A DNA stretch of 64,000 nt from Candidatus Latescibacterota bacterium (GCA_965219995.1 CBDCOX010000002.1:3712001-3776000); one strand, 5' to 3'; shown: positions 1 through 64,000, numbered from the stretch's first letter. Translations and numbers: made by a program. The notes: generated by a model from the letters alone, not told the origin.

Positions 1-1
1 G

Positions 2-817
2 CGCGAACATATAGGTCATACACATCATGCCGGTCCAGACGCCGCCAACCGCTTTCGACCCCTCGGAAACAACCTGAATTGAGCCGGGCAACGCCACGTA
101 ATGGGAATACCCCGCGGGCGTCAGTCCCTTTCCCGAAGCCAGGTCCTGCCGGACGAGATTTCCGATTCCCTCCGTAAACGCGGTCCATCCGCCGGCAAAG
201 TGGACGGCCACAAAACCCAGCACGACGATTCCGAACGCCAGAAGGATGCACTGCGCGCAGTCTACGTAAGCCACCGAACGCAGCCCTCCTGCAGCGACAT
301 AGATCATCACGATGGCGGAAAGGGCGAACATACCCACTTCCACGCTCAGCAGATTGTCGGAGAGTACGTTGAACAGGAACCCGGAGGCCCGGAGCTGGAC
401 ACCCAGATACGGAACGCTGAACAGAAACGCCACGAGTACCGTCAGCAGTCTGATCGTATCGCCGCCGTAGTAGTGCGAATACATCTCGCCGGGCGTGATA
501 TGCTGAAACGCCCTCCCGATGAGCCATTGCCGCCTCAGGAAAAGCACGCCGGTAAACGGAATCGTCAGCGCATAGAAGGAAGCGAACGCATAGGGAAGGC
601 CTGCCTCCAGAATGAGACCGGGATGACCCACGAAGGTCCAGCCCGAAAAACTGGTGGCGGTGGCGGCCAGCACGAAAACCCAGATGCCGATGCTGCGGCC
701 GGCCACGAAATAATCCGCGGACGTGCGCGATCGCAGGGCCCCCCGGAACCCCCAGAAAAGACAATAGGCCCAGTACAGGCCCACGAAGATCAGCAACCAG
801 ATCAGTTTGGCTTCCAC
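2..817 (-). CDS. Sodium:solute symporter (SSS) family protein, truncated by the window edge
   Basis: Absent from the ORF track because it runs off the window. Manual translation from GTG at 817 (RBS GGAGGG) gives MEAKLIWLLIFVGLYWAYCLFWG...ADYFVAGRSIGIWVFVLAATATSFSGWTFVGHPG...IYVAAGGLRSVAYVD, with typical SSS motifs. Confidence 0.9.
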   Translation of the reverse strand, partial: MEAKLIWLLIFVGLYWAYCLFWGFRGALRSRTSADYFVAGRSIGIWVFVLAATATSFSGWTFVGHPGLILEAGLPYAFASFYALTIPFTGVLFLRRQWLIGRAFQHITPGEMYSHYYGGDTIRLLTVLVAFLFSVPYLGVQLRASGFLFNVLSDNLLSVEVGMFALSAIVMIYVAAGGLRSVAYVDCAQCILLAFGIVVLGFVAVHFAGGWTAFTEGIGNLVRQDLASGKGLTPAGYSHYVALPGSIQVVSEGSKAVGGVWTGMMCMTYMFA

Positions 818-973
818 AACGTCCGTCCCTCCCGTGGAAATGAAGGAAAACGAAGAACATGCCCGGCAAGGTATGAAGAATAGCCCTGATACGCAACGGT
901 AAATTGCCCAAAGGCGACTCGCCGCGGTCCGATCCGGCAGCCGGCATCCACGGCCCCGAATCCGATTTTTGAT

Positions 974-1002
974 TTGACAAGACGGGGATATTTTCGTATG
1001 GA
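974..1002 (+). promoter_or_regulatory. Possible sigma70 promoter of the RND operon
   Basis: TTGACA (974-979), 17-nt spacer, TATGGA (997-1002) in the divergent intergenic region; the -10 is imperfect. Confidence 0.35.
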
Positions 1003-1106
1003 AAGTTGCAGTGTTGAGCCGTGAAAGCGTGTTCACCGCACGCTGTCAGGCCTTCAACGTCCGACAGAACACCAAGCGCAAGTTCGAACTTCCCCGGTTC
1101 AGCGAC

Positions 1107-2639
1107 ATGTCTATCTCGCGAAAAAGACTCACGCCGGCTATCGTCGGCTTTCTCGTCTCCGCCTGCACCCTGGCGCCGCGCTCCGCGCCTGTCGTTTCCG
1201 AACCGGTTGCGGAGCTCACCGATGGGCCCGCCGGAGGCGAGGTCGCCGGTTCTATCGAACGGCGCGAGTGGTGGAAAACGTTCGCCGACCCGGCCCTCAA
1301 CCGGGTTATCGAAGGAGTACTGGCGTCCAACTTCGATCTTGCCGGCGCGGTCGCCCGGGTCGATCAGGCCAGGGCGCGCGCGCGCATCGCCAGGGCGCCC
1401 CTGTTCCCGTCGATTCAGCCGACAGCCGGCGTCAACGAATTCGATGCGCCCACCAATGCGGGTATCGGCGCGCAGCTGGACGAACTGGGAGTGGGTTCGG
1501 GAGGTGGCGGCGTGCCGCGAATCGTCCTCCCCGATCGACTCGGGTTGACGACTTACACGGTCGGTGCGGAATTCGCGTATGAACTGGACTTCTGGGGCCG
1601 GAACCGGAACGACGGTCTGGCCGCGGGAGCCGAGCGCCTGGCATCCGAGTCGGATTATCTGACGGCCCGCATGGGCGTGCTGGCCGAAACGGTGCGGACC
1701 TATCTCGAGATTGTCAACCTGCGCCACCAGAGGCGATTGACCGGTGAAATCACAGAGATACACGGGCAACGGGAGTCGCTGGCCGCGTCCCGTTACAACC
1801 GCGGGTTGATCGATGCCAGCGGCCTCCACCGGGCGCGGCAGGAAGCGCGCAACGCCCAGGCGGAACTGCCGCAGATCGAAGCTCTGCTGGCCGACGCGGA
1901 GGGGCGGCTCCGCGTGCTTATGGGAGACCACCGCGCGGATCTCACGCGTATGCTGCCCGATACCCTGGCACGGACCAGCGCCCTGCAACCGGTTCCATCG
2001 GGCATCCCGACCCGTCTCCTGGCGCAGCGCCCGGACGTGATCGCGGCAAAGCAACGGATGGAAGCGGCCCGGTACCAGGTTGGCGCACGTCGCGCGGACC
2101 TGGCGCCAAGACTCTCCCTGCACGGTTCCATCGGGCTGCGGAGCACGGAATCGAACGAGTGGTTCAACCCGGAACAATGGTTCCGGAACTTGAGTATGAA
2201 CCTGCTCGGACCCGTATTCCAGGGTGCGCGGCTGCGCGGCAACGTTGCGCTGGCCCAGGCGGGATTGAAAGCAGCGGTCTCGGCCTACGGGAGAACCGTG
2301 GTTACCGCGGCCAACGAGATTGAATCCGCCCTTGCGGGGCTTGCTGCCAGCCGACGTCGCCATTCGCTGCTGGCCTCACTGTCGAAAACGGCGCACGCGG
2401 AAAAAGAACTACAGGAGCAACGGTACGTTTCGGGTGTGGTTGACTATGAGGTGCTCCTGACGGCGACGCAGACCCGGTTGGCAGCGGAATCATTGCTTGC
2501 CGCGGCAAAGCGCGACCTGGGCTACGCCCACCTTGCGCTTCATCGCGCGCTGGGAGGCGCGTGGGCCGCAGGCGACCTTCAGGCCCGCCTGCAGCAGCCG
2601 CCGAACCAGCGAATCCTCTCCCGACCTCCAACGGAGTAG
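1107..2639 (+). CDS. Outer-membrane efflux lipoprotein (TolC/NodT/OprM family)
   Basis: Lipobox LVSAC after ATG 1107; WWKTFADPALN, YELDFWGR, LLAQRPDV and LHRALGGAW motifs; first gene of the RND triad. Confidence 0.92.
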   Translation: MSISRKRLTPAIVGFLVSACTLAPRSAPVVSEPVAELTDGPAGGEVAGSIERREWWKTFADPALNRVIEGVLASNFDLAGAVARVDQARARARIARAPLFPSIQPTAGVNEFDAPTNAGIGAQLDELGVGSGGGGVPRIVLPDRLGLTTYTVGAEFAYELDFWGRNRNDGLAAGAERLASESDYLTARMGVLAETVRTYLEIVNLRHQRRLTGEITEIHGQRESLAASRYNRGLIDASGLHRARQEARNAQAELPQIEALLADAEGRLRVLMGDHRADLTRMLPDTLARTSALQPVPSGIPTRLLAQRPDVIAAKQRMEAARYQVGARRADLAPRLSLHGSIGLRSTESNEWFNPEQWFRNLSMNLLGPVFQGARLRGNVALAQAGLKAAVSAYGRTVVTAANEIESALAGLAASRRRHSLLASLSKTAHAEKELQEQRYVSGVVDYEVLLTATQTRLAAESLLAAAKRDLGYAHLALHRALGGAWAAGDLQARLQQPPNQRILSRPPTE

Positions 2640-2645
2640 ATTGCC

Positions 2646-3857
2646 ATGTCCCGCAAATCGAGTGCTTTTGCTGCCGGCGCGATTGTCGTGGTCTCCGTGG
2701 CTCTGGCTGCGCTGCTGATTTCGCTGGCGCCCGAACCCACCCGGACCGAACAGCCTCCCCACGTGCCTTTCGTGCAGACGGGTCCGGTTTCAGCCGGGTC
2801 CGGATCCATTCCGGTTTTCGGGTCCGGTACGGTGAGGCCGGGCGCGGAGGTCGCTGTCGTCCCCGAGGTGGGCGGCAGGGTTGTCTGGGTGGATCCGGGA
2901 TTCAAGAGCGGAGGAAGGGTCAGGGCGGGCCAGACGGTTTTCCGCATCGAAGAGGTGCATTACCGGTTTCGGGTGCAGGAAGCGGAGGCGAACGTTGCGG
3001 CCAGCCGGGTTGCTTTTCTCCGGGAGCAGGAGCAGGCATCCATCGCACGCTCGCAGTACGAACTTTACGCCGCCCCGCGGGGGGATGGGGCGCCGCCGTC
3101 CGATGCGAATCCTCTCACGCTCAGGGAACCTCAGTTGGACGCGGCGCGGGCGGCGCTGAGCCGCGACGAGGCGAGGCTTGCCGATGCCAGACTCGCCCTT
3201 TCGAAGACACGGATTACCGCGCCTTTCAATGGCCTTGTCCGCGATGAGTCCGTTAACGTGGGACAGGTCGTGAGCCCCGGCCGGCCGGTGGGCCGGCTGA
3301 TCGCTTCGGACGCGGTGGAAGTGGTCGTTCCACTGTCCGATTCCGATGCCGCCATGATCCCGGGACTCTGGGATCTGAATGCGGGAGACGGTAATCGTGA
3401 CGTGTCAGCCCGGGTGATCGCCCGGTACGGCGAGGCCCGGTATGCCTGGCAGGGGTACGTGGAGCGGGCCGAGGCATCCCTCGACGAGCAGACGCGAACC
3501 ATCGATGTCATCGTACGTGTACCGGATCCGCTTACGGCAGGCGATCCGACGGACGGGATCGTCAGTCCCGGCGGCAGTCCACCGCTTCTGGTGGGCGAAT
3601 TCGTCGAAGTGGAAATCGAGGGGCTGGTTTTGGAACGCTATTTCAAGGTGCCGCGGGCGTCGCTGAAACCCGGCAACGAGGTCTGGATGGTGAAAGCCGG
3701 CGTTGTGAAGCTTGTTCCGGTTCGCGTATTGCAGCGCGCCGACGATGAAGTGTTCGTGACGGGTTCGCTCGAACACGGTCTGGCGGTGATCACGGGCGGA
3801 GTTCAGTTCGCCACGGAGGGAATGCCCGTCCAGACGGAGACTGACGGGTCGCCATGA
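2646..3857 (+). CDS. RND efflux periplasmic adaptor (membrane fusion protein)
   Basis: N-terminal TM, lipoyl-like PEVGGRVV, helical hairpin, TRITAPFNG, LLVGEFVEVEIEG; overlaps the permease start (ATGA). Confidence 0.92.
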   Translation: MSRKSSAFAAGAIVVVSVALAALLISLAPEPTRTEQPPHVPFVQTGPVSAGSGSIPVFGSGTVRPGAEVAVVPEVGGRVVWVDPGFKSGGRVRAGQTVFRIEEVHYRFRVQEAEANVAASRVAFLREQEQASIARSQYELYAAPRGDGAPPSDANPLTLREPQLDAARAALSRDEARLADARLALSKTRITAPFNGLVRDESVNVGQVVSPGRPVGRLIASDAVEVVVPLSDSDAAMIPGLWDLNAGDGNRDVSARVIARYGEARYAWQGYVERAEASLDEQTRTIDVIVRVPDPLTAGDPTDGIVSPGGSPPLLVGEFVEVEIEGLVLERYFKVPRASLKPGNEVWMVKAGVVKLVPVRVLQRADDEVFVTGSLEHGLAVITGGVQFATEGMPVQTETDGSP

Positions 3858-6800
3858 GTCCGAACGGGAACAACCACGGCGAACGGCCGGGGCCGATCGC
3901 CTACATGGCCGAAAACGGCATCGCGGCCAATCTGTTGATGTGGGTCATTATCGCGTTCGGGCTGGTGTCGATGACCGGCCTGGAGCGGGAGGCGTGGCCC
4001 ACGGTTCCGTTCTACCATATCGAAGTCTCGATGGCCTATCCCGGCGCCACGCCGGAGGAGGTGGAGGAGTCGATCGTTGTCAAGATCGAGGACCGGGTCA
4101 GCGGTCTGGACGACGTAAAGGCGGTCAAGTCCGTGGCGGCGCCGGGCATCGCGTCCGTCAGGATTCAGATGGATTCCGGAACGGACATGGCCCGGGCCCT
4201 GGACGATATCGAGTCTGCGGTCAATCGCATTCAGACGTTCCCGGGCGGCGCCGAACGTCCCCTGTTCTGGGAGATGACCAATCGCCAGAGCATGATGCGG
4301 CTCATTGTCTACGGCGATGTGCCGGAGCGCTCTCTGAAGGAACTGGCCTACCAGATCGAGGACGAACTCAAGACGCTTGCCTCCGTGTCCCAGGTGGAGG
4401 TCAGCGGCGTCAGGAACTACGAAATCTCCATCGAAATTCCGCTTCATCGACTGAGGGCTCTCGGACTTACACTCAACGACATTGCCGACACGATTCGCCG
4501 CAGTTCCCTGGACCTGTCGGCCGGAAGCATCAATACCCGGGAATCCCAGGTGCGCGTCCGGACCCTGGGCCAGAACTACAACCAGCAGGACTTCGAAGAC
4601 ATCGTCCTGCTCAGCAACAGCGACGGAACGGTCCTGCGCGTTGGCGATATCGCAGAAGTCCGAGACGGTTTTCAGGAAGCCGACCTGATTGTGCGGCATC
4701 AGAACCGGCCCGCTGTATTCGTGGAGGTGTACCGGGCTGAAGGCGAACACGTGATGGAGGTGGCCACGGCCGTGCGGGAGCACCTCGCGAACGAGGTAAT
4801 TCCGTCTCTGCCCGGCGGCGTGGGCGTTACGATCTGGAACGACGAGTCCCAGGACTTCAAGGAACGTACCGAGATTCTCCTTAAAAACGGCGTACTGGGC
4901 CTTCTGCTGGTGCTGGTCTCACTCAGCCTGTTTCTCCAGATCCGGCTGGCGATGTGGGTCGCCGTGGGTCTCGCCGTGTCGGGTATCGGCGCCCTGGCGG
5001 CCATGCTGGTCCTCGACGTCGCGATCAACGCTCAGAGCCTGTTTTCATTCGTCCTCGCCATAGGTATTGTCGTCGATGACGCGATCGTCGTGTCCGAACT
5101 TATCCAAAACGAACGCAAGCGGGGTACCCCCGGAGTCCAGGCTGCAATCCGCGGCGCCCGCAGAATAAAAGTACCGTTGATATTCGCGGTTCTCACCACG
5201 ATAGTCGCCTTCGTCCCGCTCCTGTTCATCCCCGGCGGCGTCGGTGAGTCCTGGCGGGCGCTGCCGATCATCATGATTTCCATCCTCCTGTTCTCCCTGG
5301 TCGAATCGCTGCTTATTCTTCCGAATCACCTCTCCCATATGCACGGTCCCGAATGGACGCCGAAAAACGCCTTCGACCGGTTCTTCGCGCGGGTCCAGGG
5401 CCATGTCGACGTACTGCTGAACCGGTTCGTGCAGGGACCTCTGGACAGGGCATTGCGGTTCGCGGCGGACCAGCCATGGGTGACCATGGCGGGAGCGGTG
5501 GGACTGCTCGTGCTGTGTTTCGCTCTGGTGGGCGCGGGTATCATCCCGACGACGCTGGCGGCTGAGGTCGAGGGGGATTTCGCAACGGTGACCCTGGAGA
5601 TGCCCGACGGGACGACGGCCACGAGGACTTACGAAGTGGCCCGGGAACTGGAGTCGGCCGGGCACCGGGTCATCGAACGACTCTCTCGCGAACGGCCCGC
5701 GGACGCGCCTCCGCTGCTTTCCGGCGTGATTGTGACGGTCGGACAGCGGCCGCGGATCCAGGGCGGGGGGCTGAACCCGGCGCCAACCCTGAATCCGGAA
5801 GCCAATGTCGCCACCATCGAGTTCAAACTCCTGGGCGCGCAGCAACGGACGATCTCAACGGTGGATTTCGTTCAGGCCTGGCGGGAGGAGGTGGGGGTCC
5901 TGCCCTACGTGCGAGGCATTTCCTACAGCGGCGAGATCATCGACTTCGGCAGCCCAGTGGAGGCCGTCCTGTCCCATCCGAATCCGGAGCGGCTCGTTCA
6001 AGTCGCAGACGACGTGGTCGACGGACTCCGCGGCATTGGGGGCGTCCACGACGTACGATCGGACCACACGCCGGGTGTCCCGGAAATTCAACTCGAGCTG
6101 CGGCCGGAGGCACAGACGCTCGGTCTTACGCTTGAAGCGCTGGCCGGCCAGGCGCGCGCCGCGTTTTTCGGAGCGGAAGCCGTCCGGATTCAGCGCGGAC
6201 GCGAGGAAGTCCGTGCCTATGTGCGGCTGCCCGAGGATGAGCGGAATTCCATTACCGATATCGAAGGGTACCTGATCCGGACGCCGAACGGGGCGGAGAT
6301 TCCGGTTACCGGGGTTGCCGCGATGAAATCGGGCATGTCGCCGCCGGCCATTCGAAGGAAGGACGGTCAGCGCGTGGTCACGGTTACTGCCGACGTGGAC
6401 GCGGCGGTGATTTCCGGCGATGAAGCCAACGACATCCTGGCCAACTCGATTCTCGCGGACCTGACTGCCGCAGACCCGGACCTGACCTACACGTTCGGGG
6501 GCGAGCAACAACAGCAGCTCGAGTCTCTCGATGCGCTGTTTCGCGGGTTCGCGATTGCGTTGTTGATGATTTTCGTGCTGCTTGCCATTCCCCTGCGCTC
6601 CTACACCAAACCCTTCATTATTATGGCCGTCATCCCCTTCGGCCTGATCGGCGTGATCATGGGTCACTGGGTCCTGGGGCTGGCCCTGAGCGCGGTATCG
6701 TTCATGGGTGTCTTCGGCCTGAGCGGCGTGGTCGTAAACGATTCCCTGGTGATGATCGATTTCATCGATCAGAAACTCAGGGAGGGCGTCCCCGTGCGAA

Positions 6801-7039
6801 CGGCGATCATCGAGGGCGCAAAGGGGCGTTTTCGTCCGATAATGCTTACTTCCCTGACGACTTTCCTTGGCTTCTTTCCTCTTATATTGGAACGCGCCAT
6901 CCAGGCGCAGTTCCTCGTCCCCTTCGCAGCGTCGCTCGGTTTCGGCATCGTCATCGCCACGTCAATCCTGCTGATGATCGTGCCCGCTCTATACGCCATC
7001 CGGCTGCACCTGGTTCCCCTGCGCGATAACGCGAGTTAG
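3854..7039 (+). CDS. RND efflux permease (AcrB/AcrD/AcrF family)
   Basis: 1061 aa; YPGATPEEVE, GIVVDDAIVV proton-relay motif, GVVVNDSLV, RFRPIMLTSLTT. Confidence 0.95.
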   Translation: MSPNGNNHGERPGPIAYMAENGIAANLLMWVIIAFGLVSMTGLEREAWPTVPFYHIEVSMAYPGATPEEVEESIVVKIEDRVSGLDDVKAVKSVAAPGIASVRIQMDSGTDMARALDDIESAVNRIQTFPGGAERPLFWEMTNRQSMMRLIVYGDVPERSLKELAYQIEDELKTLASVSQVEVSGVRNYEISIEIPLHRLRALGLTLNDIADTIRRSSLDLSAGSINTRESQVRVRTLGQNYNQQDFEDIVLLSNSDGTVLRVGDIAEVRDGFQEADLIVRHQNRPAVFVEVYRAEGEHVMEVATAVREHLANEVIPSLPGGVGVTIWNDESQDFKERTEILLKNGVLGLLLVLVSLSLFLQIRLAMWVAVGLAVSGIGALAAMLVLDVAINAQSLFSFVLAIGIVVDDAIVVSELIQNERKRGTPGVQAAIRGARRIKVPLIFAVLTTIVAFVPLLFIPGGVGESWRALPIIMISILLFSLVESLLILPNHLSHMHGPEWTPKNAFDRFFARVQGHVDVLLNRFVQGPLDRALRFAADQPWVTMAGAVGLLVLCFALVGAGIIPTTLAAEVEGDFATVTLEMPDGTTATRTYEVARELESAGHRVIERLSRERPADAPPLLSGVIVTVGQRPRIQGGGLNPAPTLNPEANVATIEFKLLGAQQRTISTVDFVQAWREEVGVLPYVRGISYSGEIIDFGSPVEAVLSHPNPERLVQVADDVVDGLRGIGGVHDVRSDHTPGVPEIQLELRPEAQTLGLTLEALAGQARAAFFGAEAVRIQRGREEVRAYVRLPEDERNSITDIEGYLIRTPNGAEIPVTGVAAMKSGMSPPAIRRKDGQRVVTVTADVDAAVISGDEANDILANSILADLTAADPDLTYTFGGEQQQQLESLDALFRGFAIALLMIFVLLAIPLRSYTKPFIIMAVIPFGLIGVIMGHWVLGLALSAVSFMGVFGLSGVVVNDSLVMIDFIDQKLREGVPVRTAIIEGAKGRFRPIMLTSLTTFLGFFPLILERAIQAQFLVPFAASLGFGIVIATSILLMIVPALYAIRLHLVPLRDNAS

Positions 7040-7070
7040 CCTCCGGCAAGAGATGATACCGAACAGGCGC

Positions 7071-8129
7071 TCAAATCATCTCCCGTCTCACGTCTACCCT
7101 CTCACCGCCTTCACCCAGCATGCCGTGTTCGTCGAACCAGCGGAACGTGTCCCTGACCGATTCAGCGAGCGGGCGCGGGCGGAACCCGAGTTCGGCCCGC
7201 GCCCTGGCGCTGGATATCCGCCGGTTGCCATGGGCCATGACGCGGACGGACACCGGCGTGTAGAGCGGACGGCGTCCGCGACACCGATCCAGTACGACCT
7301 GGAAGGGCGCCCATATCCGGGCGGCGAACATCGGGAACTGGAGGCGGGGTGCGGCTACCCCGGTCGCCTGCCGGGAAAACTCCGCCAGTTCTCGCACGGT
7401 GTGCCAGTGACCTGAGACGAGGTAGTTTTCGCCACATCTCGCCTGTGTCTCGGCGGCCATCAAGGCCGCCACGACATCGCGCACATCGACCCAGTCGTAG
7501 CCACCCGCGATCAACGCGGGAAGTCGCCTGCGGTGGAGGTCGAGAAACAACTGCCCCATAGGCGACGGCGCGCCGTCATAGGGGCCGATCACGCTGGTCG
7601 GATTCAGGATTACGGCGTCCAGGCCGCGGTCGATGCCGCGGCGGACTTCCACTTCGCCGGCGGCTTTCGAGCGGTCGTACGGAGCGTCGCGCGGGCTGTC
7701 CGCAGGACGGCGGCTCTCGTCAAGCACTTCGTCCAGCGGGAACTGGTCGTAAGCGTGGATCGAGGAGACATGAACCAGGCGTCTCACACCACATTCGAGC
7801 GCCGCTTCCACGACATTGCGGGTGCCCAGGACATTCGTGCGATGGAATTCCTGCGCCCTGACGGTACCGATCGAGACCAGCGCGGCCAAATGGAAAACGG
7901 TTTCCGCGCCCGCGAAGGCGGCGATCAGCGATTCCTTGTTGAGAATGTCGCCGTTGACCCATTCGATGTCGAGATGCGCCGCCGTCCCTTGACGCCTTCG
8001 AAAGATCGCACGGACCTGACGGGGCCCGTACTTGCCGGCAAGGGCCCGCGTCAACACACCGCCGATCTGCCCGCTCGCCCCCGTGATCACCCGTACGGTG
8101 CGAGGTCGTCCGCCACCAGATGATTTCAT
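7071..8129 (-). CDS. NAD-dependent epimerase/dehydratase (extended SDR, 3-beta-HSD/DFR/HpnA-like)
   Basis: TGASGQIGG Rossmann motif, VFHLAA, HVSS, YDRSK catalytic YxxxK. Start placed at ATG 8129 because the 8222 start overlaps the P450 gene. Confidence 0.88.
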   Translation of the reverse strand: MKSSGGGRPRTVRVITGASGQIGGVLTRALAGKYGPRQVRAIFRRRQGTAAHLDIEWVNGDILNKESLIAAFAGAETVFHLAALVSIGTVRAQEFHRTNVLGTRNVVEAALECGVRRLVHVSSIHAYDQFPLDEVLDESRRPADSPRDAPYDRSKAAGEVEVRRGIDRGLDAVILNPTSVIGPYDGAPSPMGQLFLDLHRRRLPALIAGGYDWVDVRDVVAALMAAETQARCGENYLVSGHWHTVRELAEFSRQATGVAAPRLQFPMFAARIWAPFQVVLDRCRGRRPLYTPVSVRVMAHGNRRISSARARAELGFRPRPLAESVRDTFRWFDEHGMLGEGGERVDVRREMI

Positions 8130-8193
8130 TTCGAAAGACTCAATTCGGGAATCGTCGACCCGACAAGGCGCTGGAGGAGCGGGTGTAGCGAAT

Positions 8194-10227
8194 TCAGACT
8201 CGAAGTTCGTGGCGCTGCTCAACGAGCCTGAATTTCAATTTGTTGCTGGGCGACTGTGAGGGCAATGGATCCATCGGCAATCGCTTGTAGGGACGGGCCA
8301 GCTCGAGCTTGAAGTGATGCGTGAGCATCAGCAGGTTGATCGCCATGTGCATGTCGGCCCAGCGGCTCCCGAGACATGAGTGCGTGCCCAGCCCGAATGG
8401 CGCGTAGCCTCTGCCGAGGTGCTCGTTTCGCGGGGGTACGTAGCGCTCAATGTCGAACGTCCACGGATCGGGAAAAGACTCTTCCAGGTAGTGCGTGGCC
8501 GTCTGCGCAATCATGAGTTGCGACCCCACAGGCAGTTCGTAACCCTCCACCACGCAGGTATTCATGACCGTGCGCATGGACATGGCCACGATCGGCGACA
8601 TCCGCAGAGCCTCCATCAGCACCCGGTGGGTCACGTCGATCCGGTCTCGAGTGAAGTCCTCCTCGCCGGGATCGCCCTCGGCCCACAACGCGTCCGCTTC
8701 GGCCGTGACTCGTTCGTACAACTCGGGATTCTGCACCAGCCAGTAAAGGGCGAAGCCAATCTGATCGCCCATATACATGGCGGTCATCAGGATCGCCCCC
8801 AGCGGGAGCGACAGGTCCGATTCCGGGAGGAACTGGGGATCGGACGCGTTCAGGGCCAGATACGCGTCCACCACGTCCTCATGCATCCCAACCCGCTGCG
8901 CTGCCGTATGTGTCCTTTGCATGCGGTCTACAATCTTCTGCATGGCCTTCGCCCGGCGGCGCATCGACGGGGTCTTGAGCATGAAACGCGGCATGCTCTT
9001 GACGATGCCTACATTGAGCACTCGTATCTTGTATTCGAGCGCGTCGACAATCTCGGCCTGGGTGTCAATGCTGGCCAGGAGCGGCGATGACTGCGCGTTC
9101 AGCAATGGTCGCAGCATCACCTGCACCGGCATCGTGGCGCCGACGTCCCAACTGGCCATGTGCGTGCGTGCCAGGTTATAGACCTCATCCAGACGCCTGG
9201 TCAAAGTCCTGCGGGAGTACGCGGGCTGTAACGACTTGCGAAAGCGAAAGTGATCGGCGCCGTCAACCGAGTGCATCGAGCGCGACACGCCATACGCCTT
9301 GTCGACGCCTTCGAAGTACTCCTTCGACCGCAGGAACACCCGCCCCATGCGATTGGCCCATTCGTTTGTCTTCAACCCCGCCAGGACAATCAGGTTCTGG
9401 CGGAACGGGAGCCGAAGCTCGAACACCGGACCGTACTTTTCGGCCAAAATGGCAAACCCTGCCGGCAGCCTGCCCTCTCGCAGCTCGCGGTTGAACACCA
9501 GATCACGCAGGGACACCGTTGGAATCGGCTTGGTCAGCGAGGGCTGGCGAAGCGAGGGTGCGACGATGCTCTGGCCCACCGCCGCCGCAATCGCCTGGCC
9601 GATCAGGTCCATCTGGCTGACGAACTGTATCCGTTCTTCCACCTCCTCGTCGATCTGAAACATCAGATGGAACACGCGGCAGGCGTTGACGAGGCCGGTG
9701 ATAATCACGTCGCGGGGACCCGGAATCTCGTCCGAGAAGATGATCCTGGTCAGACGGGCCTTTACGGACTCGCCCGCCAGGTGGTCTTCTCCTGGCGGCG
9801 TTTCGCCCGGCCGCTGGCGCCTGGTGAAGGTATAGAAATCGCCAGGGTGGAGGTCGAGAATCTGTCGCCGAACGAGCTGGTCCAGCGCCTGGGGGATCAT
9901 CGCCTCGGACTGCGGAGCAAGCCGCTCAACCCAGTAGCGGGCATCGTGTGGTTCCGATTCGGTCGCGATCTCCCGCAAGACCGGGTCGAGCAGCGGACGA
10001 CCGGTGTCGGTCGCATCCAACAGAGTCAGCGACTTCAGATCGGTGTCGATGCGACCGCGCAGCGACAGTTCACCCAGCGCTGCGCCGGCCATGGCGCAGT
10101 TCAGGTTCCAGCCGGGCACCTGACGAAAATAACCGCTCTCTTCGTCCAGCAGCGCCAGCAGCAACTCTTCCGGCAGACTCACCGTGGAAGCCTCCGGACC
10201 CGTCCCAATTGACGTTTCGCGAGTCAT
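8194..10227 (-). CDS. GPP34/GOLPH3-like domain fused to cytochrome P450
   Basis: N-terminal ~220 aa (SLPEELLLALLDEESG...AGAALGELSLRGRI...TGRPLLDPVL) resembles GPP34. The C-terminal part has EALR (ExxR), FDIERY and the heme motif FGLGTHSCLG. Confidence 0.88.
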   Translation of the reverse strand: MTRETSIGTGPEASTVSLPEELLLALLDEESGYFRQVPGWNLNCAMAGAALGELSLRGRIDTDLKSLTLLDATDTGRPLLDPVLREIATESEPHDARYWVERLAPQSEAMIPQALDQLVRRQILDLHPGDFYTFTRRQRPGETPPGEDHLAGESVKARLTRIIFSDEIPGPRDVIITGLVNACRVFHLMFQIDEEVEERIQFVSQMDLIGQAIAAAVGQSIVAPSLRQPSLTKPIPTVSLRDLVFNRELREGRLPAGFAILAEKYGPVFELRLPFRQNLIVLAGLKTNEWANRMGRVFLRSKEYFEGVDKAYGVSRSMHSVDGADHFRFRKSLQPAYSRRTLTRRLDEVYNLARTHMASWDVGATMPVQVMLRPLLNAQSSPLLASIDTQAEIVDALEYKIRVLNVGIVKSMPRFMLKTPSMRRRAKAMQKIVDRMQRTHTAAQRVGMHEDVVDAYLALNASDPQFLPESDLSLPLGAILMTAMYMGDQIGFALYWLVQNPELYERVTAEADALWAEGDPGEEDFTRDRIDVTHRVLMEALRMSPIVAMSMRTVMNTCVVEGYELPVGSQLMIAQTATHYLEESFPDPWTFDIERYVPPRNEHLGRGYAPFGLGTHSCLGSRWADMHMAINLLMLTHHFKLELARPYKRLPMDPLPSQSPSNKLKFRLVEQRHELRV

Positions 10228-10461
10228 CGATTAACCAATTGTCCTCTCCATCGCAAGATTTCGAGCGTTCCGGACACGACTATTGACATGATGGGCGAGC
10301 CTTTGCACGGGCACAGGCATGGCCCGCATCAACCGGCAGCCTGGTGACGGTGTTATTGGGACGCCTTTGATACGGGACTTTGCCCGCATCGACGTTCCCT
10401 GAAGCAGAAGGTGAAGGACTCGAACTCGCTTTGGAAGTAGATAACTTGTTCTTTTAATTAT

Positions 10462-10489
10462 AAGATACAGCATTTTAGTCGCTTGTCAA
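10462..10489 (-). promoter_or_regulatory. Candidate sigma70 promoter upstream of the P450 fusion gene
   Basis: Minus strand TTGACA-N16-TATCTT, overlapping a TATAAT, in a short AT-rich patch. Confidence 0.45.
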
Positions 10490-10645
10490 GCATGGGGCGG
10501 GCAATGGTCGTCGCCCGATCGGCGCAGAGGTAATGCTTCGGATCTGCTTCATGCAGCATTGGTACGCTTTGAACGACCCTGCGATGGAGGACAGTCATTA
10601 CAACGTGGAATCGACGCGCGGCTTCGCGGGGTTGGATCTTCGGCG
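10490..10645 (+). mobile_element. IS5-family transposase remnant (N-terminal DUF772-like fragment)
   Basis: Translates as [49 protein letters not shown], matching the IS5 signature GRxPxxxExMLRxxxxQxWxxLSDxxMEDxLYxxxSxRxFAGL. There is no DDE domain. Confidence 0.8.
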
Positions 10646-10655
10646 GCCGCATCGA

Positions 10656-11726
10656 TCAGACGACAGGCTGGTCCGGGTAGAACTGCCGGCAGTAGCGGCG
10701 GTAGGTTCCGATAGGACCGTCGGAACGGCACAGCCTGGGTGGCGACCGGTGCCGTTTCTTCTCCCAGATCACCACGTCCTGCAGCACGTCCCGTTTCTGC
10801 TGTGACAGCAGAAAATAATTCATCAGCCACCGACGCAGCTTCGAAGGGACGAATCCAAGGCCCGTGATGAACCGCCGGGGTTTTCGTAATTCCTTCATCT
10901 GGGCGGCCAGAACGAGATCGATCACGTTCCCGTCAACGGGTGTGGGAAGCACCCACAATCTCGAGTGCATATCGATGGTTTTTTCGTGGACCTCGACGAA
11001 AGAGTAGCCCAGTCCGTGGATGTGGGCGACTGCCGAGATTTCGTGCGCGAGGTCCATTATCCCAAGGACCCTGCGAACACGTTTGAAGTCGAAACAACTC
11101 TTCAGGTAGGCGCCGTCCACCGTCACCGCGCCGACCGGATTCACGTTGTCGTATCCGTGAACGTAGCGCAGGTGTCCCACGTCAACGGAGTTCTCGCCGG
11201 TTTCCTGGGGATGGCTCCGAAACCGGAGGCGCCGGAATCCCAGCTTGCTCCATTCCGCGCCGGCGGGCGGTTCATCCGGAAGGTCCCAGTGCGAAGGGCG
11301 GCCGCCGCTCCCGTACCAGGCGAAGACCATACCGAGGATCTCTCTGGTTTCGTAGACCTGCAGCCTGGCGGCCTTTGCAGCAGGTGCGTACGGCGTCGCG
11401 ACGCATTGACCCGTCGCATCGAATGTAAAGCCGTGAAACGGACAGACGAGACGCCCGTCGCATACCTTGCCGCCGACCTCCGGCCCGAGGGACGAGCCCA
11501 GGTGCGGGCAGATGGAGTCGGCCACGCAGATACGTCCTTCTTCGTCGCACCAGGCGACGATTTCCTCGCCCATCCACGTCTTCTCGATCAGTTTCTCTCG
11601 AAGAAGGGACTGCCGGGTCGTTACCAGGTACCATCCTTCCGGGAACGGGGGCAGATGATCAGTACCGGCAGCGCCGCGTTCTTTGGGGAAGCTGACCTGT
11701 GACAGTTGCGGTTCTGTCGACGCCAT
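10656..11726 (-). CDS. Rieske non-heme iron oxygenase (Neverland/DAF-36 cholesterol 7-desaturase or KshA-like)
   Basis: CPHLG and CPFHG Rieske ligands; [13 protein letters not shown] mononuclear Fe motif; C-terminal DVVIWEKK...[15 protein letters not shown]; ATG 11726 with RBS AGGAGG. Confidence 0.88.
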
Positions 11727-11759
11727 GCGAATTTCATCCTCCTGATGCAATTCTCACTG

Positions 11760-13043
11760 CTACCAGGCCGTCAGCGCGTCCGTGAAGAGCGCCGCCAGGT
11801 CCTCTTTGCCGGCGGGCCTCGGCGACAGCTTGGTCACCCGGTGCTGGGGCAGCGTGCCCTCCACCAGCGCCGGCACGTCCGCTTCCGTAAATCCGATCGC
11901 CGACAGGCCATTCGGCATTTCGAGCCGCTTCATCAGCGCGACGATACGGTCCGCCAGCAGCTCGCCTGCCTCGGTCTCGGGATTCGTGACCGAGGACACG
12001 TCTCCCCCGAGCAATTCCGCGGCTTTCAGATGCCGGCCGGGGCAGGCAGGACCGGTAAACCGAAAGGACGCCGGAGCATTCAGAAAGACCGACATCCCGT
12101 GCGGTACGATGGAATGATCGCTCACCATGCCTTCGGGCTTGTAATCCCTTACCATCCCGGACACGGGATAGGACATTCCGTGAGGCAGGTGAACGCCCGC
12201 GTTGCCAAACCCCATCCCCGCCATACTCGACGCAAGGATCATGTTCGACCGCGCCTCGTCGTCCTCCGGATCCGCCACGGCGCGCACGATGTTCTCCGCG
12301 ACCAGTTCGATGGCCCTGACCGCCCACATGTCGCTGATGGGATTTGTGCCCTGGTACGCGGGCCGCAGAATCGGCCGATCGGGCAGCGGCCGCTGATCGT
12401 ACGGAATCGCGGTATATGACTCAAGGGCGTGACACAGCACGTCCAGGCCCGTCGACGCGGCCACAACCGGCGGCATGGTTCGTGTGTTCTCGGGATCCAC
12501 AATGCCCAGCGCCGGTTTCAGGCGACGGTGCGCGATCCCTGTTTTCACGTGTTTTTCGGAGATATCGAAGATGGTAACACCCGTGGTCTCGCTGCCCGTT
12601 CCGGCGGTGGTGGGAATCGCGATCAGCGGCTTGAGCGCCCCGGGTACCGGCTTGCCGTTCCCGATGGGCGCGTTTACGTAGGCGTAGAAGTCATCGGGAT
12701 AGGTGGAATAGAGATTCGCGGCTTTTGCCGTATCGATCGAGGAGCCTCCGCCCACCGCGACAAAGGCATCGAAGTTTCCGTCCAATGCAAAGTCGATCGC
12801 CTCCTGAAACGACACGTCTGTCGGCTCGACGCGGACCCGATCGTAAAGCGCGTAATCAACGCCCTCGCGCTTCAGAGCGTCGACCGCCGTCCGTACCGGA
12901 GGCAGGTCCACCAGATTGGGATCGGTGAGCAGCATCACCCGCCTGGCGCCCATTTCGGACAGGTCCATACCCACTTCCCGGGTAGCGCCGGGCCCGAATC
13001 GCAGATTGGACGTTCCCATCTCGAACGCGAAATCGGTCTGCAT
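11760..13043 (-). CDS. Hydroxyacid-oxoacid transhydrogenase (iron-containing ADH, ADHFE1/HOT-like)
   Basis: GGGSSIDTAK, PTTAGTGSETT, DVLCHALES, HLPHGMSYPVSG, VPHGMSV and TLPQHRVTKLSPR. Confidence 0.9.
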   Translation of the reverse strand: MQTDFAFEMGTSNLRFGPGATREVGMDLSEMGARRVMLLTDPNLVDLPPVRTAVDALKREGVDYALYDRVRVEPTDVSFQEAIDFALDGNFDAFVAVGGGSSIDTAKAANLYSTYPDDFYAYVNAPIGNGKPVPGALKPLIAIPTTAGTGSETTGVTIFDISEKHVKTGIAHRRLKPALGIVDPENTRTMPPVVAASTGLDVLCHALESYTAIPYDQRPLPDRPILRPAYQGTNPISDMWAVRAIELVAENIVRAVADPEDDEARSNMILASSMAGMGFGNAGVHLPHGMSYPVSGMVRDYKPEGMVSDHSIVPHGMSVFLNAPASFRFTGPACPGRHLKAAELLGGDVSSVTNPETEAGELLADRIVALMKRLEMPNGLSAIGFTEADVPALVEGTLPQHRVTKLSPRPAGKEDLAALFTDALTAW

Positions 13044-13182
13044 CAGAATCTCCTGTTACCGGAATGGGCAAGAAAAAGGTCCGAAACGATGTGTCGTCTT
13101 ACATCCTGCCCGACACGCGCGGGCTTGTAATTTTAAGAAAATGGATGGATAGAGGCAAGGATAACGGGGAAACGAAGGGGCA

Positions 13183-13217
13183 ATAACAAAGCCTGCCAAT
13201 GTGTTTTACTGGCAGGC
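13183..13217 (-). terminator. Rho-independent terminator
   Basis: Stem GCCTGCCA (13191-13198) / TGGCAGGC (13210-13217), followed on the minus strand by TTTGTTATT, just downstream of the small CDS ending at 13245. Confidence 0.65.
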
Positions 13218-13244
13218 CGTTGACAACGTTATTGATGTAATGGA

Positions 13245-13448
13245 CTATTTCTTATTGAGTTTTGCTTCGTTTGCGGCGATGCGTTCCCCGAAGGAGTCCA
13301 GGCGGGCATCTATTCTCTCCAATTTCCTGTCAACGGTATCAAATTTCGTTTCCATCTTATCTTCCAATCTGTCTATTCTTTGATTGATTCCGGAGGAAAA
13401 GTTCCACAACAGACCCCATATGGCCAATAGCAAAAGTACCAACCGCAT
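13245..13448 (-). CDS. Small protein with an N-terminal hydrophobic helix and a coiled-coil tail
   Basis: MRLVLLLLAIWGLLWNFSSGINQRIDRLEDKMETKFDTVDRKLERIDARLDSFGERIAANEAKLNKK; clear heptad pattern; terminator downstream. Confidence 0.6.
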   Translation of the reverse strand: MRLVLLLLAIWGLLWNFSSGINQRIDRLEDKMETKFDTVDRKLERIDARLDSFGERIAANEAKLNKK

Positions 13449-13831
13449 ATTGTCTTCGTTGAAGATTTTCCCATTCACGGCGCACCTCCGATCTGCGCAA
13501 AAAAGTACGTCAAAGAGGTACATCCTGTCAAGCGAAAAGGTCGAAATACAGATGCTGCTGTGCCAGGATACCTGCCTGCGCCAGGTTCCGCTTGGAAGGC
13601 AGGTCATGCCCCCCGGCGATATCCTCACATTTGTAGAGGCGACCGGCAGGTCGCACCTAAACTAACCTGGTCTGCTCGCATTGAAATCGCCAGGCCAATT
13701 CGTTAACAGGTTCTGTACTGACGGTTGACCGCGTTTCTACCTATGAGCTGACGCTGTAGTAGACGTCACGCGGCTTACGACATTTAGAGTAGAGACGTGG
13801 TTCCCCCTCAGGACCGGACGTCCGCCGAGAA

Positions 13832-14221
13832 TTAGGGCGGTTGGCTCAACATTTCTGCTTTTGAAAAATCGAGCGCCAGTCTCTGCATGAATTTTACGAC
13901 CGGATTCCCAACTTTGAAAACTGGAAGTCGTCCATTCTTAGACAAGAACAGGTCTTTATGTGGAAGATGCGCCGAGTGATTTGAGACAACGAACAGCCAA
14001 ATCAACCTGGCGAAAATAGCCCGGTAGGACGTGTGTTCGTCGATCTTGCGGGGGACGCGTTCAGGAGGATATAAGAATTCCCGCATTATTTCGTCGAGCG
14101 ACGCTGATTGTGTCCCTGCCCCTTCCTCTGCTTCAACCCAGTTTTCGAGGTCTTCGAGCCTTCGGGATATCTCTTTTGTTCCTTGCAATCGTCTTTTTGC
14201 TTCTGCGTATAAGCCCAACAT
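13832..14221 (-). CDS. Hypothetical protein
   Basis: 129-aa ORF in an AT-richer islet, with TTGACA-N16-TACCTT upstream (about 14305-14332, minus strand). No family recognised. Confidence 0.4.
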   Translation of the reverse strand: MLGLYAEAKRRLQGTKEISRRLEDLENWVEAEEGAGTQSASLDEIMREFLYPPERVPRKIDEHTSYRAIFARLIWLFVVSNHSAHLPHKDLFLSKNGRLPVFKVGNPVVKFMQRLALDFSKAEMLSQPP

Positions 14222-14598
14222 AACGTCTATGACCCCACGAGAAATACTGGGGTTGCTGTTGCAAATAACACAATAACCCTGAACGTTGCTATTGACTTAA
14301 GGGTAAAGGTATCAGTATTGTCGCCAGTGTCAATGCGAAATTAGTAAATTTACATGGTCTTTGGGAGCCCTTACGGACACCAGCAAAGGACGCTCACTTA
14401 CGCCAATTACATGCTCCGTCCGGAACCCCGTAATTGCGACTTCCGATTGGCCTGATTGGGGCGATCATGGTTGGCCCGATCAGGGCGATCGATGACATTT
14501 GCAGATGTTTGCCCTCATGCGGCCGCGTGCGCTTTTGGGCTCGATGGCCGGCGGCGGTGAGGGCGCTACGGTCGACCGGTGTCTTTCATCAACTGAGG

Positions 14599-14898
14599 TT
14601 ACCTGTACCCCTTCTGCCTTCCTCGTCGCAGCGCGCGTTTCTGGTCCGCGGTACGTGAGCGATAGGCAGTGATAACGTGCTCGTCTATGATGACGACCTT
14701 GCGATTCTTGAGCCGTTCCAGCAGCTGAATCTCCCGTTTGCGGTTCGCAATCTCGCGCGCGACGTCCCGCCTTCGCATCAGCCACGTATCCCTGTCGACT
14801 GGTGTACCGAATTCCTCAATCATACGTATGTCTCTTCCGCGAATGCCCCGTTGCTGCGTGCGCGTCTCGGCGTGGCGGGTGTAGATCAAATCACTCAT
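14599..14898 (-). CDS. DUF4258-like small protein (putative RelE-fold toxin-like)
   Basis: YTRHAETRTQQRGI N-terminus and VITAY C-terminal motif; basic; starts 11 bp after the XRE gene stop. Confidence 0.65.
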   Translation of the reverse strand: MSDLIYTRHAETRTQQRGIRGRDIRMIEEFGTPVDRDTWLMRRRDVAREIANRKREIQLLERLKNRKVVIIDEHVITAYRSRTADQKRALRRGRQKGYR

Positions 14899-14909
14899 TG
14901 GTCGTCTCC

Positions 14910-15899
14910 TTACGATTCGGTTTCAGAACTGGTCGATTGAGATGCTTCCCACTGTTCCATTTGTTCGAAGATAGACGCGAAAATTCCGTTCTTCGAATCT
15001 TTGAGTTTCTCGGGTAATCTGTCTTCAATCCACTGTTGACGTTCCTTTTTCGTGTTGCTGCCCATCAGATCATCGGGGATTTCGGAAATTCGCAAGAGAC
15101 CAAATTCAAGGGCTAATCTGCATTTCAGAGACCCGTTGGCGATATTGGCAAGTTCCTCTGGCCAGACCTCGTACTTGGGGAACCTGAAGTTCAATTCGAC
15201 ATCCAGTTCGCCGACATCCACCTTGACGATGTCTGGAACGGCGAGGTCGTCAGCCAGTTTGCGCAAATAGTCTGCTAACGGGTTTTCTTCCTCGGGATCG
15301 AAGAAGCTACGATCTACAAGGCTGCTGTCGGGATCATCGAGTAGATGTTCGCCGAACAAATCGGCCTTCTGGATGGATTCTTTTTCGAGCTCAATCCCCT
15401 CGTAAACGAAATCGTAAAGTCCAGTGGCTAAACCTCCGCGCCAGAATCCTTCAATTTTCTCCACAGGATCAATCGCATCCACAGCTTGTCTGGATTTCTC
15501 TCGCCGCCATGCGAGGCTTCCCTCGGCCAGGAGCGTGAAGAACAGCGGGCCCATATTGATCAGGTCAGTGGCGTTGACGCCATACCGGCGTTTGATGAGA
15601 TCGTATGCGAGCCGAACCTTTGGCGCGATCTGAGCCCCGATGCGGACGGGGTCCGGTTCGGCGAACGGGGCCTCGTCGGCGTCCGGCAGATCCAACTCGC
15701 CGGTGAGCACGCCTGGTTCGACGTCTAGCGCTTCGGCCAGTTTGCTCACAGTGTACTCCCGGGTCCTCTTGCACCGATCCGGCTCGTTTTCCAGTCGTTG
15801 GATCGTCCGGACCGTGATTCCGGAATCCCGATGAAGATCGGGGCGCGACAGTTTCTTTCGCTGGCGGAGTGTGCGAAGGCGGTCAGCGTCGATTTTCAT
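14910..15899 (-). CDS. XRE-family HTH transcriptional regulator with a large acidic C-terminal domain
   Basis: RLRTLRQRKKLSRPDLHRDSGITVRTIQRLEN...KLAEALDVEP is an XRE HTH; RBS GGAGA; AT-rich upstream region. Confidence 0.8.
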   Translation of the reverse strand: MKIDADRLRTLRQRKKLSRPDLHRDSGITVRTIQRLENEPDRCKRTREYTVSKLAEALDVEPGVLTGELDLPDADEAPFAEPDPVRIGAQIAPKVRLAYDLIKRRYGVNATDLINMGPLFFTLLAEGSLAWRREKSRQAVDAIDPVEKIEGFWRGGLATGLYDFVYEGIELEKESIQKADLFGEHLLDDPDSSLVDRSFFDPEEENPLADYLRKLADDLAVPDIVKVDVGELDVELNFRFPKYEVWPEELANIANGSLKCRLALEFGLLRISEIPDDLMGSNTKKERQQWIEDRLPEKLKDSKNGIFASIFEQMEQWEASQSTSSETES

Positions 15900-16192
15900 T
15901 TTTGTCTCCTTGCAGTCGGGAATTCAGTTGCGGCTGGTCATGTGCGATACGAAAATGTAATCCATTTGATACAATCAAACAACAGATATTAATAGAAATA
16001 TCTTTATTTATATTGTCATTAAAAAGGTAATAACTACTTGTATTGTCCGGTTCGGTCCCAAAGACGCTTGAAATACGTCCATCACGCCAAACATGAGCAG
16101 ACATTTACGGACATTTCGTTATCTGACGCAACGAAGGGTATTCCTCGATTAATGGCAAGCCGGTGACCGGTCGACGATCTCCTGGCTTTCCT

Positions 16193-16468
16193 CCCCCTCT
16201 CCCCGTGGGAGAGGGGGTTGGGGGGAGAGGTCTGCGCATCCTATAATTGATATCGCCAGTCCATATCGTCATCCCGTGGCCGCGGTGTGATCATCTACCG
16301 TCTCCCCTCTCACGTCTTACCGCTTCTGAGGGGCCGGGGGGAGAGGTCTGCGCATCACCTAGTTGATATCGCCAGACCACATCGTCATCCCGTGGCCGCG
16401 GTGTGATCATCTACCGTCTCCCGTCTCCCGTCTTACCGCTTCTGAGGGGTTGGGAGGAGAGGTCCGCG
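16193..16468. repeat. About 117-bp tandem duplication (about 2.2 copies) carrying a CCCCTCTCCC/GGGAGAGGGG palindrome and a heptamer arm
   Basis: The unit GGAGAGGTCTGCGCATC...TGATATCGCCAG..CATCGTCATCCCGTGGCCGCGGTGTGATCATCTACCGTCTCCC...TCTTACCGCTTCTGAGGGG occurs twice, followed by a third GGAGAGGTC. Confidence 0.85.
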
Positions 16469-16582
16469 CCCCGCTGTATGACGTTCTCGCTGGCGTGACG
16501 GCTTTTGTTTATCATGAGGTGTATATCCCCGCGCACGTCGTTTGTGAGCCCTCCCGCCACTCGCTGATTGAACGACAATCTT

Positions 16583-18553
16583 ATGCCTCGTGAAGATCCC
16601 CCAAGAATTCGCAATCTCGGTATCCTCGCACACGTCGATGCCGGCAAGACTACGGTGACCGAGAATCTGCTGTACCTCAGCGGCGCCATCCGCGTGCCCG
16701 GAAATGTCGACAAAGGGACCAGCCTCTCCGATACGCTCGACGTGGAGAGGCGGCGAGGGATCTCGGTCCGGGCATCGGCGATGTCATTCGAGTGGGAGGG
16801 CGTGCGGATCAACCTGATCGACACGCCGGGGCACGTCGACTTTTCCGCCGAAGTCGAACGGTCGCTTCGGGTGCTGGATTGCGCCGTGCTCGTTCTTTCC
16901 GCGGTCGAAGGCATCCAGGCCCAGACCGAGACGATATGGGCCGCGCTGGAAGCGCTGAACATACCTGTCATCCTTTTCGTGAACAAACTGGATCGGATCG
17001 GCGCGGATACGGCGAAGGTCCTCGATGATCTGAAGCTTCGATTTTCACGCGACGTGATTCCGGTCAATCAGCCGGAGAAGGAAGGCGAATCGGACGCTGG
17101 TATCGTTAGTCTGGACCCGGACGGTCAAACCGCCATGACAGAGAGCGTCGCCGCGAAGGACGATATGCTCCTGGAGCGATTCCTGAACGAAGAGCCGATT
17201 TCACGAGCAGAGATCGAGAAGGTGATTGCGGCTTGCACGGCAAAGAGAGAACTGTTTCCCATGCTCTGCGGCGTGGCAAAGAACATGATCGGAACGGAGG
17301 AACTGCTGGGGAAGATCGTGGCCTGGTTCCCCGATTCGGATGCCGACGACTCACGTCCGCCTTCCGGTGTGGTGTTCAAGCTCGACCACGATCCGAAACT
17401 TGGGCGCATCGCCGGCGTTCGTCTCTATGCAGGACGACTCCAAAACAGGGATATCATCCGGAACGTTACGGCGGATCGCGACGAGAAGATTACGCAGATC
17501 AAGAAGTCCTATCTCAATCGATACGAGGACACGAATGCCCTCTCCGCCGGCGACATCGGTTTCTTGTGCGGGATGCCTGAGGCGAAGATCGGCGACGTCC
17601 TGGGCGACCCGGGCCAGGTCCCCGGGTCCTGCGAACTTGGAGAGCCCCTGCTGTCGGTTCAGGCAATCCCGGTAGACGAGGCGGATCATTCCCGGCTGGC
17701 CGCGGCGCTGCAACAGTTGTCGAGCGAAGACCCGCGCCTCAACTACACGTGGTTCGAGGATGAACGCGAACTGCACGTGAGGATCATGGGCCCGGTTCAG
17801 GCGGAGATCCTGAAGGAGATGCTCGATGCGCGATTCGGCATCCAGGCGCGGTTCAATGACCCGATGGTCATTTACAAGGAGACACCTGCTTCCGTCGGAT
17901 ACGGTATCGAGCGCTACACGATGCCGAAACCGTGTTGGGCCATCGTGAAGGTTCGGATCGAACCGGGCGAGCCGGGAAGCGGTGTCGTTTATTCGTCACA
18001 GGTCGGCGTCAACGACATCAAGGCACGATATCAGAAGGAGATCGAAAGATCGATCGATGGCGCGCTCAGGCAGGGCATCAAGGGATGGGAAGTCACGGAT
18101 CTGAAGATTACCCTGGTGGAGGGAAGCGATCACGTTCTGCACAGCCGCGCGGGCAATTTCAAACTGGCAACCAATATCGCGGTGTTGAAAGGGCTGACCG
18201 CGACCGGGTCGACTCTGCTCGAACCGATACTGGCGTTCGAAATCTCGGTGGCCGAGGCCTACGTTGGAAGAATCACGTCCGATATCATCAACGCGCGCGG
18301 CGCCTTCGATCCCGTACAGGCAGACGGAGGTGCGCTATCGGTTACGGGACGAGTACCCCTGGCGACTTCAATGGACTATCCCATCCGGCTGAACTCGTTG
18401 ACTGGCGGAACGGCGAAATTCTCCTTCAAGTACGACGGATATGAACGGTGCCCGCCGGGCGAGGGCGTCGTGCGGCCATACAAGGGGATATCGCCGCTGG
18501 ATCGGGCGAAGTACATCCTGAAGATGCGAGGGGCGGTAACGGAAGCCGTTTGA
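16583..18553 (+). CDS. TetM/TetW/TetO-like translational GTPase (EF-G paralog, ribosomal protection protein-like)
   Basis: AHVDAGKTT, ERRRGIS, DTPGHVDF, NKLD, VIYKETP, WEVTDLKITL; length about 656 aa. Confidence 0.88.
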   Translation: MPREDPPRIRNLGILAHVDAGKTTVTENLLYLSGAIRVPGNVDKGTSLSDTLDVERRRGISVRASAMSFEWEGVRINLIDTPGHVDFSAEVERSLRVLDCAVLVLSAVEGIQAQTETIWAALEALNIPVILFVNKLDRIGADTAKVLDDLKLRFSRDVIPVNQPEKEGESDAGIVSLDPDGQTAMTESVAAKDDMLLERFLNEEPISRAEIEKVIAACTAKRELFPMLCGVAKNMIGTEELLGKIVAWFPDSDADDSRPPSGVVFKLDHDPKLGRIAGVRLYAGRLQNRDIIRNVTADRDEKITQIKKSYLNRYEDTNALSAGDIGFLCGMPEAKIGDVLGDPGQVPGSCELGEPLLSVQAIPVDEADHSRLAAALQQLSSEDPRLNYTWFEDERELHVRIMGPVQAEILKEMLDARFGIQARFNDPMVIYKETPASVGYGIERYTMPKPCWAIVKVRIEPGEPGSGVVYSSQVGVNDIKARYQKEIERSIDGALRQGIKGWEVTDLKITLVEGSDHVLHSRAGNFKLATNIAVLKGLTATGSTLLEPILAFEISVAEAYVGRITSDIINARGAFDPVQADGGALSVTGRVPLATSMDYPIRLNSLTGGTAKFSFKYDGYERCPPGEGVVRPYKGISPLDRAKYILKMRGAVTEAV

Positions 18554-18741
18554 ATCTCCCGTCTCACCGCCTTTAATTGCCTTTCCCCCGCGCCAGAAAT
18601 ACCTTGTTCCATCTCCCGAAATCGAATATACTCCCGTTCGCCCGCTTGTTGTCTCAACCCCGCTGCGATGTGCGCGTTCCGTGACGGTCGAACGTCCCGT
18701 CCGGGTTTCGCGCCGTCGCGGTGTTCTCTTTTGTACCGTGG

Positions 18742-19530
18742 ATGCAAAACGCACCCGTAATTACCGTTGAAAACGCGTGCAAGACCTTTTCCGGAGACCG
18801 CGGCGAGGTCCAGGCCCTGGACGGTTTCGACATGGCCGTGGAGGAGGGGCAGTTCGTCTCCATTGTCGGTCCGAGCGGCTGCGGAAAGAGCACCCTGTTG
18901 TGGGCCATGGCGGCGCTCTGGCCGCTCTCCGAAGGGAAGATAACCGTTAACGGACGCGAGGTTCTGGAACCGCGGCGGGAAATCGGCATGGTCTTCCAGA
19001 CCTCCAACCTGCTCCCGTGGCGGAACCTGCTGCAGAATATCCGGTTTCCCTTTGAGATCATGAGGGAAGATCCGGGACGATATCAGGACCGCATCGACGA
19101 CCTGATCGAGGTCACGGCCCTGAAGGGTTTCGAGCACCACTATCCGGGAGAACTCTCGGGTGGCATGCAGCAGCGGGCTTCCATCGTCCGGGCGCTGGCC
19201 TACGACCCCAGGGTCCTGTTGATGGACGAGCCCTTCGGCGCCCTGGACGCATTTACCCGGGACGAGATGAATCTGATGCTCCTCAACATCTGGGAGCAGT
19301 CCGGCAAAACCATCGTCTTCGTCACCCATCAGATTCCGGAAGCCGTCTACCTCTCGGACCGGGTCTACGTGATGACCCCGCGCCCGGGACGGAACTCGAA
19401 AATCTACGACATCGACCTGCCCCGCCCGCGCCCGTTGTCCGTTACCGCCGAACCCCATTTCTTCGAAATCGTCGCTGAAATCAAACAGACCATCTTTCAC
19501 GACGTACAGAACGACGCCGCGCCAGCCTGA
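18742..19530 (+). CDS. ABC transporter ATP-binding protein (NitT/TauT/SsuB type)
   Basis: GPSGCGKST, LSGGMQQR, LLMDEPFGALD, FVTH. Confidence 0.95.
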   Translation: MQNAPVITVENACKTFSGDRGEVQALDGFDMAVEEGQFVSIVGPSGCGKSTLLWAMAALWPLSEGKITVNGREVLEPRREIGMVFQTSNLLPWRNLLQNIRFPFEIMREDPGRYQDRIDDLIEVTALKGFEHHYPGELSGGMQQRASIVRALAYDPRVLLMDEPFGALDAFTRDEMNLMLLNIWEQSGKTIVFVTHQIPEAVYLSDRVYVMTPRPGRNSKIYDIDLPRPRPLSVTAEPHFFEIVAEIKQTIFHDVQNDAAPA

Positions 19531-19575
19531 CGACAACCGGCGACCGGTGGCGAGGCGTAGAGGTCGCGAAAAGTC

Positions 19576-19870
19576 GGTGAGACGTAAGACGTTAGACGGT
19601 AGAAGACATCCTTGCCCGATTGGTTCTTCCTTAATGCCTCCGGCGAGAAATGAAACCTCTCCGGGCGATAAAACCAGTGAGACGCAAGACGGTAGACGGT
19701 AGATGAAGACAATTGCAGCAATGTTTCCGCATAAACCGTGCCTGCTAATTTACCGTTATCATAACGACTGGAAAAACCATAGGGCACTCGTTTCATCTCC
19801 CGTCTTACGTCTCCCGTCTACCCGCTTTCTGGCACTGACATCATCTCCCGTCTCCCGTCTACCCTCTTCC
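19576..19870 (+). repeat. Heptamer-armed dispersed element, type 1, copy A
   Basis: (GAGACGK/TAGACGG)n arms, conserved internal segments TTGCCCGATTGGTTCTTCCTT...AAATGAAACC and ATAAACCGTGCCTGCTAATTTACCGTT...CATAGGGCACTC, and inverted (CCGTCTC)n arms. Similar copies at 22228, 27437, 39215 and 52772 (reverse). Confidence 0.9.
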
Positions 19871-19914
19871 CCGGATCGAGGGCATCTTGCCCTCGAAGCG
19901 CTCTGATTGGATCT

Positions 19915-19990
19915 GTAGGGGCAACCCTTGTGGTTGCCCGTCTTTCGGTCGTTTCCGGTTTCCCTTTGCGTCTTCGTGTCTTTGTGTGAG
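19915..19990 (+). repeat. GTAG-type REP-like palindrome
   Basis: GTAGGGGCAACCCTTGTGGTTGCCC (GGGCAACC/GGTTGCCC stem), identical at 27221-27245, with a similar 3-prime tail. Confidence 0.8.
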
Positions 19991-20025
19991 TTGATCGCTG
20001 ATTGCTTTCTTTAACGGTTCAACCC

Positions 20026-20826
20026 ATGTCCGATAGAAGCGAAAAACAACCCATCAACTGGTCCGCGCTGACTTCGATGCGTTTCGCAGGCGTACAGGTC
20101 GCCGTGATCGCAGGCGTGGCGCTGGCGGTCGTGGCGGCCTCAGAGCTCGTGGTCCGCGCGTGGGACATCCCGTCCTATGTATTCCCGCTGCCGAGCGAGA
20201 TTGCATCCGCGCTTTACAAGTCCTTTCCGCTCCTGTGGCCCCACCTGCTGGTTACCCTTCAGGAACTGGGCCTGGGGTACGCCATCGGAGCTGTCGCGGG
20301 CATTCTCCTGGCCGCACTGATCACCCAGTTTCCATTCGTGGAAAAAATCGTCACGCCGTATATCCTGATTCTGGTTACCACGCCCATGCTCGCCCTCGTG
20401 CCGCTGCTGATCCTCAAGTTCGGGTTCGGCCAGACGCCCCGGGTCATCGCGGTGGCGCTCGCCGTCGGCCCAATGGTCATGATCAACGCCGCCACGGGCT
20501 TCCGTCGGACCGACCTGGCGAAAATCGCCCTGGCGCGGTCATACGGCGCCACGACCCTCCAGATCTTCCGAAAGGTCCGCTTTCCGCTCGCGCTGCCGAT
20601 GATCATTGTCGGCCTGATGGTTGGCGGCATCTTCGGCCTGCTGACCGCGATCGGCGCGGAGATGGTGGGCGGCGGGTCCGGCCTTGGCAACCGCCTGGTC
20701 TATTACTCCTCGCTCGCACGCATGTCCAGCTTCTTCGCCGTGATCATCCTCATCGCGGCGATCGGAATCGGCCTGTACGTCGCCTTTTACCTGATCGGCA
20801 AGAAATGGGCGAATTGGGAGAATTAG
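20026..20826 (+). CDS. ABC transporter permease (NitT/TauT family)
   Basis: Six hydrophobic segments; EAA-like ALARSYGATTLQIFRKVRFPLALP; IGAEMVGGGSGLG. Confidence 0.93.
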   Translation: MSDRSEKQPINWSALTSMRFAGVQVAVIAGVALAVVAASELVVRAWDIPSYVFPLPSEIASALYKSFPLLWPHLLVTLQELGLGYAIGAVAGILLAALITQFPFVEKIVTPYILILVTTPMLALVPLLILKFGFGQTPRVIAVALAVGPMVMINAATGFRRTDLAKIALARSYGATTLQIFRKVRFPLALPMIIVGLMVGGIFGLLTAIGAEMVGGGSGLGNRLVYYSSLARMSSFFAVIILIAAIGIGLYVAFYLIGKKWANWEN

Positions 20827-20834
20827 CAAAGGGC

Positions 20835-20953
20835 CGGGAGACGGAAGAGGTGAGACGGGAGAAGAAGCCCGTGCCGATAATTTCCTCCTCCTTGCCTACG
20901 GCATGAGAAGGAACCTCGCAAGGCAGGAAATCTCTCCCGTCTCACGTCTCTCC
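20835..20953 (+). repeat. Heptamer-armed dispersed element, type 2
   Basis: GAGACGG arm, then GAAGAAGCCC.TGCC...TTGCC.CGGCA...CCTC.C.AGGCAGG.AATCTC, then a CCGTCTC arm. A reverse-complement copy lies at about 53823-53945. Confidence 0.75.
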
Positions 20954-21103
20954 CGGTGAAGGGGGCTTGGGGAGAGAGGGGGTTTTGATTTTGGTTTTCG
21001 CTCTTGGCTGACGGCTGATAGCTGATAGCTTCATCCGAGGGGGCCGGGAGGAGAGGTCATGGCCCGTTCTCAAACCGCTAAGATTCAACCAGGAGGAAAT
21101 GAA

Positions 21104-22216
21104 ATGAAAAAAGACACCCTTACCCGCCGCGAATTCCTGGGATATTCATCGGCCATGGGCGTTATGCTCTGTATCCCCGCGAACCCGCTGAATGCAGGGG
21201 AAGCCGACAGAATCGTGTGGGTTTCCCCTCGAGGAAACCTGGAGGTCATGGATGACTTCAACCTGTGGGTCGCCCACGAAATGGGCTATTTCAAGGAGCT
21301 GAACCTGGACGTGGTGCTGCAGCCCGGCCCCACGGAAGCGCTGGCGGTAACCAAACTGGTGGGCCAGAAACAGGCGGACATGGGTTTCCCGTCTCCCGGC
21401 GTGCTGCTGTCCAGCATCGACGCGGGGATCCCGGTTGTCCTCGTCTGGGAGATGGTGATGAAACAGGTCTTCGACTTCGCCCTGCCCGAAGACAGTCCCA
21501 TCACGAAGGTCCAGGACCTGGCGGGAAAGAAGATCGCAGTCGCTTCAGAAGGCTGGCGCGTGATCATCGATCCGATCCTGGTGGAAGCGGGGCTCGATCC
21601 CAAGTCTGTGACCTATCTGCCTGGCGGCCCGCAATGGGGCCAGATGGTCGCCCTGGGGCGGGCCGACGCGGGGCTTGCATGGCGAGGCCTGGCGGCCCAG
21701 TGGAAGGCCCTGGGAATGAAGCTCAAATTCCTTGTGGGGATGGAGTTCTCCAATCATCCTTCCAACGGCTATGCCATCCACCGCGACGATCTGAAGGACG
21801 AGACCCGCGTGGATATCTGGACGCGCTTCTTCAAGGCCAACTGCCTGGCGTACGAGTTCACGCGAGCCAATCCCCGCGCGGCCGGGCAGATCACCTACGG
21901 CCGCTTTCCGGCGCTGCGGGAACAGATGGCGCCCCAGCTTGCGCTGGACTCGATGCTCGAATTGGGCACGATCTACTTTGACGGAGACCGCATCGGGAAG
22001 GGGTACGGATACAGCGACATGGAATCCTGGCAGGCCTACATCGACACGGTCCACAAACTCGGGCAGATCGAGAATCACTACAAGGCTCAGGACGTGGTCA
22101 GCAACGCCTTTGTGAAGGAAGCCAACAACATCGACAAGAAGCGCGCCCGCGCGGAAGGGAAGGCGTTCGAACTCAACGATGACTTCAAGGATCTGAAGGT
22201 CAATTATCCGGTGTGA
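21104..22216 (+). CDS. ABC transporter substrate-binding protein (NMT1/THI5/SsuA-like), Tat-exported
   Basis: RBS AGGAGG; twin-arginine TRREFL signal; GYFKELNLDV, DLAGKKIAV. Confidence 0.9.
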   Translation: MKKDTLTRREFLGYSSAMGVMLCIPANPLNAGEADRIVWVSPRGNLEVMDDFNLWVAHEMGYFKELNLDVVLQPGPTEALAVTKLVGQKQADMGFPSPGVLLSSIDAGIPVVLVWEMVMKQVFDFALPEDSPITKVQDLAGKKIAVASEGWRVIIDPILVEAGLDPKSVTYLPGGPQWGQMVALGRADAGLAWRGLAAQWKALGMKLKFLVGMEFSNHPSNGYAIHRDDLKDETRVDIWTRFFKANCLAYEFTRANPRAAGQITYGRFPALREQMAPQLALDSMLELGTIYFDGDRIGKGYGYSDMESWQAYIDTVHKLGQIENHYKAQDVVSNAFVKEANNIDKKRARAEGKAFELNDDFKDLKVNYPV

Positions 22217-22227
22217 GGGTCAAAGGC

Positions 22228-22525
22228 GGTGAGACGGTAGACGTGAGACGGGAGAAGACGTCTTTGCCCGATTGGTTCTTCCTTTGTGCCTGCGGCAGGA
22301 AATGAAACCGCATGGGGCAATAATAGCGGTGAGACGTAAGAGGGTAGACGGTAGATGAAGACAGTTCCAGCAGTGTTTCCACATAAACCGTGCCTGCTAA
22401 TTTACCGTTGTCGTAACCAACAAAAAGACCATAGGGCACTCATTTCTTCTCCCCTCTTCCGTCTTACGTCTTCCCGCTCCTCTGGCACTGATATCCTCTC
22501 ACGTCTCCCGTCTTACGTCTCCCCC
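22228..22525 (+). repeat. Heptamer-armed dispersed element, type 1, copy B
   Basis: Colinear with copy A over about 290 bp. Confidence 0.9.
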
Positions 22526-22608
22526 GGGGTAGGGGGTTTGGAGGGTGAGGTCTCCCGGTCGGGATTCGGGAATGGTGGCATTCGCGAAGAACTTTACAGG
22601 AGACAACG

Positions 22609-23793
22609 ATGATGGCCGATGACGCCAACGCGACGTACCCGGGTATCAGGATCACGGGCGTGGACACCTTCCTGGTACAGGGCAACTGCTGTTTCGTAAA
22701 GATCAGGACGAACGAGGGGATCACGGGACTGGGCGAGGGCTCGATCAGCGACAACAAGGCGGGCACCATCGCCCAGTGCATCAAAGACATGGAGGGTCAC
22801 CTCATTGGCAAGAACCCAACGGACATCGAGCGTCTCTGGCAGGGGCTTTTCCGCTGGAACCGCTGGCACGTGGGCGTGCTCTTCACAACCGCGCTCAGCG
22901 CTATCGATATCGCCCTGTGGGATATCCTGGGTAAGATCGCGGGGTTGCCGATCTACAAGCTGTTGGGAGGCGCCGCGCGGGACAAGGTGCGCATCTACGC
23001 CGGCGGCGGGGGGAAGGCGGGTGTGCAGCGCGCCCGGGCCATGGGTTGCAACGCCGTCAAGACGGGGCCGCCGGTAACCAGAGCCGGCGACCCGCTCACG
23101 GTGCCCATGCCCTGGGACCTGAACCGGGCGGTCCGCCAGATCGAGGAGATGCGGATCGAAGGGGGCGATGACTTCGACATCCTCATCGACGCCCACGGTC
23201 GCCTGACGCCCACAATGGCCCTGGAATACTGCAAGGCCGTGGAGCCCTACCGCCCCTTCTGGGTGGAGGAACCGATCCAGGTGGAAGGATCGAACGACGC
23301 GCTCGAGTGGCTGAGCGACCGCACCACGGTGCCCCTGTGCATGGGCGAGCGAAACTTCACCAAGTGGGGCTTCCAGGACATCATCGCGAAACGCCTGGTT
23401 AGCTACCTCAATCCGGACATCGTCCACTGCGGCGGCATCTCGGAGTTCAAGAAGATCGCGGCCATGGCGGAGGCGCAGTACATCCAGGTCTCACCCCACA
23501 TCACCTACAGCCGGGTGGGGGTCACCGCCGAAATACATATGGGCCTGAACTGCCCCAACAGCGTAATCCAGGAAATGGCCAATTACGCGGACGACTCAAC
23601 CAGAGAGAAGACCGACTGGAGGGACGACCTGTTCTACGGGCACCGGTACCGGGTCGAGGACGGCTTCGTGACGTTGCCGGACACTCCCGGTCTCGGACTC
23701 GAACTGAACGAGGAGGTCGCCCGCGCGCACCCCTACGAACCGATACTCCGGGAGGAACTCAGGTACGAGGACGGGTCGGTGGAGGACAACTGA
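22609..23793 (+). CDS. Mandelate racemase/muconate lactonizing family enzyme (galactonate dehydratase-like)
   Basis: SAIDIALWDILGK, LLGG, metal ligands DAHGR / EEP / GER, PDIVHCGGI, PGLGLE; RBS AGGAG. Confidence 0.9.
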   Translation: MMADDANATYPGIRITGVDTFLVQGNCCFVKIRTNEGITGLGEGSISDNKAGTIAQCIKDMEGHLIGKNPTDIERLWQGLFRWNRWHVGVLFTTALSAIDIALWDILGKIAGLPIYKLLGGAARDKVRIYAGGGGKAGVQRARAMGCNAVKTGPPVTRAGDPLTVPMPWDLNRAVRQIEEMRIEGGDDFDILIDAHGRLTPTMALEYCKAVEPYRPFWVEEPIQVEGSNDALEWLSDRTTVPLCMGERNFTKWGFQDIIAKRLVSYLNPDIVHCGGISEFKKIAAMAEAQYIQVSPHITYSRVGVTAEIHMGLNCPNSVIQEMANYADDSTREKTDWRDDLFYGHRYRVEDGFVTLPDTPGLGLELNEEVARAHPYEPILREELRYEDGSVEDN

Positions 23794-23820
23794 AGCGCCA
23801 AGACCCTCGCCTGGCGTAAG

Positions 23821-25947
23821 TCAGGTATTCATCACGACCGTTGCGTGGCTGGCCGGGCCGCAAATCCCCGCGCCGTTGCGCGCCTTGAGCCGCAGTTGGT
23901 TCAGGCCCTCGTGCAGTCTCCATTCCAGCGAGGATTCTGTCTGTTCGCGCCATTCGGCTTTGTCGATCTGCACCAGGAATGCGTCAAAGCAAGGCGTCAC
24001 GGTATCCACGTCCACCCGCAAGACACCCGGCTCGGCGGTTTCGCTCAAGTAGAGTTCCGTCCGGTTGAGCGGGGGATTGAAATCCTGCCAGCGCCTGGTG
24101 TGTTGTTGGTATTCGCGCTTGCGGGGGAACACATCGCTGTAGAAGCAATAGAAGAGATCGCTTCCCCAGTTGCTGGAGAGTCGCCACGGCAGCGGCCATG
24201 GCCGGCTGGCAAAGTCGTTTCGCCGCACCATCTGCAAGTGTCCTTTGAGCATCAGGTGCTCCGGACCTCCGCTCAGGTCGTCAATCGGAAACGCGTTGTC
24301 GCCCTGGCGATACGCCACGCGCGCGGCACGGAGCATTTCGAGGTCCGGCAGGTGCCACTGGATGGGATATTCCCATGTCGCCGGTCCCGGCATGACCTCG
24401 GCCAGACGCTCGCTGATTTCCACCAGATTCAGCGGAATGCCCGTGTCGGGGTCATAAATGTAGTAATCGCGCGTCGCATCCAGGAAGATCCACTTGTCGA
24501 ACTCGTTTGACCACACTTCGGCCACTTCGTGTCCGTACGTGTGTTTGGTGGAGATATTGACCCAGCGGGCTGGAAAGCCCATGGCCAGACAGGCGGCGAT
24601 CAAGGTCAGATTGCAGTAGAGGCAGTGGCCGTCGCGCCGGCGTTTCCGGTCGTCGCCAGGCCTGCTGGTGTTTCCACTTGCGTCCCTGTCAAGTCGAGGC
24701 AGGTCGTAGTAATTCCACCGATAGGCGTCGAGGCGGTCGATCGGCACTTTATAGGCCCACTGCATGAGTTGCAGCTGGGCCTCGAATTCAGTCGCCGCGC
24801 CTGAGACCACCGCATCCAGTTCAAAGCGGCGGCGCAGTTCGTTCAGGCGGGCGAAATCTTCGTGGACGTAGGGCAGGGACGGGCGAATGACGTGCCCGTT
24901 GCGGAACTGTTGAAGGCGGTAACGTCTATTGGATCGGCGCCTGTGCTCGCGACACTTCGCCTCCACGGAAATACCCTTGAAAACCGGCGTCACCAGCGGG
25001 TTGCGGGTATTCATGACAATCCTGAACTGCAGGTAGCGTCCGGCAGGAGCCTCCCATGTCTTCGAGGAATCCGTTACAGGCTCGAACGAGGACCACGCGG
25101 CCGCTGCAGGCGCCGGATTGTCGCACAGTCGCGCCTCTATTTCCACCTGGCTCCCCTCGGGCACTTCGACCTCCCATCCCACCCTGAACGCTTCGATATC
25201 GAGCAATTTCGCGATTCCTCCTGTATCCCCTCCCGTCGCCAGGTCGATCACCGGTGAGACAAAGGCGCCCTTCGGTACGCTGCGGTCCAGACTGAGGCGG
25301 ACGGCGTACTCCCCGTCGATTTCATCTTTCCAGCCCAGGCGTTCGAAATCCCAGGTACGGCCTCCGTCCCGGCTCTTGGCGCTGCGGTCAGGGTGACAGA
25401 GCCGCGTTTCAGATCCTCGCTTGAATTCTCCATCGGCGGCCACCATGATTTCCCAGCTGGTCTCCTCCGATTCAGCCCACAGGACGAACTCATTGGTACC
25501 CTGCCTCAGGGCGCCCACCGGCAGGGCCACCACGAACCAGTTGTCGAAGTGCGAGCCTCCCCAGTCGGTGGTGTAGTAGTGGCGGGCAGTCGGGTGGGCG
25601 ATCTTGCTCGGAGGTCGGATCAAGTGGTGACCGTTGATGGAGATGTGGAGCGCATGGTCATTGTCGTCCATTTCCCGTCCGTTGAAGATCAGCCAGGCCG
25701 CTGTGGCGCGAGGATCATCCAGGACCAGATCTTTTCGCGCCATCACTCCTTTATGCAATTTCTCAAACCACGACCGGTCCCCGGCGCCTTCGGGCTGGCC
25801 GATGGCCGGCGCATCGTCTTCGACCAGGAGCATATCATCGAGAACGATCGCCTTTCTCTGCTCGCAGTATTGGAGTCCATCGAACTGACCTCGTACTTCG
25901 AGCGCGGCGGCATCGAGCGCAAAACAGCAGTTGCTCTCTATCGACAT
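23821..25947 (-). CDS. Transglutaminase-like (Cys-His-Asp) domain protein with large N-terminal beta domains
   Basis: GHCLYCN, GHEVAEVWSNEFDKWIFLDAT triad. Start placed at ATG 25947 (RBS GGGGAG) because the longer ORF overlaps the dipeptidase. Confidence 0.75.
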   Translation of the reverse strand: MSIESNCCFALDAAALEVRGQFDGLQYCEQRKAIVLDDMLLVEDDAPAIGQPEGAGDRSWFEKLHKGVMARKDLVLDDPRATAAWLIFNGREMDDNDHALHISINGHHLIRPPSKIAHPTARHYYTTDWGGSHFDNWFVVALPVGALRQGTNEFVLWAESEETSWEIMVAADGEFKRGSETRLCHPDRSAKSRDGGRTWDFERLGWKDEIDGEYAVRLSLDRSVPKGAFVSPVIDLATGGDTGGIAKLLDIEAFRVGWEVEVPEGSQVEIEARLCDNPAPAAAAWSSFEPVTDSSKTWEAPAGRYLQFRIVMNTRNPLVTPVFKGISVEAKCREHRRRSNRRYRLQQFRNGHVIRPSLPYVHEDFARLNELRRRFELDAVVSGAATEFEAQLQLMQWAYKVPIDRLDAYRWNYYDLPRLDRDASGNTSRPGDDRKRRRDGHCLYCNLTLIAACLAMGFPARWVNISTKHTYGHEVAEVWSNEFDKWIFLDATRDYYIYDPDTGIPLNLVEISERLAEVMPGPATWEYPIQWHLPDLEMLRAARVAYRQGDNAFPIDDLSGGPEHLMLKGHLQMVRRNDFASRPWPLPWRLSSNWGSDLFYCFYSDVFPRKREYQQHTRRWQDFNPPLNRTELYLSETAEPGVLRVDVDTVTPCFDAFLVQIDKAEWREQTESSLEWRLHEGLNQLRLKARNGAGICGPASHATVVMNT

Positions 25948-25966
25948 AGTGTTGAATACTCCCCGG

Positions 25967-27022
25967 TCATTTCCACGCCGCGCGCAGCAGGCGGACCCAG
26001 TTTCCGTGCATGATGCCGGCAATGTCGGTCTGCGAGTACCCGCGTTTTTCCAGGATGGCGGGAATCTTCCGCAGGTCGGCGATGGTGTCGAGATCAACGG
26101 GGCACTGCTCCTTGCCGTAGCCCCCGTCCAGGTCGGTGCCGATGGCGGCGTGGCGGGAGCTCCCGGTCAGCTGGCAGACGTGGTCGATGTGGTCCACCAC
26201 GGTTTCCAGCGTGATGCCCGTGTTGTCCATGGCTGCCGGGTCCCACAAGGAAGAGATCATCCAGACGTCCATGGCTGTGCCAATGACGCCGCCGCGCTGG
26301 GCCAGCGCCTTAATCTGTCGATCGTCGAGTTGGCGGTCGTGGTCGCACAGGGCCCGGCAGCAGTTGTGCGTGGCCAGCACGTGACCGTTGAAGACCTCCA
26401 GGGCTTCCCAGAATGCCTGCTCGGCCAGGTGGCTCACGTCGAAGATAATCCCGGCCGCCTCCAGGGCTTCGAGCATGGGGCGGCCTCTGGCCGTGAGGCC
26501 GCCCGGAGCCTGGGTCCCGTGTGAGTAGGCGCTCACCCCGTAGTGACACAGACTTACGATCCGCAGGCCTTCATCCCACCAGTCCGGTACCTGTTCCGGC
26601 GCCACAATGCCGTCCGCCCCTTCCATGCTGAGGACAAACCCCAGCGGGGTCGTCCGCGGATCCTCATTCCACTCGGCCAGATGGGCGTCGAGTTCAGCGC
26701 GATCGCGAATCTGGCGCAAGACGCCCCTGGCCTCCATCAGGCGGTAGTAGGCCAACTCGCCCATGCACCCGGCGTAGGCGATGTCCTGGGTGCGCACCCC
26801 GGAAAAGCGATTACCCATCGAAGCAAGCCGGCAGTGCACCGTTACGAAGAAGAGTCCGATTCCGCCGCGCCGCAGTTCGGCGAAATTCACCACGTTCATG
26901 CCGCGGCCCTTCTGCGTCATCCCCGCCTCGGCCTCGCGTATTTCGGCGATGGGCTGGAGCAGGTCCCGGTCCCATTTGAGCGCGTTGTGGGCGATATCCA
27001 GGTGGGCATCGACGATCAGCAT
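25967..27022 (-). CDS. Membrane dipeptidase (peptidase M19)
   Basis: IVDAHLD, SMEGAD, DVSHL, ATHN, RQLDD, AIGTDLDGG, GNWVR. Confidence 0.92.
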   Translation of the reverse strand: MLIVDAHLDIAHNALKWDRDLLQPIAEIREAEAGMTQKGRGMNVVNFAELRRGGIGLFFVTVHCRLASMGNRFSGVRTQDIAYAGCMGELAYYRLMEARGVLRQIRDRAELDAHLAEWNEDPRTTPLGFVLSMEGADGIVAPEQVPDWWDEGLRIVSLCHYGVSAYSHGTQAPGGLTARGRPMLEALEAAGIIFDVSHLAEQAFWEALEVFNGHVLATHNCCRALCDHDRQLDDRQIKALAQRGGVIGTAMDVWMISSLWDPAAMDNTGITLETVVDHIDHVCQLTGSSRHAAIGTDLDGGYGKEQCPVDLDTIADLRKIPAILEKRGYSQTDIAGIMHGNWVRLLRAAWK

Positions 27023-27220
27023 GAAGGTTCTCCCATAAATAATATTCCAGAGGCGGTGAGACTTAAGACAGTAGTGGAAAAACCTGAAAGCGGTGAGACG
27101 GGAGAGGGTAGACGGGAGAGGAAGCGATACGCTGTTTCCGGTTTGTTCAGAGCATCCCGATAGGGCGCCCGTCGGCGGAAAAACCCCCCACCCCCAGACC
27201 TTTAGCGCCTTCGTTCGACT

Positions 27221-27290
27221 GTAGGGGCAACCCTTGTGGTTGCCCGCCTTTCGGTTGTTTCCTGGCTTCTTTGTGCCTTCGTGTGAGGCC
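27221..27290 (+). repeat. GTAG-type REP-like palindrome, second copy
   Basis: 25-bp core identical to 19915-19939. Confidence 0.8.
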
Positions 27291-27436
27291 TTTCTGTGTT
27301 ACCGGAGGCTGGGAATTTGTGGAGATGTGTATTTTGAATTCGATCTTGCTTCAAGCTGACAGCTGTACGCTGACGGCTGCCCTCTGCTCCCCCTCTCCCC
27401 GTGGGAGAGGGGGCCGGGGGGAGAGGTCGCGTAAAA

Positions 27437-27688
27437 GCGGGTAGAGGGTAGAGGGTAGACGGTAGAGGACGTATTTGCCCGATTGGTTTTTCCTTTGTGC
27501 CTCCGGCGAGAAATGAAACCGCACGGGGCAATAGAAGCGGTGAGACGCAAGAGGGTAGACGGTAGATGAAGACATTTACAGCAGTGTTTCCACACAAACC
27601 GTGCCTGCTAATTTACCGTTGTCGTAACGACCAAAAAAAACCAAAGGGCACTCACGGAATCTCCCGTCTCCCGTCTAACGTCTACCCG
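27437..27688 (+). repeat. Heptamer-armed dispersed element, type 1, copy C (preceded by a CCCCTCTCCC-GGGAGAGGGG palindrome at 27389-27413)
   Basis: Colinear with copies A and B. Confidence 0.9.
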
Positions 27689-27740
27689 ATTCAAGCTCAC
27701 CAATCCAAGCTGAAAGCTCTTTTGTACGACTGAAGATATA

Positions 27741-29234
27741 TCATTTTTCGATTCTGTCGAACAACGCCTTGACCTCCGCCTCCTTCTCCTCGCTGCGTTT
27801 GCTGATGTATCCCTCGCCGAAGTAGATGACCAGCGCGACCAGGATTTCGACCCCCGTGTAGATCTCGAATCTGTCCGTGAACTGAATCATGATGAAATAG
27901 GTTGTCACGCCGCCGATAAACGACAGGATCGCCCCACGCGCAGTCGGGCGTTTCCATATCATTCCGAACATCAGCGGGATCGCGATGGGCGACAGGAGGC
28001 CGCCGAACAGCTTCACCGTGAGGGAGAATACCTTGTTCATGCCCTGACTCTGGGAAATCACGATCGCTGTCACCAGAACCGCGATGCCGAAAATCGCCGT
28101 GATGGTCATGCCGGCCCTGAACAAAGTCCTGTCGTCGATCTCACGCCTGAAATTGCGCTGGTAGAAGTCCTTCGTGAACACGGCGGCGAGCGCGTTGATG
28201 TCGCTGTCGATCATGGACATGGTGGCGGCAAACATGGAGCAGACGAGCAGTCCGATCAGGCCCGGCGCCAGCGCCGAAAGAATCTTCTGCGTGACGAGGA
28301 TGTACGTCTGGTCCAGATCGAAACCGGCCAGCGGCTGCAGCGTAACCGGATCGAAATGTTCGGGCATCAGCAGCGGCGCGGCCCACGCGGGGACGAAAAT
28401 GACGATGGGATAGAACAGATAGAGAATCGCCGACAGGAGCGCGGCCCTCTGGGCATCCCTCGGTTTTTCCACAGACACAAATCGCTGCGCCAGACCCCAG
28501 GTGCCCCCGTTGTAGCTGAAAATGATCACAACCACGTAGACCAGCCAGAAACTCACGCCGATCCCGCCCGCTTCATTGAAGAATCCGGCGCGTTCCCGCG
28601 GCAGGCTGTCCCACATCGCGTTCCAGCCGCCCACCATATCCAGCGCGATGAACAGCACGGCCAGGCTCATCACCAGTTGAACCACGAACTGCACCAGGTC
28701 CGTAAGCACGGTTGCCCACAGCCCGCCGATAAAAACGTAGGCGATGGTAATCAGACCCGACACGACGATGACGGGCAGGACCGCCCAGCCGGTCACCACG
28801 TGGACCACGATCGAGATCGCGAACAGCTTGATGCCGAGGTCGATAAATTTGATGAGGATCCCCGAAACCGCGATCAGTCCCCTCACGGAATTGCCGTAGC
28901 GTGCTTCCAGGTACTCCACCGGTGTCAGCACTTTCAACCGGGACCACCTCGGCGCCCACACGAGGCATCCGATCACCAGCGCCACGAAAACCCCGAGCGA
29001 GAACAGGGTCCACATACTGAATCCCGTGACCGCCGCGCGCCCGGCAAACCCCACGAACGCCACCGCGCTGTATCCCGACACGTGGTGCGAGATGGCCGCC
29101 ATCCACCAGGGCAACCCGTGCCCTGCCGCGAAGTACTGTTCCACATTCGCGGATTTCCGCTTCGCCAGAATGCCAATCCACGCCATCAACACCGCGTAAA
29201 CCGCGATGACGGCATAATCAACTTGTGTCAGCAT
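27741..29234 (-). CDS. Sodium:solute symporter (SSS) family protein
   Basis: YFAAGHGLPWW, TPVEYLEARYG, GGLWATVLTDLVQ, AQRF, FAATMS. Confidence 0.93.
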   Translation of the reverse strand: MLTQVDYAVIAVYAVLMAWIGILAKRKSANVEQYFAAGHGLPWWMAAISHHVSGYSAVAFVGFAGRAAVTGFSMWTLFSLGVFVALVIGCLVWAPRWSRLKVLTPVEYLEARYGNSVRGLIAVSGILIKFIDLGIKLFAISIVVHVVTGWAVLPVIVVSGLITIAYVFIGGLWATVLTDLVQFVVQLVMSLAVLFIALDMVGGWNAMWDSLPRERAGFFNEAGGIGVSFWLVYVVVIIFSYNGGTWGLAQRFVSVEKPRDAQRAALLSAILYLFYPIVIFVPAWAAPLLMPEHFDPVTLQPLAGFDLDQTYILVTQKILSALAPGLIGLLVCSMFAATMSMIDSDINALAAVFTKDFYQRNFRREIDDRTLFRAGMTITAIFGIAVLVTAIVISQSQGMNKVFSLTVKLFGGLLSPIAIPLMFGMIWKRPTARGAILSFIGGVTTYFIMIQFTDRFEIYTGVEILVALVIYFGEGYISKRSEEKEAEVKALFDRIEK

Positions 29235-29303
29235 AGACCCTTCCTGTAGGAACACCGGTTTAAAATACCAGTTTCATTATCAGTCCACCCTCGACGCGTC
29301 CGT

Positions 29304-31040
29304 TCACCAACCGATCGCATACGAGGTCGAACGCGGATCCGCGCCGCCGGCGCGTGTGCCCGTCTCGGGATTGACGGTAATTGCGCACACCCGGCTGACC
29401 CCTGAGCTCCATTCGTCCTCATCGTTGACGATGTGCCCGCGGCTTCGCAAATCGTCGCGCACGTGCGGTGCGATGCGGGCTTCGACCGTGACCTCCCCGG
29501 GCAATGATCCATGGGGCCAGAACGAATTCGGAAAACTGTGGCTGATGACACGCGGGGCGTCGATCGCTTCCTGCGGTTCCATTCCGAACTCGACGATATT
29601 CAGGAACACCTGCAACATCCCCTGCACCTGCGCATCCCCGCCGGGACAGCCGAAGGGCATAAACGGTTTTCCATCCTTGAGGACCATCGCGGGATTCGGG
29701 GTGAGACGCGGACGCTTCCACGGTTGCAGACAGGAGGGATGCGCCGGATCGAGCCACGTCTGCGTGCCCCGTCCCGATATCGGAAAACCCAGGCCCGGCA
29801 CGACCGGGGTCCAACCGACCACATCGGACGGGGTCGATGAGAAAGCGTTGCCCTTTTCGTCCACCACGCAGAGATAGCTGGTGTCGCTTTCCCAATGAGA
29901 CAGCCGCTCCGGTTGCGGGCGGTCCGGATCCAGCGTCGGGAAGGGACCGTTTTGCCCACGCGGTTCCGGATGGAATGGCCACGGATCGCCGGCGGCGGGC
30001 ATGTCGGCTGCGGCGCGTTTCGGGTCAATGGCAGCCCGTCTTCCAGCGGCAAAGCGTTCGTCGAGCAATCCCGCCAGCGGCACCTGCACGAAATCCGGGT
30101 CGCCGAAGTACGCCTCCCGATCGGCAAACACCAGTTTCATCCCCTCGACAAGTGAGTGGAGATAGTCCGCGGATTCGTGCCCCATCCTCTGTAAGTCAAC
30201 CCCTTCAAGGATCTTCAGCGCCATATTCAAGGTTGGCCCCTGGCACCACGGTCCGCAGGTATAGACGTCGTAGCCTTTGTAGGTGACGTGCGTCGACGGT
30301 TCGACCCGAACCGAAAACGCCGCAAGATCGTCGTATCTAAGCAGCCCGCCTTCCTGAACGTAAAATTCGGCGATTTCCCGGGCGATTTCACCCTTATAGA
30401 TCAGATCGCGCGCGGCTCTGATTCCCGCTTCCCGATCGCCCCCCGCCCCTCTTTCAGCGTCGATCATCCGCCGGAAGGTGTTTGCCAGATCCTTCTGGAA
30501 GAAAATCTCACCTATTTGTGGAATATGTCCACAGGGATTGAAAACGGCAGCCGTCGACGGCGCATCCCCCAGTGACCCACTGGCGAAGGCGTGGAATTGA
30601 CTGTCGACCGGGTGACCGTTTTCGGCCAGGTCCAGCGCGGGCTGGATGACCTGCTCGAAGTTCATGGTGCCATACCGCGCCAGCGCCGTCAACCACGCGT
30701 CGGGCGATGCCGGCGTAACGGTCCGAAGGATTCCTGGCGGAAGGTCGCCGCCGTGGTGATTCCGGAAGGTGTCGATGCTTGCCGCCCGTGGCCAGCGCCC
30801 GAGTCCGGTGATGGTTTCAACCGGCGCGCCCGATCCCGGGCAATAGATGATCGGCGCGACACCGCCGAAATGGGTGGATCCCGGCTGAAGCACATTGATG
30901 CAGATCCCGGTGGCGACCCCGGCATCGGCCGCGTTGCCGCCATTCTCGAGGATACGGACCCCGCCCATGGTTGCCAGATAATGCAACGATGAGACAACGT
31001 ACCGTTTCCCCAGAACCGACGGGCGATGACTTTCCGGCAT
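29304..31040 (-). CDS. ggt: Gamma-glutamyltransferase family (Ntn hydrolase)
   Basis: GGNAADA, FADREAYFGDP, nucleophile DTSYL, KRPRLT, GCPGGDAQVQ, GGADPR. Confidence 0.9.
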   Translation of the reverse strand: MPESHRPSVLGKRYVVSSLHYLATMGGVRILENGGNAADAGVATGICINVLQPGSTHFGGVAPIIYCPGSGAPVETITGLGRWPRAASIDTFRNHHGGDLPPGILRTVTPASPDAWLTALARYGTMNFEQVIQPALDLAENGHPVDSQFHAFASGSLGDAPSTAAVFNPCGHIPQIGEIFFQKDLANTFRRMIDAERGAGGDREAGIRAARDLIYKGEIAREIAEFYVQEGGLLRYDDLAAFSVRVEPSTHVTYKGYDVYTCGPWCQGPTLNMALKILEGVDLQRMGHESADYLHSLVEGMKLVFADREAYFGDPDFVQVPLAGLLDERFAAGRRAAIDPKRAAADMPAAGDPWPFHPEPRGQNGPFPTLDPDRPQPERLSHWESDTSYLCVVDEKGNAFSSTPSDVVGWTPVVPGLGFPISGRGTQTWLDPAHPSCLQPWKRPRLTPNPAMVLKDGKPFMPFGCPGGDAQVQGMLQVFLNIVEFGMEPQEAIDAPRVISHSFPNSFWPHGSLPGEVTVEARIAPHVRDDLRSRGHIVNDEDEWSSGVSRVCAITVNPETGTRAGGADPRSTSYAIGW

Positions 31041-31144
31041 TTCGACTGTTCCTTCTTGGAGGAGGGAGCGTACGGTCATCAGACACTGCAGCAGCCAAGC
31101 TTATCAAAGCGGTCTTTAAGCCCACTGAGACGTGGTCACTGGGC

Positions 31145-31280
31145 ATGCCTGCATTGAGCTTGTCGAAATGTCGAAGTGCCCGTGTTTCGGCACCTGTTCG
31201 GATCCATTGCACAGCCCTTCGCCGACCCTTCGACCCTTCGACAAGCTCAGGGCACCGCATGCTCAGGGAGCAGCTCAGGG
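31145..31280. repeat. TGAGCTTGTCGAA / TTCGACAAGCTCA inverted repeat element with nested partial copies
   Basis: Inverted pair at about 31155-31167 and 31237-31249. Related motifs at 43217-43285 and about 55404-55418. Confidence 0.7.
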
Positions 31281-31335
31281 CGGGCCAAACGAAGTCCGGA
31301 GGGACTCGGCCCCTGGGCAGACGTTCCCGATCCAC

Positions 31336-32094
31336 TCAGAACACACACGGGATGAGGGCACGGCGATTCGGCGGATAGTCCGGGAAGCGTTCCAGGTACC
31401 AACGGTGATTGCTGCGAGCCCGTGGGACCAGATTGGCGATCGTATAGACGCAGAACGCGAGTCCGCCGAGCGACCACGTCGCGATCGCCCAGCCCGTCCA
31501 TTCCAGAATCTCACCGAGGTAGTTCGGGCAGGAGACGTACCGGAAGGCGCCGCGATCCGGCACGACATAATCTGTCCGTCCCTGTTTCCGCATCCTGAGC
31601 AGGATATTGTCGCCGTGGTGGTTCAGAATGATGCCGCCGACAAAAAACGACACGCCGATCAGGAAACACGGGTTGTACAGCCATGAAACACCGTACTCGG
31701 CGAGGTGGGAGACGAAACGGGCGTTGACGTAAGCGTTCAGTACATTGAAGACGAACCCCGATCCAGCAACAACAAGCGGCATTCTTCGCTTTGTCCGGGT
31801 CCGGAAGGGATAGATTAGCGTCCGGTTCAGGTAATGGCTCTGCCACATCGCCAGAAACACCAGCGACACGAGGCTGCCCTTCGAGCTCCCTTGCAGATGG
31901 ACGAACAGGAAGAAGAAGACCGCCGGACATTCCATGGCGATCCAGCCCGTCTTGCTGGAGACGGTGGGCCCCCAGCCATAGCCAGAATAGTGGCGTCCAT
32001 ACGGCGCCGGCCTCCAGAGCAAATACAGGAAGGTCGCGCCGGCCAGGCCGAATATGACCCACACCAGCAGGCGGTATATGTCCGGCTCCGTCAT
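31336..32094 (-). CDS. 3-oxo-5-alpha-steroid 4-dehydrogenase (steroid 5-alpha-reductase, SRD5A-like)
   Basis: APYGRH, WIAMECP, HYLNRTLIYP, YVSCPNYLGEILEWTGWAIATW, NLVPRARSNHRWY, YPPNRRALIP. Confidence 0.92.
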   Translation of the reverse strand: MTEPDIYRLLVWVIFGLAGATFLYLLWRPAPYGRHYSGYGWGPTVSSKTGWIAMECPAVFFFLFVHLQGSSKGSLVSLVFLAMWQSHYLNRTLIYPFRTRTKRRMPLVVAGSGFVFNVLNAYVNARFVSHLAEYGVSWLYNPCFLIGVSFFVGGIILNHHGDNILLRMRKQGRTDYVVPDRGAFRYVSCPNYLGEILEWTGWAIATWSLGGLAFCVYTIANLVPRARSNHRWYLERFPDYPPNRRALIPCVF

Positions 32095-32142
32095 TTCAGT
32101 CGTTCAGAATGTCGATATGCCATTTCGCGCCCCGTATACAAG

Positions 32143-33084
32143 CTATTCCCGATCCCTTACATCGATTACGAGTAATCGATGTATGCCACTCTTCAAAGTC
32201 TTCGCGAGACCCACTTGTAGAGAGCTAGACTCATAGAGGCGTTCCCCGTCGGTTTCGTGAACACCGTCTCGGTCGAAATTGCCATGTCCCTCACCGTTAA
32301 GATCTGCCACGGTGGGGGCCTGCCACGGGCTCACGCCTGCTATGTCATTGGCACCGCCATCGTCGGCCTTTCTCCCGCCGCGACCAGAATACAACCCACC
32401 ACTTTCCGAATGCGCGAAGTCTGCTCGTTCAAACAGGTAATGCCATGGAATACACTTGCGTTCAATTTTGCAGAGTCCCTTGGTTGCCTCTGGCACGTCA
32501 TTGGCATCCGCTAACAGGCACCCGTTTTCGTACCCTTTGAGACCACTCTCTGGGTGCCGCTGGTTCCAAAACGAACGCTGGCATTCGGTGCAATAGATAC
32601 AGTAGAGCGGTTTCACATTCTCGCACTCTGCACTGCACAAGAGCAATTCGCGCTGCTGCTTGCCAGACGTCCTGACTCTGTGCTTAATGTTTAGCCTACC
32701 ATCGCGTTGTGCCCTCTTGGCCTGTACTCGCATTTTCAAGGTCCATTTGTTGCCGATAATGTGCCAATCAAAATCCGCGCCGTTTTGGGCCTCTTTCGCC
32801 TTAGGGAACGTTGAGAGAAAAATGCGTCTCGGATGCCGCCGTCTGATCTCGAGCAGGTTGGTTTCAGTGATCGTTTCTTCACCATAGCTGACGTAAACGT
32901 TCTTCCGATGGGAGAATTCGAGATTTCTCGACGTCGCGTCACCCAATTCAAGAAAAGTCTTAACCATACCCGAAATCACCGGATAATCCTCGGTTGGCAC
33001 AATTGATTCAGGTGGGAGCCTGACTCGGCGTCGATTCAGGCTGGCGTGTGAGCGAAAATCGACTCCGAAGCCATCGCCAGCCAT
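32143..33084 (-). CDS. DUF6615-like protein, putative PD-(D/E)XK fold
   Basis: GEETITE...EAQNGADFDW...RVQAKR...PLYCIY pattern; alternative start at ATG 32967. Confidence 0.6.
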   Translation of the reverse strand: MAGDGFGVDFRSHASLNRRRVRLPPESIVPTEDYPVISGMVKTFLELGDATSRNLEFSHRKNVYVSYGEETITETNLLEIRRRHPRRIFLSTFPKAKEAQNGADFDWHIIGNKWTLKMRVQAKRAQRDGRLNIKHRVRTSGKQQRELLLCSAECENVKPLYCIYCTECQRSFWNQRHPESGLKGYENGCLLADANDVPEATKGLCKIERKCIPWHYLFERADFAHSESGGLYSGRGGRKADDGGANDIAGVSPWQAPTVADLNGEGHGNFDRDGVHETDGERLYESSSLQVGLAKTLKSGIHRLLVIDVRDRE

Positions 33085-33097
33085 ACAATCGCGGTTT

Positions 33098-33937
33098 TCA
33101 GATATGTGCGCGGTAGTTTACTGCCTGCAGATGCACGTGGCGACCGACGTTTCCCGATAACTGAAAAAGCCTGGGTGTCTGGCGAAACTCGAACAGCCGG
33201 TAGAGATGGTACGCGTTTGCGTTCGTCTTGGAAAAACGGACCTCGCCAGTACTGATGTAGAATGGCGTCAGCTTGCCGTAACGGGTCGTTTTGACCTCGA
33301 TGAATCGGTCACGCCCGCTGACTTCGTACGAACGAATATCGTACCCGGCGTGGTCCCCCACGGTTTTGGAGACCTGCTCGACGTTTCTGGCGAGGCGGTC
33401 CTTGCCTTCACGCAGCAGACGTGCGCGCTCGAATTCCAAAACCAGTGCTTCTCCCGCATCCCCGAGGGATCGATTGAGCGCTTCCATCTGAAGATAATTG
33501 ATTGGTGGGCCAGGCTGGGCGGAAACGACGTATTCAACGGGTCTCTCACCCACCGAAAGAGAGGCAGGCACAGGCGGATCGACACCGATACCGAGAATAT
33601 CGTCAACAGTGAAACGATCCTGGAGTGCATTGACATCAGCTACGACCAGGCTCTCAAGCGGAGGAAGCTGCTCGCGCACCACATCCCTCAGCATGCCCTG
33701 GAAGTTGAAAAGCGGTTTGTACCCGTTGATATACGGGAACCCCAACTCGATCAGGACCGCGCTGATATTCTGGTGTTTGCGCTCAACTGCGCCGTGCGTG
33801 CGGCCATCCAACCGGGCGCGTAGCGCCCTGTTTCGCGCCGCTTTGTTGTAAGACTTATCTTGAAGCTCCAAAGCCAGCATGTCGAGGTAATCCCGAACAG
33901 TGACTTCGACCTCCTGGCGGCTCCAATCGCTTGACAT
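33098..33937 (-). CDS. DUF3883 (NO-VEIN C-terminal) domain protein, putative restriction endonuclease
   Basis: N-terminal DWSRQEV...DYLDML...KHQNISAVL...GYKP; C-terminal LGDAGE...GYDIRSY...RFIEVKTT...FYISTGE. Confidence 0.82.
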   Translation of the reverse strand: MSSDWSRQEVEVTVRDYLDMLALELQDKSYNKAARNRALRARLDGRTHGAVERKHQNISAVLIELGFPYINGYKPLFNFQGMLRDVVREQLPPLESLVVADVNALQDRFTVDDILGIGVDPPVPASLSVGERPVEYVVSAQPGPPINYLQMEALNRSLGDAGEALVLEFERARLLREGKDRLARNVEQVSKTVGDHAGYDIRSYEVSGRDRFIEVKTTRYGKLTPFYISTGEVRFSKTNANAYHLYRLFEFRQTPRLFQLSGNVGRHVHLQAVNYRAHI

Positions 33938-34020
33938 CGGCTCGACCAATTTACCTTTGGACTTCGTGGGTCAGCGGTGCCATTCTCACTGGTGATTTCC
34001 GGCATTACACAGCCAGCCAT

Positions 34021-34263
34021 TCAGAATACAACAAACCCCATCACCAGTACTGTCACCAGAATTACAATTCCAAGACTACACAGGAAACTCCACAATAATC
34101 GGGTCCGCTTTCCTTCTTTCCTGTATCGAAAAACGCTATACCAGAAGGTAATCGTCAGCCCGACCAAAGCAATGAGGCTTATCCCGAACAGCTTTAACAA
34201 CTCGAAGGTATGGAACAAATATCCATGCATATTAAAGCTCCAAGCATCCAAAAGGCGAGTCAA
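34021..34263 (-). CDS. Small two-TM membrane protein
   Basis: Two hydrophobic helices separated by the basic loop RYRKEGKRTR; AT-rich. Confidence 0.45.
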   Translation of the reverse strand: MTRLLDAWSFNMHGYLFHTFELLKLFGISLIALVGLTITFWYSVFRYRKEGKRTRLLWSFLCSLGIVILVTVLVMGFVVF

Positions 34264-34642
34264 TTGGATGCTCCGTCGCCTTCAGAATCAAGAAACCTGG
34301 CTTTCCCAATATAACATTATAAACCCGTTCGATGCCGACTATCTCACATGCCTGGACCATACGACGAGTCGACCTTTCATCTTCCGTTCCGCGCGTCACG
34401 TCACCCGGTGGATGGCTGCCTGTCACGTTCACCGAGGCGGCAGAAGAGCCCACCGTCGCATAAGAAACTTCGTGAGGATCCGTCGAAACACGAGGTAGCG
34501 CCCGGTCGGGCAGCGGTTTACAAGCGGGCTTTCGCCGGTTGGAAGATTCCGCAGAATAATCATTGCTTGTCCGGCGCTTTGTTTTCTCTTTACATGGGTC
34601 AATACACGATGTTCAGGCGCCTGCTATCGATAAGGAAACGTG

Positions 34643-35443
34643 ATGCCAAAGGCTGAAAAGTACAAACACGGAACGCCGTGTTGGATTGATCTGGCGACAG
34701 CGGATCTGGCGGGGGCGAGAGCGTTCTACGCCGGATTATTCGGTTGGGAGTATGTGGACGAGGAGATGGGGGAGATGGGCATCGGGGTTTATTCGATGGC
34801 CATGCGGGAGGGGTCGGCGGCGGCGGCAATTTATGAATCGGGCCCCGGGCAGATGCGTTCAGACGGGGCAGTGAAGTGGAACCTCTACGTATCGGTGGAT
34901 GATGTCGACGCCGTCGTCGGGCGGGCGGCAGCGAATGGCGGGGCCGTGCTGGCAGGCTCGAGAGACATCGATCGCGCGGGCCGGGTGGCGGTGATCGCGG
35001 ACCCGACGGATTGCGTCGTGACGCTGTGGGAGCCGGGCGAGTTCGCAGGATGCGGCGTGAGGTCGGAGTCAGGCGCGTTTGCCTGGTCGGAGCATCTGAG
35101 CACGGATCGTGCGGCTTCGGTCCGGTTTTTCGAACAGGTTGTCGGTGTCGAAACCGTGACGGCGGACGAGGCACAGCCGGTGCCGTACTCGAGCGTACTG
35201 GTGGGTGACAAGGTTGTGAGTGGGATCATGCAGATGCCGGACCGGATGATCGAAGAAGGGGTCGCGTCCGAGTGGTACGTGTATTTTCAGGTCGGAAATT
35301 TTGACGAATCGGCGGGTTACCTGCAAGAGCACGGCGGGCGACTGATGGCTGAACCGGACGATATTGCCGGATTCGGACGAATGGTGGTCGCCCGGGATCC
35401 GCAAGGCGCCGACTTCTGCATCGTCCAGCCCGAGATCGGGTAA
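34643..35443 (+). CDS. VOC/glyoxalase family protein with two domains (CFP32-like)
   Basis: GTPCWIDL...AFYAGLFGW, GRVAVIADP, GRMVVARDPQGA. Confidence 0.9.
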   Translation: MPKAEKYKHGTPCWIDLATADLAGARAFYAGLFGWEYVDEEMGEMGIGVYSMAMREGSAAAAIYESGPGQMRSDGAVKWNLYVSVDDVDAVVGRAAANGGAVLAGSRDIDRAGRVAVIADPTDCVVTLWEPGEFAGCGVRSESGAFAWSEHLSTDRAASVRFFEQVVGVETVTADEAQPVPYSSVLVGDKVVSGIMQMPDRMIEEGVASEWYVYFQVGNFDESAGYLQEHGGRLMAEPDDIAGFGRMVVARDPQGADFCIVQPEIG

Positions 35444-35474
35444 TCAAGCTACTTGAATGATACAGTGCGTGCGC

Positions 35475-36212
35475 TCACACCTTCCCGCCCGTCAAAATCG
35501 ACACCACCTGCGGGAGGGCCTCCTCCACGCATTCATCGACTCTATCGCCTTCCATGGGTGCAGCGTGCGCGCGCAGTTCGATATTCCGGTATCCTGCGAC
35601 GCCGTCAAGGGTGCTCGACCAGGCGCCGCCGCCACGAGGCCCGATTCCGGCTTCCAGATCCATTCGAGGATACTCCCATCGCAGGTCCTTGCCGCGGTAG
35701 CGGACCCGGTCCCCCTCCTTCACGTCGCTCAACCTCATCCTGCGGTGTACTCCGAAGTGAATCAGCCTGCGATGGACCTTGTCGGGCTGCGGTCCCGAGT
35801 CCTCCCATCCCTCGACGAGATAGTTTCCTGTGGCATGCGATAGCCGGAAGCCATCGCCATCGCGCTCAATCATTGGTACCCTTCCCGCCGCCGTGATATA
35901 GGCGGTGGGGATGCCTCTCAACTCGAACTCCAGCATATCGTGCAAACTGCACGAACTGGCGCCGCATCAGTCCACCACGCCCATGACAAGCCCATCGCAA
36001 TTCGGAACGATCTCCTCCAGGAGCTTCTTCGTGCAGACGCGGTAAGGGGATGACTTTTTCCAGGGTCCGACCACATTTGCGTCGTACTCTGCCGCGAGCC
36101 GTTCCCCAACTGCATTGAGAACGGCTCCCGCCGTGCGTTTTCCCGGATCCAGAAGTCCGATCCTGGCTCTATTCAGGGAGGTCAGTCGGGATGCGGGTTC
36201 GATTCTTGACAC
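35475..36212 (-). CDS. UGSC-family-like selenoprotein (in-frame UGA at 35967-35969 read as Sec), 245 aa
   Basis: ORFs 35967..36212 and 35475..35945 are in the same frame, separated by one TGA plus 7 codons: ...CDGLVMGVVD-U-CGASSCSLHDMLEFELRGIPT. This aligns with the family pattern D-U-GSCxSxSxHD...E.RGIP. GTG start with RBS AAGGAG; SECIS-like hairpin follows. Confidence 0.85.
35930..35959 (-). promoter_or_regulatory. Bacterial SECIS-like hairpin
   Basis: After UGA: CCAG-U-UCGUGCA-GUU-UGCACGA-UAUG-CUGG. This gives a perfect 7-bp upper stem, a GU-containing loop starting at +20 and a CCAG/CUGG lower stem. Confidence 0.75.
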
Positions 36213-36419
36213 AGGTCTACTCCTTTCTGATCTTAACGTCCGAAATGCCAGCGTATAGGGCAGGTCTCCGGGGCTGGATGCGTTCGAGCGCTCCTACCCT
36301 TGATTTCCGTCTAAATATAGCCAATGACGGATTCAATGTCTGCTACGAATTGGCGTGAGCAACCTCTAGTCTAACATCATGGCAGGCGCGCAGGATCCGG
36401 GCTAATTTGAGGAGGTTTT

Positions 36420-37157
36420 ATGTTGACTGACGAACAGGTCCGGCAATTTCGGGAAGACGGCTATCTCGTTTTTGAAGCCCTGATACAGGGCGAACGACTG
36501 GTCTATTACAAGCGCGTGTTCGACGAGCTGGTCGCAGAGGGGCGTAAATTGACCGGGGAGACGCCGCATTGGTCGCTCGAGCTGGACGAACGCGGCGAAC
36601 CCAGGGAGGGTCTGTTGCACAAGGTTCAGGGGGTTTGCGTGGTCGATGCCCGCGTGCTGGAACTGGCGCGCGAACCCGCGATTCTGGACCGCGTCGCTAC
36701 GTTGACTGGTGATAACATCGATGTGTTCGGCACGAAGTTTTTTCCGAAGCTGCCCAACGGCGGTACGTCAACCGGCTGGCATCAGGACAACTTTTATTTC
36801 GGCACCGATACGGATCGCATTATCAGTTGCGGGATTTATCTGGAGGATTCAGACGTGGAGAACGGGTGTCTGCGGGTGGTGCCCGGCAGCCACCGGATCG
36901 GCAGGATCGTCGAGCACCGCAAGAATCCGGCCAGGCATGGCAGTTGGACGGAGGTCGATGAATCGCGGGCTGTGGATTTGGTCATTCCCGCCGGCACGGT
37001 GGTTCTGTTTTCCGCCAATCTCCTGCACGGCGCCTACGATAACCACAGCAATCGCACCCGCTATAGCACGGCCTGGCACTATCTGCCGGAAGAACTCAAT
37101 CCGGAACGGTTTCCAAAGGGAGTTTACGAAGATCGACATGTGGCGCGTAAGCATTGA
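36420..37157 (+). CDS. Phytanoyl-CoA dioxygenase (PhyH) family protein
   Basis: MLTDEQVRQFREDGY, WHQD, NGCLRVVPGSH, LLHG, R; RBS GAGGAGG. Confidence 0.93.
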   Translation: MLTDEQVRQFREDGYLVFEALIQGERLVYYKRVFDELVAEGRKLTGETPHWSLELDERGEPREGLLHKVQGVCVVDARVLELAREPAILDRVATLTGDNIDVFGTKFFPKLPNGGTSTGWHQDNFYFGTDTDRIISCGIYLEDSDVENGCLRVVPGSHRIGRIVEHRKNPARHGSWTEVDESRAVDLVIPAGTVVLFSANLLHGAYDNHSNRTRYSTAWHYLPEELNPERFPKGVYEDRHVARKH

Positions 37158-37280
37158 GCATCGCGCACACGGGGCAGGCAGGTGTGTTGATGAACTGGTC
37201 TGGGAGGTCGCCAGTTGTACCCCGTTCCGCATGGATGGAAAACGTGAACACCACAACCCCTTTAGCCAATAAAACGGTAC

Positions 37281-37310
37281 TTACATGGATGGACAGGATC
37301 GACAGGATAA
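37281..37310 (+). repeat. ACATGGAT-(GGACAGGAT)2 short repeat
   Basis: Near-identical copies at 48004-48031 and 48103-48131. Confidence 0.7.
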
Positions 37311-37540
37311 ATACCAAAACCGATCATGATTTGCAGGATTAAGCTGGATAAGAAACCACGAGCAGGGCAATTGCTCACTCTTACAGGAAAAAGCGATGAT
37401 TCCGTCCACCCTGAAATCCAAACGTTGCGCCGGCCAACACGATACCGGACGCTTCAGGGTTTTCGTTATGTGCTCTGCTTATGTCATTCAAAATCAACCG
37501 ATTATACAACAAACACACCGGTTTTCATGAATAATTCGGG

Positions 37541-38248
37541 TCAACCATCTTGCTTTCTTAGAACGCACGTGAGTTTCCCTTTGTTCAAGACTGAATTGAC
37601 AACCTTAAAGGGAGATTCTTCCAGCTCTGCGACGAGATCTTTGGCGAAGAAAAAGTGCAAATAGTGTGGTGCTTTCAGCGCGAATCCATCCCCTTCCTCC
37701 AGCGTGTTATAGTTCACAGCAAATCGATGATGGTTGTCATCGTAAACCTCCTCGTAATTCTTCAGTACGGAATCCAGCACTGTCTGAGACATCAAAACTT
37801 CGCCATTGGGATCCAACACGCGCGAGATCTCTTCCAAAAAAGCGACTCTCGATGCGCGGTGCGGGACATAACAGTAGACGTTCCCCATGAATCCAGCGGC
37901 AAATGAGGCATTGGAAAAGGGCATCGTCGGCATTTCATATTGAAGAAATGTCACGTTGATGCGTTCCTTCTCAGCAATTCGCCTTGCCTGCTCAATCTGA
38001 TTCCTGGCGACGTCAATCCCGGTGACGTTGTATCCAAGCCGCGCAAGTGCGAAACATAATCGTCCTGTCGCACAGCCGATGTCCAACAGGCGGCTGTCTA
38101 CAGGGTACTCTCCGACAAACGCCTGTTCTTCCTCTCTGATACCAACTTTCAGGTCTTCTATTCGGATTTCCAGTTCTTCAGGATCGTTGTACTTTTCCTT
38201 TACGGAGTCCAGTAATCTTTCGGACTCTCGTCTTTTTTCATCTTTCAT
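37541..38248 (-). CDS. Class I SAM-dependent methyltransferase
   Basis: LLDIGCATGR motif I, VTGID, MPFSNASF, RVLDPNG. Confidence 0.9.
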   Translation of the reverse strand: MKDEKRRESERLLDSVKEKYNDPEELEIRIEDLKVGIREEEQAFVGEYPVDSRLLDIGCATGRLCFALARLGYNVTGIDVARNQIEQARRIAEKERINVTFLQYEMPTMPFSNASFAAGFMGNVYCYVPHRASRVAFLEEISRVLDPNGEVLMSQTVLDSVLKNYEEVYDDNHHRFAVNYNTLEEGDGFALKAPHYLHFFFAKDLVAELEESPFKVVNSVLNKGKLTCVLRKQDG

Positions 38249-38294
38249 GGGGAAGTTTCACTCCCGTTACCGGAGTTGCCCGAAGCCCGGCGAG

Positions 38295-39194
38295 TCACCT
38301 CAATCCATTGATGTCGTATCTCGAGACAAAATTCCAGATCAGCGCGCTTGTATTGGCGCCGTCGTAGTTGATGTCGAACCAGACGTGGCCTCCGTTGATG
38401 ACCTTATAATGCTCGACGGAGGTATTTTTGTCTCCATCGGTATAGGAATGGCGTTCTAAGGTTGTTGCGCCATCGTTCACTCGATTTATCTCGGGCGTAA
38501 CACCGGTATTGTTGAATCCTGTCCAATAGGCAAGCACTTCGTCAATGGATTTCAGTCCCTCGGCTCCGCCATAGGGGACAACCGCATCGGATGTTCCATG
38601 GATATTGATCATGGCCGTCGGGTGCGACGGATTACATTCGTTATATGTCTCCGCCATCATCGTTCCCGCCACAGAACCGATTGCCGCGATTTTATCACCA
38701 TGAAAGCAGGCGAGCGCGTACGCGAAGAAAGCGCCGTTCGAGTAACCGCAGGCATATACTCTCGCTGGATCGATGTTGTAGTCGGAGGAGATTTCATCGA
38801 TCAACGCTTCCACAAAGCCGAAGTCGTCCGCATCGCTCTTGTTTCTCTCGGTTTTCAGACCGGCATTCCAATGCGGGTTTCCATCCAGCAGGGTGCCTTG
38901 CGGATAAACCAGGATGAACGTGCCCGAATCCGCCAGAGACCGCATATCCGTGGTTCTCAAATGCAGGTCCGCGGTCCCGCCGAATCCGTGAAAGTTAAGC
39001 ATCAGCGGAGATCTGGAAGTTCCGTCAAGAGAATCGGGCACATACAGCATATATTGCCTTGTTACCCCATTGTGGGAAAGGGTTCGAGTAAACAGACCCG
39101 CCGAATCAGGCGCGTCGAGCGGCACGTCATCATTGCTGGAACAGGAAAACAGGCATGACATCGCCGCGACGGATATGAAAAAAAGCCTCATCAT
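38295..39194 (-). CDS. PHB depolymerase/LpqP-like esterase lipoprotein
   Basis: Lipobox LFSC, NFHGFGG, GYSNG nucleophile elbow, HGTSD, GGHVW. The ORF extension to 39323 lies inside a repeat. Confidence 0.88.
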   Translation of the reverse strand: MMRLFFISVAAMSCLFSCSSNDDVPLDAPDSAGLFTRTLSHNGVTRQYMLYVPDSLDGTSRSPLMLNFHGFGGTADLHLRTTDMRSLADSGTFILVYPQGTLLDGNPHWNAGLKTERNKSDADDFGFVEALIDEISSDYNIDPARVYACGYSNGAFFAYALACFHGDKIAAIGSVAGTMMAETYNECNPSHPTAMINIHGTSDAVVPYGGAEGLKSIDEVLAYWTGFNNTGVTPEINRVNDGATTLERHSYTDGDKNTSVEHYKVINGGHVWFDINYDGANTSALIWNFVSRYDINGLR

Positions 39195-39214
39195 CAAGGC
39201 GGACCCCAAAAACC

Positions 39215-39375
39215 GGTGAGACGGGAGACGGGAGACGGTAGAGAACATCCTTGCCGGATTGGTTATTCCCTTATGCCTTCGGCAGGAAATGAAACCGCAC
39301 GAGGAAGGCAATAAATGCGGCAAGAGGGTAGGCGTTAGACGGTAGATGACATCTTTGCGAGATTGGTTTCTCCTT
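39215..39375 (+). repeat. Heptamer-armed dispersed element, type 1, partial copy D (5-prime half)
   Basis: GGTGAGACGGGAGACGGGAGACGGTAG...CCTTGCCGGATTGGTTATTCCCTT...GGAAATGAAACCGCA...TAGACGGTAGATGA. Confidence 0.8.
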
Positions 39376-39436
39376 CCGATCCGGTCCTGGACGTTCTCCT
39401 CGCCGGTCGCGGCAATGAATTCGAGGCCATCGGCAC

Positions 39437-41131
39437 CTAATAATGCCTGGTCATTAGCTGGATGATGTCGTTGCTGGTAACTGCTCCGAGAAACTCTTCC
39501 GAATCCCTTTCCACGACGGGTATCACGGAAATAGAATTCTCTGACATACGCTGCAGCACGTCTTCGACTTGCTCATCAGGCCAGGCCATTGGGGTCTGGC
39601 GGCGTACCACAGCGTCGAGCCGGGTCGTGCCCCAGGCGTCCTTCGGCAGGTAGCGAAGCATTTCCAGCGACACGATCCCGACCAGCGCTTCCCTGTCTGC
39701 CACGACGTAGTGGGGCTGGTGCGGAACGATCCACTGGTCCGTGAAGTCACGCACGGTGACCGAAGACGTCGGATGCCGATGCGAGCGGTCCAGAATGTCA
39801 TCAATCGTGATGTCTTCCAGTGCAAAGCGGACGATTCCCGACGGAATGTCGTCCAGTTGCTCTGGCAGGTCGGTCCTGCGGCTGGCCCGGCCCACCGCGA
39901 AGTTGATCACCGACGGCATGAACAGGATGTAGCAGAACATGACCAGCACCAGGAATGAAAAAACCACCTCGTCGATGATTCCGGAACCCCACATAACCAG
40001 CAGCAGCGCGATTTCAGCCACTCCCTTACCCATCAGCCCGGTGGCCACGGCGTACGGAACGGCGAGGCGGGACACGTAGGCGCCGATGAAAGCGCCCGTG
40101 AAGTTGCCGAGCAACGGGATCAGCGCCAACCCCGCCATGGCCTCCAACGGCAAGGTTACGAAGGTAAAGCTGAAGCTCAGTCCGGCGGAAGCAAAGAAGA
40201 GAGGAACGAAAAACCCCTCGGCCACGCTGCGAATTCCCGGGATGATCTCCCGATGCACCTGGTAGGGAAGGCTCGACAGCGACGCCCCGAACAGCAAAGC
40301 GCCCAGTGAGCCGTGGAGTCCCACTGCTTCCGCGCCGTACACGATCAGGAAGAGCATGCCGAGCAGCAAACCAAGGGAGAGTTGCGGCACCTGGATCACC
40401 CGCTGCAACAGCGCCACCAGCGGCGGCAGCACCCGCGACGACAGTACCCAGGTTACCACCGAAAAACCGGCTACTTTTCCCAGCAGGATCAGCATGCCGA
40501 CAGGAGAAACCTGGTGGGCGTGTTCGCCGATGCTGAAGCCGATCAGCAGCAGGGCAATCAGCTCGGCGATGATCACCACCGTGAAAATCTGCAGTCCAAC
40601 CGGCTGTTTCAGGTATCCGCCGTCCGTGAGCACTTTGGCCACGATGCCCAGACTGGTCATGGACAGCACGCCGGCCAACGCCAGCGACTCGGTAAAATTC
40701 AGTTTCAGTCCGAAATCGAAAACCAGATCGGTGGTGACCAGCATCGAAATGCTTAGCGATATGATCACGGAGAGAACGGCCGCGAGGAAGTAATGGCCTT
40801 TGAGGGACGCCATGAAGCTGGAAATATCCACTTCGTCCAGGCCGATCAGGAAGAAAAATATGAACACACCCAGCGCCAGAACCAACTGGAGGTGGAGCGA
40901 AGACTCGATCCACCAGACGCCGGTCAGTTCCATGACCGGCCCGAGAATCATACCTGTCGCCGCGTAGGCGATGATGGCGTTCAACCGCAGCCTGCGAAAA
41001 ACGCCCTCGGCCAACTTGGCAACGATGATGAGCATCCCGATATTCAACAGCGATTGGTGCAGTTCATTCGTGTGACCAGCGGATCTGAACAGATCCACGA
41101 TCTCTTGGAGCGAGAAGCCATCCATGGACAT
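39437..41131 (-). CDS. Cation:proton antiporter (CPA2/Kef-type) with a C-terminal CBS pair
   Basis: About 12 TMs, LSMTSLGIVAKVL, FFVPLFFASAG, GKGVAE; CBS motifs LVGIVS and FLGAVTSNDI. Confidence 0.88.
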   Translation of the reverse strand: MSMDGFSLQEIVDLFRSAGHTNELHQSLLNIGMLIIVAKLAEGVFRRLRLNAIIAYAATGMILGPVMELTGVWWIESSLHLQLVLALGVFIFFFLIGLDEVDISSFMASLKGHYFLAAVLSVIISLSISMLVTTDLVFDFGLKLNFTESLALAGVLSMTSLGIVAKVLTDGGYLKQPVGLQIFTVVIIAELIALLLIGFSIGEHAHQVSPVGMLILLGKVAGFSVVTWVLSSRVLPPLVALLQRVIQVPQLSLGLLLGMLFLIVYGAEAVGLHGSLGALLFGASLSSLPYQVHREIIPGIRSVAEGFFVPLFFASAGLSFSFTFVTLPLEAMAGLALIPLLGNFTGAFIGAYVSRLAVPYAVATGLMGKGVAEIALLLVMWGSGIIDEVVFSFLVLVMFCYILFMPSVINFAVGRASRRTDLPEQLDDIPSGIVRFALEDITIDDILDRSHRHPTSSVTVRDFTDQWIVPHQPHYVVADREALVGIVSLEMLRYLPKDAWGTTRLDAVVRRQTPMAWPDEQVEDVLQRMSENSISVIPVVERDSEEFLGAVTSNDIIQLMTRHY

Positions 41132-41165
41132 CTTGAGGTTCTCCGCAGGTACTGTTTGGGGGGTC

Positions 41166-42431
41166 TTATTGCGGGCCCGTCAATTTCTCGACCCCTTGGT
41201 ACTTGCCGTCCGTTCCCATTACGGTCAAGAACACGGCGTCGGATCCCTGGTTATCGTGCGGCCCGTATTTGAGCTGCATGCCGTCGATTTCTATGGCGCC
41301 GGCATCTCGAACCGCGCGGAGAAGGCACTCTCGACTCAGGTCGGGCCCGCAGGCTTCAAGACCGGCGACGGCCAGGCGTCCGGCCAGATAACCTTCCAAC
41401 GAAACGAACCCGGGTTCCGCCTGGGGGTCGTACTCGGAGAGGGCGCTGCGGTATCGAGCCACCACGGGGATGTTTTCATCATCGGGGAGGGGAACGACCT
41501 GCGTGACGTATACACCGGCCCCGTCGGCCCCCAACTCGATCGCGAAAGCGTTACTCCCAACGAAGGAAACCGTCATGAATATCGGGTCCAGGTCCCGCCG
41601 CACCAACTCTATGGTCTTTACCACCGGCTTGTACGAGCCAATCAGGATCACCGCTTCGGGATTGGCCGCGGTGATTTTGAGCGCGGCGCCCTTTACAGCG
41701 CGGGTATTGCGTGGGTAGTGCGAGGCCGCTACCGGCTCCAGGCCCCGGCGCTCCAACGCCAGTCGCGTGCCCTCCAGCCCGTTCAGGCCGAAGGAATCGT
41801 CCTGATAAAGAACGGCAACGCGGGTGATCCCCAAATCCCCGGTAAGCCGCGCCACCATCTCCTCGGTTTCCTGGTAGTACGATGCCCGGACGTTCAGCAC
41901 ATTGTCCAACTCCCGGTCGCGCAGGAACTCGGCCCCCGTGAACGGAGCCAGGAAGGGCACCCCGGCAGACCGGGCCAGCGGTGATGCGGCGCGGGACGTG
42001 GGTGTGCCCACCGCTCCGATCAGCGCGAATACCTTTTCGTTCTCAATCAGGTGTTTCGTGTTGGTAGCGGCAAATTCGGTTTCATAGCCGTCATCCAGCG
42101 CCTTGAGTTTCAGTTCGCGGCCGTGGACGCCTCCTTCCCGATTGGCCTCGTGGAATGCCGCCTCAATTCCAAGGCGCATCGCTTTGCCCAATTCCCGGGC
42201 AGGCCCAGTGAACGCGGCGGACTGACCGAAAAGGACGTGGTCGTCGGAAAAACCCGGGTCGGCGTGGCCTTCTTCCCGCGCCGTCGTGAGGTGCTTCGCC
42301 CGTCCGCCGTCATCCCGCTCGGGGGTATCCTGCCCACCCCCACAGGCCATGCCGGAGGTCGCCAGCAGCAACCCTGCAATCATCGCACGGGGGGGTATCA
42401 CGTGAAAAACCAAACGCTGTGCCAGTTTCAT
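41166..42431 (-). CDS. Periplasmic binding protein type 1 (branched-chain amino acid ABC SBP-like), lipoprotein
   Basis: GQSAAFTGPA, GGVHGR, LDDGYE, VGTPT, NVRASY; ATG 42431 with RBS GAGGAG. Confidence 0.88.
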   Translation of the reverse strand: MKLAQRLVFHVIPPRAMIAGLLLATSGMACGGGQDTPERDDGGRAKHLTTAREEGHADPGFSDDHVLFGQSAAFTGPARELGKAMRLGIEAAFHEANREGGVHGRELKLKALDDGYETEFAATNTKHLIENEKVFALIGAVGTPTSRAASPLARSAGVPFLAPFTGAEFLRDRELDNVLNVRASYYQETEEMVARLTGDLGITRVAVLYQDDSFGLNGLEGTRLALERRGLEPVAASHYPRNTRAVKGAALKITAANPEAVILIGSYKPVVKTIELVRRDLDPIFMTVSFVGSNAFAIELGADGAGVYVTQVVPLPDDENIPVVARYRSALSEYDPQAEPGFVSLEGYLAGRLAVAGLEACGPDLSRECLLRAVRDAGAIEIDGMQLKYGPHDNQGSDAVFLTVMGTDGKYQGVEKLTGPQ

Positions 42432-42712
42432 CGTTGCGTTCTCCTCACTGGCAGATTGTGGGCGTCGCATTCGCGTCTTCGCCTGTGATGACAACGGCTG
42501 CCTGGCGGATAAACCGCCTGTAAGCTAAACAACCAAGGTCTCTCCAATCAAGGACATTCACTGGCTATATACGAAACACTCCTCATACAGCAGGTCGATC
42601 ATGATCCGATTCATTCCGGCGTCGAGAAAGGGTATCGGGCATGGTACGAGATGCTGGAGCAGCTCATCCTGAATCTCGTTCGGGCGTCCCATGGGTCGCC
42701 GGGAAATCCGGT

Positions 42713-43165
42713 CTACAGGCTGGCCTCGATCGAGGTCAGAATCGTCTTCCACCCCCGCTCTGCTCGCTCCGTGTACTCCGCGAAGGTCGCAGGCATCCTG
42801 TGGGTGAGCCTCGCCGAGCAACCGCCCTCGAGGGGGGTGATCTCGATCCTCACAACCGATGACCCCTCCCGCTCGGACAGCTCCCTTGTAAACCAGGTGG
42901 ACTGGATGACCGAGGGGCGCCTCAGGGTCAGGTAGGTGCCCCAATTTTGTGTCTCTTCTCCATCACGCATGTCGCTGAACAGGAATGCGCCGCCGGGACG
43001 AGGATCGACCTCGATTCGAACGATCTCTCCCGAAAGGCCGAACGCGACCAGGGCATGGCTCATCCACCTCCGGACGTCCCGGGGGTTGAGCCATGCATCG
43101 AAGACCTCTTCCACCGGCGCGTGCGGGAACGGATGCTCCACCGTGACTTCGACCGCATCACTCAT
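42713..43165 (-). CDS. SRPBCC/AHSA1-like domain protein
   Basis: APVEEVFDAW, DPRPGG, GTYL, GWKTIL. Confidence 0.88.
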   Translation of the reverse strand: MSDAVEVTVEHPFPHAPVEEVFDAWLNPRDVRRWMSHALVAFGLSGEIVRIEVDPRPGGAFLFSDMRDGEETQNWGTYLTLRRPSVIQSTWFTRELSEREGSSVVRIEITPLEGGCSARLTHRMPATFAEYTERAERGWKTILTSIEASL

Positions 43166-43216
43166 TTCATCACCCTCTCCCTGGTCCTTCCCTCCTGGCG
43201 AAGCGCGGTTTCGAAG

Positions 43217-43285
43217 GCTTGCTTCGACAGGCTTGCTTCGGCAGGCTTGCTTCGACAGGCTTGCTTCGACAGGCTCAGCACAAGC
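43217..43285 (+). repeat. 14-bp tandem repeat (GCTTGCTTCGACAG x4) ending in GCTCAGCACAAGC
   Basis: Four consecutive units at 43217, 43231, 43245 and 43259, one with a single A>G change. Confidence 0.9.
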
Positions 43286-43392
43286 AGCACGATCGGCACA
43301 AGCAGTGCAGACAACTCACCAGACAGGATGAATCGGAGGCGGAATGGTGGGGCATTCGTCGGGACAGGACACTGGTGGGCGAAGCAGCACGG

Positions 43393-43863
43393 CTAACGGG
43401 AGACGTGGGCTTCCGGATTACGATCGGCCACCAGGTTCAGGGCGATTCCATGTTCCAACCATGCCTTGAGCGCGGCGAGGACGAGAGAGAATCCGCCCAT
43501 CGAGTCGAGCGCCATGCCGACAACCTCGTCTTCGGTCCCCTGGAACCCGGTGTTGGTGATCTGAACGAGGGTCGCTTCCGCACCGAGAGAAGTGAACTGC
43601 CACTCGACGGTCGTCGATGGCTCATCCCATTCAATGAGAATTCTGGCAGGCCGCTCGATCGCCTTCACGTGGACATCGGCGGAGGCGCCGTACATCTCCC
43701 ATTCCCATGTGACCTTCGCACCCGGTACCAGCCTGCCGCTGCTCCCGGTGAACCAGAATCGGGTGGTGACTGCGGGATCGACAAACGCGTTGAACACTTC
43801 GTCGCGCGGCCGCCGGACGAGCATCTGTGCCTGGACAGCAGGATTGATCACCCTGGCCTCCAA
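43393..43863 (-). CDS. SRPBCC family protein (YndB-like)
   Basis: EVFNAFVDPAVTTRFWFTGSSGRL, DSMGGFSLVLAALKAWLEHGIALNLV. Confidence 0.9.
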   Translation of the reverse strand: MEARVINPAVQAQMLVRRPRDEVFNAFVDPAVTTRFWFTGSSGRLVPGAKVTWEWEMYGASADVHVKAIERPARILIEWDEPSTTVEWQFTSLGAEATLVQITNTGFQGTEDEVVGMALDSMGGFSLVLAALKAWLEHGIALNLVADRNPEAHVSR

Positions 43864-43886
43864 CGGTTGCCAACCGGGACAGACTG

Positions 43887-44360
43887 CTAACCGGACCCGC
43901 GCAGCGCCTTGAGCACGGCTGCGCCGTGGCCGGCGGCCCGGGCACGTTTCCAGACTTTGGTCAGGACTCCATCCGGGCCGATGATGAACGTAGCCCGCGT
44001 CATTCCCTGAAACCGGCGACCGTAGAGGACTTTCTCACCCCAGGCGCCATAGCGCGCGGCGACGGCGGCATCCGCGTCTACCAGCAGGGGAAACGGCAGC
44101 CGGTGGCGTTCGCGGAAATTCACGTGCGAATCGGCATCGTCTTTCGAAACACCGAGCACGATGGCGCCTTCGGCCTGGATTTCGGCGTGACTGTCCCTGA
44201 AGGAGCAGGCCTGGGTCGTACAACCCGGCGTCTCATCGCGCGGATAAAAGTAGAGGACAACCGTCCGGCCCCGGTATCCGGCCAGCGAATGCATGGTCCC
44301 GTCCTGGTCCGGGAGCGCGAAATCCGGGGCGGGATCACCTGCCTCGAGCGTAATTGCCAT
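43887..44360 (-). CDS. bcp: Thioredoxin-dependent thiol peroxidase BCP/PrxQ
   Basis: GDPAPDF, YFYPRDETPGCTTQAC, RATFII. Confidence 0.92.
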   Translation of the reverse strand: MAITLEAGDPAPDFALPDQDGTMHSLAGYRGRTVVLYFYPRDETPGCTTQACSFRDSHAEIQAEGAIVLGVSKDDADSHVNFRERHRLPFPLLVDADAAVAARYGAWGEKVLYGRRFQGMTRATFIIGPDGVLTKVWKRARAAGHGAAVLKALRGSG

Positions 44361-44466
44361 CGTGGTTCCTCTTTCGACTGTTCATGAAGCGGTCCGCCCG
44401 ACGCCGGTCGACGCGACCCCACATCCGAAATGCCCTGGAAGCGCTCCTTTCGGGACCGCGTAAGGA

Positions 44467-46725
<2,259 letters not shown>

Positions 46726-46792
46726 TCACGCAACGGCGCACTGCCCTGTACCGGTATCCTCGCCTGATTTGCCCATACATCTTGAGTTGATC

Positions 46793-47932
46793 CTACAGTC
46801 CGGCGAACGCCTTCGCGAAGTCCGCGCACAGATCATCGGCGGCCTCGATGCCGCACGCCACACGGACCAGCCCATCGGTTATTCCCAAATCCGCCCGATC
46901 TTCCGGGCTCATGCCGCTGTGCGAGGTGGCGGAAGGACGCGTGATGAGGGTTTCGACGCCGCCGAGACTCGGGGCAGTTACCGGCAGCGACAGCCCGGAC
47001 AGCAACCGCTCGGCAGACGCCACGCCCCCGTGAAGTTCAAAGCTCAACACCCCGCCCGCCCCGGCGAACAGCCGTTGCGCCCGTTCGTATTGCGGGTGGC
47101 TCTCCAGCCCCGGATAGTTCACCCCGGCCACCTGCTCCTGCCCGGTCAAAAAGCGCGCCAGCCGCAGCCCGTTCTCATTGTGTTGGCGCATTCTTAGGGC
47201 CAACGTCTTCAACCCTCGCTGCAGCAGAAAACAGGCGTGCGTATCCAGCGAACCCCCCAGATGATTCAGCTTGTGCCTGATTGCCGCAACTTGTGCGGAC
47301 GAGCCCACAATCGCGCCTGCGACGAGGTCCGAATGGCCATTCAGGTACTTGGTCGCGCTGTGCAGTTCGATATCGAATCCGATTTCCAGCGGGCGGAAGT
47401 TACACGGGGATGCAAAGGTATTGTCGATCAGGGAGACGAGCCCGTATTCCCGGGCGAACTCCACGACCGCCTCCAGATCGGCGACCTCCAATAGCGGGTT
47501 GGTCATGGTCTCCACGTAGATCGCGCGAGTCTCCGGACGGAGCTTGCCCGCCCACGTCTCCGGCGCGTTGCCGGCGATAAAGTCGAAGTTTATCCCCAGG
47601 CGCGGCGCATCCTGCGACACAAAACTGTGCGTGCCCCCGTAGAGGCAGTCCTGGATCAGCAGATGATCACCACTGTCGAGGAAGGTGATCATCGCCGTGG
47701 TGATCGCGGCCATCCCGGAGCCGGTGACGAGGGCATCCTCACCGCCGCAGGCAGCGGCAATCTTGGCGTGCAATGCGCGGTGATTGGGCGTGTTGTTCAG
47801 GCGGAGATAGCGGATGTTGTCGTAGTCCTGCTCGTCTTGCGAGACATAGGTCGAGCTCTGGAAGACCGGCAGCACCACGGCGCCCTCGATGCGCTTCTCG
47901 CCGGCGTGAACGAGACGGGTTTGCATATCCAT
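46793..47932 (-). CDS. PLP-dependent trans-sulfuration enzyme (cystathionine gamma-synthase/lyase, methionine gamma-lyase family)
   Basis: SGMAAI, YGGT, ETMTNP, DNTFASP, SATKYLNGHSD, SLGGVETL. Confidence 0.93.
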   Translation of the reverse strand: MDMQTRLVHAGEKRIEGAVVLPVFQSSTYVSQDEQDYDNIRYLRLNNTPNHRALHAKIAAACGGEDALVTGSGMAAITTAMITFLDSGDHLLIQDCLYGGTHSFVSQDAPRLGINFDFIAGNAPETWAGKLRPETRAIYVETMTNPLLEVADLEAVVEFAREYGLVSLIDNTFASPCNFRPLEIGFDIELHSATKYLNGHSDLVAGAIVGSSAQVAAIRHKLNHLGGSLDTHACFLLQRGLKTLALRMRQHNENGLRLARFLTGQEQVAGVNYPGLESHPQYERAQRLFAGAGGVLSFELHGGVASAERLLSGLSLPVTAPSLGGVETLITRPSATSHSGMSPEDRADLGITDGLVRVACGIEAADDLCADFAKAFAGL

Positions 47933-48003
47933 GCATTTTCCCTCGGGAATTTAAAGCGTGACTTTTGCCTGAAATGGATGCATATATCGTGAATTATAAA
48001 TAA

Positions 48004-48131
48004 ACATGGATGGACAGGATGGACAGGATAAAGTCAACGGCAGAAAAGCGCGAAAAATCGGATAATTTCAATGTTGAGCTGATCAATTTATGAAGCATAA
48101 ACTTACATGGATGGACAGGATGAACAGGATA
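48004..48131 (+). repeat. Two ACATGGAT-(GGACAGGAT)2 repeats
   Basis: Copies at 48004-48031 and 48103-48131, same family as 37281. Confidence 0.7.
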
Positions 48132-48244
48132 GAAACCAAAAGCGAAATCTTCCAAAAATCTGAACCGGTGGACCCGATTCTTCGGCCGGTCCGTCGTCGA
48201 ACCCATCGCACCCTTTAACGCATCAGGCGAAAAAAGGATACCCC

Positions 48245-49660
48245 ATGCACAAAATCAACCCATTGAGAGCAGGCGCGGCGATGGTTGACATCACGCCGCC
48301 GTTGGGGACACATCTGGCCGGAAGCGGGGCCGGCGAACACCGTCCGGCCGAGACCGTTTTGGATCCGCTCTTTGCAAAAGCCATCGTCTTCGAAGCCGCC
48401 GGGCGGCGGGTCTGCATGGTAATCCTGGATCTGACGATCGTCACGCAGGACTACACGGACCGGATTCGCGCTGCTATCGCGGAGCGTACGGGCATCCCTC
48501 CGGAGGCGGTCATGGTCCAGGCGACGCAGACGCACTCCGCGCCGAGCATGGGCTACTTTATGCTGGATCCGGATTTCCGCCTGGAGACCAATGAGCAGAA
48601 CGAGTACCTGCGCGGCGCCGAGCGCACCTACGGCGACCGGGCGGCGGCCGCCGCGGTGGAGGCAGCGGTAGAAGCGGCGGACGGGCTGCAACCCGCGCGC
48701 ATCGGTCTGGGGCGAGGTGTGTTGGGAGACCTGGCGTTCAATCGCCGCGGCATCCGGCGGGACGGAACCATCACCATGCCCGCCCCCCTGGGCACGGAAA
48801 AAAGGCCGTTCGGAAACGTGGACGTCTGTTATCTCGAAGGGCCGACGGACCCGGAAGTCGGCGTGTGCTGCGTCCAGGACCTGGATAAGCGGCCGCTGGC
48901 CTTTCTCCTGCACTACACATGTCACCCGGTCAATGCGTTCAGTCATCGCGACACCTACCGGGCGATATCGGCGGATTGGCCCGGCGCATGGACGCGGGAG
49001 ATGCAGCAGTTGTTCGGCTCGGACACGGTGCCGCTGGTCGTCAACGGCTGCTGCGGCAACATCAACCCCAGGCATCCCTTCGATTCGGACTACCGGCCGG
49101 ACCACCGGCGAATGGGGCGCGAACTGGCCGGGATGACCGAACGAATCGTACAAAGTATCGCGTTTGACAACAAAGCCGCGCTGGCATTCAACGTCGAAAA
49201 AGTCCGGCTGCCGTTCCGCGAGATTCCGGTCGAGCGCCAGCGCCAGGTCGAGGCGATCCTATGCGAGAATCCCGAACCGCCGCGCGGGGCAGGCGGCGAT
49301 GTGGACCCGCGGTGGTTCCGGGCGGCGTCGACCCGAAGCGTCGAACTGTGCCGGCAACGGGACGCCGTGTTCCCCTACGAAATCCAGGCGTTCCGCATCG
49401 GGGACCTGTGCGTTGTCGGCTTACCCGGAGAACCGTTTGTCGAAGGACAACTCGCGCTTAAAACGAACTCGGCGGCGCCGTATCTCTTTCCCGCGCACCT
49501 GACGACGCACTACGTCGGCTACCTTCCGACGCGAAAGGCCTACGCCCGCGGGGGACACGAGGCTAACGAAGACGTCACGTACTGGGCCAAGCTCGCCCCC
49601 GGCTGCCTCGAAACCGCGGTCGAAAGTGCTCGAGCAATATTGGAAGACCTGTACTCGTAA
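48245..49660 (+). CDS. Neutral/alkaline ceramidase-like hydrolase
   Basis: DITPP, DPLFAKA, TQTHSAP, CHP, ISADWPG, GCCGNINP, PGEPF, GYLPT..AY.RGGHE. Confidence 0.82.
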   Translation: MHKINPLRAGAAMVDITPPLGTHLAGSGAGEHRPAETVLDPLFAKAIVFEAAGRRVCMVILDLTIVTQDYTDRIRAAIAERTGIPPEAVMVQATQTHSAPSMGYFMLDPDFRLETNEQNEYLRGAERTYGDRAAAAAVEAAVEAADGLQPARIGLGRGVLGDLAFNRRGIRRDGTITMPAPLGTEKRPFGNVDVCYLEGPTDPEVGVCCVQDLDKRPLAFLLHYTCHPVNAFSHRDTYRAISADWPGAWTREMQQLFGSDTVPLVVNGCCGNINPRHPFDSDYRPDHRRMGRELAGMTERIVQSIAFDNKAALAFNVEKVRLPFREIPVERQRQVEAILCENPEPPRGAGGDVDPRWFRAASTRSVELCRQRDAVFPYEIQAFRIGDLCVVGLPGEPFVEGQLALKTNSAAPYLFPAHLTTHYVGYLPTRKAYARGGHEANEDVTYWAKLAPGCLETAVESARAILEDLYS

Positions 49661-49716
49661 AGGATGTAGCGGAGGCGCCGACGTACACAGTCAACTTTGA
49701 CAGTGGAGTAAAACCC

Positions 49717-50193
49717 ATGCAGAAAATCGTCACCAATCTGTGGTTTGACGGCCGGGTGGAGGAAGCGCTCGAGCTCTATACGTCGTGCTTCCAAGACGCG
49801 CGCGTAACGAACATCACACGCTACACCGAAGAAGGCATGGGCAAGACCGGCGATATCATGACCGCCGAGTTTGAACTGGCCGGGCAGGAGTTCTGCATCA
49901 TCAACGGCGGTCCGATGTACACACATAGCCCGGCGATGTCGCTCCTGGTCAACTGCGTCGATCAGGACGAGGTGGACGCGCTATGGGAACGCTTGACGGC
50001 CGATGGCGGAGAGGAGAGTCAATGTGGCTGGCTCACGGACCGCTTCGGCGTCTCCTGGCAGATCGTGCCGGTCGCGCTGGGGAAGATGCTGGTGAGCGAC
50101 GATGCGGCTGCGGTCGAACGCGTCACAGCGACACTTTTGAAAATGAAAAAGCTTGATATCGCCGCGCTGGAGAAGGCGTTCCGAAATGAGTGA
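49717..50193 (+). CDS. VOC family protein (PhnB-like)
   Basis: MQKIVTNLWFD, INGGP, QDEVDALW, CGWLTDRFGVSWQIVP, MKKLDIA. Confidence 0.92.
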   Translation: MQKIVTNLWFDGRVEEALELYTSCFQDARVTNITRYTEEGMGKTGDIMTAEFELAGQEFCIINGGPMYTHSPAMSLLVNCVDQDEVDALWERLTADGGEESQCGWLTDRFGVSWQIVPVALGKMLVSDDAAAVERVTATLLKMKKLDIAALEKAFRNE

Positions 50194-50252
50194 TTCCGCG
50201 CCGGATCGTTCGCTGTTCACATCGCTGGCGCTGGCTAATATCAATGGCCTAG

Positions 50253-51791
50253 TTAGAAGTGCTGCGCCTGAGCCCTGTTTGCAAGCGCCAGCTCGTAGCA
50301 GGCGGCCTCGCTATCCGTGCGCACCAACAGATAGGGCGCGGCGAGGGACGGAGGATTCCATGTCTTGCCAGCGAAGGCCGTCATGCGCGCCAGTTCGACG
50401 TGGCGGTCGGGGCGGGCCTCGACCAGTACCACGTCGCCCGATTCGCTCATGATCAGCAGGACGTCATCTATCAGGATGAGCTGGCCGTGGCCGTAGCGCC
50501 CGCGCTTCCAGCGGCGTTTGCCGTCTTTCGGGTCGAGGCAGACCAGCACCCCGTCGTCGAGGCCGTAGACAAACCCATCGCGAGAGACCATGTTGGCGAA
50601 TTTGGTCTTGAGCCGCGGGCTTTTCCAGACGATATCGCTCGTCAAGCCGCCGCCGGGCGAAGCGTTCACCTGATACAGCCTGGCGCCAATCCCATAGCCG
50701 GAGGAGACCAGAACCCGGTTTCCGGGCAAGGGCAGGGGGTTGGCAACGCATTCAACCTGATCCCAGGGCTGACGCCAGAGCGGCACGCCGCTGTGCGGAT
50801 CGTGCGCGACGACGCTATGGCTGTTGAAAATCAATATCTGCTCGCGTCCGGCCAGTGTAACCAGACGCGGCGAGCTGAAGCCGGCCCTGTCCGTGCCCCC
50901 GCCCCAGACGAACGCGCCGGTTTGGCGGTGATAGGCCACTAACGAGCGCTCATCCGGGCCTCCGGCACTGACCACGACCAGGGTGTCGAGGACCAACGGC
51001 GAACAGCTGATTCCCCACCAATGGGCCTTAGCCCGATTGTCGGCGAGGATGTCCCTGGACCAGATCAGCGCCCCGCTGGCCAGGTCCAGGCAGTTGAGGA
51101 TGCCGGTCGCGCCCATGGTGAACACCCGGTCTCCAGCGATGGTCGGTGTGGCGCGCGGACCGACGCCGGCTACGGCGCTCTCGTAGCGGGTCGAGTCGGC
51201 GTGTTGCCACAGCTTGCGGCCCGTTGCCAGGTCGTAGCAGACGACCTGCTCCTCCGGGCCGTGTTGCTCCTGAGTTACGGCCCGGCCGCCGACAATGGCA
51301 AAGGAGGACCAGGCGGCGCCGACCGGGCGACGCCAGATTTCGCGCGGCGGGTGTTTGGTCCAGTCGCGCTCGACGTGGACGCCCCGGAGGCGGTTGTCGC
51401 GCTCGGGGCCGAGGAATTGCGGCCAATCGCGGGCGTTGAGGGCGGTGGCGTCCCCTCCTTCCGCGACGGCGGCTTCGTCCTGAGCACTCCAACGCCATTC
51501 GAGGATCGGCACGAAATCACCGCTCATCCCCTTAATGCGAAAACACCCGATGGCAAGTACAATGACCAAGACGATGCCGCCGAAATAGCGCAGGCGCCGT
51601 CCCCAGGCCAGCCGCGACGCAAAGAGCAGCCAGAGCAAACCAAGGAAAATGGCGAGCATAAAGATGCCCATCGTGCGCATCACCTGTTGCTGGCGATGGA
51701 GGGATTCGGGCAACCAGATCAGCAGGAGCGCCAGGACGACGATGCCTCCGAGCAGATAGAGAGGCCATAAGCGAGGGCGAGTCGAGGACAT
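50253..51791 (-). CDS. Membrane-anchored PQQ-like beta-propeller repeat protein
   Basis: Three N-terminal TMs; DWPQFLGPER, GPRATP, repeated LxxxTGxxxW, KTWNPP. Confidence 0.88.
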   Translation of the reverse strand: MSSTRPRLWPLYLLGGIVVLALLLIWLPESLHRQQQVMRTMGIFMLAIFLGLLWLLFASRLAWGRRLRYFGGIVLVIVLAIGCFRIKGMSGDFVPILEWRWSAQDEAAVAEGGDATALNARDWPQFLGPERDNRLRGVHVERDWTKHPPREIWRRPVGAAWSSFAIVGGRAVTQEQHGPEEQVVCYDLATGRKLWQHADSTRYESAVAGVGPRATPTIAGDRVFTMGATGILNCLDLASGALIWSRDILADNRAKAHWWGISCSPLVLDTLVVVSAGGPDERSLVAYHRQTGAFVWGGGTDRAGFSSPRLVTLAGREQILIFNSHSVVAHDPHSGVPLWRQPWDQVECVANPLPLPGNRVLVSSGYGIGARLYQVNASPGGGLTSDIVWKSPRLKTKFANMVSRDGFVYGLDDGVLVCLDPKDGKRRWKRGRYGHGQLILIDDVLLIMSESGDVVLVEARPDRHVELARMTAFAGKTWNPPSLAAPYLLVRTDSEAACYELALANRAQAQHF

Positions 51792-51960
51792 AGGATCTAT
51801 ACACCTCCGGTGAGGGTCTCCAGGTGGACACGATCGCCGCTGCGGGACACTTGTGTACGTTTACCGCGAATTGCATATTGCCGAAATCGGTGCGATATTA
51901 TATCTGGCGTACGCGTTGGGTCATCAAGAGAAAAAGCAGCCATGGCTCATGCCCCGGGGT

Positions 51961-52719
51961 TCACTCCACGTCGAGAATATAACGCGCCAACGGCGAGAGC
52001 CGTCGGGCGGTATCGGGCCGCAGGTACTCGCGCTGGTTGGTCTGTTGTGCGTGCTCCCGGGCGATAAAGGCGCAATGCAGGGTGCGGCGAGGGGCGTCGG
52101 TGCGATTGCGATATGAGCCGTGCCAGAGGCTGCCGTTGAATACTGCGACCGAGCCGGCGCGCCCGGTCAGTTGCACCTGATCCGGGTGATCGGCCATGGA
52201 GTCGGCCACGTGGTCGGAGATCCTGTCGGGCTTGCGGTGGCTGGCGGGGACGCAGCGGGTCGCTCCGTTGGCTCGGGTGAAGTCGTCCAGCATCCACATG
52301 GAGTTGACGACGTGGTAAGGTCCGCCGGGCGCGGTGGGCTGTCCCCAGTCCGTGTGCAGTCCCTGTAACCCGCTGCCGGGCAGGGGATCGTGACCGTTGA
52401 GCGAATGCAGCTTGAACGGCCGCTGCAGGACATGAAATACCGCCGTCAACAAAGTTGGCTGCAGGTAGACATCGTCGAAGACCGTCCCCTTGTTCACCAG
52501 ATCGGCGAGGCGGCGCACGCCCTCCATCTGGGCCACCTCGACGCCGGCCTTGTCGCCCTCGCGGTCAAAGATCGCGTCGAATGCGTGGCGCAACCCGGCC
52601 AGCCAGTCGGGTGCGATGATGTCTTCCAGAATGACGAAGCCATCGGCGTCCAGCGTGCCGCTTTGCGCGGGCGTCAACGCCCGGGGAACGAATCCCCGTT
52701 TCAACAGTTCGTAATCCAT
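51961..52719 (-). CDS. Phytanoyl-CoA dioxygenase (PhyH) family protein
   Basis: DADGF, LHTDW, LDDFTRANGATRCVPASH, LWHG, RR. Confidence 0.92.
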   Translation of the reverse strand: MDYELLKRGFVPRALTPAQSGTLDADGFVILEDIIAPDWLAGLRHAFDAIFDREGDKAGVEVAQMEGVRRLADLVNKGTVFDDVYLQPTLLTAVFHVLQRPFKLHSLNGHDPLPGSGLQGLHTDWGQPTAPGGPYHVVNSMWMLDDFTRANGATRCVPASHRKPDRISDHVADSMADHPDQVQLTGRAGSVAVFNGSLWHGSYRNRTDAPRRTLHCAFIAREHAQQTNQREYLRPDTARRLSPLARYILDVE

Positions 52720-52771
52720 ATCGGTTGTTCCTTGGATGTTTGCGCGGGGACCTCTTCACGGCTCCTCAAGA

Positions 52772-52922
52772 GCGGTGAGAGGGTAGACGTGAGACGGGAG
52801 ATGATATCAGTGCCATATGGTATTTCTTGTCGTTACGATAGTGGTAAATGGACACGCACGGTTTCTGCGGAAACACGGCTGTAGATGTCTTCATCTACCG
52901 TCTACCGACTCACGTCTCCCCG
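52772..52922 (-). repeat. Heptamer-armed dispersed element, type 1, partial copy E (3-prime half, reverse orientation)
   Basis: The reverse complement matches TAGACGGTAGATGAAGACA...GTTTCC..A.AAACCGTG...ATTTACC..T.TC.TAACGAC...CCATA.GGCACT...TCTCCCGTCTC. Confidence 0.8.
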
Positions 52923-53014
52923 CTTCTCGACAAGCGCAATGCGGACAAAGAAACGAGACGGGACGGGTGATTTCGTAAGAATAAACGCAGATTCTCTTTT
53001 TGGAAAAGTACACA

Positions 53015-53608
53015 ATGCCCCGAAAGAGCAGAGTCCTCAGCATCGGTGATACGGCCCCACCATTCGATCTGCCCTCGCACCAGCAGGGGTACGTATCGCT
53101 GGCATCGTCTCGGGAGAAAGAACACGTTGTTCTGACGTTTTTTCGGGGGACCTGGTGAAGAAGAAGCCGTCGTCAGTTGGCGACTGTGCAGGAATATGTG
53201 GACGAGTACGCCAAACGCAACGCGGCCTCCATCGCCATTGCCGCGGGACAGCCGCTTTGGGAGATGCGCGAATACGCGGAACGCAGCGGCGCTACCTTTC
53301 CGCTCCTGGCGGACCAGAACTGGAGCGCCATCAGGAGCTACGGGGTGCATCACTGGTTCGGCCTGGCGCTGCACAACTTCGCGTATCGCATCGTCCGCCC
53401 CGCGACGTCGATATTCGGCAATCCAGGCCGCCGTCTGCACAAATGGACCGGCCTGGCGAATCAGGGACTGAGCAACAGCATCGCCCGCCCCGCGACGTTT
53501 ATCGTCGACAGCAGCGGCGTAATCAGATATATATACATCGGATCGAGTCAGTTTGATCTGGCCGACCAGGAGAAGATTCTCGAACACCTGGATTCGTTGG
53601 CGACGTGA
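53015..53608 (+). CDS. Peroxiredoxin-like (AhpC/TSA, PRX-like2) selenoprotein with in-frame UGA at 53156-53158, 197 aa
   Basis: ATG 53015 is in frame with ORF 53177..53608: MPRKSRVLSIGDTAPPFDLPS...VVLTFFRGTW-U-RRSRRQL...FPLLADQN...ARPATFIVDSSGVIRYIYIG. The UGA sits at the catalytic Cys position of the FxRGxWCPxC motif. Confidence 0.87.
53166..53189 (+). promoter_or_regulatory. Bacterial SECIS-like hairpin
   Basis: After UGA: GUCGUC-AGUU-GGCGAC (6-bp stem with one G-U pair), with G at +18 in the loop and possible lower GC pairs. Confidence 0.65.
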
Positions 53609-53759
53609 GGTCCGGAAAGCTGGACCTCTCCCCCCGGCTCCTCAAAAGGAGCGGTCAGCTATCAGTTTACGGCGGTTAGCTAAAAGCGGAAGGCAAGAGC
53701 GAAAACCAAATTCAACGTCCACATCTCCCCAAATTCCCTGCCTACGGCGTGTTCCTTAA

Positions 53760-54155
53760 AAGCGGGGAGACGGAAGACGGGAGAGGGTAGAGGACCACAT
53801 CCCGCCCCAACACCGGGTGAAACGGAAGACGGGAGAGGGTAGAGATTACCTGCCTCGTGAGGTCTCGTATCGTGCCGAAGGCAAAAAAGTACAAAATAGC
53901 GGGCAAGGGCTTCTTCTCCCGTCTCACCTCTACCGTCTTACCGCCCTTTGGTGACCTCTCCCTCCGGCCCCTTAGACCTCTCTCCCCGGCCCTCTCTCCT
54001 AAAGGAAAGAGGGAGACAGGCCGGACGTCGACTCGCCGGTTTTCTATAGAGACTCTCATTGAAAGGAAATCGCCGTCCCGGAAAGTCTGCAAGTCCGGTA
54101 CATGCACCCGTTACCGTTCCCCCTTCCTTTAGGAAGGGGGCCAGGGGGTAGGTCC
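53760..54155. repeat. Repeat cluster: heptamer arms, reverse type-2 element and CCCTCTC/GAGGG-type palindromes
   Basis: GAGACGG/GAGGGTA arms at 53765-53840, type-2 core in reverse at 53823-53945, and CCCCTTCCT-TT-AGGAAGGGG at about 54120-54139. Confidence 0.7.
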
Positions 54156-54210
54156 GGGAGACGGATGGGAAGTTGAGCTGGGGACCGGGCAAATTCAAAG
54201 GATAGTTAGA

Positions 54211-54510
54211 ATGTATAAAGACATCATCAGTTACGAGTTGGCTGAGAACATCTCGGAGGAACATCTACTGACGGTTGCACGTGAGGTCCTGGTGAACTGG
54301 ATGAGCAGACAGTCAGGTTTCCAAAAGTGGGAGATTCACCGGAATCGTGACGGAGATTATACCGATATCGTCTACTGGGAATCCGAGGGCGACGCGAAGA
54401 ACGCGCAAGCAGACATGGTCAATATCCCAAATGCCGCGGATTGGTATTCCTGCTATAAGGAAGGCTCAATTTCAAGCATGAATCTTGATCACGTCGCGAC
54501 GTTCGAATAG
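54211..54510 (+). CDS. Hypothetical protein, dimeric alpha-beta barrel (ABM-like)
   Basis: WMSRQSGF...YTDIVYWES..DAKNA pattern. Confidence 0.65.
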   Translation: MYKDIISYELAENISEEHLLTVAREVLVNWMSRQSGFQKWEIHRNRDGDYTDIVYWESEGDAKNAQADMVNIPNAADWYSCYKEGSISSMNLDHVATFE

Positions 54511-54596
54511 CATGGGTCTGCCAGGAAATCAACCCAAACTCCCTTGTCGGCGGCTTGATCGTTCCACCTATGATTCAATCCATTCAGGAGACGCTC

Positions 54597-55367
54597 ATGC
54601 TTTCGCAAGCGCAGTTGGCGCAATATGACCGGGACGGGTACGTGATGGTGTCGGGGCTGATTCCGGAAGAGACAATCGCAGGCGCGGAGGCGGCGATGTG
54701 GTCTGTCCTCGGCATGGACCGCGACGATCCTGCTTCGTGGTCTCCTCTACCGGGCGATGCAGATGGCGTAACGACGGTGGCCAGCCAGGGGGTGGTTGAA
54801 CATTTCGGGCTCAAGGACCCTGAGCTGCTGGCGTGTTGTACTCCTGCGTTTTACGAAGTGCAGAGCCAGCTTGCCCGCGAAAATGAAGATGCGTTTCACT
54901 GCCGGAGACCACAGCCCGAGGCGGTCTGGACGCGCAGCGTATTTCCGGTTTCAGGAAGCTGGAGTCACCACAGCGGGCATGCTGATGGCGTACATCGACC
55001 GTTCAGCATCTTTCCCGGATCATTCCGCGTCTCGTCGCTGACGTATCTCGATTCCGGTGTCGCGCAGGGTGGCGGAACGGCAGTCTGGCCGGGTTCGCAT
55101 CGTACGCTCAGAGATGGGGCGGTGCGGGATCCCGACAGGTTTCGCATGCTGCCGGATTTACAGAACCCAACGCAAAAGTTCGATCTGAGCGCGCCCATTG
55201 AGTTGACACCGTCCCGGGGCGACGTTCTGTTCTTCCACTATCTGCTGGTCCACGCCGGATCGCTCAATACCGGCAACAAACCGCGTTTCGCAATCCGATG
55301 GATGTGTACCTGCGACGCCTGCCGTATCTGGGAAAAGCACGGCAGGTGGAATATCTGGATGCCGTGA
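54597..55367 (+). CDS. Phytanoyl-CoA dioxygenase (PhyH) family protein
   Basis: MLSQAQLAQYDRDGY, GHADG (HxD), GGTAVWPGSH, GDVLFFHYLLVHAG, PR; RBS AGGAG. Confidence 0.88.
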   Translation: MLSQAQLAQYDRDGYVMVSGLIPEETIAGAEAAMWSVLGMDRDDPASWSPLPGDADGVTTVASQGVVEHFGLKDPELLACCTPAFYEVQSQLARENEDAFHCRRPQPEAVWTRSVFPVSGSWSHHSGHADGVHRPFSIFPGSFRVSSLTYLDSGVAQGGGTAVWPGSHRTLRDGAVRDPDRFRMLPDLQNPTQKFDLSAPIELTPSRGDVLFFHYLLVHAGSLNTGNKPRFAIRWMCTCDACRIWEKHGRWNIWMP

Positions 55368-55770
55368 AGTAGATTGGCAACGCGCTGTGGCGATCCGGGG
55401 CATTTCGACAAGCTCAGAGTCCACATTTTCGCTTTCGTTCAGTAACCCTATTCCTCGGTCGATCTATCCGACACATTTGCACGAATTGAAAATGGACTGA
55501 TCGCATATTTCCGTAGGGCTCACCCTGCATTTCTACTATCAATACATCACAATAGACACAACCCGGTCAATGATACGTCGACCTTGCTCTGAGAAATAGC
55601 GCTCTGCAATTGCACAGAGCGCTTTTCGAAAACCGACTCATTAAAGGGCGGGAAAGCCCGTTTGGGTCTTTGGTTACCCGTCGTGTAGTCCAGCGAATTG
55701 GGCTTCAGGTTATACGCTACCAGCTGGAACCTCAGCCCGAAAGTTCTTGTACTTTTCCAATACGCCGGCA

Positions 55771-56796
55771 TTACGTCGTGCGCCGTCCAAGTAGGATCTG
55801 CTCGACTTGATCCTCGTCAAGGAAATCCAACGCATTACGTAAACCAGAATCGTTCTGTCCCGGTGGTTGTGCCGGTAATAGTTCAAACCACGGTTCTTTA
55901 TAATCCTCCCTAACTTGCAATAATGGAGACCTGAGCAAGGGCAATGCCGATTGAGGACCAGATAACATATGGGAGGGAGCTATATCATAAGCAAAGTGCA
56001 GCATAGGAATCTTGTTTGCACCATTGTACAAAACAGTTGGCCTTGCTGACACACATACATCCGAGTTACCTGCGGCTATAGCAATCATGTAACCCAATGT
56101 GCCGTGAACCAGTCTTGCCGCCTCTTCGGCTTGAGATTCCGCACTATCCAACAAAAAGCTGATCGTTTCGCTGGTCTCGGCATCCGCCACTTCCTTTGAA
56201 GCAGTCAAGAATTGCCGCATTTGTTTCCTATCACGAGGCCCAAAGAGCTTGGACTCAACCGTGAGCATTAGAAGCCAAGGCTGCCATGCATCTTGACGAT
56301 CAGTAGCGAATAGACGCCTTATCGCATTAGCTCTTTTTTTGACTACGCGACCGCCGCGATCATATGGCAGGAATTTTCCAAAATAGTCAAGGTATAAGAC
56401 GTCAAAATCCCATATGTAACCAAATCCCTGACGGTACGTAGTTGAGACAAATTCCGATTTTGGTTTTCCACCCTTATTCTTTAAGATCACCGTGTCGACA
56501 TCTCCCAAATGGGCTCGATATCGAATAGTACCAAACTGTGTACTTAATATATGGTTCACCTTCTGAAATCGTTCGGCACAGAATTCTACAGCAGCAACGT
56601 AATCGCAAAGGCCCCCCCAGCAGCGTAAATCCAGGGCTTCCTCACCAGGCAAGCCAAAATACCTGATTCTTCCCTTTTTTCTTCGAGCCACCGCCCTGAC
56701 CAACGGAAGGTCATACTTTTCTCTAACCAAATTTTTCTCTTCGCTTGAGTAATAGTTCATATTCGACTGACCGCGCCCTCGCGCCATTGCATCCAC
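55771..56796 (-). CDS. Putative SAM-dependent methyltransferase-fold protein
   Basis: IRYFGLPGEEALD (motif I-like), YVAAVE, AHLGDV and FDVLYLDYFG (motif IV-like). Starts 3 bp after the ATPase stop; alternative start at 56760. Confidence 0.6.
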   Translation of the reverse strand: MDAMARGRGQSNMNYYSSEEKNLVREKYDLPLVRAVARRKKGRIRYFGLPGEEALDLRCWGGLCDYVAAVEFCAERFQKVNHILSTQFGTIRYRAHLGDVDTVILKNKGGKPKSEFVSTTYRQGFGYIWDFDVLYLDYFGKFLPYDRGGRVVKKRANAIRRLFATDRQDAWQPWLLMLTVESKLFGPRDRKQMRQFLTASKEVADAETSETISFLLDSAESQAEEAARLVHGTLGYMIAIAAGNSDVCVSARPTVLYNGANKIPMLHFAYDIAPSHMLSGPQSALPLLRSPLLQVREDYKEPWFELLPAQPPGQNDSGLRNALDFLDEDQVEQILLGRRTT

Positions 56797-56799
56797 TAA

Positions 56800-58662
56800 C
56801 TAACTTCCTATTTCCTCGGCAATTGCTTCAACTACTGCTCTTAGAACCGTTTCATATCTCTCTCCCCTCCCGCCCAGCCCAACAACTAGCCCTCGGTCAA
56901 TTGCGCTTATAAGACATTCCTGTTGTTTGCCTTCTAATGTAATTCCTTGCTGTGCCAACGCCTCTCCTAGTGACACTGGTGCCAAGGGTGACCAACCGAG
57001 AAGGGCTCTCAACTGTCTGCGAGAGGACTCTAATTCGGGACCAAGGTCGACGCCTGTTGCCTTGAGTTCGTCAAGGACTCCTATTGCTCTCGTAACTGAC
57101 CTAGTATTGATGGAAGATACCAAAGCCTCAGCCGCTTTCTTATATCGAACATCACCTGTCTCGTCCGCTATCCCGAGTGCAGCGCTCAATGCGTTTTTTA
57201 ATAACATCTCCTGGGGCGGAGGTTGGGTAGCTTTGCGTCGTTTTCGTTCTGCACTCCTTTCAGCTGCCCTAGCGACACCTCCCAATTGGCTTATTGCCGA
57301 TTGAAGTCGCTCGACTACATTGTCCAAAAGACCCTGTTGTACATCATCAAATTGGACTCGCGGGCGCCCGCGTGGTTTTCGCTTATGGGTCGCAATCTGT
57401 TGATGCACGTTCTCGAGATTTTTGCGATAGTTCTCGCTGTTCCTATAGACCTCGAAGCTGTTTGAGTTTGGTGCAACCTCTAGTTTGCGTAATTGTTCGA
57501 TGGTGTCATCGATTCCCTCAAGTAGCCGATCTGCCCTCATCATCGCCTGCATAGCTCGAGCCTTGTGACTAAGAGGATAAAAGAAATCTTCAGCTTGCTT
57601 TGCGAAAAGTTGACGGGCTGGGCTGGATTCTAGATCATTCCGCGCAGCATTAGGATAGATCTGATCTGTTGCCAATATGTGAACTTCCCCTGTATAGTGA
57701 TGGTATAGAGTCCCCCCTCCAACGGCGGGCCAAAGCCCTTTGAGCGCAAGCCTATCCCCTAAAGTGAACCCCTTTACCTTCAATAGGAAGCCGCTTACTT
57801 CTGAACCCTCATTCATGGGTAGCTGTCTTCCATTGGTAGACAGTGCGTACCACACGAAAGCCAATGCTGTGCCGTCTGGTGCTTTTATCCAATCAGCTTC
57901 GGGGCTGTATACTCCAGACGCGACTGGAGGAAAAACCTCGACTTCACTTTCGTCAGCGATTCGAAGAGTAATCCGAACTGGATTTAGCTTAACGTACTCT
58001 TCAAGCCATCCATTGACCTTTTCGCCAAAGCCATCTTCTGGGAAAGCCACAGGAATCGTATTTAGAAGATATTCGTTGACCTCTGCTGCATTGTTGAGTT
58101 GCGCTCGGTATTCGTCGCCCAATCCATCTAACTCCACCACCGTAAAGTGCTCGTCCACATCGCCATAGTAAGGTTCAACGAACAACTCACTATATTGGTA
58201 CATTAGATCTGGAAGTCCAACACCTTGACGGGAATCAGAAGCTTTGTCGGCTTCAAGCAAGCGGCGCATTTCGCCAAATTGAAAGGTCCAGCCAACAAGG
58301 TTTTCCATCCCGCCTTGCTTGCTAGTGATCGTCATCTCTTCACATATGCCGAACCCCGAATAGATGCCAATGCCGCGATATCCGACCATTTCTCTAGGGC
58401 TTTTTTCAGACATTCCAAATCGCCGAGCGACCCGGACCCCCTCTTCATTCATGCCATGACCATCATCTCTGATCACAGCGTGGGAGCCATCGACTGTAAT
58501 GAAAATGTGCTCAGCTTCCGCATCCACTCCGTTCTGGACGTACTCCCTTAGTGCATCTTTCGCATCGGAGTACAAGCCTCGTGAAAGGATGTCCAATAGC
58601 TCCCCGCCTACCTCCCAACTCTCTAGCTGAACTCGCCGCGTGTGGCGTTCACTCTGATTCAT
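56800..58662 (-). CDS. GHKL (MORC/Hsp90-like) ATPase with a helical/coiled-coil C-terminus
   Basis: LREYVQNGVDA (N-box), IRDDGHGM (G1), VGYRGIGIYSG (G2), FTVVEL (G3), transducer motif GEVH...PNAARNDLE. Confidence 0.85.
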   Translation of the reverse strand: MNQSERHTRRVQLESWEVGGELLDILSRGLYSDAKDALREYVQNGVDAEAEHIFITVDGSHAVIRDDGHGMNEEGVRVARRFGMSEKSPREMVGYRGIGIYSGFGICEEMTITSKQGGMENLVGWTFQFGEMRRLLEADKASDSRQGVGLPDLMYQYSELFVEPYYGDVDEHFTVVELDGLGDEYRAQLNNAAEVNEYLLNTIPVAFPEDGFGEKVNGWLEEYVKLNPVRITLRIADESEVEVFPPVASGVYSPEADWIKAPDGTALAFVWYALSTNGRQLPMNEGSEVSGFLLKVKGFTLGDRLALKGLWPAVGGGTLYHHYTGEVHILATDQIYPNAARNDLESSPARQLFAKQAEDFFYPLSHKARAMQAMMRADRLLEGIDDTIEQLRKLEVAPNSNSFEVYRNSENYRKNLENVHQQIATHKRKPRGRPRVQFDDVQQGLLDNVVERLQSAISQLGGVARAAERSAERKRRKATQPPPQEMLLKNALSAALGIADETGDVRYKKAAEALVSSINTRSVTRAIGVLDELKATGVDLGPELESSRRQLRALLGWSPLAPVSLGEALAQQGITLEGKQQECLISAIDRGLVVGLGGRGERYETVLRAVVEAIAEEIGS

Positions 58663-58751
58663 ATGGGCAGGCCTCTGTAGCAATTAGAATTCAGGAACAT
58701 CGGATGAAGTTTTCTGACCAACTTTTGAATTGTCGAATACAGAGTCGCAGA

Positions 58752-58781
58752 ATTATAGAAATCGTAATGCAAAATGGCGAA
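58752..58781 (-). promoter_or_regulatory. Possible internal promoter before the second ATPase
   Basis: Perfect TATAAT on the minus strand at 58752-58757 with a weak -35 (TTCGCC, 18-nt spacer), in the only long gap of the cassette. Confidence 0.3.
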
Positions 58782-59001
58782 TTCAAAGATTGAGACATCA
58801 AAGCCGCGGTTCAGTTCATCTCGGAACTGCCGTCACGACAGAAAAATCCAAGAATATACCGTTTCGTCTACCAATTAAGCTCACTGAGCATTTCCCGTTC
58901 AGGCGAAGGCAGAATCTATCGCAAAGAGAAGAAACCATTGTTTACTTCGATTGGACGATAAAGCCCAGCAGACCGAGCTCTATCCGCCACAGGTCGAACG
59001 A

Positions 59002-60585
59002 TCAGCGACTTGAGGCGGCCACTGTGTTCGGTTGCATCGCGTTGTACACTTCTCTGAACGCCCGCGCAACACGCCCACTTCCACCAAGATTGAAGCTGAC
59101 GTTGCGAACTTTCGCATTCAATCGCCACATCAGCCCCTCAATAGAGTTGTAGTCGTGAACCGAAAGTGCCGTGTACTTGCGGCGATTGTAGTCGAGGAAC
59201 GGAAGCAACTTGCCGTTTAGATGGTGCAGATCGAAGCCTTTGTCTTCGATGTATGGTCGGTATTGCTCGAACAGTGGTGTACTTGGCACCGGTGTGAACA
59301 GCATCGGAATCACGGAGCCGACACGGCTAGAGGCAAATGTGATTGTGTCGTACACAGCTTGCAGGTCTTCGTCTGGTAGGCCGAAGAGGATAAAGCAGTT
59401 GATGTCTTGGCAACGCGACTTGAATCCGGCCTTCTCAGCATTTTTCAACGCGTAGAAAAACTTGCCCATGTTTGTGTGAGTCCGTTGCCACGATTTGGCC
59501 ATGTTGGCGTTGACAGTTTCGAGCGGTAAATACAACCTCCTAAAGCCAGCGTCACGCATCAGTTGGACGGTGTCTTCGTGCAGCAGGCGGACTTCGATAC
59601 CCTCCGGTGCGTGCAGTTTGATCCCTTTCAAATCGCGATCGTTGCTAATGAGCCGGCAAAGCTGCTTGAAATTCTCTCTACCGAGCAGCAGGTTGTCTTC
59701 GTAAAAACAGAATTCGCGAATTCCTTGTTCAAACCGCCGTTTGATCTCGTCGTACGCGACTTCGGATTCCCGAACCCAGATCTTTCGGCCTTCGTTCAAT
59801 ACGTTGGCCGAACAGTAAGAACATTTGAAGGGGCAGCCTCGACTCGTCGTCATGATGAGGTAATCGGGCAATCTCTCACCTTCTTCTCCTTCTTCTTCGT
59901 CGCCCGCGCCGTCTTTTTCGTACAACTCAATGGCAAGTGGGAGTGGATTCGCATCGGGAATCGTCGCCGATACTACGATGTCACGTCTCTTCTGCTCGGC
60001 ATTGAGGGGATCAAGCTCGCGACCCATTAAATGCACGGGGTTATTCAATCCAAGGTTCTGCATCGCATGTTCGGGAATAAGTGTGGGATAGATTCCACCA
60101 ACACGGAAAACGGCCCTTGGAAACACCTGCCGACAGACTTCAATGACGTCACGGGTACTTTCCCACCAGTACGTCATGATCGACGATATCCAGATTTCAT
60201 CTGGCTCTGGAAAGGCTACTTCGTCGAATAGCGATTCACGTGCATACCTAGCTCGCGCCTTGATTGCTTCGAGCCGTTTTCGCAGTTCCTCGAGCGACAT
60301 GCCGAAAACGTATTCGATCTTTTCGTCGGGCTGCGATTCGTAATTGGTCCATTTATCCGGGGTGAAGGGTTCGTCTGCGGAACAGAGTTTTCGTACGCAG
60401 CGCTTTCGCTTTGGCACGGTTCGCCGCTTGTTGGCCTCCATGCAGTCAATCAGCTTCAGCATGTAGCCCTTGCTCTGAAGCCACGACGCAACGCGCAACA
60501 GCCCATAGGGCATACTCCAGTTTGCCCAATACTGTACGTCGTAGACAGGCGGGCTAATCAATAACGCTGAGGGGGAACGCTTCAA
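59002..60585 (-). CDS. B12-binding domain radical SAM protein (class B-like), intact
   Basis: LLISPPVYD...PYGLLRVASWL, PDEIWISSIMTYWW, VGGIYPTL, TSRGCPFKCSYC, FYEDNL, LPLET, FILFGLPDE, FTPVPSTPL. TTG start at 60585 with RBS GGGAGG inside the end of the upstream gene. Confidence 0.9.
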   Translation of the reverse strand: MKRSPSALLISPPVYDVQYWANWSMPYGLLRVASWLQSKGYMLKLIDCMEANKRRTVPKRKRCVRKLCSADEPFTPDKWTNYESQPDEKIEYVFGMSLEELRKRLEAIKARARYARESLFDEVAFPEPDEIWISSIMTYWWESTRDVIEVCRQVFPRAVFRVGGIYPTLIPEHAMQNLGLNNPVHLMGRELDPLNAEQKRRDIVVSATIPDANPLPLAIELYEKDGAGDEEEGEEGERLPDYLIMTTSRGCPFKCSYCSANVLNEGRKIWVRESEVAYDEIKRRFEQGIREFCFYEDNLLLGRENFKQLCRLISNDRDLKGIKLHAPEGIEVRLLHEDTVQLMRDAGFRRLYLPLETVNANMAKSWQRTHTNMGKFFYALKNAEKAGFKSRCQDINCFILFGLPDEDLQAVYDTITFASSRVGSVIPMLFTPVPSTPLFEQYRPYIEDKGFDLHHLNGKLLPFLDYNRRKYTALSVHDYNSIEGLMWRLNAKVRNVSFNLGGSGRVARAFREVYNAMQPNTVAASSR

Positions 60586-61909
60586 GATCCCAGACCTCCC
60601 TACGTAAACTGTTTCGCAGCAACTCGGCACCCATACTTCCATTCAAAAAATCGAATGACCGGCTGCGGACTTTCTCGTTGAGGAACGCCGCCATCCTGTA
60701 AAGGTCATGGTACTCGTATCGGGTGATTCCGTTATGCTCGGCGAACGGAAATCTGTGAGGGGACAGATCAGCGTACGAAAGATCGTCAAGATACTCCTTA
60801 TGTTGTTCGTACAGTTCTGTTCCCGGCGTTGCGGTGTATGGCTTGAGGATGACACTTCCAAACGTCCTGAGAACGGTGAAACAACGATGGACGATCCCTT
60901 CCAGGGTTTCGCCAGGGCGCCCAATCCATACGAATCCGCAAGTCCTGTTTCCGTCCGCAACATCAATCCCCGCTTCCAGTAGGTGGGCTCTACACTGCTT
61001 GTATACGACCTCGTCTAGATCCAATTCCTCCTCGGACTGCTCAAAGTGAAGCTCCGCGAACGTACGATCTGCGAACATCCTCGCTAAGTCTGGTGTGACC
61101 CGTTCGGGATGCAGCCCTGACACCGCATGAAACTGCAGATGTGGGTGGAGTCCCTTCGTACTCTCGACGATCTCTCGAAGTAGCTTGCCCTTGTCGCGAC
61201 AAATGTCGTCCTCGGCATCAAACACGGCAACGCGAAATATTCCAAGATCGATTGCTTCCCTAATCGTGGGAATGGCCGTAGCTGGATTGAGAGTAATCGA
61301 AACGAACGACGGTTTTTCGCCTTTGTAGAGCTTCAGTGATGATCCATTGTCGGCATGCCTAAGTGGCGTCCTGACGAACAAGTCGGCATCACAAAAGTCT
61401 ACTGCGTTGTCCAGCATAAATCGTGGGTAATTGCCCAGTACCGCCAGTTTCGCGTCTGGAAGCCAAAGGCGTAGCTTCGTGCATAATTGGTGAATGCTGG
61501 CGAACCAATAGCTGCACAGCGAAGTAATCCACACTTGAGTTGGCTCGTTTCGCTCGCCTTCAGCACGTCGCTCGACGACCCAATCCTTGAGTGCGTCGAA
61601 TGGTTTTCCGAATCTCCACATTGGATATTTGTAAGCAAATTGACCATTGCCGACTTGCTTGTATCTCTCTCGCCCGTTCAACGCTTTTTTTTGTACGCGG
61701 CCTTTGTTGTTCGGCACCATGAAGTCAAACAGCTCAACTCCACATCCCTTGCTGTTGTTGAGATACGCCCCAATTCCGAGTAGGTCCAATGGTTGATTCC
61801 ACTGCAGCCAGCTATAGCGTGTCTCGAACACTGGCGGGTTTACCAGCAGTATCCTGTCGCGCTCTTCGACTTGGTTCAGTAGTATTTGTCCTGTGACAGA
61901 ATTAGTCAT
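60554..61909 (-). CDS. Degenerate B12-binding/radical-SAM-like paralog lacking CxxxCxxC
   Basis: ILLVNPPVFE...PLDLLGIGAYL, PTQVWITSLCSYWF, VLGNYP, FVWIGRPGE, YTATPGTEL. Colinear with the downstream radical SAM but without the cluster-binding motif. Confidence 0.8.
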   Translation of the reverse strand: MTNSVTGQILLNQVEERDRILLVNPPVFETRYSWLQWNQPLDLLGIGAYLNNSKGCGVELFDFMVPNNKGRVQKKALNGRERYKQVGNGQFAYKYPMWRFGKPFDALKDWVVERRAEGERNEPTQVWITSLCSYWFASIHQLCTKLRLWLPDAKLAVLGNYPRFMLDNAVDFCDADLFVRTPLRHADNGSSLKLYKGEKPSFVSITLNPATAIPTIREAIDLGIFRVAVFDAEDDICRDKGKLLREIVESTKGLHPHLQFHAVSGLHPERVTPDLARMFADRTFAELHFEQSEEELDLDEVVYKQCRAHLLEAGIDVADGNRTCGFVWIGRPGETLEGIVHRCFTVLRTFGSVILKPYTATPGTELYEQHKEYLDDLSYADLSPHRFPFAEHNGITRYEYHDLYRMAAFLNEKVRSRSFDFLNGSMGAELLRNSLRREVWDLEAFPLSVID

Positions 61910-63893
61910 TGGATTGCATCGTGAAAGACAATAGTGTCACGGCCATTTCCATCATCTGTTCGGCGTCGCCTTCCGCCGCTGTGCGTGCCAATACCAATGC
62001 CAGAGCGGTGCGTAGGAATCCCCGCTCGTCCATCTGGGACTCTGCAGCATGGCCCCAATTAACGAGAATTCTGTCCCGCTTGAAGTCCATTTCAGCGATG
62101 GGTTGGCTCGCCGTGCCCTTCTTGTGTACGACGTCGAACCGCCGCTTGAACAACATGATACCGTTGTCCCATTCAGGTCGCGATACGTCGATTGTCACCT
62201 GTTTTTTTTCATAGTCTATTGTTGCTGCTTCCGACTGACGACTTGCCTGATTTACGGCCATACCAGCCACTTTGTTGGGAACGCCAAATCCTGCCGGCTT
62301 CGCAGATGCTAACCCGTTCGGGCGCGGGCTGTTCGACTTGAGCATATCTCGTATCGCGTTGGCTTGTCGTCCGCCTTCGGTCATAAGGTGAGTTATCCCC
62401 GCCGACACATCATCCATCGCACGCCGGATGTACGCCGCGCGACTCAACGTGCTATTGATTGACGACCTCGCTTGGCTTCGTTTCAAGACGGCGTCGATGG
62501 TCCTGCCGAGATATCCGCCAACCCTTTCACCCTCTCCCCGGAAATACTTACGCAAGGCGAGAAAATCACCACTCTCCTCGTAAAAGCCCTCGCGACCTGG
62601 ATTGATCGCATCTACCGCGTCCAAGCCGCTCAGCACGTTTATCTCACCCGTGATCTGGCTCAATGCGGCCTTATGGGCTCCAGTAAGAAGGAATTCGGCG
62701 CCGAGAAAGGTCGGATCGCCGATTGCGACACCTTGGACACGTATAGAAACGCCTCGATACTCGGCCGGGAATACAACGCTTTCGTAGCCGAGAAGGAATC
62801 CTTTCGCGATAAGACCACCCTCGTTTATGTCTACTGCCGTGATCATATCCTTGTATAGCGTCGCTGCGTCCGGTTCGAACGGATAGAGTGGACGAGCCAG
62901 CTCTCTCTCCGAATTGCCGTGCCGGAGTGTCACTTTTTCCAGTGTGGGTGGCGATGCATCCTCCAAGAGGGCTTCAAGATGTCCAGCTTGATCTGGCGCC
63001 GTCGTGTACCCGATTGGTGTACATCGTGACAAATGCCACTCGACCTGTTCAAAGCCGCTGCGACTGGCAACATTTCGAACGAAGCCCTTCCGGCGCCCGG
63101 CTCGGAGTTCGCGCTTTACAAACGGCTTGAGTCCGTCTATTGCGACCGTTGTCCCTCCCGTCGATTCCCGCTCCAGCTCTTGAATTTCGATCAACGCGAA
63201 ATCGGACAGTTTTTCAAGGTCGGCAGAATCCGCGAGCTTGAGCAAGCGATCAAAGTCCAGAGTCGCTCGAAAACCCAACCTAGTGCAGTCGATGTCAAAT
63301 TCAATGTCAACCTCACCTAAATCCTTCTTGAAGTCGAGACGACCAGTCTTCGCGTTCAACTCGTAGTCGGTTGCATCAACCTTCAGCCGTTTTCCAGATT
63401 GGATCACCTTGAAACTGCACAACCTATTGAGTAACTGCGGGTCAATGGGTACGCCCAGAGCGCTGACGAGATCTATGGCCGGGTATGCCTTTACGATCGA
63501 ATGTGTCCGTTTGAACTGACGAGGACTGCTTGAAGTGATGATCATCCGGTGGCAGTAGCGTGCGAGCGCGAGGAATCCTATCCCTTTGTTCCCGATGCGG
63601 CTTCGATTTTTCTTTGGCGTCCTTTCCCCTGACCATTTACGACTGCTGCCGCCGATTCGAGTGAAGTCGCATCTGAACTCAAACGGACTCATCCCGTTGC
63701 CGTCATCCGATATCGTGGCAGACGTGAAGTCGTCAGCAAACTCGATCGAAACTTCTGTCGCGTCGGCATCGTAGGCGTTACTGACGAGTTCCTTGAACGC
63801 TTTGACGAACGGCTTATAGACGCCGGACAGCTCTCGAAGAATCGAAGGATCTACGCCGCCGACGCTCATTCCTCGGTTCGATGTCTTTATCAT
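61902..63893 (-). CDS. GHKL (MORC-like) ATPase
   Basis: FKELVSNAYDADA, ISDDGNGM, IGNKGIGFLA, GTTVAI, transducer motif GEINV...INPGREGF; the stop overlaps the next start (ATGACTAA). Confidence 0.88.
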   Translation of the reverse strand: MIKTSNRGMSVGGVDPSILRELSGVYKPFVKAFKELVSNAYDADATEVSIEFADDFTSATISDDGNGMSPFEFRCDFTRIGGSSRKWSGERTPKKNRSRIGNKGIGFLALARYCHRMIITSSSPRQFKRTHSIVKAYPAIDLVSALGVPIDPQLLNRLCSFKVIQSGKRLKVDATDYELNAKTGRLDFKKDLGEVDIEFDIDCTRLGFRATLDFDRLLKLADSADLEKLSDFALIEIQELERESTGGTTVAIDGLKPFVKRELRAGRRKGFVRNVASRSGFEQVEWHLSRCTPIGYTTAPDQAGHLEALLEDASPPTLEKVTLRHGNSERELARPLYPFEPDAATLYKDMITAVDINEGGLIAKGFLLGYESVVFPAEYRGVSIRVQGVAIGDPTFLGAEFLLTGAHKAALSQITGEINVLSGLDAVDAINPGREGFYEESGDFLALRKYFRGEGERVGGYLGRTIDAVLKRSQARSSINSTLSRAAYIRRAMDDVSAGITHLMTEGGRQANAIRDMLKSNSPRPNGLASAKPAGFGVPNKVAGMAVNQASRQSEAATIDYEKKQVTIDVSRPEWDNGIMLFKRRFDVVHKKGTASQPIAEMDFKRDRILVNWGHAAESQMDERGFLRTALALVLARTAAEGDAEQMMEMAVTLLSFTMQSND

Positions 63894-64000
63894 TCTACAT
63901 TACTCGCTTCTCAACCGTGGGGGGAGCATTGGAAGAAAAAACACCGTTTCTTTTTCTCAGGCAAGCGGAATCTGGCTGGGATATTGTCCCAGGTTCGCGC

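Follow-up and report, generated by a model that had tools for sequence, protein, structure and literature searches.

A mobile five-gene island pairing a B12-type radical SAM enzyme with a Cys-less paralog and GHKL ATPases: a probable new system for defence by or modification of DNA-directed type

Introduction

The Dnd, Dpd and Ssp systems are multi-gene, mobile and patchily distributed and contain both modification and ATPase modules, properties that they share with the loci related to the one described here. Prokaryotic MORC/paraMORC and other GHL ATPases were reportedly placed in restriction-modification (R-M)-like loci by Iyer et al. in 2008. OxsB (oxetanocin) is a B12-dependent, class B radical SAM enzyme, and we know of no class B radical SAM enzyme that acts on DNA. 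In the Tiamat preprint, GHL ATPases are described in R-M-like loci and 'radical SAM' appears once, in the reference list only (10.64898/2026.09.30.754977).

Here a gene block from a Candidatus Latescibacterota genome was analyzed within a window of 64,000 nucleotides (the whole stretch of DNA under analysis, from whose first letter positions are counted). Since the gene set recurs beside DNA-defence genes in many phyla and fits no described system, we regard it as a probable new system of defence or modification that is directed at DNA.

Results

Gene content and bounds of the island

The block consists of five co-oriented genes in the order GHKL ATPase (g1), Cys-less B12-type radical SAM paralog (g2), intact B12-type radical SAM protein (g3), GHKL ATPase (g4) and Trm1-like methyltransferase-fold protein (g5; Table 1). 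ORFs and domain searches thereby agree with a preliminary description of the same DNA, including its pair of a degenerate and an intact radical SAM gene, and the ORF coordinates reproduce the overlap of 8 bp between g1 and g2 and the spacing of 3 bp between g4 and g5 that it had given. Its overlap of about 32 bp between g2 and g3 is obtained if g3 begins at the TTG at 60585 (527 aa), whereas the first ATG at 60642 (546 aa) results in 89 bp; an alignment of homologues fits neither start decisively. The full ORF of g4 encodes 627 aa, or 620 aa from the internal ATG. Between g3 and g4 lies a spacer of 320-340 bp that was absent from the preliminary description.

Table 1. Positions of the island, its five genes and a gene relic (window coordinates).
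Feature	Position	Strand	Description
Low-GC genomic island	55412 to ~64254		Bounds from empty sites in G002 and G009; GC profile
g1 (GH1)	61902-63893	-	GHL-type ATPase; 663 aa; PF13589 E 1.9e-15
g2 (R0)	60554-61909	-	g3 paralog without Fe-S cysteine triad; 451 aa; BLASTP vs g3 E 5e-17
g3 (R+)	59002-60642	-	Intact radical SAM protein, putative N-terminal B12-binding-type domain; PF04055 E 1.2e-16
g4 (GH4)	56800-58683, or to ATG at 58662	-	Second GHKL ATPase; PF13589 E 1.7e-15
g5 (M5)	55771-56796	-	Trm1-like class I methyltransferase fold; 341 aa; family tag PF28273 (protein collection)
Relic	58888-59001	+	Remnant of an M5-type gene (C-terminal end), opposite orientation, g3-g4 spacer (tblastn)

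The five genes are the sole cargo of an 8.84 kb insertion. Its bounds were set because the left and right flanks nearly adjoin in two congeners with an empty site (71 bp apart in G002, 13 bp in G009); the right end, read from locus L002, lies about 254 bp beyond the window end at 64000. A third congener (G008) has three other genes at the same site, of the types ThiF/E1 (PADLOC E1-E2, 6e-18), Multi_ubiq and HTH. The GC content is 0.47-0.55 over 55.5-64 kb, compared with 0.585-0.67 on the left side (up to 53.5 kb) and 0.60-0.65 on the right side (from about 64.5 kb), so that the block is AT-richer than its flanks, as had been claimed. The empty sites, together with the sporadic occurrence of g3 (4 of 61 related genomes, G000 included), also bear out the proposed horizontal acquisition. 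Copies borne by phages or plasmids were not found in the phage and plasmid collections searched. A nuclease had been suspected beyond base 64000, but the island soon stops there and is followed by core genes common to congeners without the island. Inside the island neither a nuclease nor another recognised effector was found, and no integrase is present in the cassette, although it is mobile.

The radical SAM pair

The CxxxCxxC motif of g3 lies in a PF04055 barrel, and C251, C255 and C258 (527-aa numbering) were invariant in all 15 sequences aligned. The match of g3 to PF02310 (B12-binding) is below the Pfam cut-off (20.3 bits vs 32.1); the N-terminal pattern is conserved among the homologues aligned, and neighbours in the ESM Atlas are auto-named 'B12-binding domain-containing radical SAM'. 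A search of the genome, which is 98.6% complete, yielded CbiB but no CobS.

The motif is present in 97 R+ proteins of at least 400 aa, a label that is itself defined by the motif. In the R0 family, g2 included, it occurs in 0 of 57 aligned members; this label is defined by its absence, but judged by gene position, too, the paralog lying upstream is without the motif in every case. Although homologous to g3, g2 is no catalytic radical SAM enzyme by its sequence and is predicted to be a non-catalytic partner subunit. In 68 of 73 loci R0 immediately precedes R+, an R+ R+ tandem does not occur in the locus listing, and the pair is a rare, conserved unit. Prediction of an R0/R+ complex scored 0.77, with 0.00 for the best control, and the mark applied was attained by 116 of 157 solved complexes as against 2 of 215 mismatched pairs. 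Contacts agreed in at least 81% across runs and the partner pLDDT was at least 83, a model that supports a heterodimer. Pairwise identities of R+ correlate with those of R0 (rho 0.84, 64 loci) and of GH1 (rho 0.90, 26 loci).

The GHKL ATPases and the methyltransferase-fold protein

Both g1 and g4 match PF13589 and contain the Bergerat N-box (ExxxNxxD), the G1 box (DxGxG) and the G2 box. Invariant in g1 are E35, N39, D42, D63, G65, G67, G101, K103, G104 and G106 (24 sequences aligned); in g4, E40, N44, D47, D66, G68 and G70 are near-invariant and G94 and G99 invariant. Residues 12-477 of g1 (pLDDT of the AF2 model 83.2) comprise the GHKL fold and an S5-like transducer, followed by a conserved C-terminal domain without clear fold assignment (residues ~480-660). 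The fold matches of g1 are tied between GRP94 (17.2, top), SMCHD1 (16.5), MORC3 (16.2) and MutL (16.1); because the chaperone GRP94 is matched as well as MORC/MutL, the ATPases may have a role in protein maturation. Similarity of g4 to g1 (about 30% identity; BLASTP E 3e-9 over 135 aa) is confined to the N-terminal ATPase fold. No MORC-specific model matched g1 or g4, which apart from PF13589 gave sub-threshold matches to the N-termini of BbrUII/HgiDII, sacsin, MutL, MzaB and TmtA. PF13589 is matched 6 times in the 5.44 Mb of the genome and two of these matches fall in the island, so that the pairing of GHKL genes exceeds chance.

Fold comparison assigned g5 to the class I SAM-dependent methyltransferases, which have a Rossmann-like seven-strand fold, with likeness to Trm1. 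Its conserved invariants Y46, G48, P50, D56, D137 and G140 are read as motif I-like and motif IV-like residues, and SAM binding is putative. Among the NCBIfam models, g5 and four homologues match only NF047698 (PP_RS20740 family), with 17-36 bits where the cut-off is 200. In g1, g3, g4 and g5 the catalytic residues are intact.

Distribution and recurrent partners

Relatives of g3 were found at 24 loci in GTDB species genomes from 9 phyla (as named in the records), and a metagenome scan yielded 170, 80 of them retained. Metagenome bins are the source of many loci, and loci that are related do not count as independent. Phyla are mixed in the R+ tree, and two carriers, going by their names in the records, are cultured: Aneurinibacillus terranovensis DSM 18919 and Bacillus pinisoli. 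Among de-duplicated loci with sufficient flank, 22 of 24 have a GHKL gene close by, against the genomic background of PF13589 matches given above (6 per 5.44 Mb). With the recurrent defence-type partners this agrees with the earlier expectation that homologs co-occur in other genomes in defence-island settings. The expected five-gene synteny held only in part: of 104 other loci only two (L003, L049) have the exact order, whereas the modules GH1-R0-R+ and GH4-M5 are conserved.

The two modules are shuffled among loci and usually joined by DUF5131, a HerA/DndH-like ATPase and a small KOW/RHH-like protein. All three are present in most full loci and missing from the window's island, and the copy studied here may therefore be inactive or incomplete. 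The partner HerA ATPase matches the DndH C-terminus (1.6e-47) and mad8 (1.4e-21), and the partner DUF5131 matches PDC-M41B (1e-124) and PDC-M30B (6e-119) of PADLOC. Further partners are type IIG REase-MTase, DndB/DpdB DGQHR proteins, AbiEi, HNH, PD-(D/E)XK and helicases. Contigs of one RNA library, 90-98% alike, fall on g1, g2 and g3 and give a weak hint of transcription, contaminating DNA being a possible source.

It is improbable that GH1-R0-R+ and a TcmP/DUF5131-like GH4-M5 module, usually with DUF5131, are two unrelated systems that came to lie side by side in an integration hotspot, their adjacency being functionally meaningless. Such an origin would fit the varying module order and orientation and the g3-g4 spacer, in which the relic of a reversed M5 gene is 50% identical, across 38 aa, to the convergent M5 of L004 (E 4.6e-8) and also matches a 94-aa fragment in L003 (E 1.6e-11; both tblastn). 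It would also fit the close relative X5, which has g1-g3 and a different sequence from 59066 on, and the weaker co-variation of R+ with GH4 (rho 0.48) and M5 (0.60). However, GH4-M5 or an analogous GHc6-c7 pair adjoins R0-R+ in many loci, in four or more different arrangements and in R+ clades far removed from one another (38-93% identity), type II loci without GH1 have GH4-M5 directly after R+ (L058, L063, L068, L089 and others), and the frequency of nearby GHKL genes likewise speaks for a functional link. Given the low R+/GH4 correlation and X5, module 2 (g4-g5) appears only loosely tied to module 1 (g1-g3).

Discussion

The reading we prefer, whose chances we put at about even, is that the five genes represent a pared-down form of a conflict system that is modular, moves horizontally, is most likely directed against phages or plasmids and acts on nucleic acid, probably DNA. 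In module 1, translationally coupled and co-evolving, the GHL ATPase g1 would clamp or remodel the substrate, and g2-g3 would form a heterodimer of the catalytic B12-type R+ and its dead paralog R0, the latter as scaffold or substrate-binding subunit. We infer that the pair uses cobalamin for a radical reaction on DNA or a nucleotide, most likely C-methylation. Module 2, with the second GHL ATPase and the Trm1-like SAM methyltransferase-fold protein, may write or read a second methyl mark. Several results weigh against this reading: the island has neither a nuclease nor another recognised effector, the PADLOC matches stay at the GHKL level, the B12-binding match is sub-threshold and CobS was not found, g1 resembles GRP94 in fold, module 2 is loosely tied, and DUF5131, HerA and the small protein are missing here. 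A more specific version is tentative and rather doubtful: the heterodimer, loaded or gated by a GHL ATPase, would act on DNA itself, either setting a new carbon-centred self mark (e.g. C-methyl) or using radical chemistry as an effector in place of a nuclease.

Alternatively, the product of the heterodimer could be a modified nucleoside or nucleotide that serves as antiviral chain terminator or as signal, as with viperin (ddhCTP) or OxsB, and DNA would stay unmarked. To our knowledge, the radical SAM enzymes so far described in defence systems act on free nucleotides, as viperin and OxsB do, and the island has no nuclease. The defence system Ophion also contains a radical SAM protein (10.1101/2025.09.30.679545). 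We nevertheless assign this alternative a low probability: the recurrent partners are DNA-centred (DndB/DpdB, DndH-like HerA with HTH, type IIG R-M, GHL clamps), and no nucleotide kinase, phosphohydrolase or PRTase occurs among 35 annotated neighbour proteins. A selfish or regulatory epigenetic module, that is an addiction cassette or a means of marking DNA for regulation of island or host genes, would suit a mobile cassette without integrase or recognisable effector, and orphan modification systems exist; with defence-type components recurring in the same operons and a different conflict-type cassette at the same chromosomal site in G008, it is quite improbable. A biosynthetic cluster (natural product, RiPP or lipid) with GHKL proteins as chaperones or kinase-like regulators is very improbable. 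It would suit GRP94 as the top fold match of g1 and the best NCBIfam matches of g3, which are natural-product and lipid class B enzymes (PhpK, HpnJ, BchE, ladderane; all far below cut-offs), but the 8.84-kb island has no precursor peptide, transporter, tailoring enzyme or regulator, neighbours at other loci are DNA-directed, and the distribution is patchy and driven by horizontal transfer.

If the preferred reading of a mobile conflict system is correct, B12-dependent radical chemistry would be a new enzymatic principle in bacterial self/non-self discrimination, carried out by an obligate live/dead paralog pair coupled to MORC/Hsp90-like ATPases. Three orphan families (the R0/R+ pair, PF28273 and DUF5131) would gain a first functional context, radical SAM enzymology possibly a new substrate class, and nucleic-acid biology possibly a new DNA mark. 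Action of R0/R+ on DNA, if true, would be a first among class B radical SAM enzymes and would define a new branch of modification-based immunity, spread horizontally across at least 9 phyla.

That the block corresponds to no named system, as proposed in the preliminary description, was confirmed: PADLOC 2.0.0 names none for the five proteins, with matches at the N-terminal GHKL level only (REase_II, TmtA, MzaB) and of g3 to PDC-M51A (13.6 bits). Neither PADLOC nor Pfam or NCBIfam provided a system name for the gene set, and no comparable system was found in the literature searched. Compared with Dnd and Dpd, DGQHR proteins of the DndB/DpdB type lie directly upstream of GH1-R0-R+ in L012, L013 and L024, and related loci hold a HerA/FtsK ATPase matching the DndH C-terminus; none of these Dnd-like partners is within the window's island. 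In contrast to Dnd/Dpd/Ssp, the cassette has no DndA/C/D/E, SspA-D, DpdA or TGT-like genes, and its enzymes are of the B12-type radical SAM and Trm1-like methyltransferase folds. With BREX and MADS, multi-gene defence systems that are associated with methylation and have no obvious nuclease, it shares a methyltransferase-fold protein, several ATPases and a minimal set without canonical nuclease, and related loci have a mad8-like ATPase. However, the five proteins show no matches to PglX, PglZ, BrxC or mad1-7, M5 is by sequence no N6-adenine DNA methyltransferase, and the radical SAM pair has no counterpart there.

The GHKL fold with S5 transducer, the intact Bergerat ATP site and neighbouring methylases, helicases and R-M genes resemble MORC/paraMORC loci, while the partner here is a radical SAM heterodimer. 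Related loci resemble the two-gene module TcmP/DUF5131 ('phage Gp37/Gp68') and the PADLOC candidates PDC-M30 and PDC-M41 in that M5 is directly followed by DUF5131 (PDC-M41B, PDC-M30B; TIGR04471), so that a methyltransferase-fold protein adjoins a radical SAM-related one, and in L019 an SPL-like radical SAM protein takes the DUF5131 position. M5 and four homologues, however, have no match to TIGR04474 (TcmP) at E 0.01, and DUF5131 is absent from the window's island, the two copies of the genome lying elsewhere without partners. Trm1, the tRNA m2,2G26 methyltransferase, shares 10% sequence identity with g5, whose linkage is to a GHKL gene of a mobile island and not to tRNA genes. Like the class B enzymes PhpK, HpnJ, BchE and AprD4, the families that it matches best by sequence, g3 has a radical SAM barrel with CxxxCxxC, preceded by a putative B12-binding-type domain at the N-terminus. 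Since it scores at most 50 bits against their cut-offs of 250-775, R+ is a separate family, and it differs further by its obligate partner, a Cys-less paralog, and by its linkage to GHL ATPases.

A five-gene island at a variable chromosomal site

All five open reading frames were confirmed where the preliminary description had placed them, together with the 8-bp overlap of g1 and g2 and the 3-bp gap between g4 and g5. The g2/g3 overlap, previously put at about 32 bp, was obtained with one possible start of g3, but the other start gives 89 bp. The spacer between g3 and g4 measures 320-340 bp. The block is indeed AT-richer than its flanks, with a GC content of 0.47-0.55 inside and about 0.60-0.67 on either side.

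Genes of the cassette and their principal matches
Gene	Description	Coordinates in the window	Strand	Match
g1	GH1, GHKL ATPase	61902-63893	-	PF13589 HATPase_c_3 (E 1.9e-15)
g2	R0, cysteine-less paralog of the B12-type radical SAM protein	60554-61909	-	full-length alignment to g3
g3	R+, intact B12-type radical SAM protein	59002-60585/60642	-	PF04055 (1.2e-16); CPFKCSYC present
g4	GH4, GHKL ATPase	56800-58662/58683	-	PF13589 HATPase_c_3 (E 1.7e-15)
g5	M5, Trm1-like methyltransferase-fold protein	55771-56796	-	none in the Pfam release searched

The B12-binding match of g3 (PF02310) scored 20.3 bits, under the 32.1-bit cut-off. Searches of Pfam, NCBIfam and PADLOC gave no match for g2. By BLASTP it aligned with g3 over the whole length (21% identity, E 5e-17), and the cysteine triad of g3 is missing from it at the aligned place. 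Similarity between g1 and g4 was confined to the N-terminal 135 residues, and the ATP-site residues are kept in both GHKL families. Homologues of g5 carry the tag PF28273, and a BFVD fold search with g5 returned generic methyltransferases. Sequence searches of the PDB yielded weak matches only (PMS1 for g1, AprD4 for g3) and nothing for g4 or the g5 profile, while the ESM Atlas names for g3 and g4 were generic only. A promoter-like site upstream of g4 (58780-58752) was rejected as promoter evidence because such sites were no commoner than in shuffled sequences (6 vs 7.3; terminator-like sites 8 vs 8.3).

In two congeners lacking the genes (G002 and G009), the left flank (to ~55411) and the right flank (from ~64254) are contiguous, separated at the empty site by 71 bp and 13 bp, respectively. 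The insertion therefore comprises 8.84 kb with the five genes as its sole cargo. It had been suggested that a nuclease could lie past base 64000; the island ends at ~64254, and that last stretch adds no gene to the system. The proposed horizontal acquisition was borne out by the two empty sites and by the patchy presence of g3. Of 61 related genomes, 4 have the gene, namely that of the window itself and 3 of the 14 other members of the genus; all 46 genomes from beyond the genus are without it. Inspection of the island ends revealed neither a tRNA gene nor an integrase, and the target site did not appear duplicated.

At the same site, a third congener (G008) harbors a different cargo of 4.9 kb (G008:C1:3118100-3123500, locus L113). 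It encodes a 534-aa ThiF/E1 protein (PADLOC E1-E2, 6e-18), a 106-aa Multi_ubiq protein (PF14452), a Cro/C1-type HTH protein and a 507-aa protein without assigned identity, and resembles a conflict cassette for ubiquitin-like conjugation. This chromosomal position is a hotspot at which conflict-type cassettes vary.

Next to the island on its left side, the window contains a family of short repeats with units of ~120-330 bp (~53620-54170). This stretch has dozens of matches (70-97% identity) in every one of five congeneric genomes and probably represents a dispersed repeat resembling MITEs or REPs. This repeat-rich stretch is flanked by two genes for PhyH-family dioxygenases (PF05721) on opposite strands (51961-52719 and 54555-55367), which belong to the conserved core outside the island.

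Conservation of the R0/R+ pair and its linked genes

Scanning one genome per GTDB species revealed at least 24 related loci in at least 9 phyla, as judged from record titles, and from the 170 relatives that a metagenome scan yielded, 80 were retained. Open reading frames of these loci were called with a simple ORF caller and clustered by BLASTP. The cysteine-less paralog lies directly upstream of the intact one and in the same orientation in 68 of the 73 loci with at least 1.5 kb of upstream sequence. Five loci deviate. For L006, L007, L033 and L046, the ORF that the caller reported at the place of R0 was on the opposite strand, and in L006 and L007 tblastn detected g2-like sequence there; L022 does have R0, with two short ORFs between it and R+. 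The CxxxCxxC motif was found in 0/57 aligned R0 sequences and 15/15 aligned R+ sequences; the labels are defined by this motif, and the upstream position of R0 is independent of them. With 283 representative clusters at E<=0.001 (31 at <=1e-30) among 1.84 billion proteins, the R0 family is rare.

GH4 is followed by M5 in 36/47 cases, and an analogous pair, GHc6-c7, shows this order in 13/19; the overlap of GH1 and R0 is exactly 8 bp in 15/27. For partner counts, R+ was collapsed at 90% identity (105 loci to 80 clusters), and the 24 cluster representatives whose flanks extended over 4.4 kb or more upstream and 3 kb or more downstream were used. Any GHKL gene was present in 22 of these 24 loci (all except L023 and L088), GH4 in 15, GH1 in 13, GHc6 in 6, M5 in 11, c7 in 4, DUF5131 in 13, a HerA-type ATPase in 9 and the small protein c8s in 6. 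Since the genome of the window has 6 PF13589 matches in 5.44 Mb, we estimate that a GHKL gene would occur within 20 kb by chance in ~2% of places; no formal test of linkage is claimed, because the loci are related. The five genes co-occur elsewhere in part: all five families were found together in L003, L004, L005, L038, L045, L049 and L066 (many other loci are too short to tell), but the exact order of the window recurs only in L003 and L049.

Pairwise identities of R+ correlated with those of R0 (rho 0.84, 64 loci) and GH1 (0.90, 26 loci), and lower values were obtained for R+ and GH4 (0.48), GH4 and M5 (0.59) and R+ and DUF5131 (0.46); co-inheritance alone would give such correlations. Complex prediction for R0 and R+ gave a score of 0.77 (best of three controls 0.00). 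Among 157 solved complexes the mark was attained by 116, against 2 among 215 mismatched pairs; since the prediction used our own alignments, this calibration holds roughly. The runs share at least 81% of contacts with a partner pLDDT of at least 83, and the predicted interface is formed by conserved C-terminal segments (R+ 471-519, R0 395-442). This model supports binding of R0 to R+.

In the R+ proteins of Bacillota (L012, L013, L024), the conserved APEGIE motif is immediately followed by an insertion of ~110-120 residues (alignment A2, columns 410-525) that is missing from other R+ clades. The genome of the window encodes CbiB (PF03186, C2:3286821); CobS (PF02654) was not found in this 98.6%-complete assembly.

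Among the partners, the HerA-type ATPase bears an N-terminal HTH; its matches are mad8 (1.4e-21) and the ATPase at the C-terminus of DndH (1.6e-47). DUF5131 matches the PADLOC candidates PDC-M41B (1.7e-124) and PDC-M30B (6.3e-119) as well as TIGR04471 (4.7e-25) and phrog_2045. RadicalSAM.org assigns DUF5131 to Megacluster-5-2, and spore photoproduct lyase to Megacluster-5-3 (PMC9477430). In L019 a spore-photoproduct-lyase-like radical SAM gene (4680-5741; PF20903, 3e-6) lies directly upstream of GH4-M5-R0-R+, at the position held by DUF5131 in other loci. Two DUF5131 genes occur in the genome of the window (C2:4469716-4470417 and C2:5285323-5286024, loci L027-L030; 321 and 317 bits), and no relatives of GHKL, M5, HerA or the radical SAM pair were found within 10 kb of either. 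DGQHR DndB/DpdB-like genes open the Bacillota loci; a type IIG REase-MTase (E 0) recurs in 8-13 loci together with a mad8-like and an unnamed protein, and AbiEi, HNH, PD-(D/E)XK and several helicases are further neighbours.

The conserved c8s protein (~138 aa) precedes the GH4 or HerA gene (e.g. L009:13514-13933, L058:7577-8014) and is absent from the window. It gave no family match with the tools used. From its residues, an N-terminal GDKVR..G...ARG and a segment TNYSLAARRAW...GRPKG before the tail, it reads as a KOW-like N-terminus joined to a ribbon-helix-helix-like C-terminus, and it probably binds DNA to regulate the system.

Two architectures and exchange of modules

In type I loci (Planctomycetota, Latescibacterota, Binatia, Bacillota), a DUF5131 gene on the opposite strand is followed by GH1-R0-R+ and a convergent operon c8s-HerA-(GH4-M5 or GHc6-c7). 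Type II loci (Chloroflexota and many soil contigs) are arranged in one direction as R0-R+-c8s-GH4-M5-DUF5131 or GH4-M5-R0-R+. The window corresponds to type I minus the convergent operon, with a co-oriented GH4-M5 in its stead. A remnant of an M5 gene in reverse orientation, consisting of the final ~38 codons, persists in the g3-g4 spacer of the window (E 4.6e-8), and L003 has a 94-aa fragment at the same place, which indicates that modules were exchanged by recombination. In a sponge metagenome relative (X5), g1-g3 are followed by different sequence; in another relative (X6), all five genes lie on one 22,990-nt contig. GHc6 matches GH4 over the ATPase N-terminus only (probability 68%). Alignment of c7 with M5 by hhalign (probability 4.8%, E 0.0084) paired motif I-like and motif IV-like segments, a lead only to a possible kinship.

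Distribution and transcription

Phyla are mixed in the R+ tree (22 rows; L010, L011 and L020 were left out with R+ ORFs <420 aa): a Victivallis row groups with an Anaerolineae row as its sister (100/99), and Latescibacterota and Binatota are nested in a Planctomycetota clade (100/99). Part of this mixing could stem from binning errors. Relatives of g3 were absent from PLSDB plasmids and INPHARED phages, and none was confirmed among 85 pattern matches in IMG/VR. Near-identical DNA was present in 14 runs of 7 studies, sponge metagenomes being confirmed among them. Contigs from an RNA library fell on g1, g2 and g3, a weak hint that these genes are transcribed. No RNA-library contig of X13 fell on g4 or g5, which is not counted as evidence because contigs cannot show absence.

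Discussion

The invariant core of these loci is the R0/R+ pair, to which a GHL ATPase is almost always linked; frequent partners are the methyltransferase-fold protein, the SPL-related DUF5131, the DndH-like translocase and DndB-like proteins. Taken with the island hotspot and the pattern of horizontal transfer, this company points to a nucleic-acid-directed conflict system, which we regard as the most likely reading, at about even odds. DNA as substrate, C-methylation, use of cobalamin and clamp action are predictions held with less confidence. The window copy has no recognisable effector and is missing several of the usual partners, so it may have decayed or represent a minimal version; the intact catalytic motifs and open frames of all five genes speak for function.

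The initial view that the combination corresponds to no named system was upheld, as PADLOC 2.0.0 returned none for the five proteins; Pfam-A, NCBIfam and PHROGs named no system either. A full-text search of the main texts of openly available papers retrieved no description of a B12 radical SAM pair with GHKL ATPases. The term radical SAM is absent from the main text of PMC13092281 and, in the accessible part of 10.64898/2026.09.30.754977, occurs in the reference list only. HerA/FtsK capture systems are treated in PMC10853773, the main text of which has no GHKL or MORC terms and mentions radical SAM only regarding DndC. According to the accessible part of its description, Ophion (10.1101/2025.09.30.679545) is composed of a radical SAM protein, PHP and PRTase and thereby differs from the present cassette. 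Dnd, Dpd, BREX and MADS are of the same broad kind as the proposed system, which would differ from them in using radical SAM chemistry.
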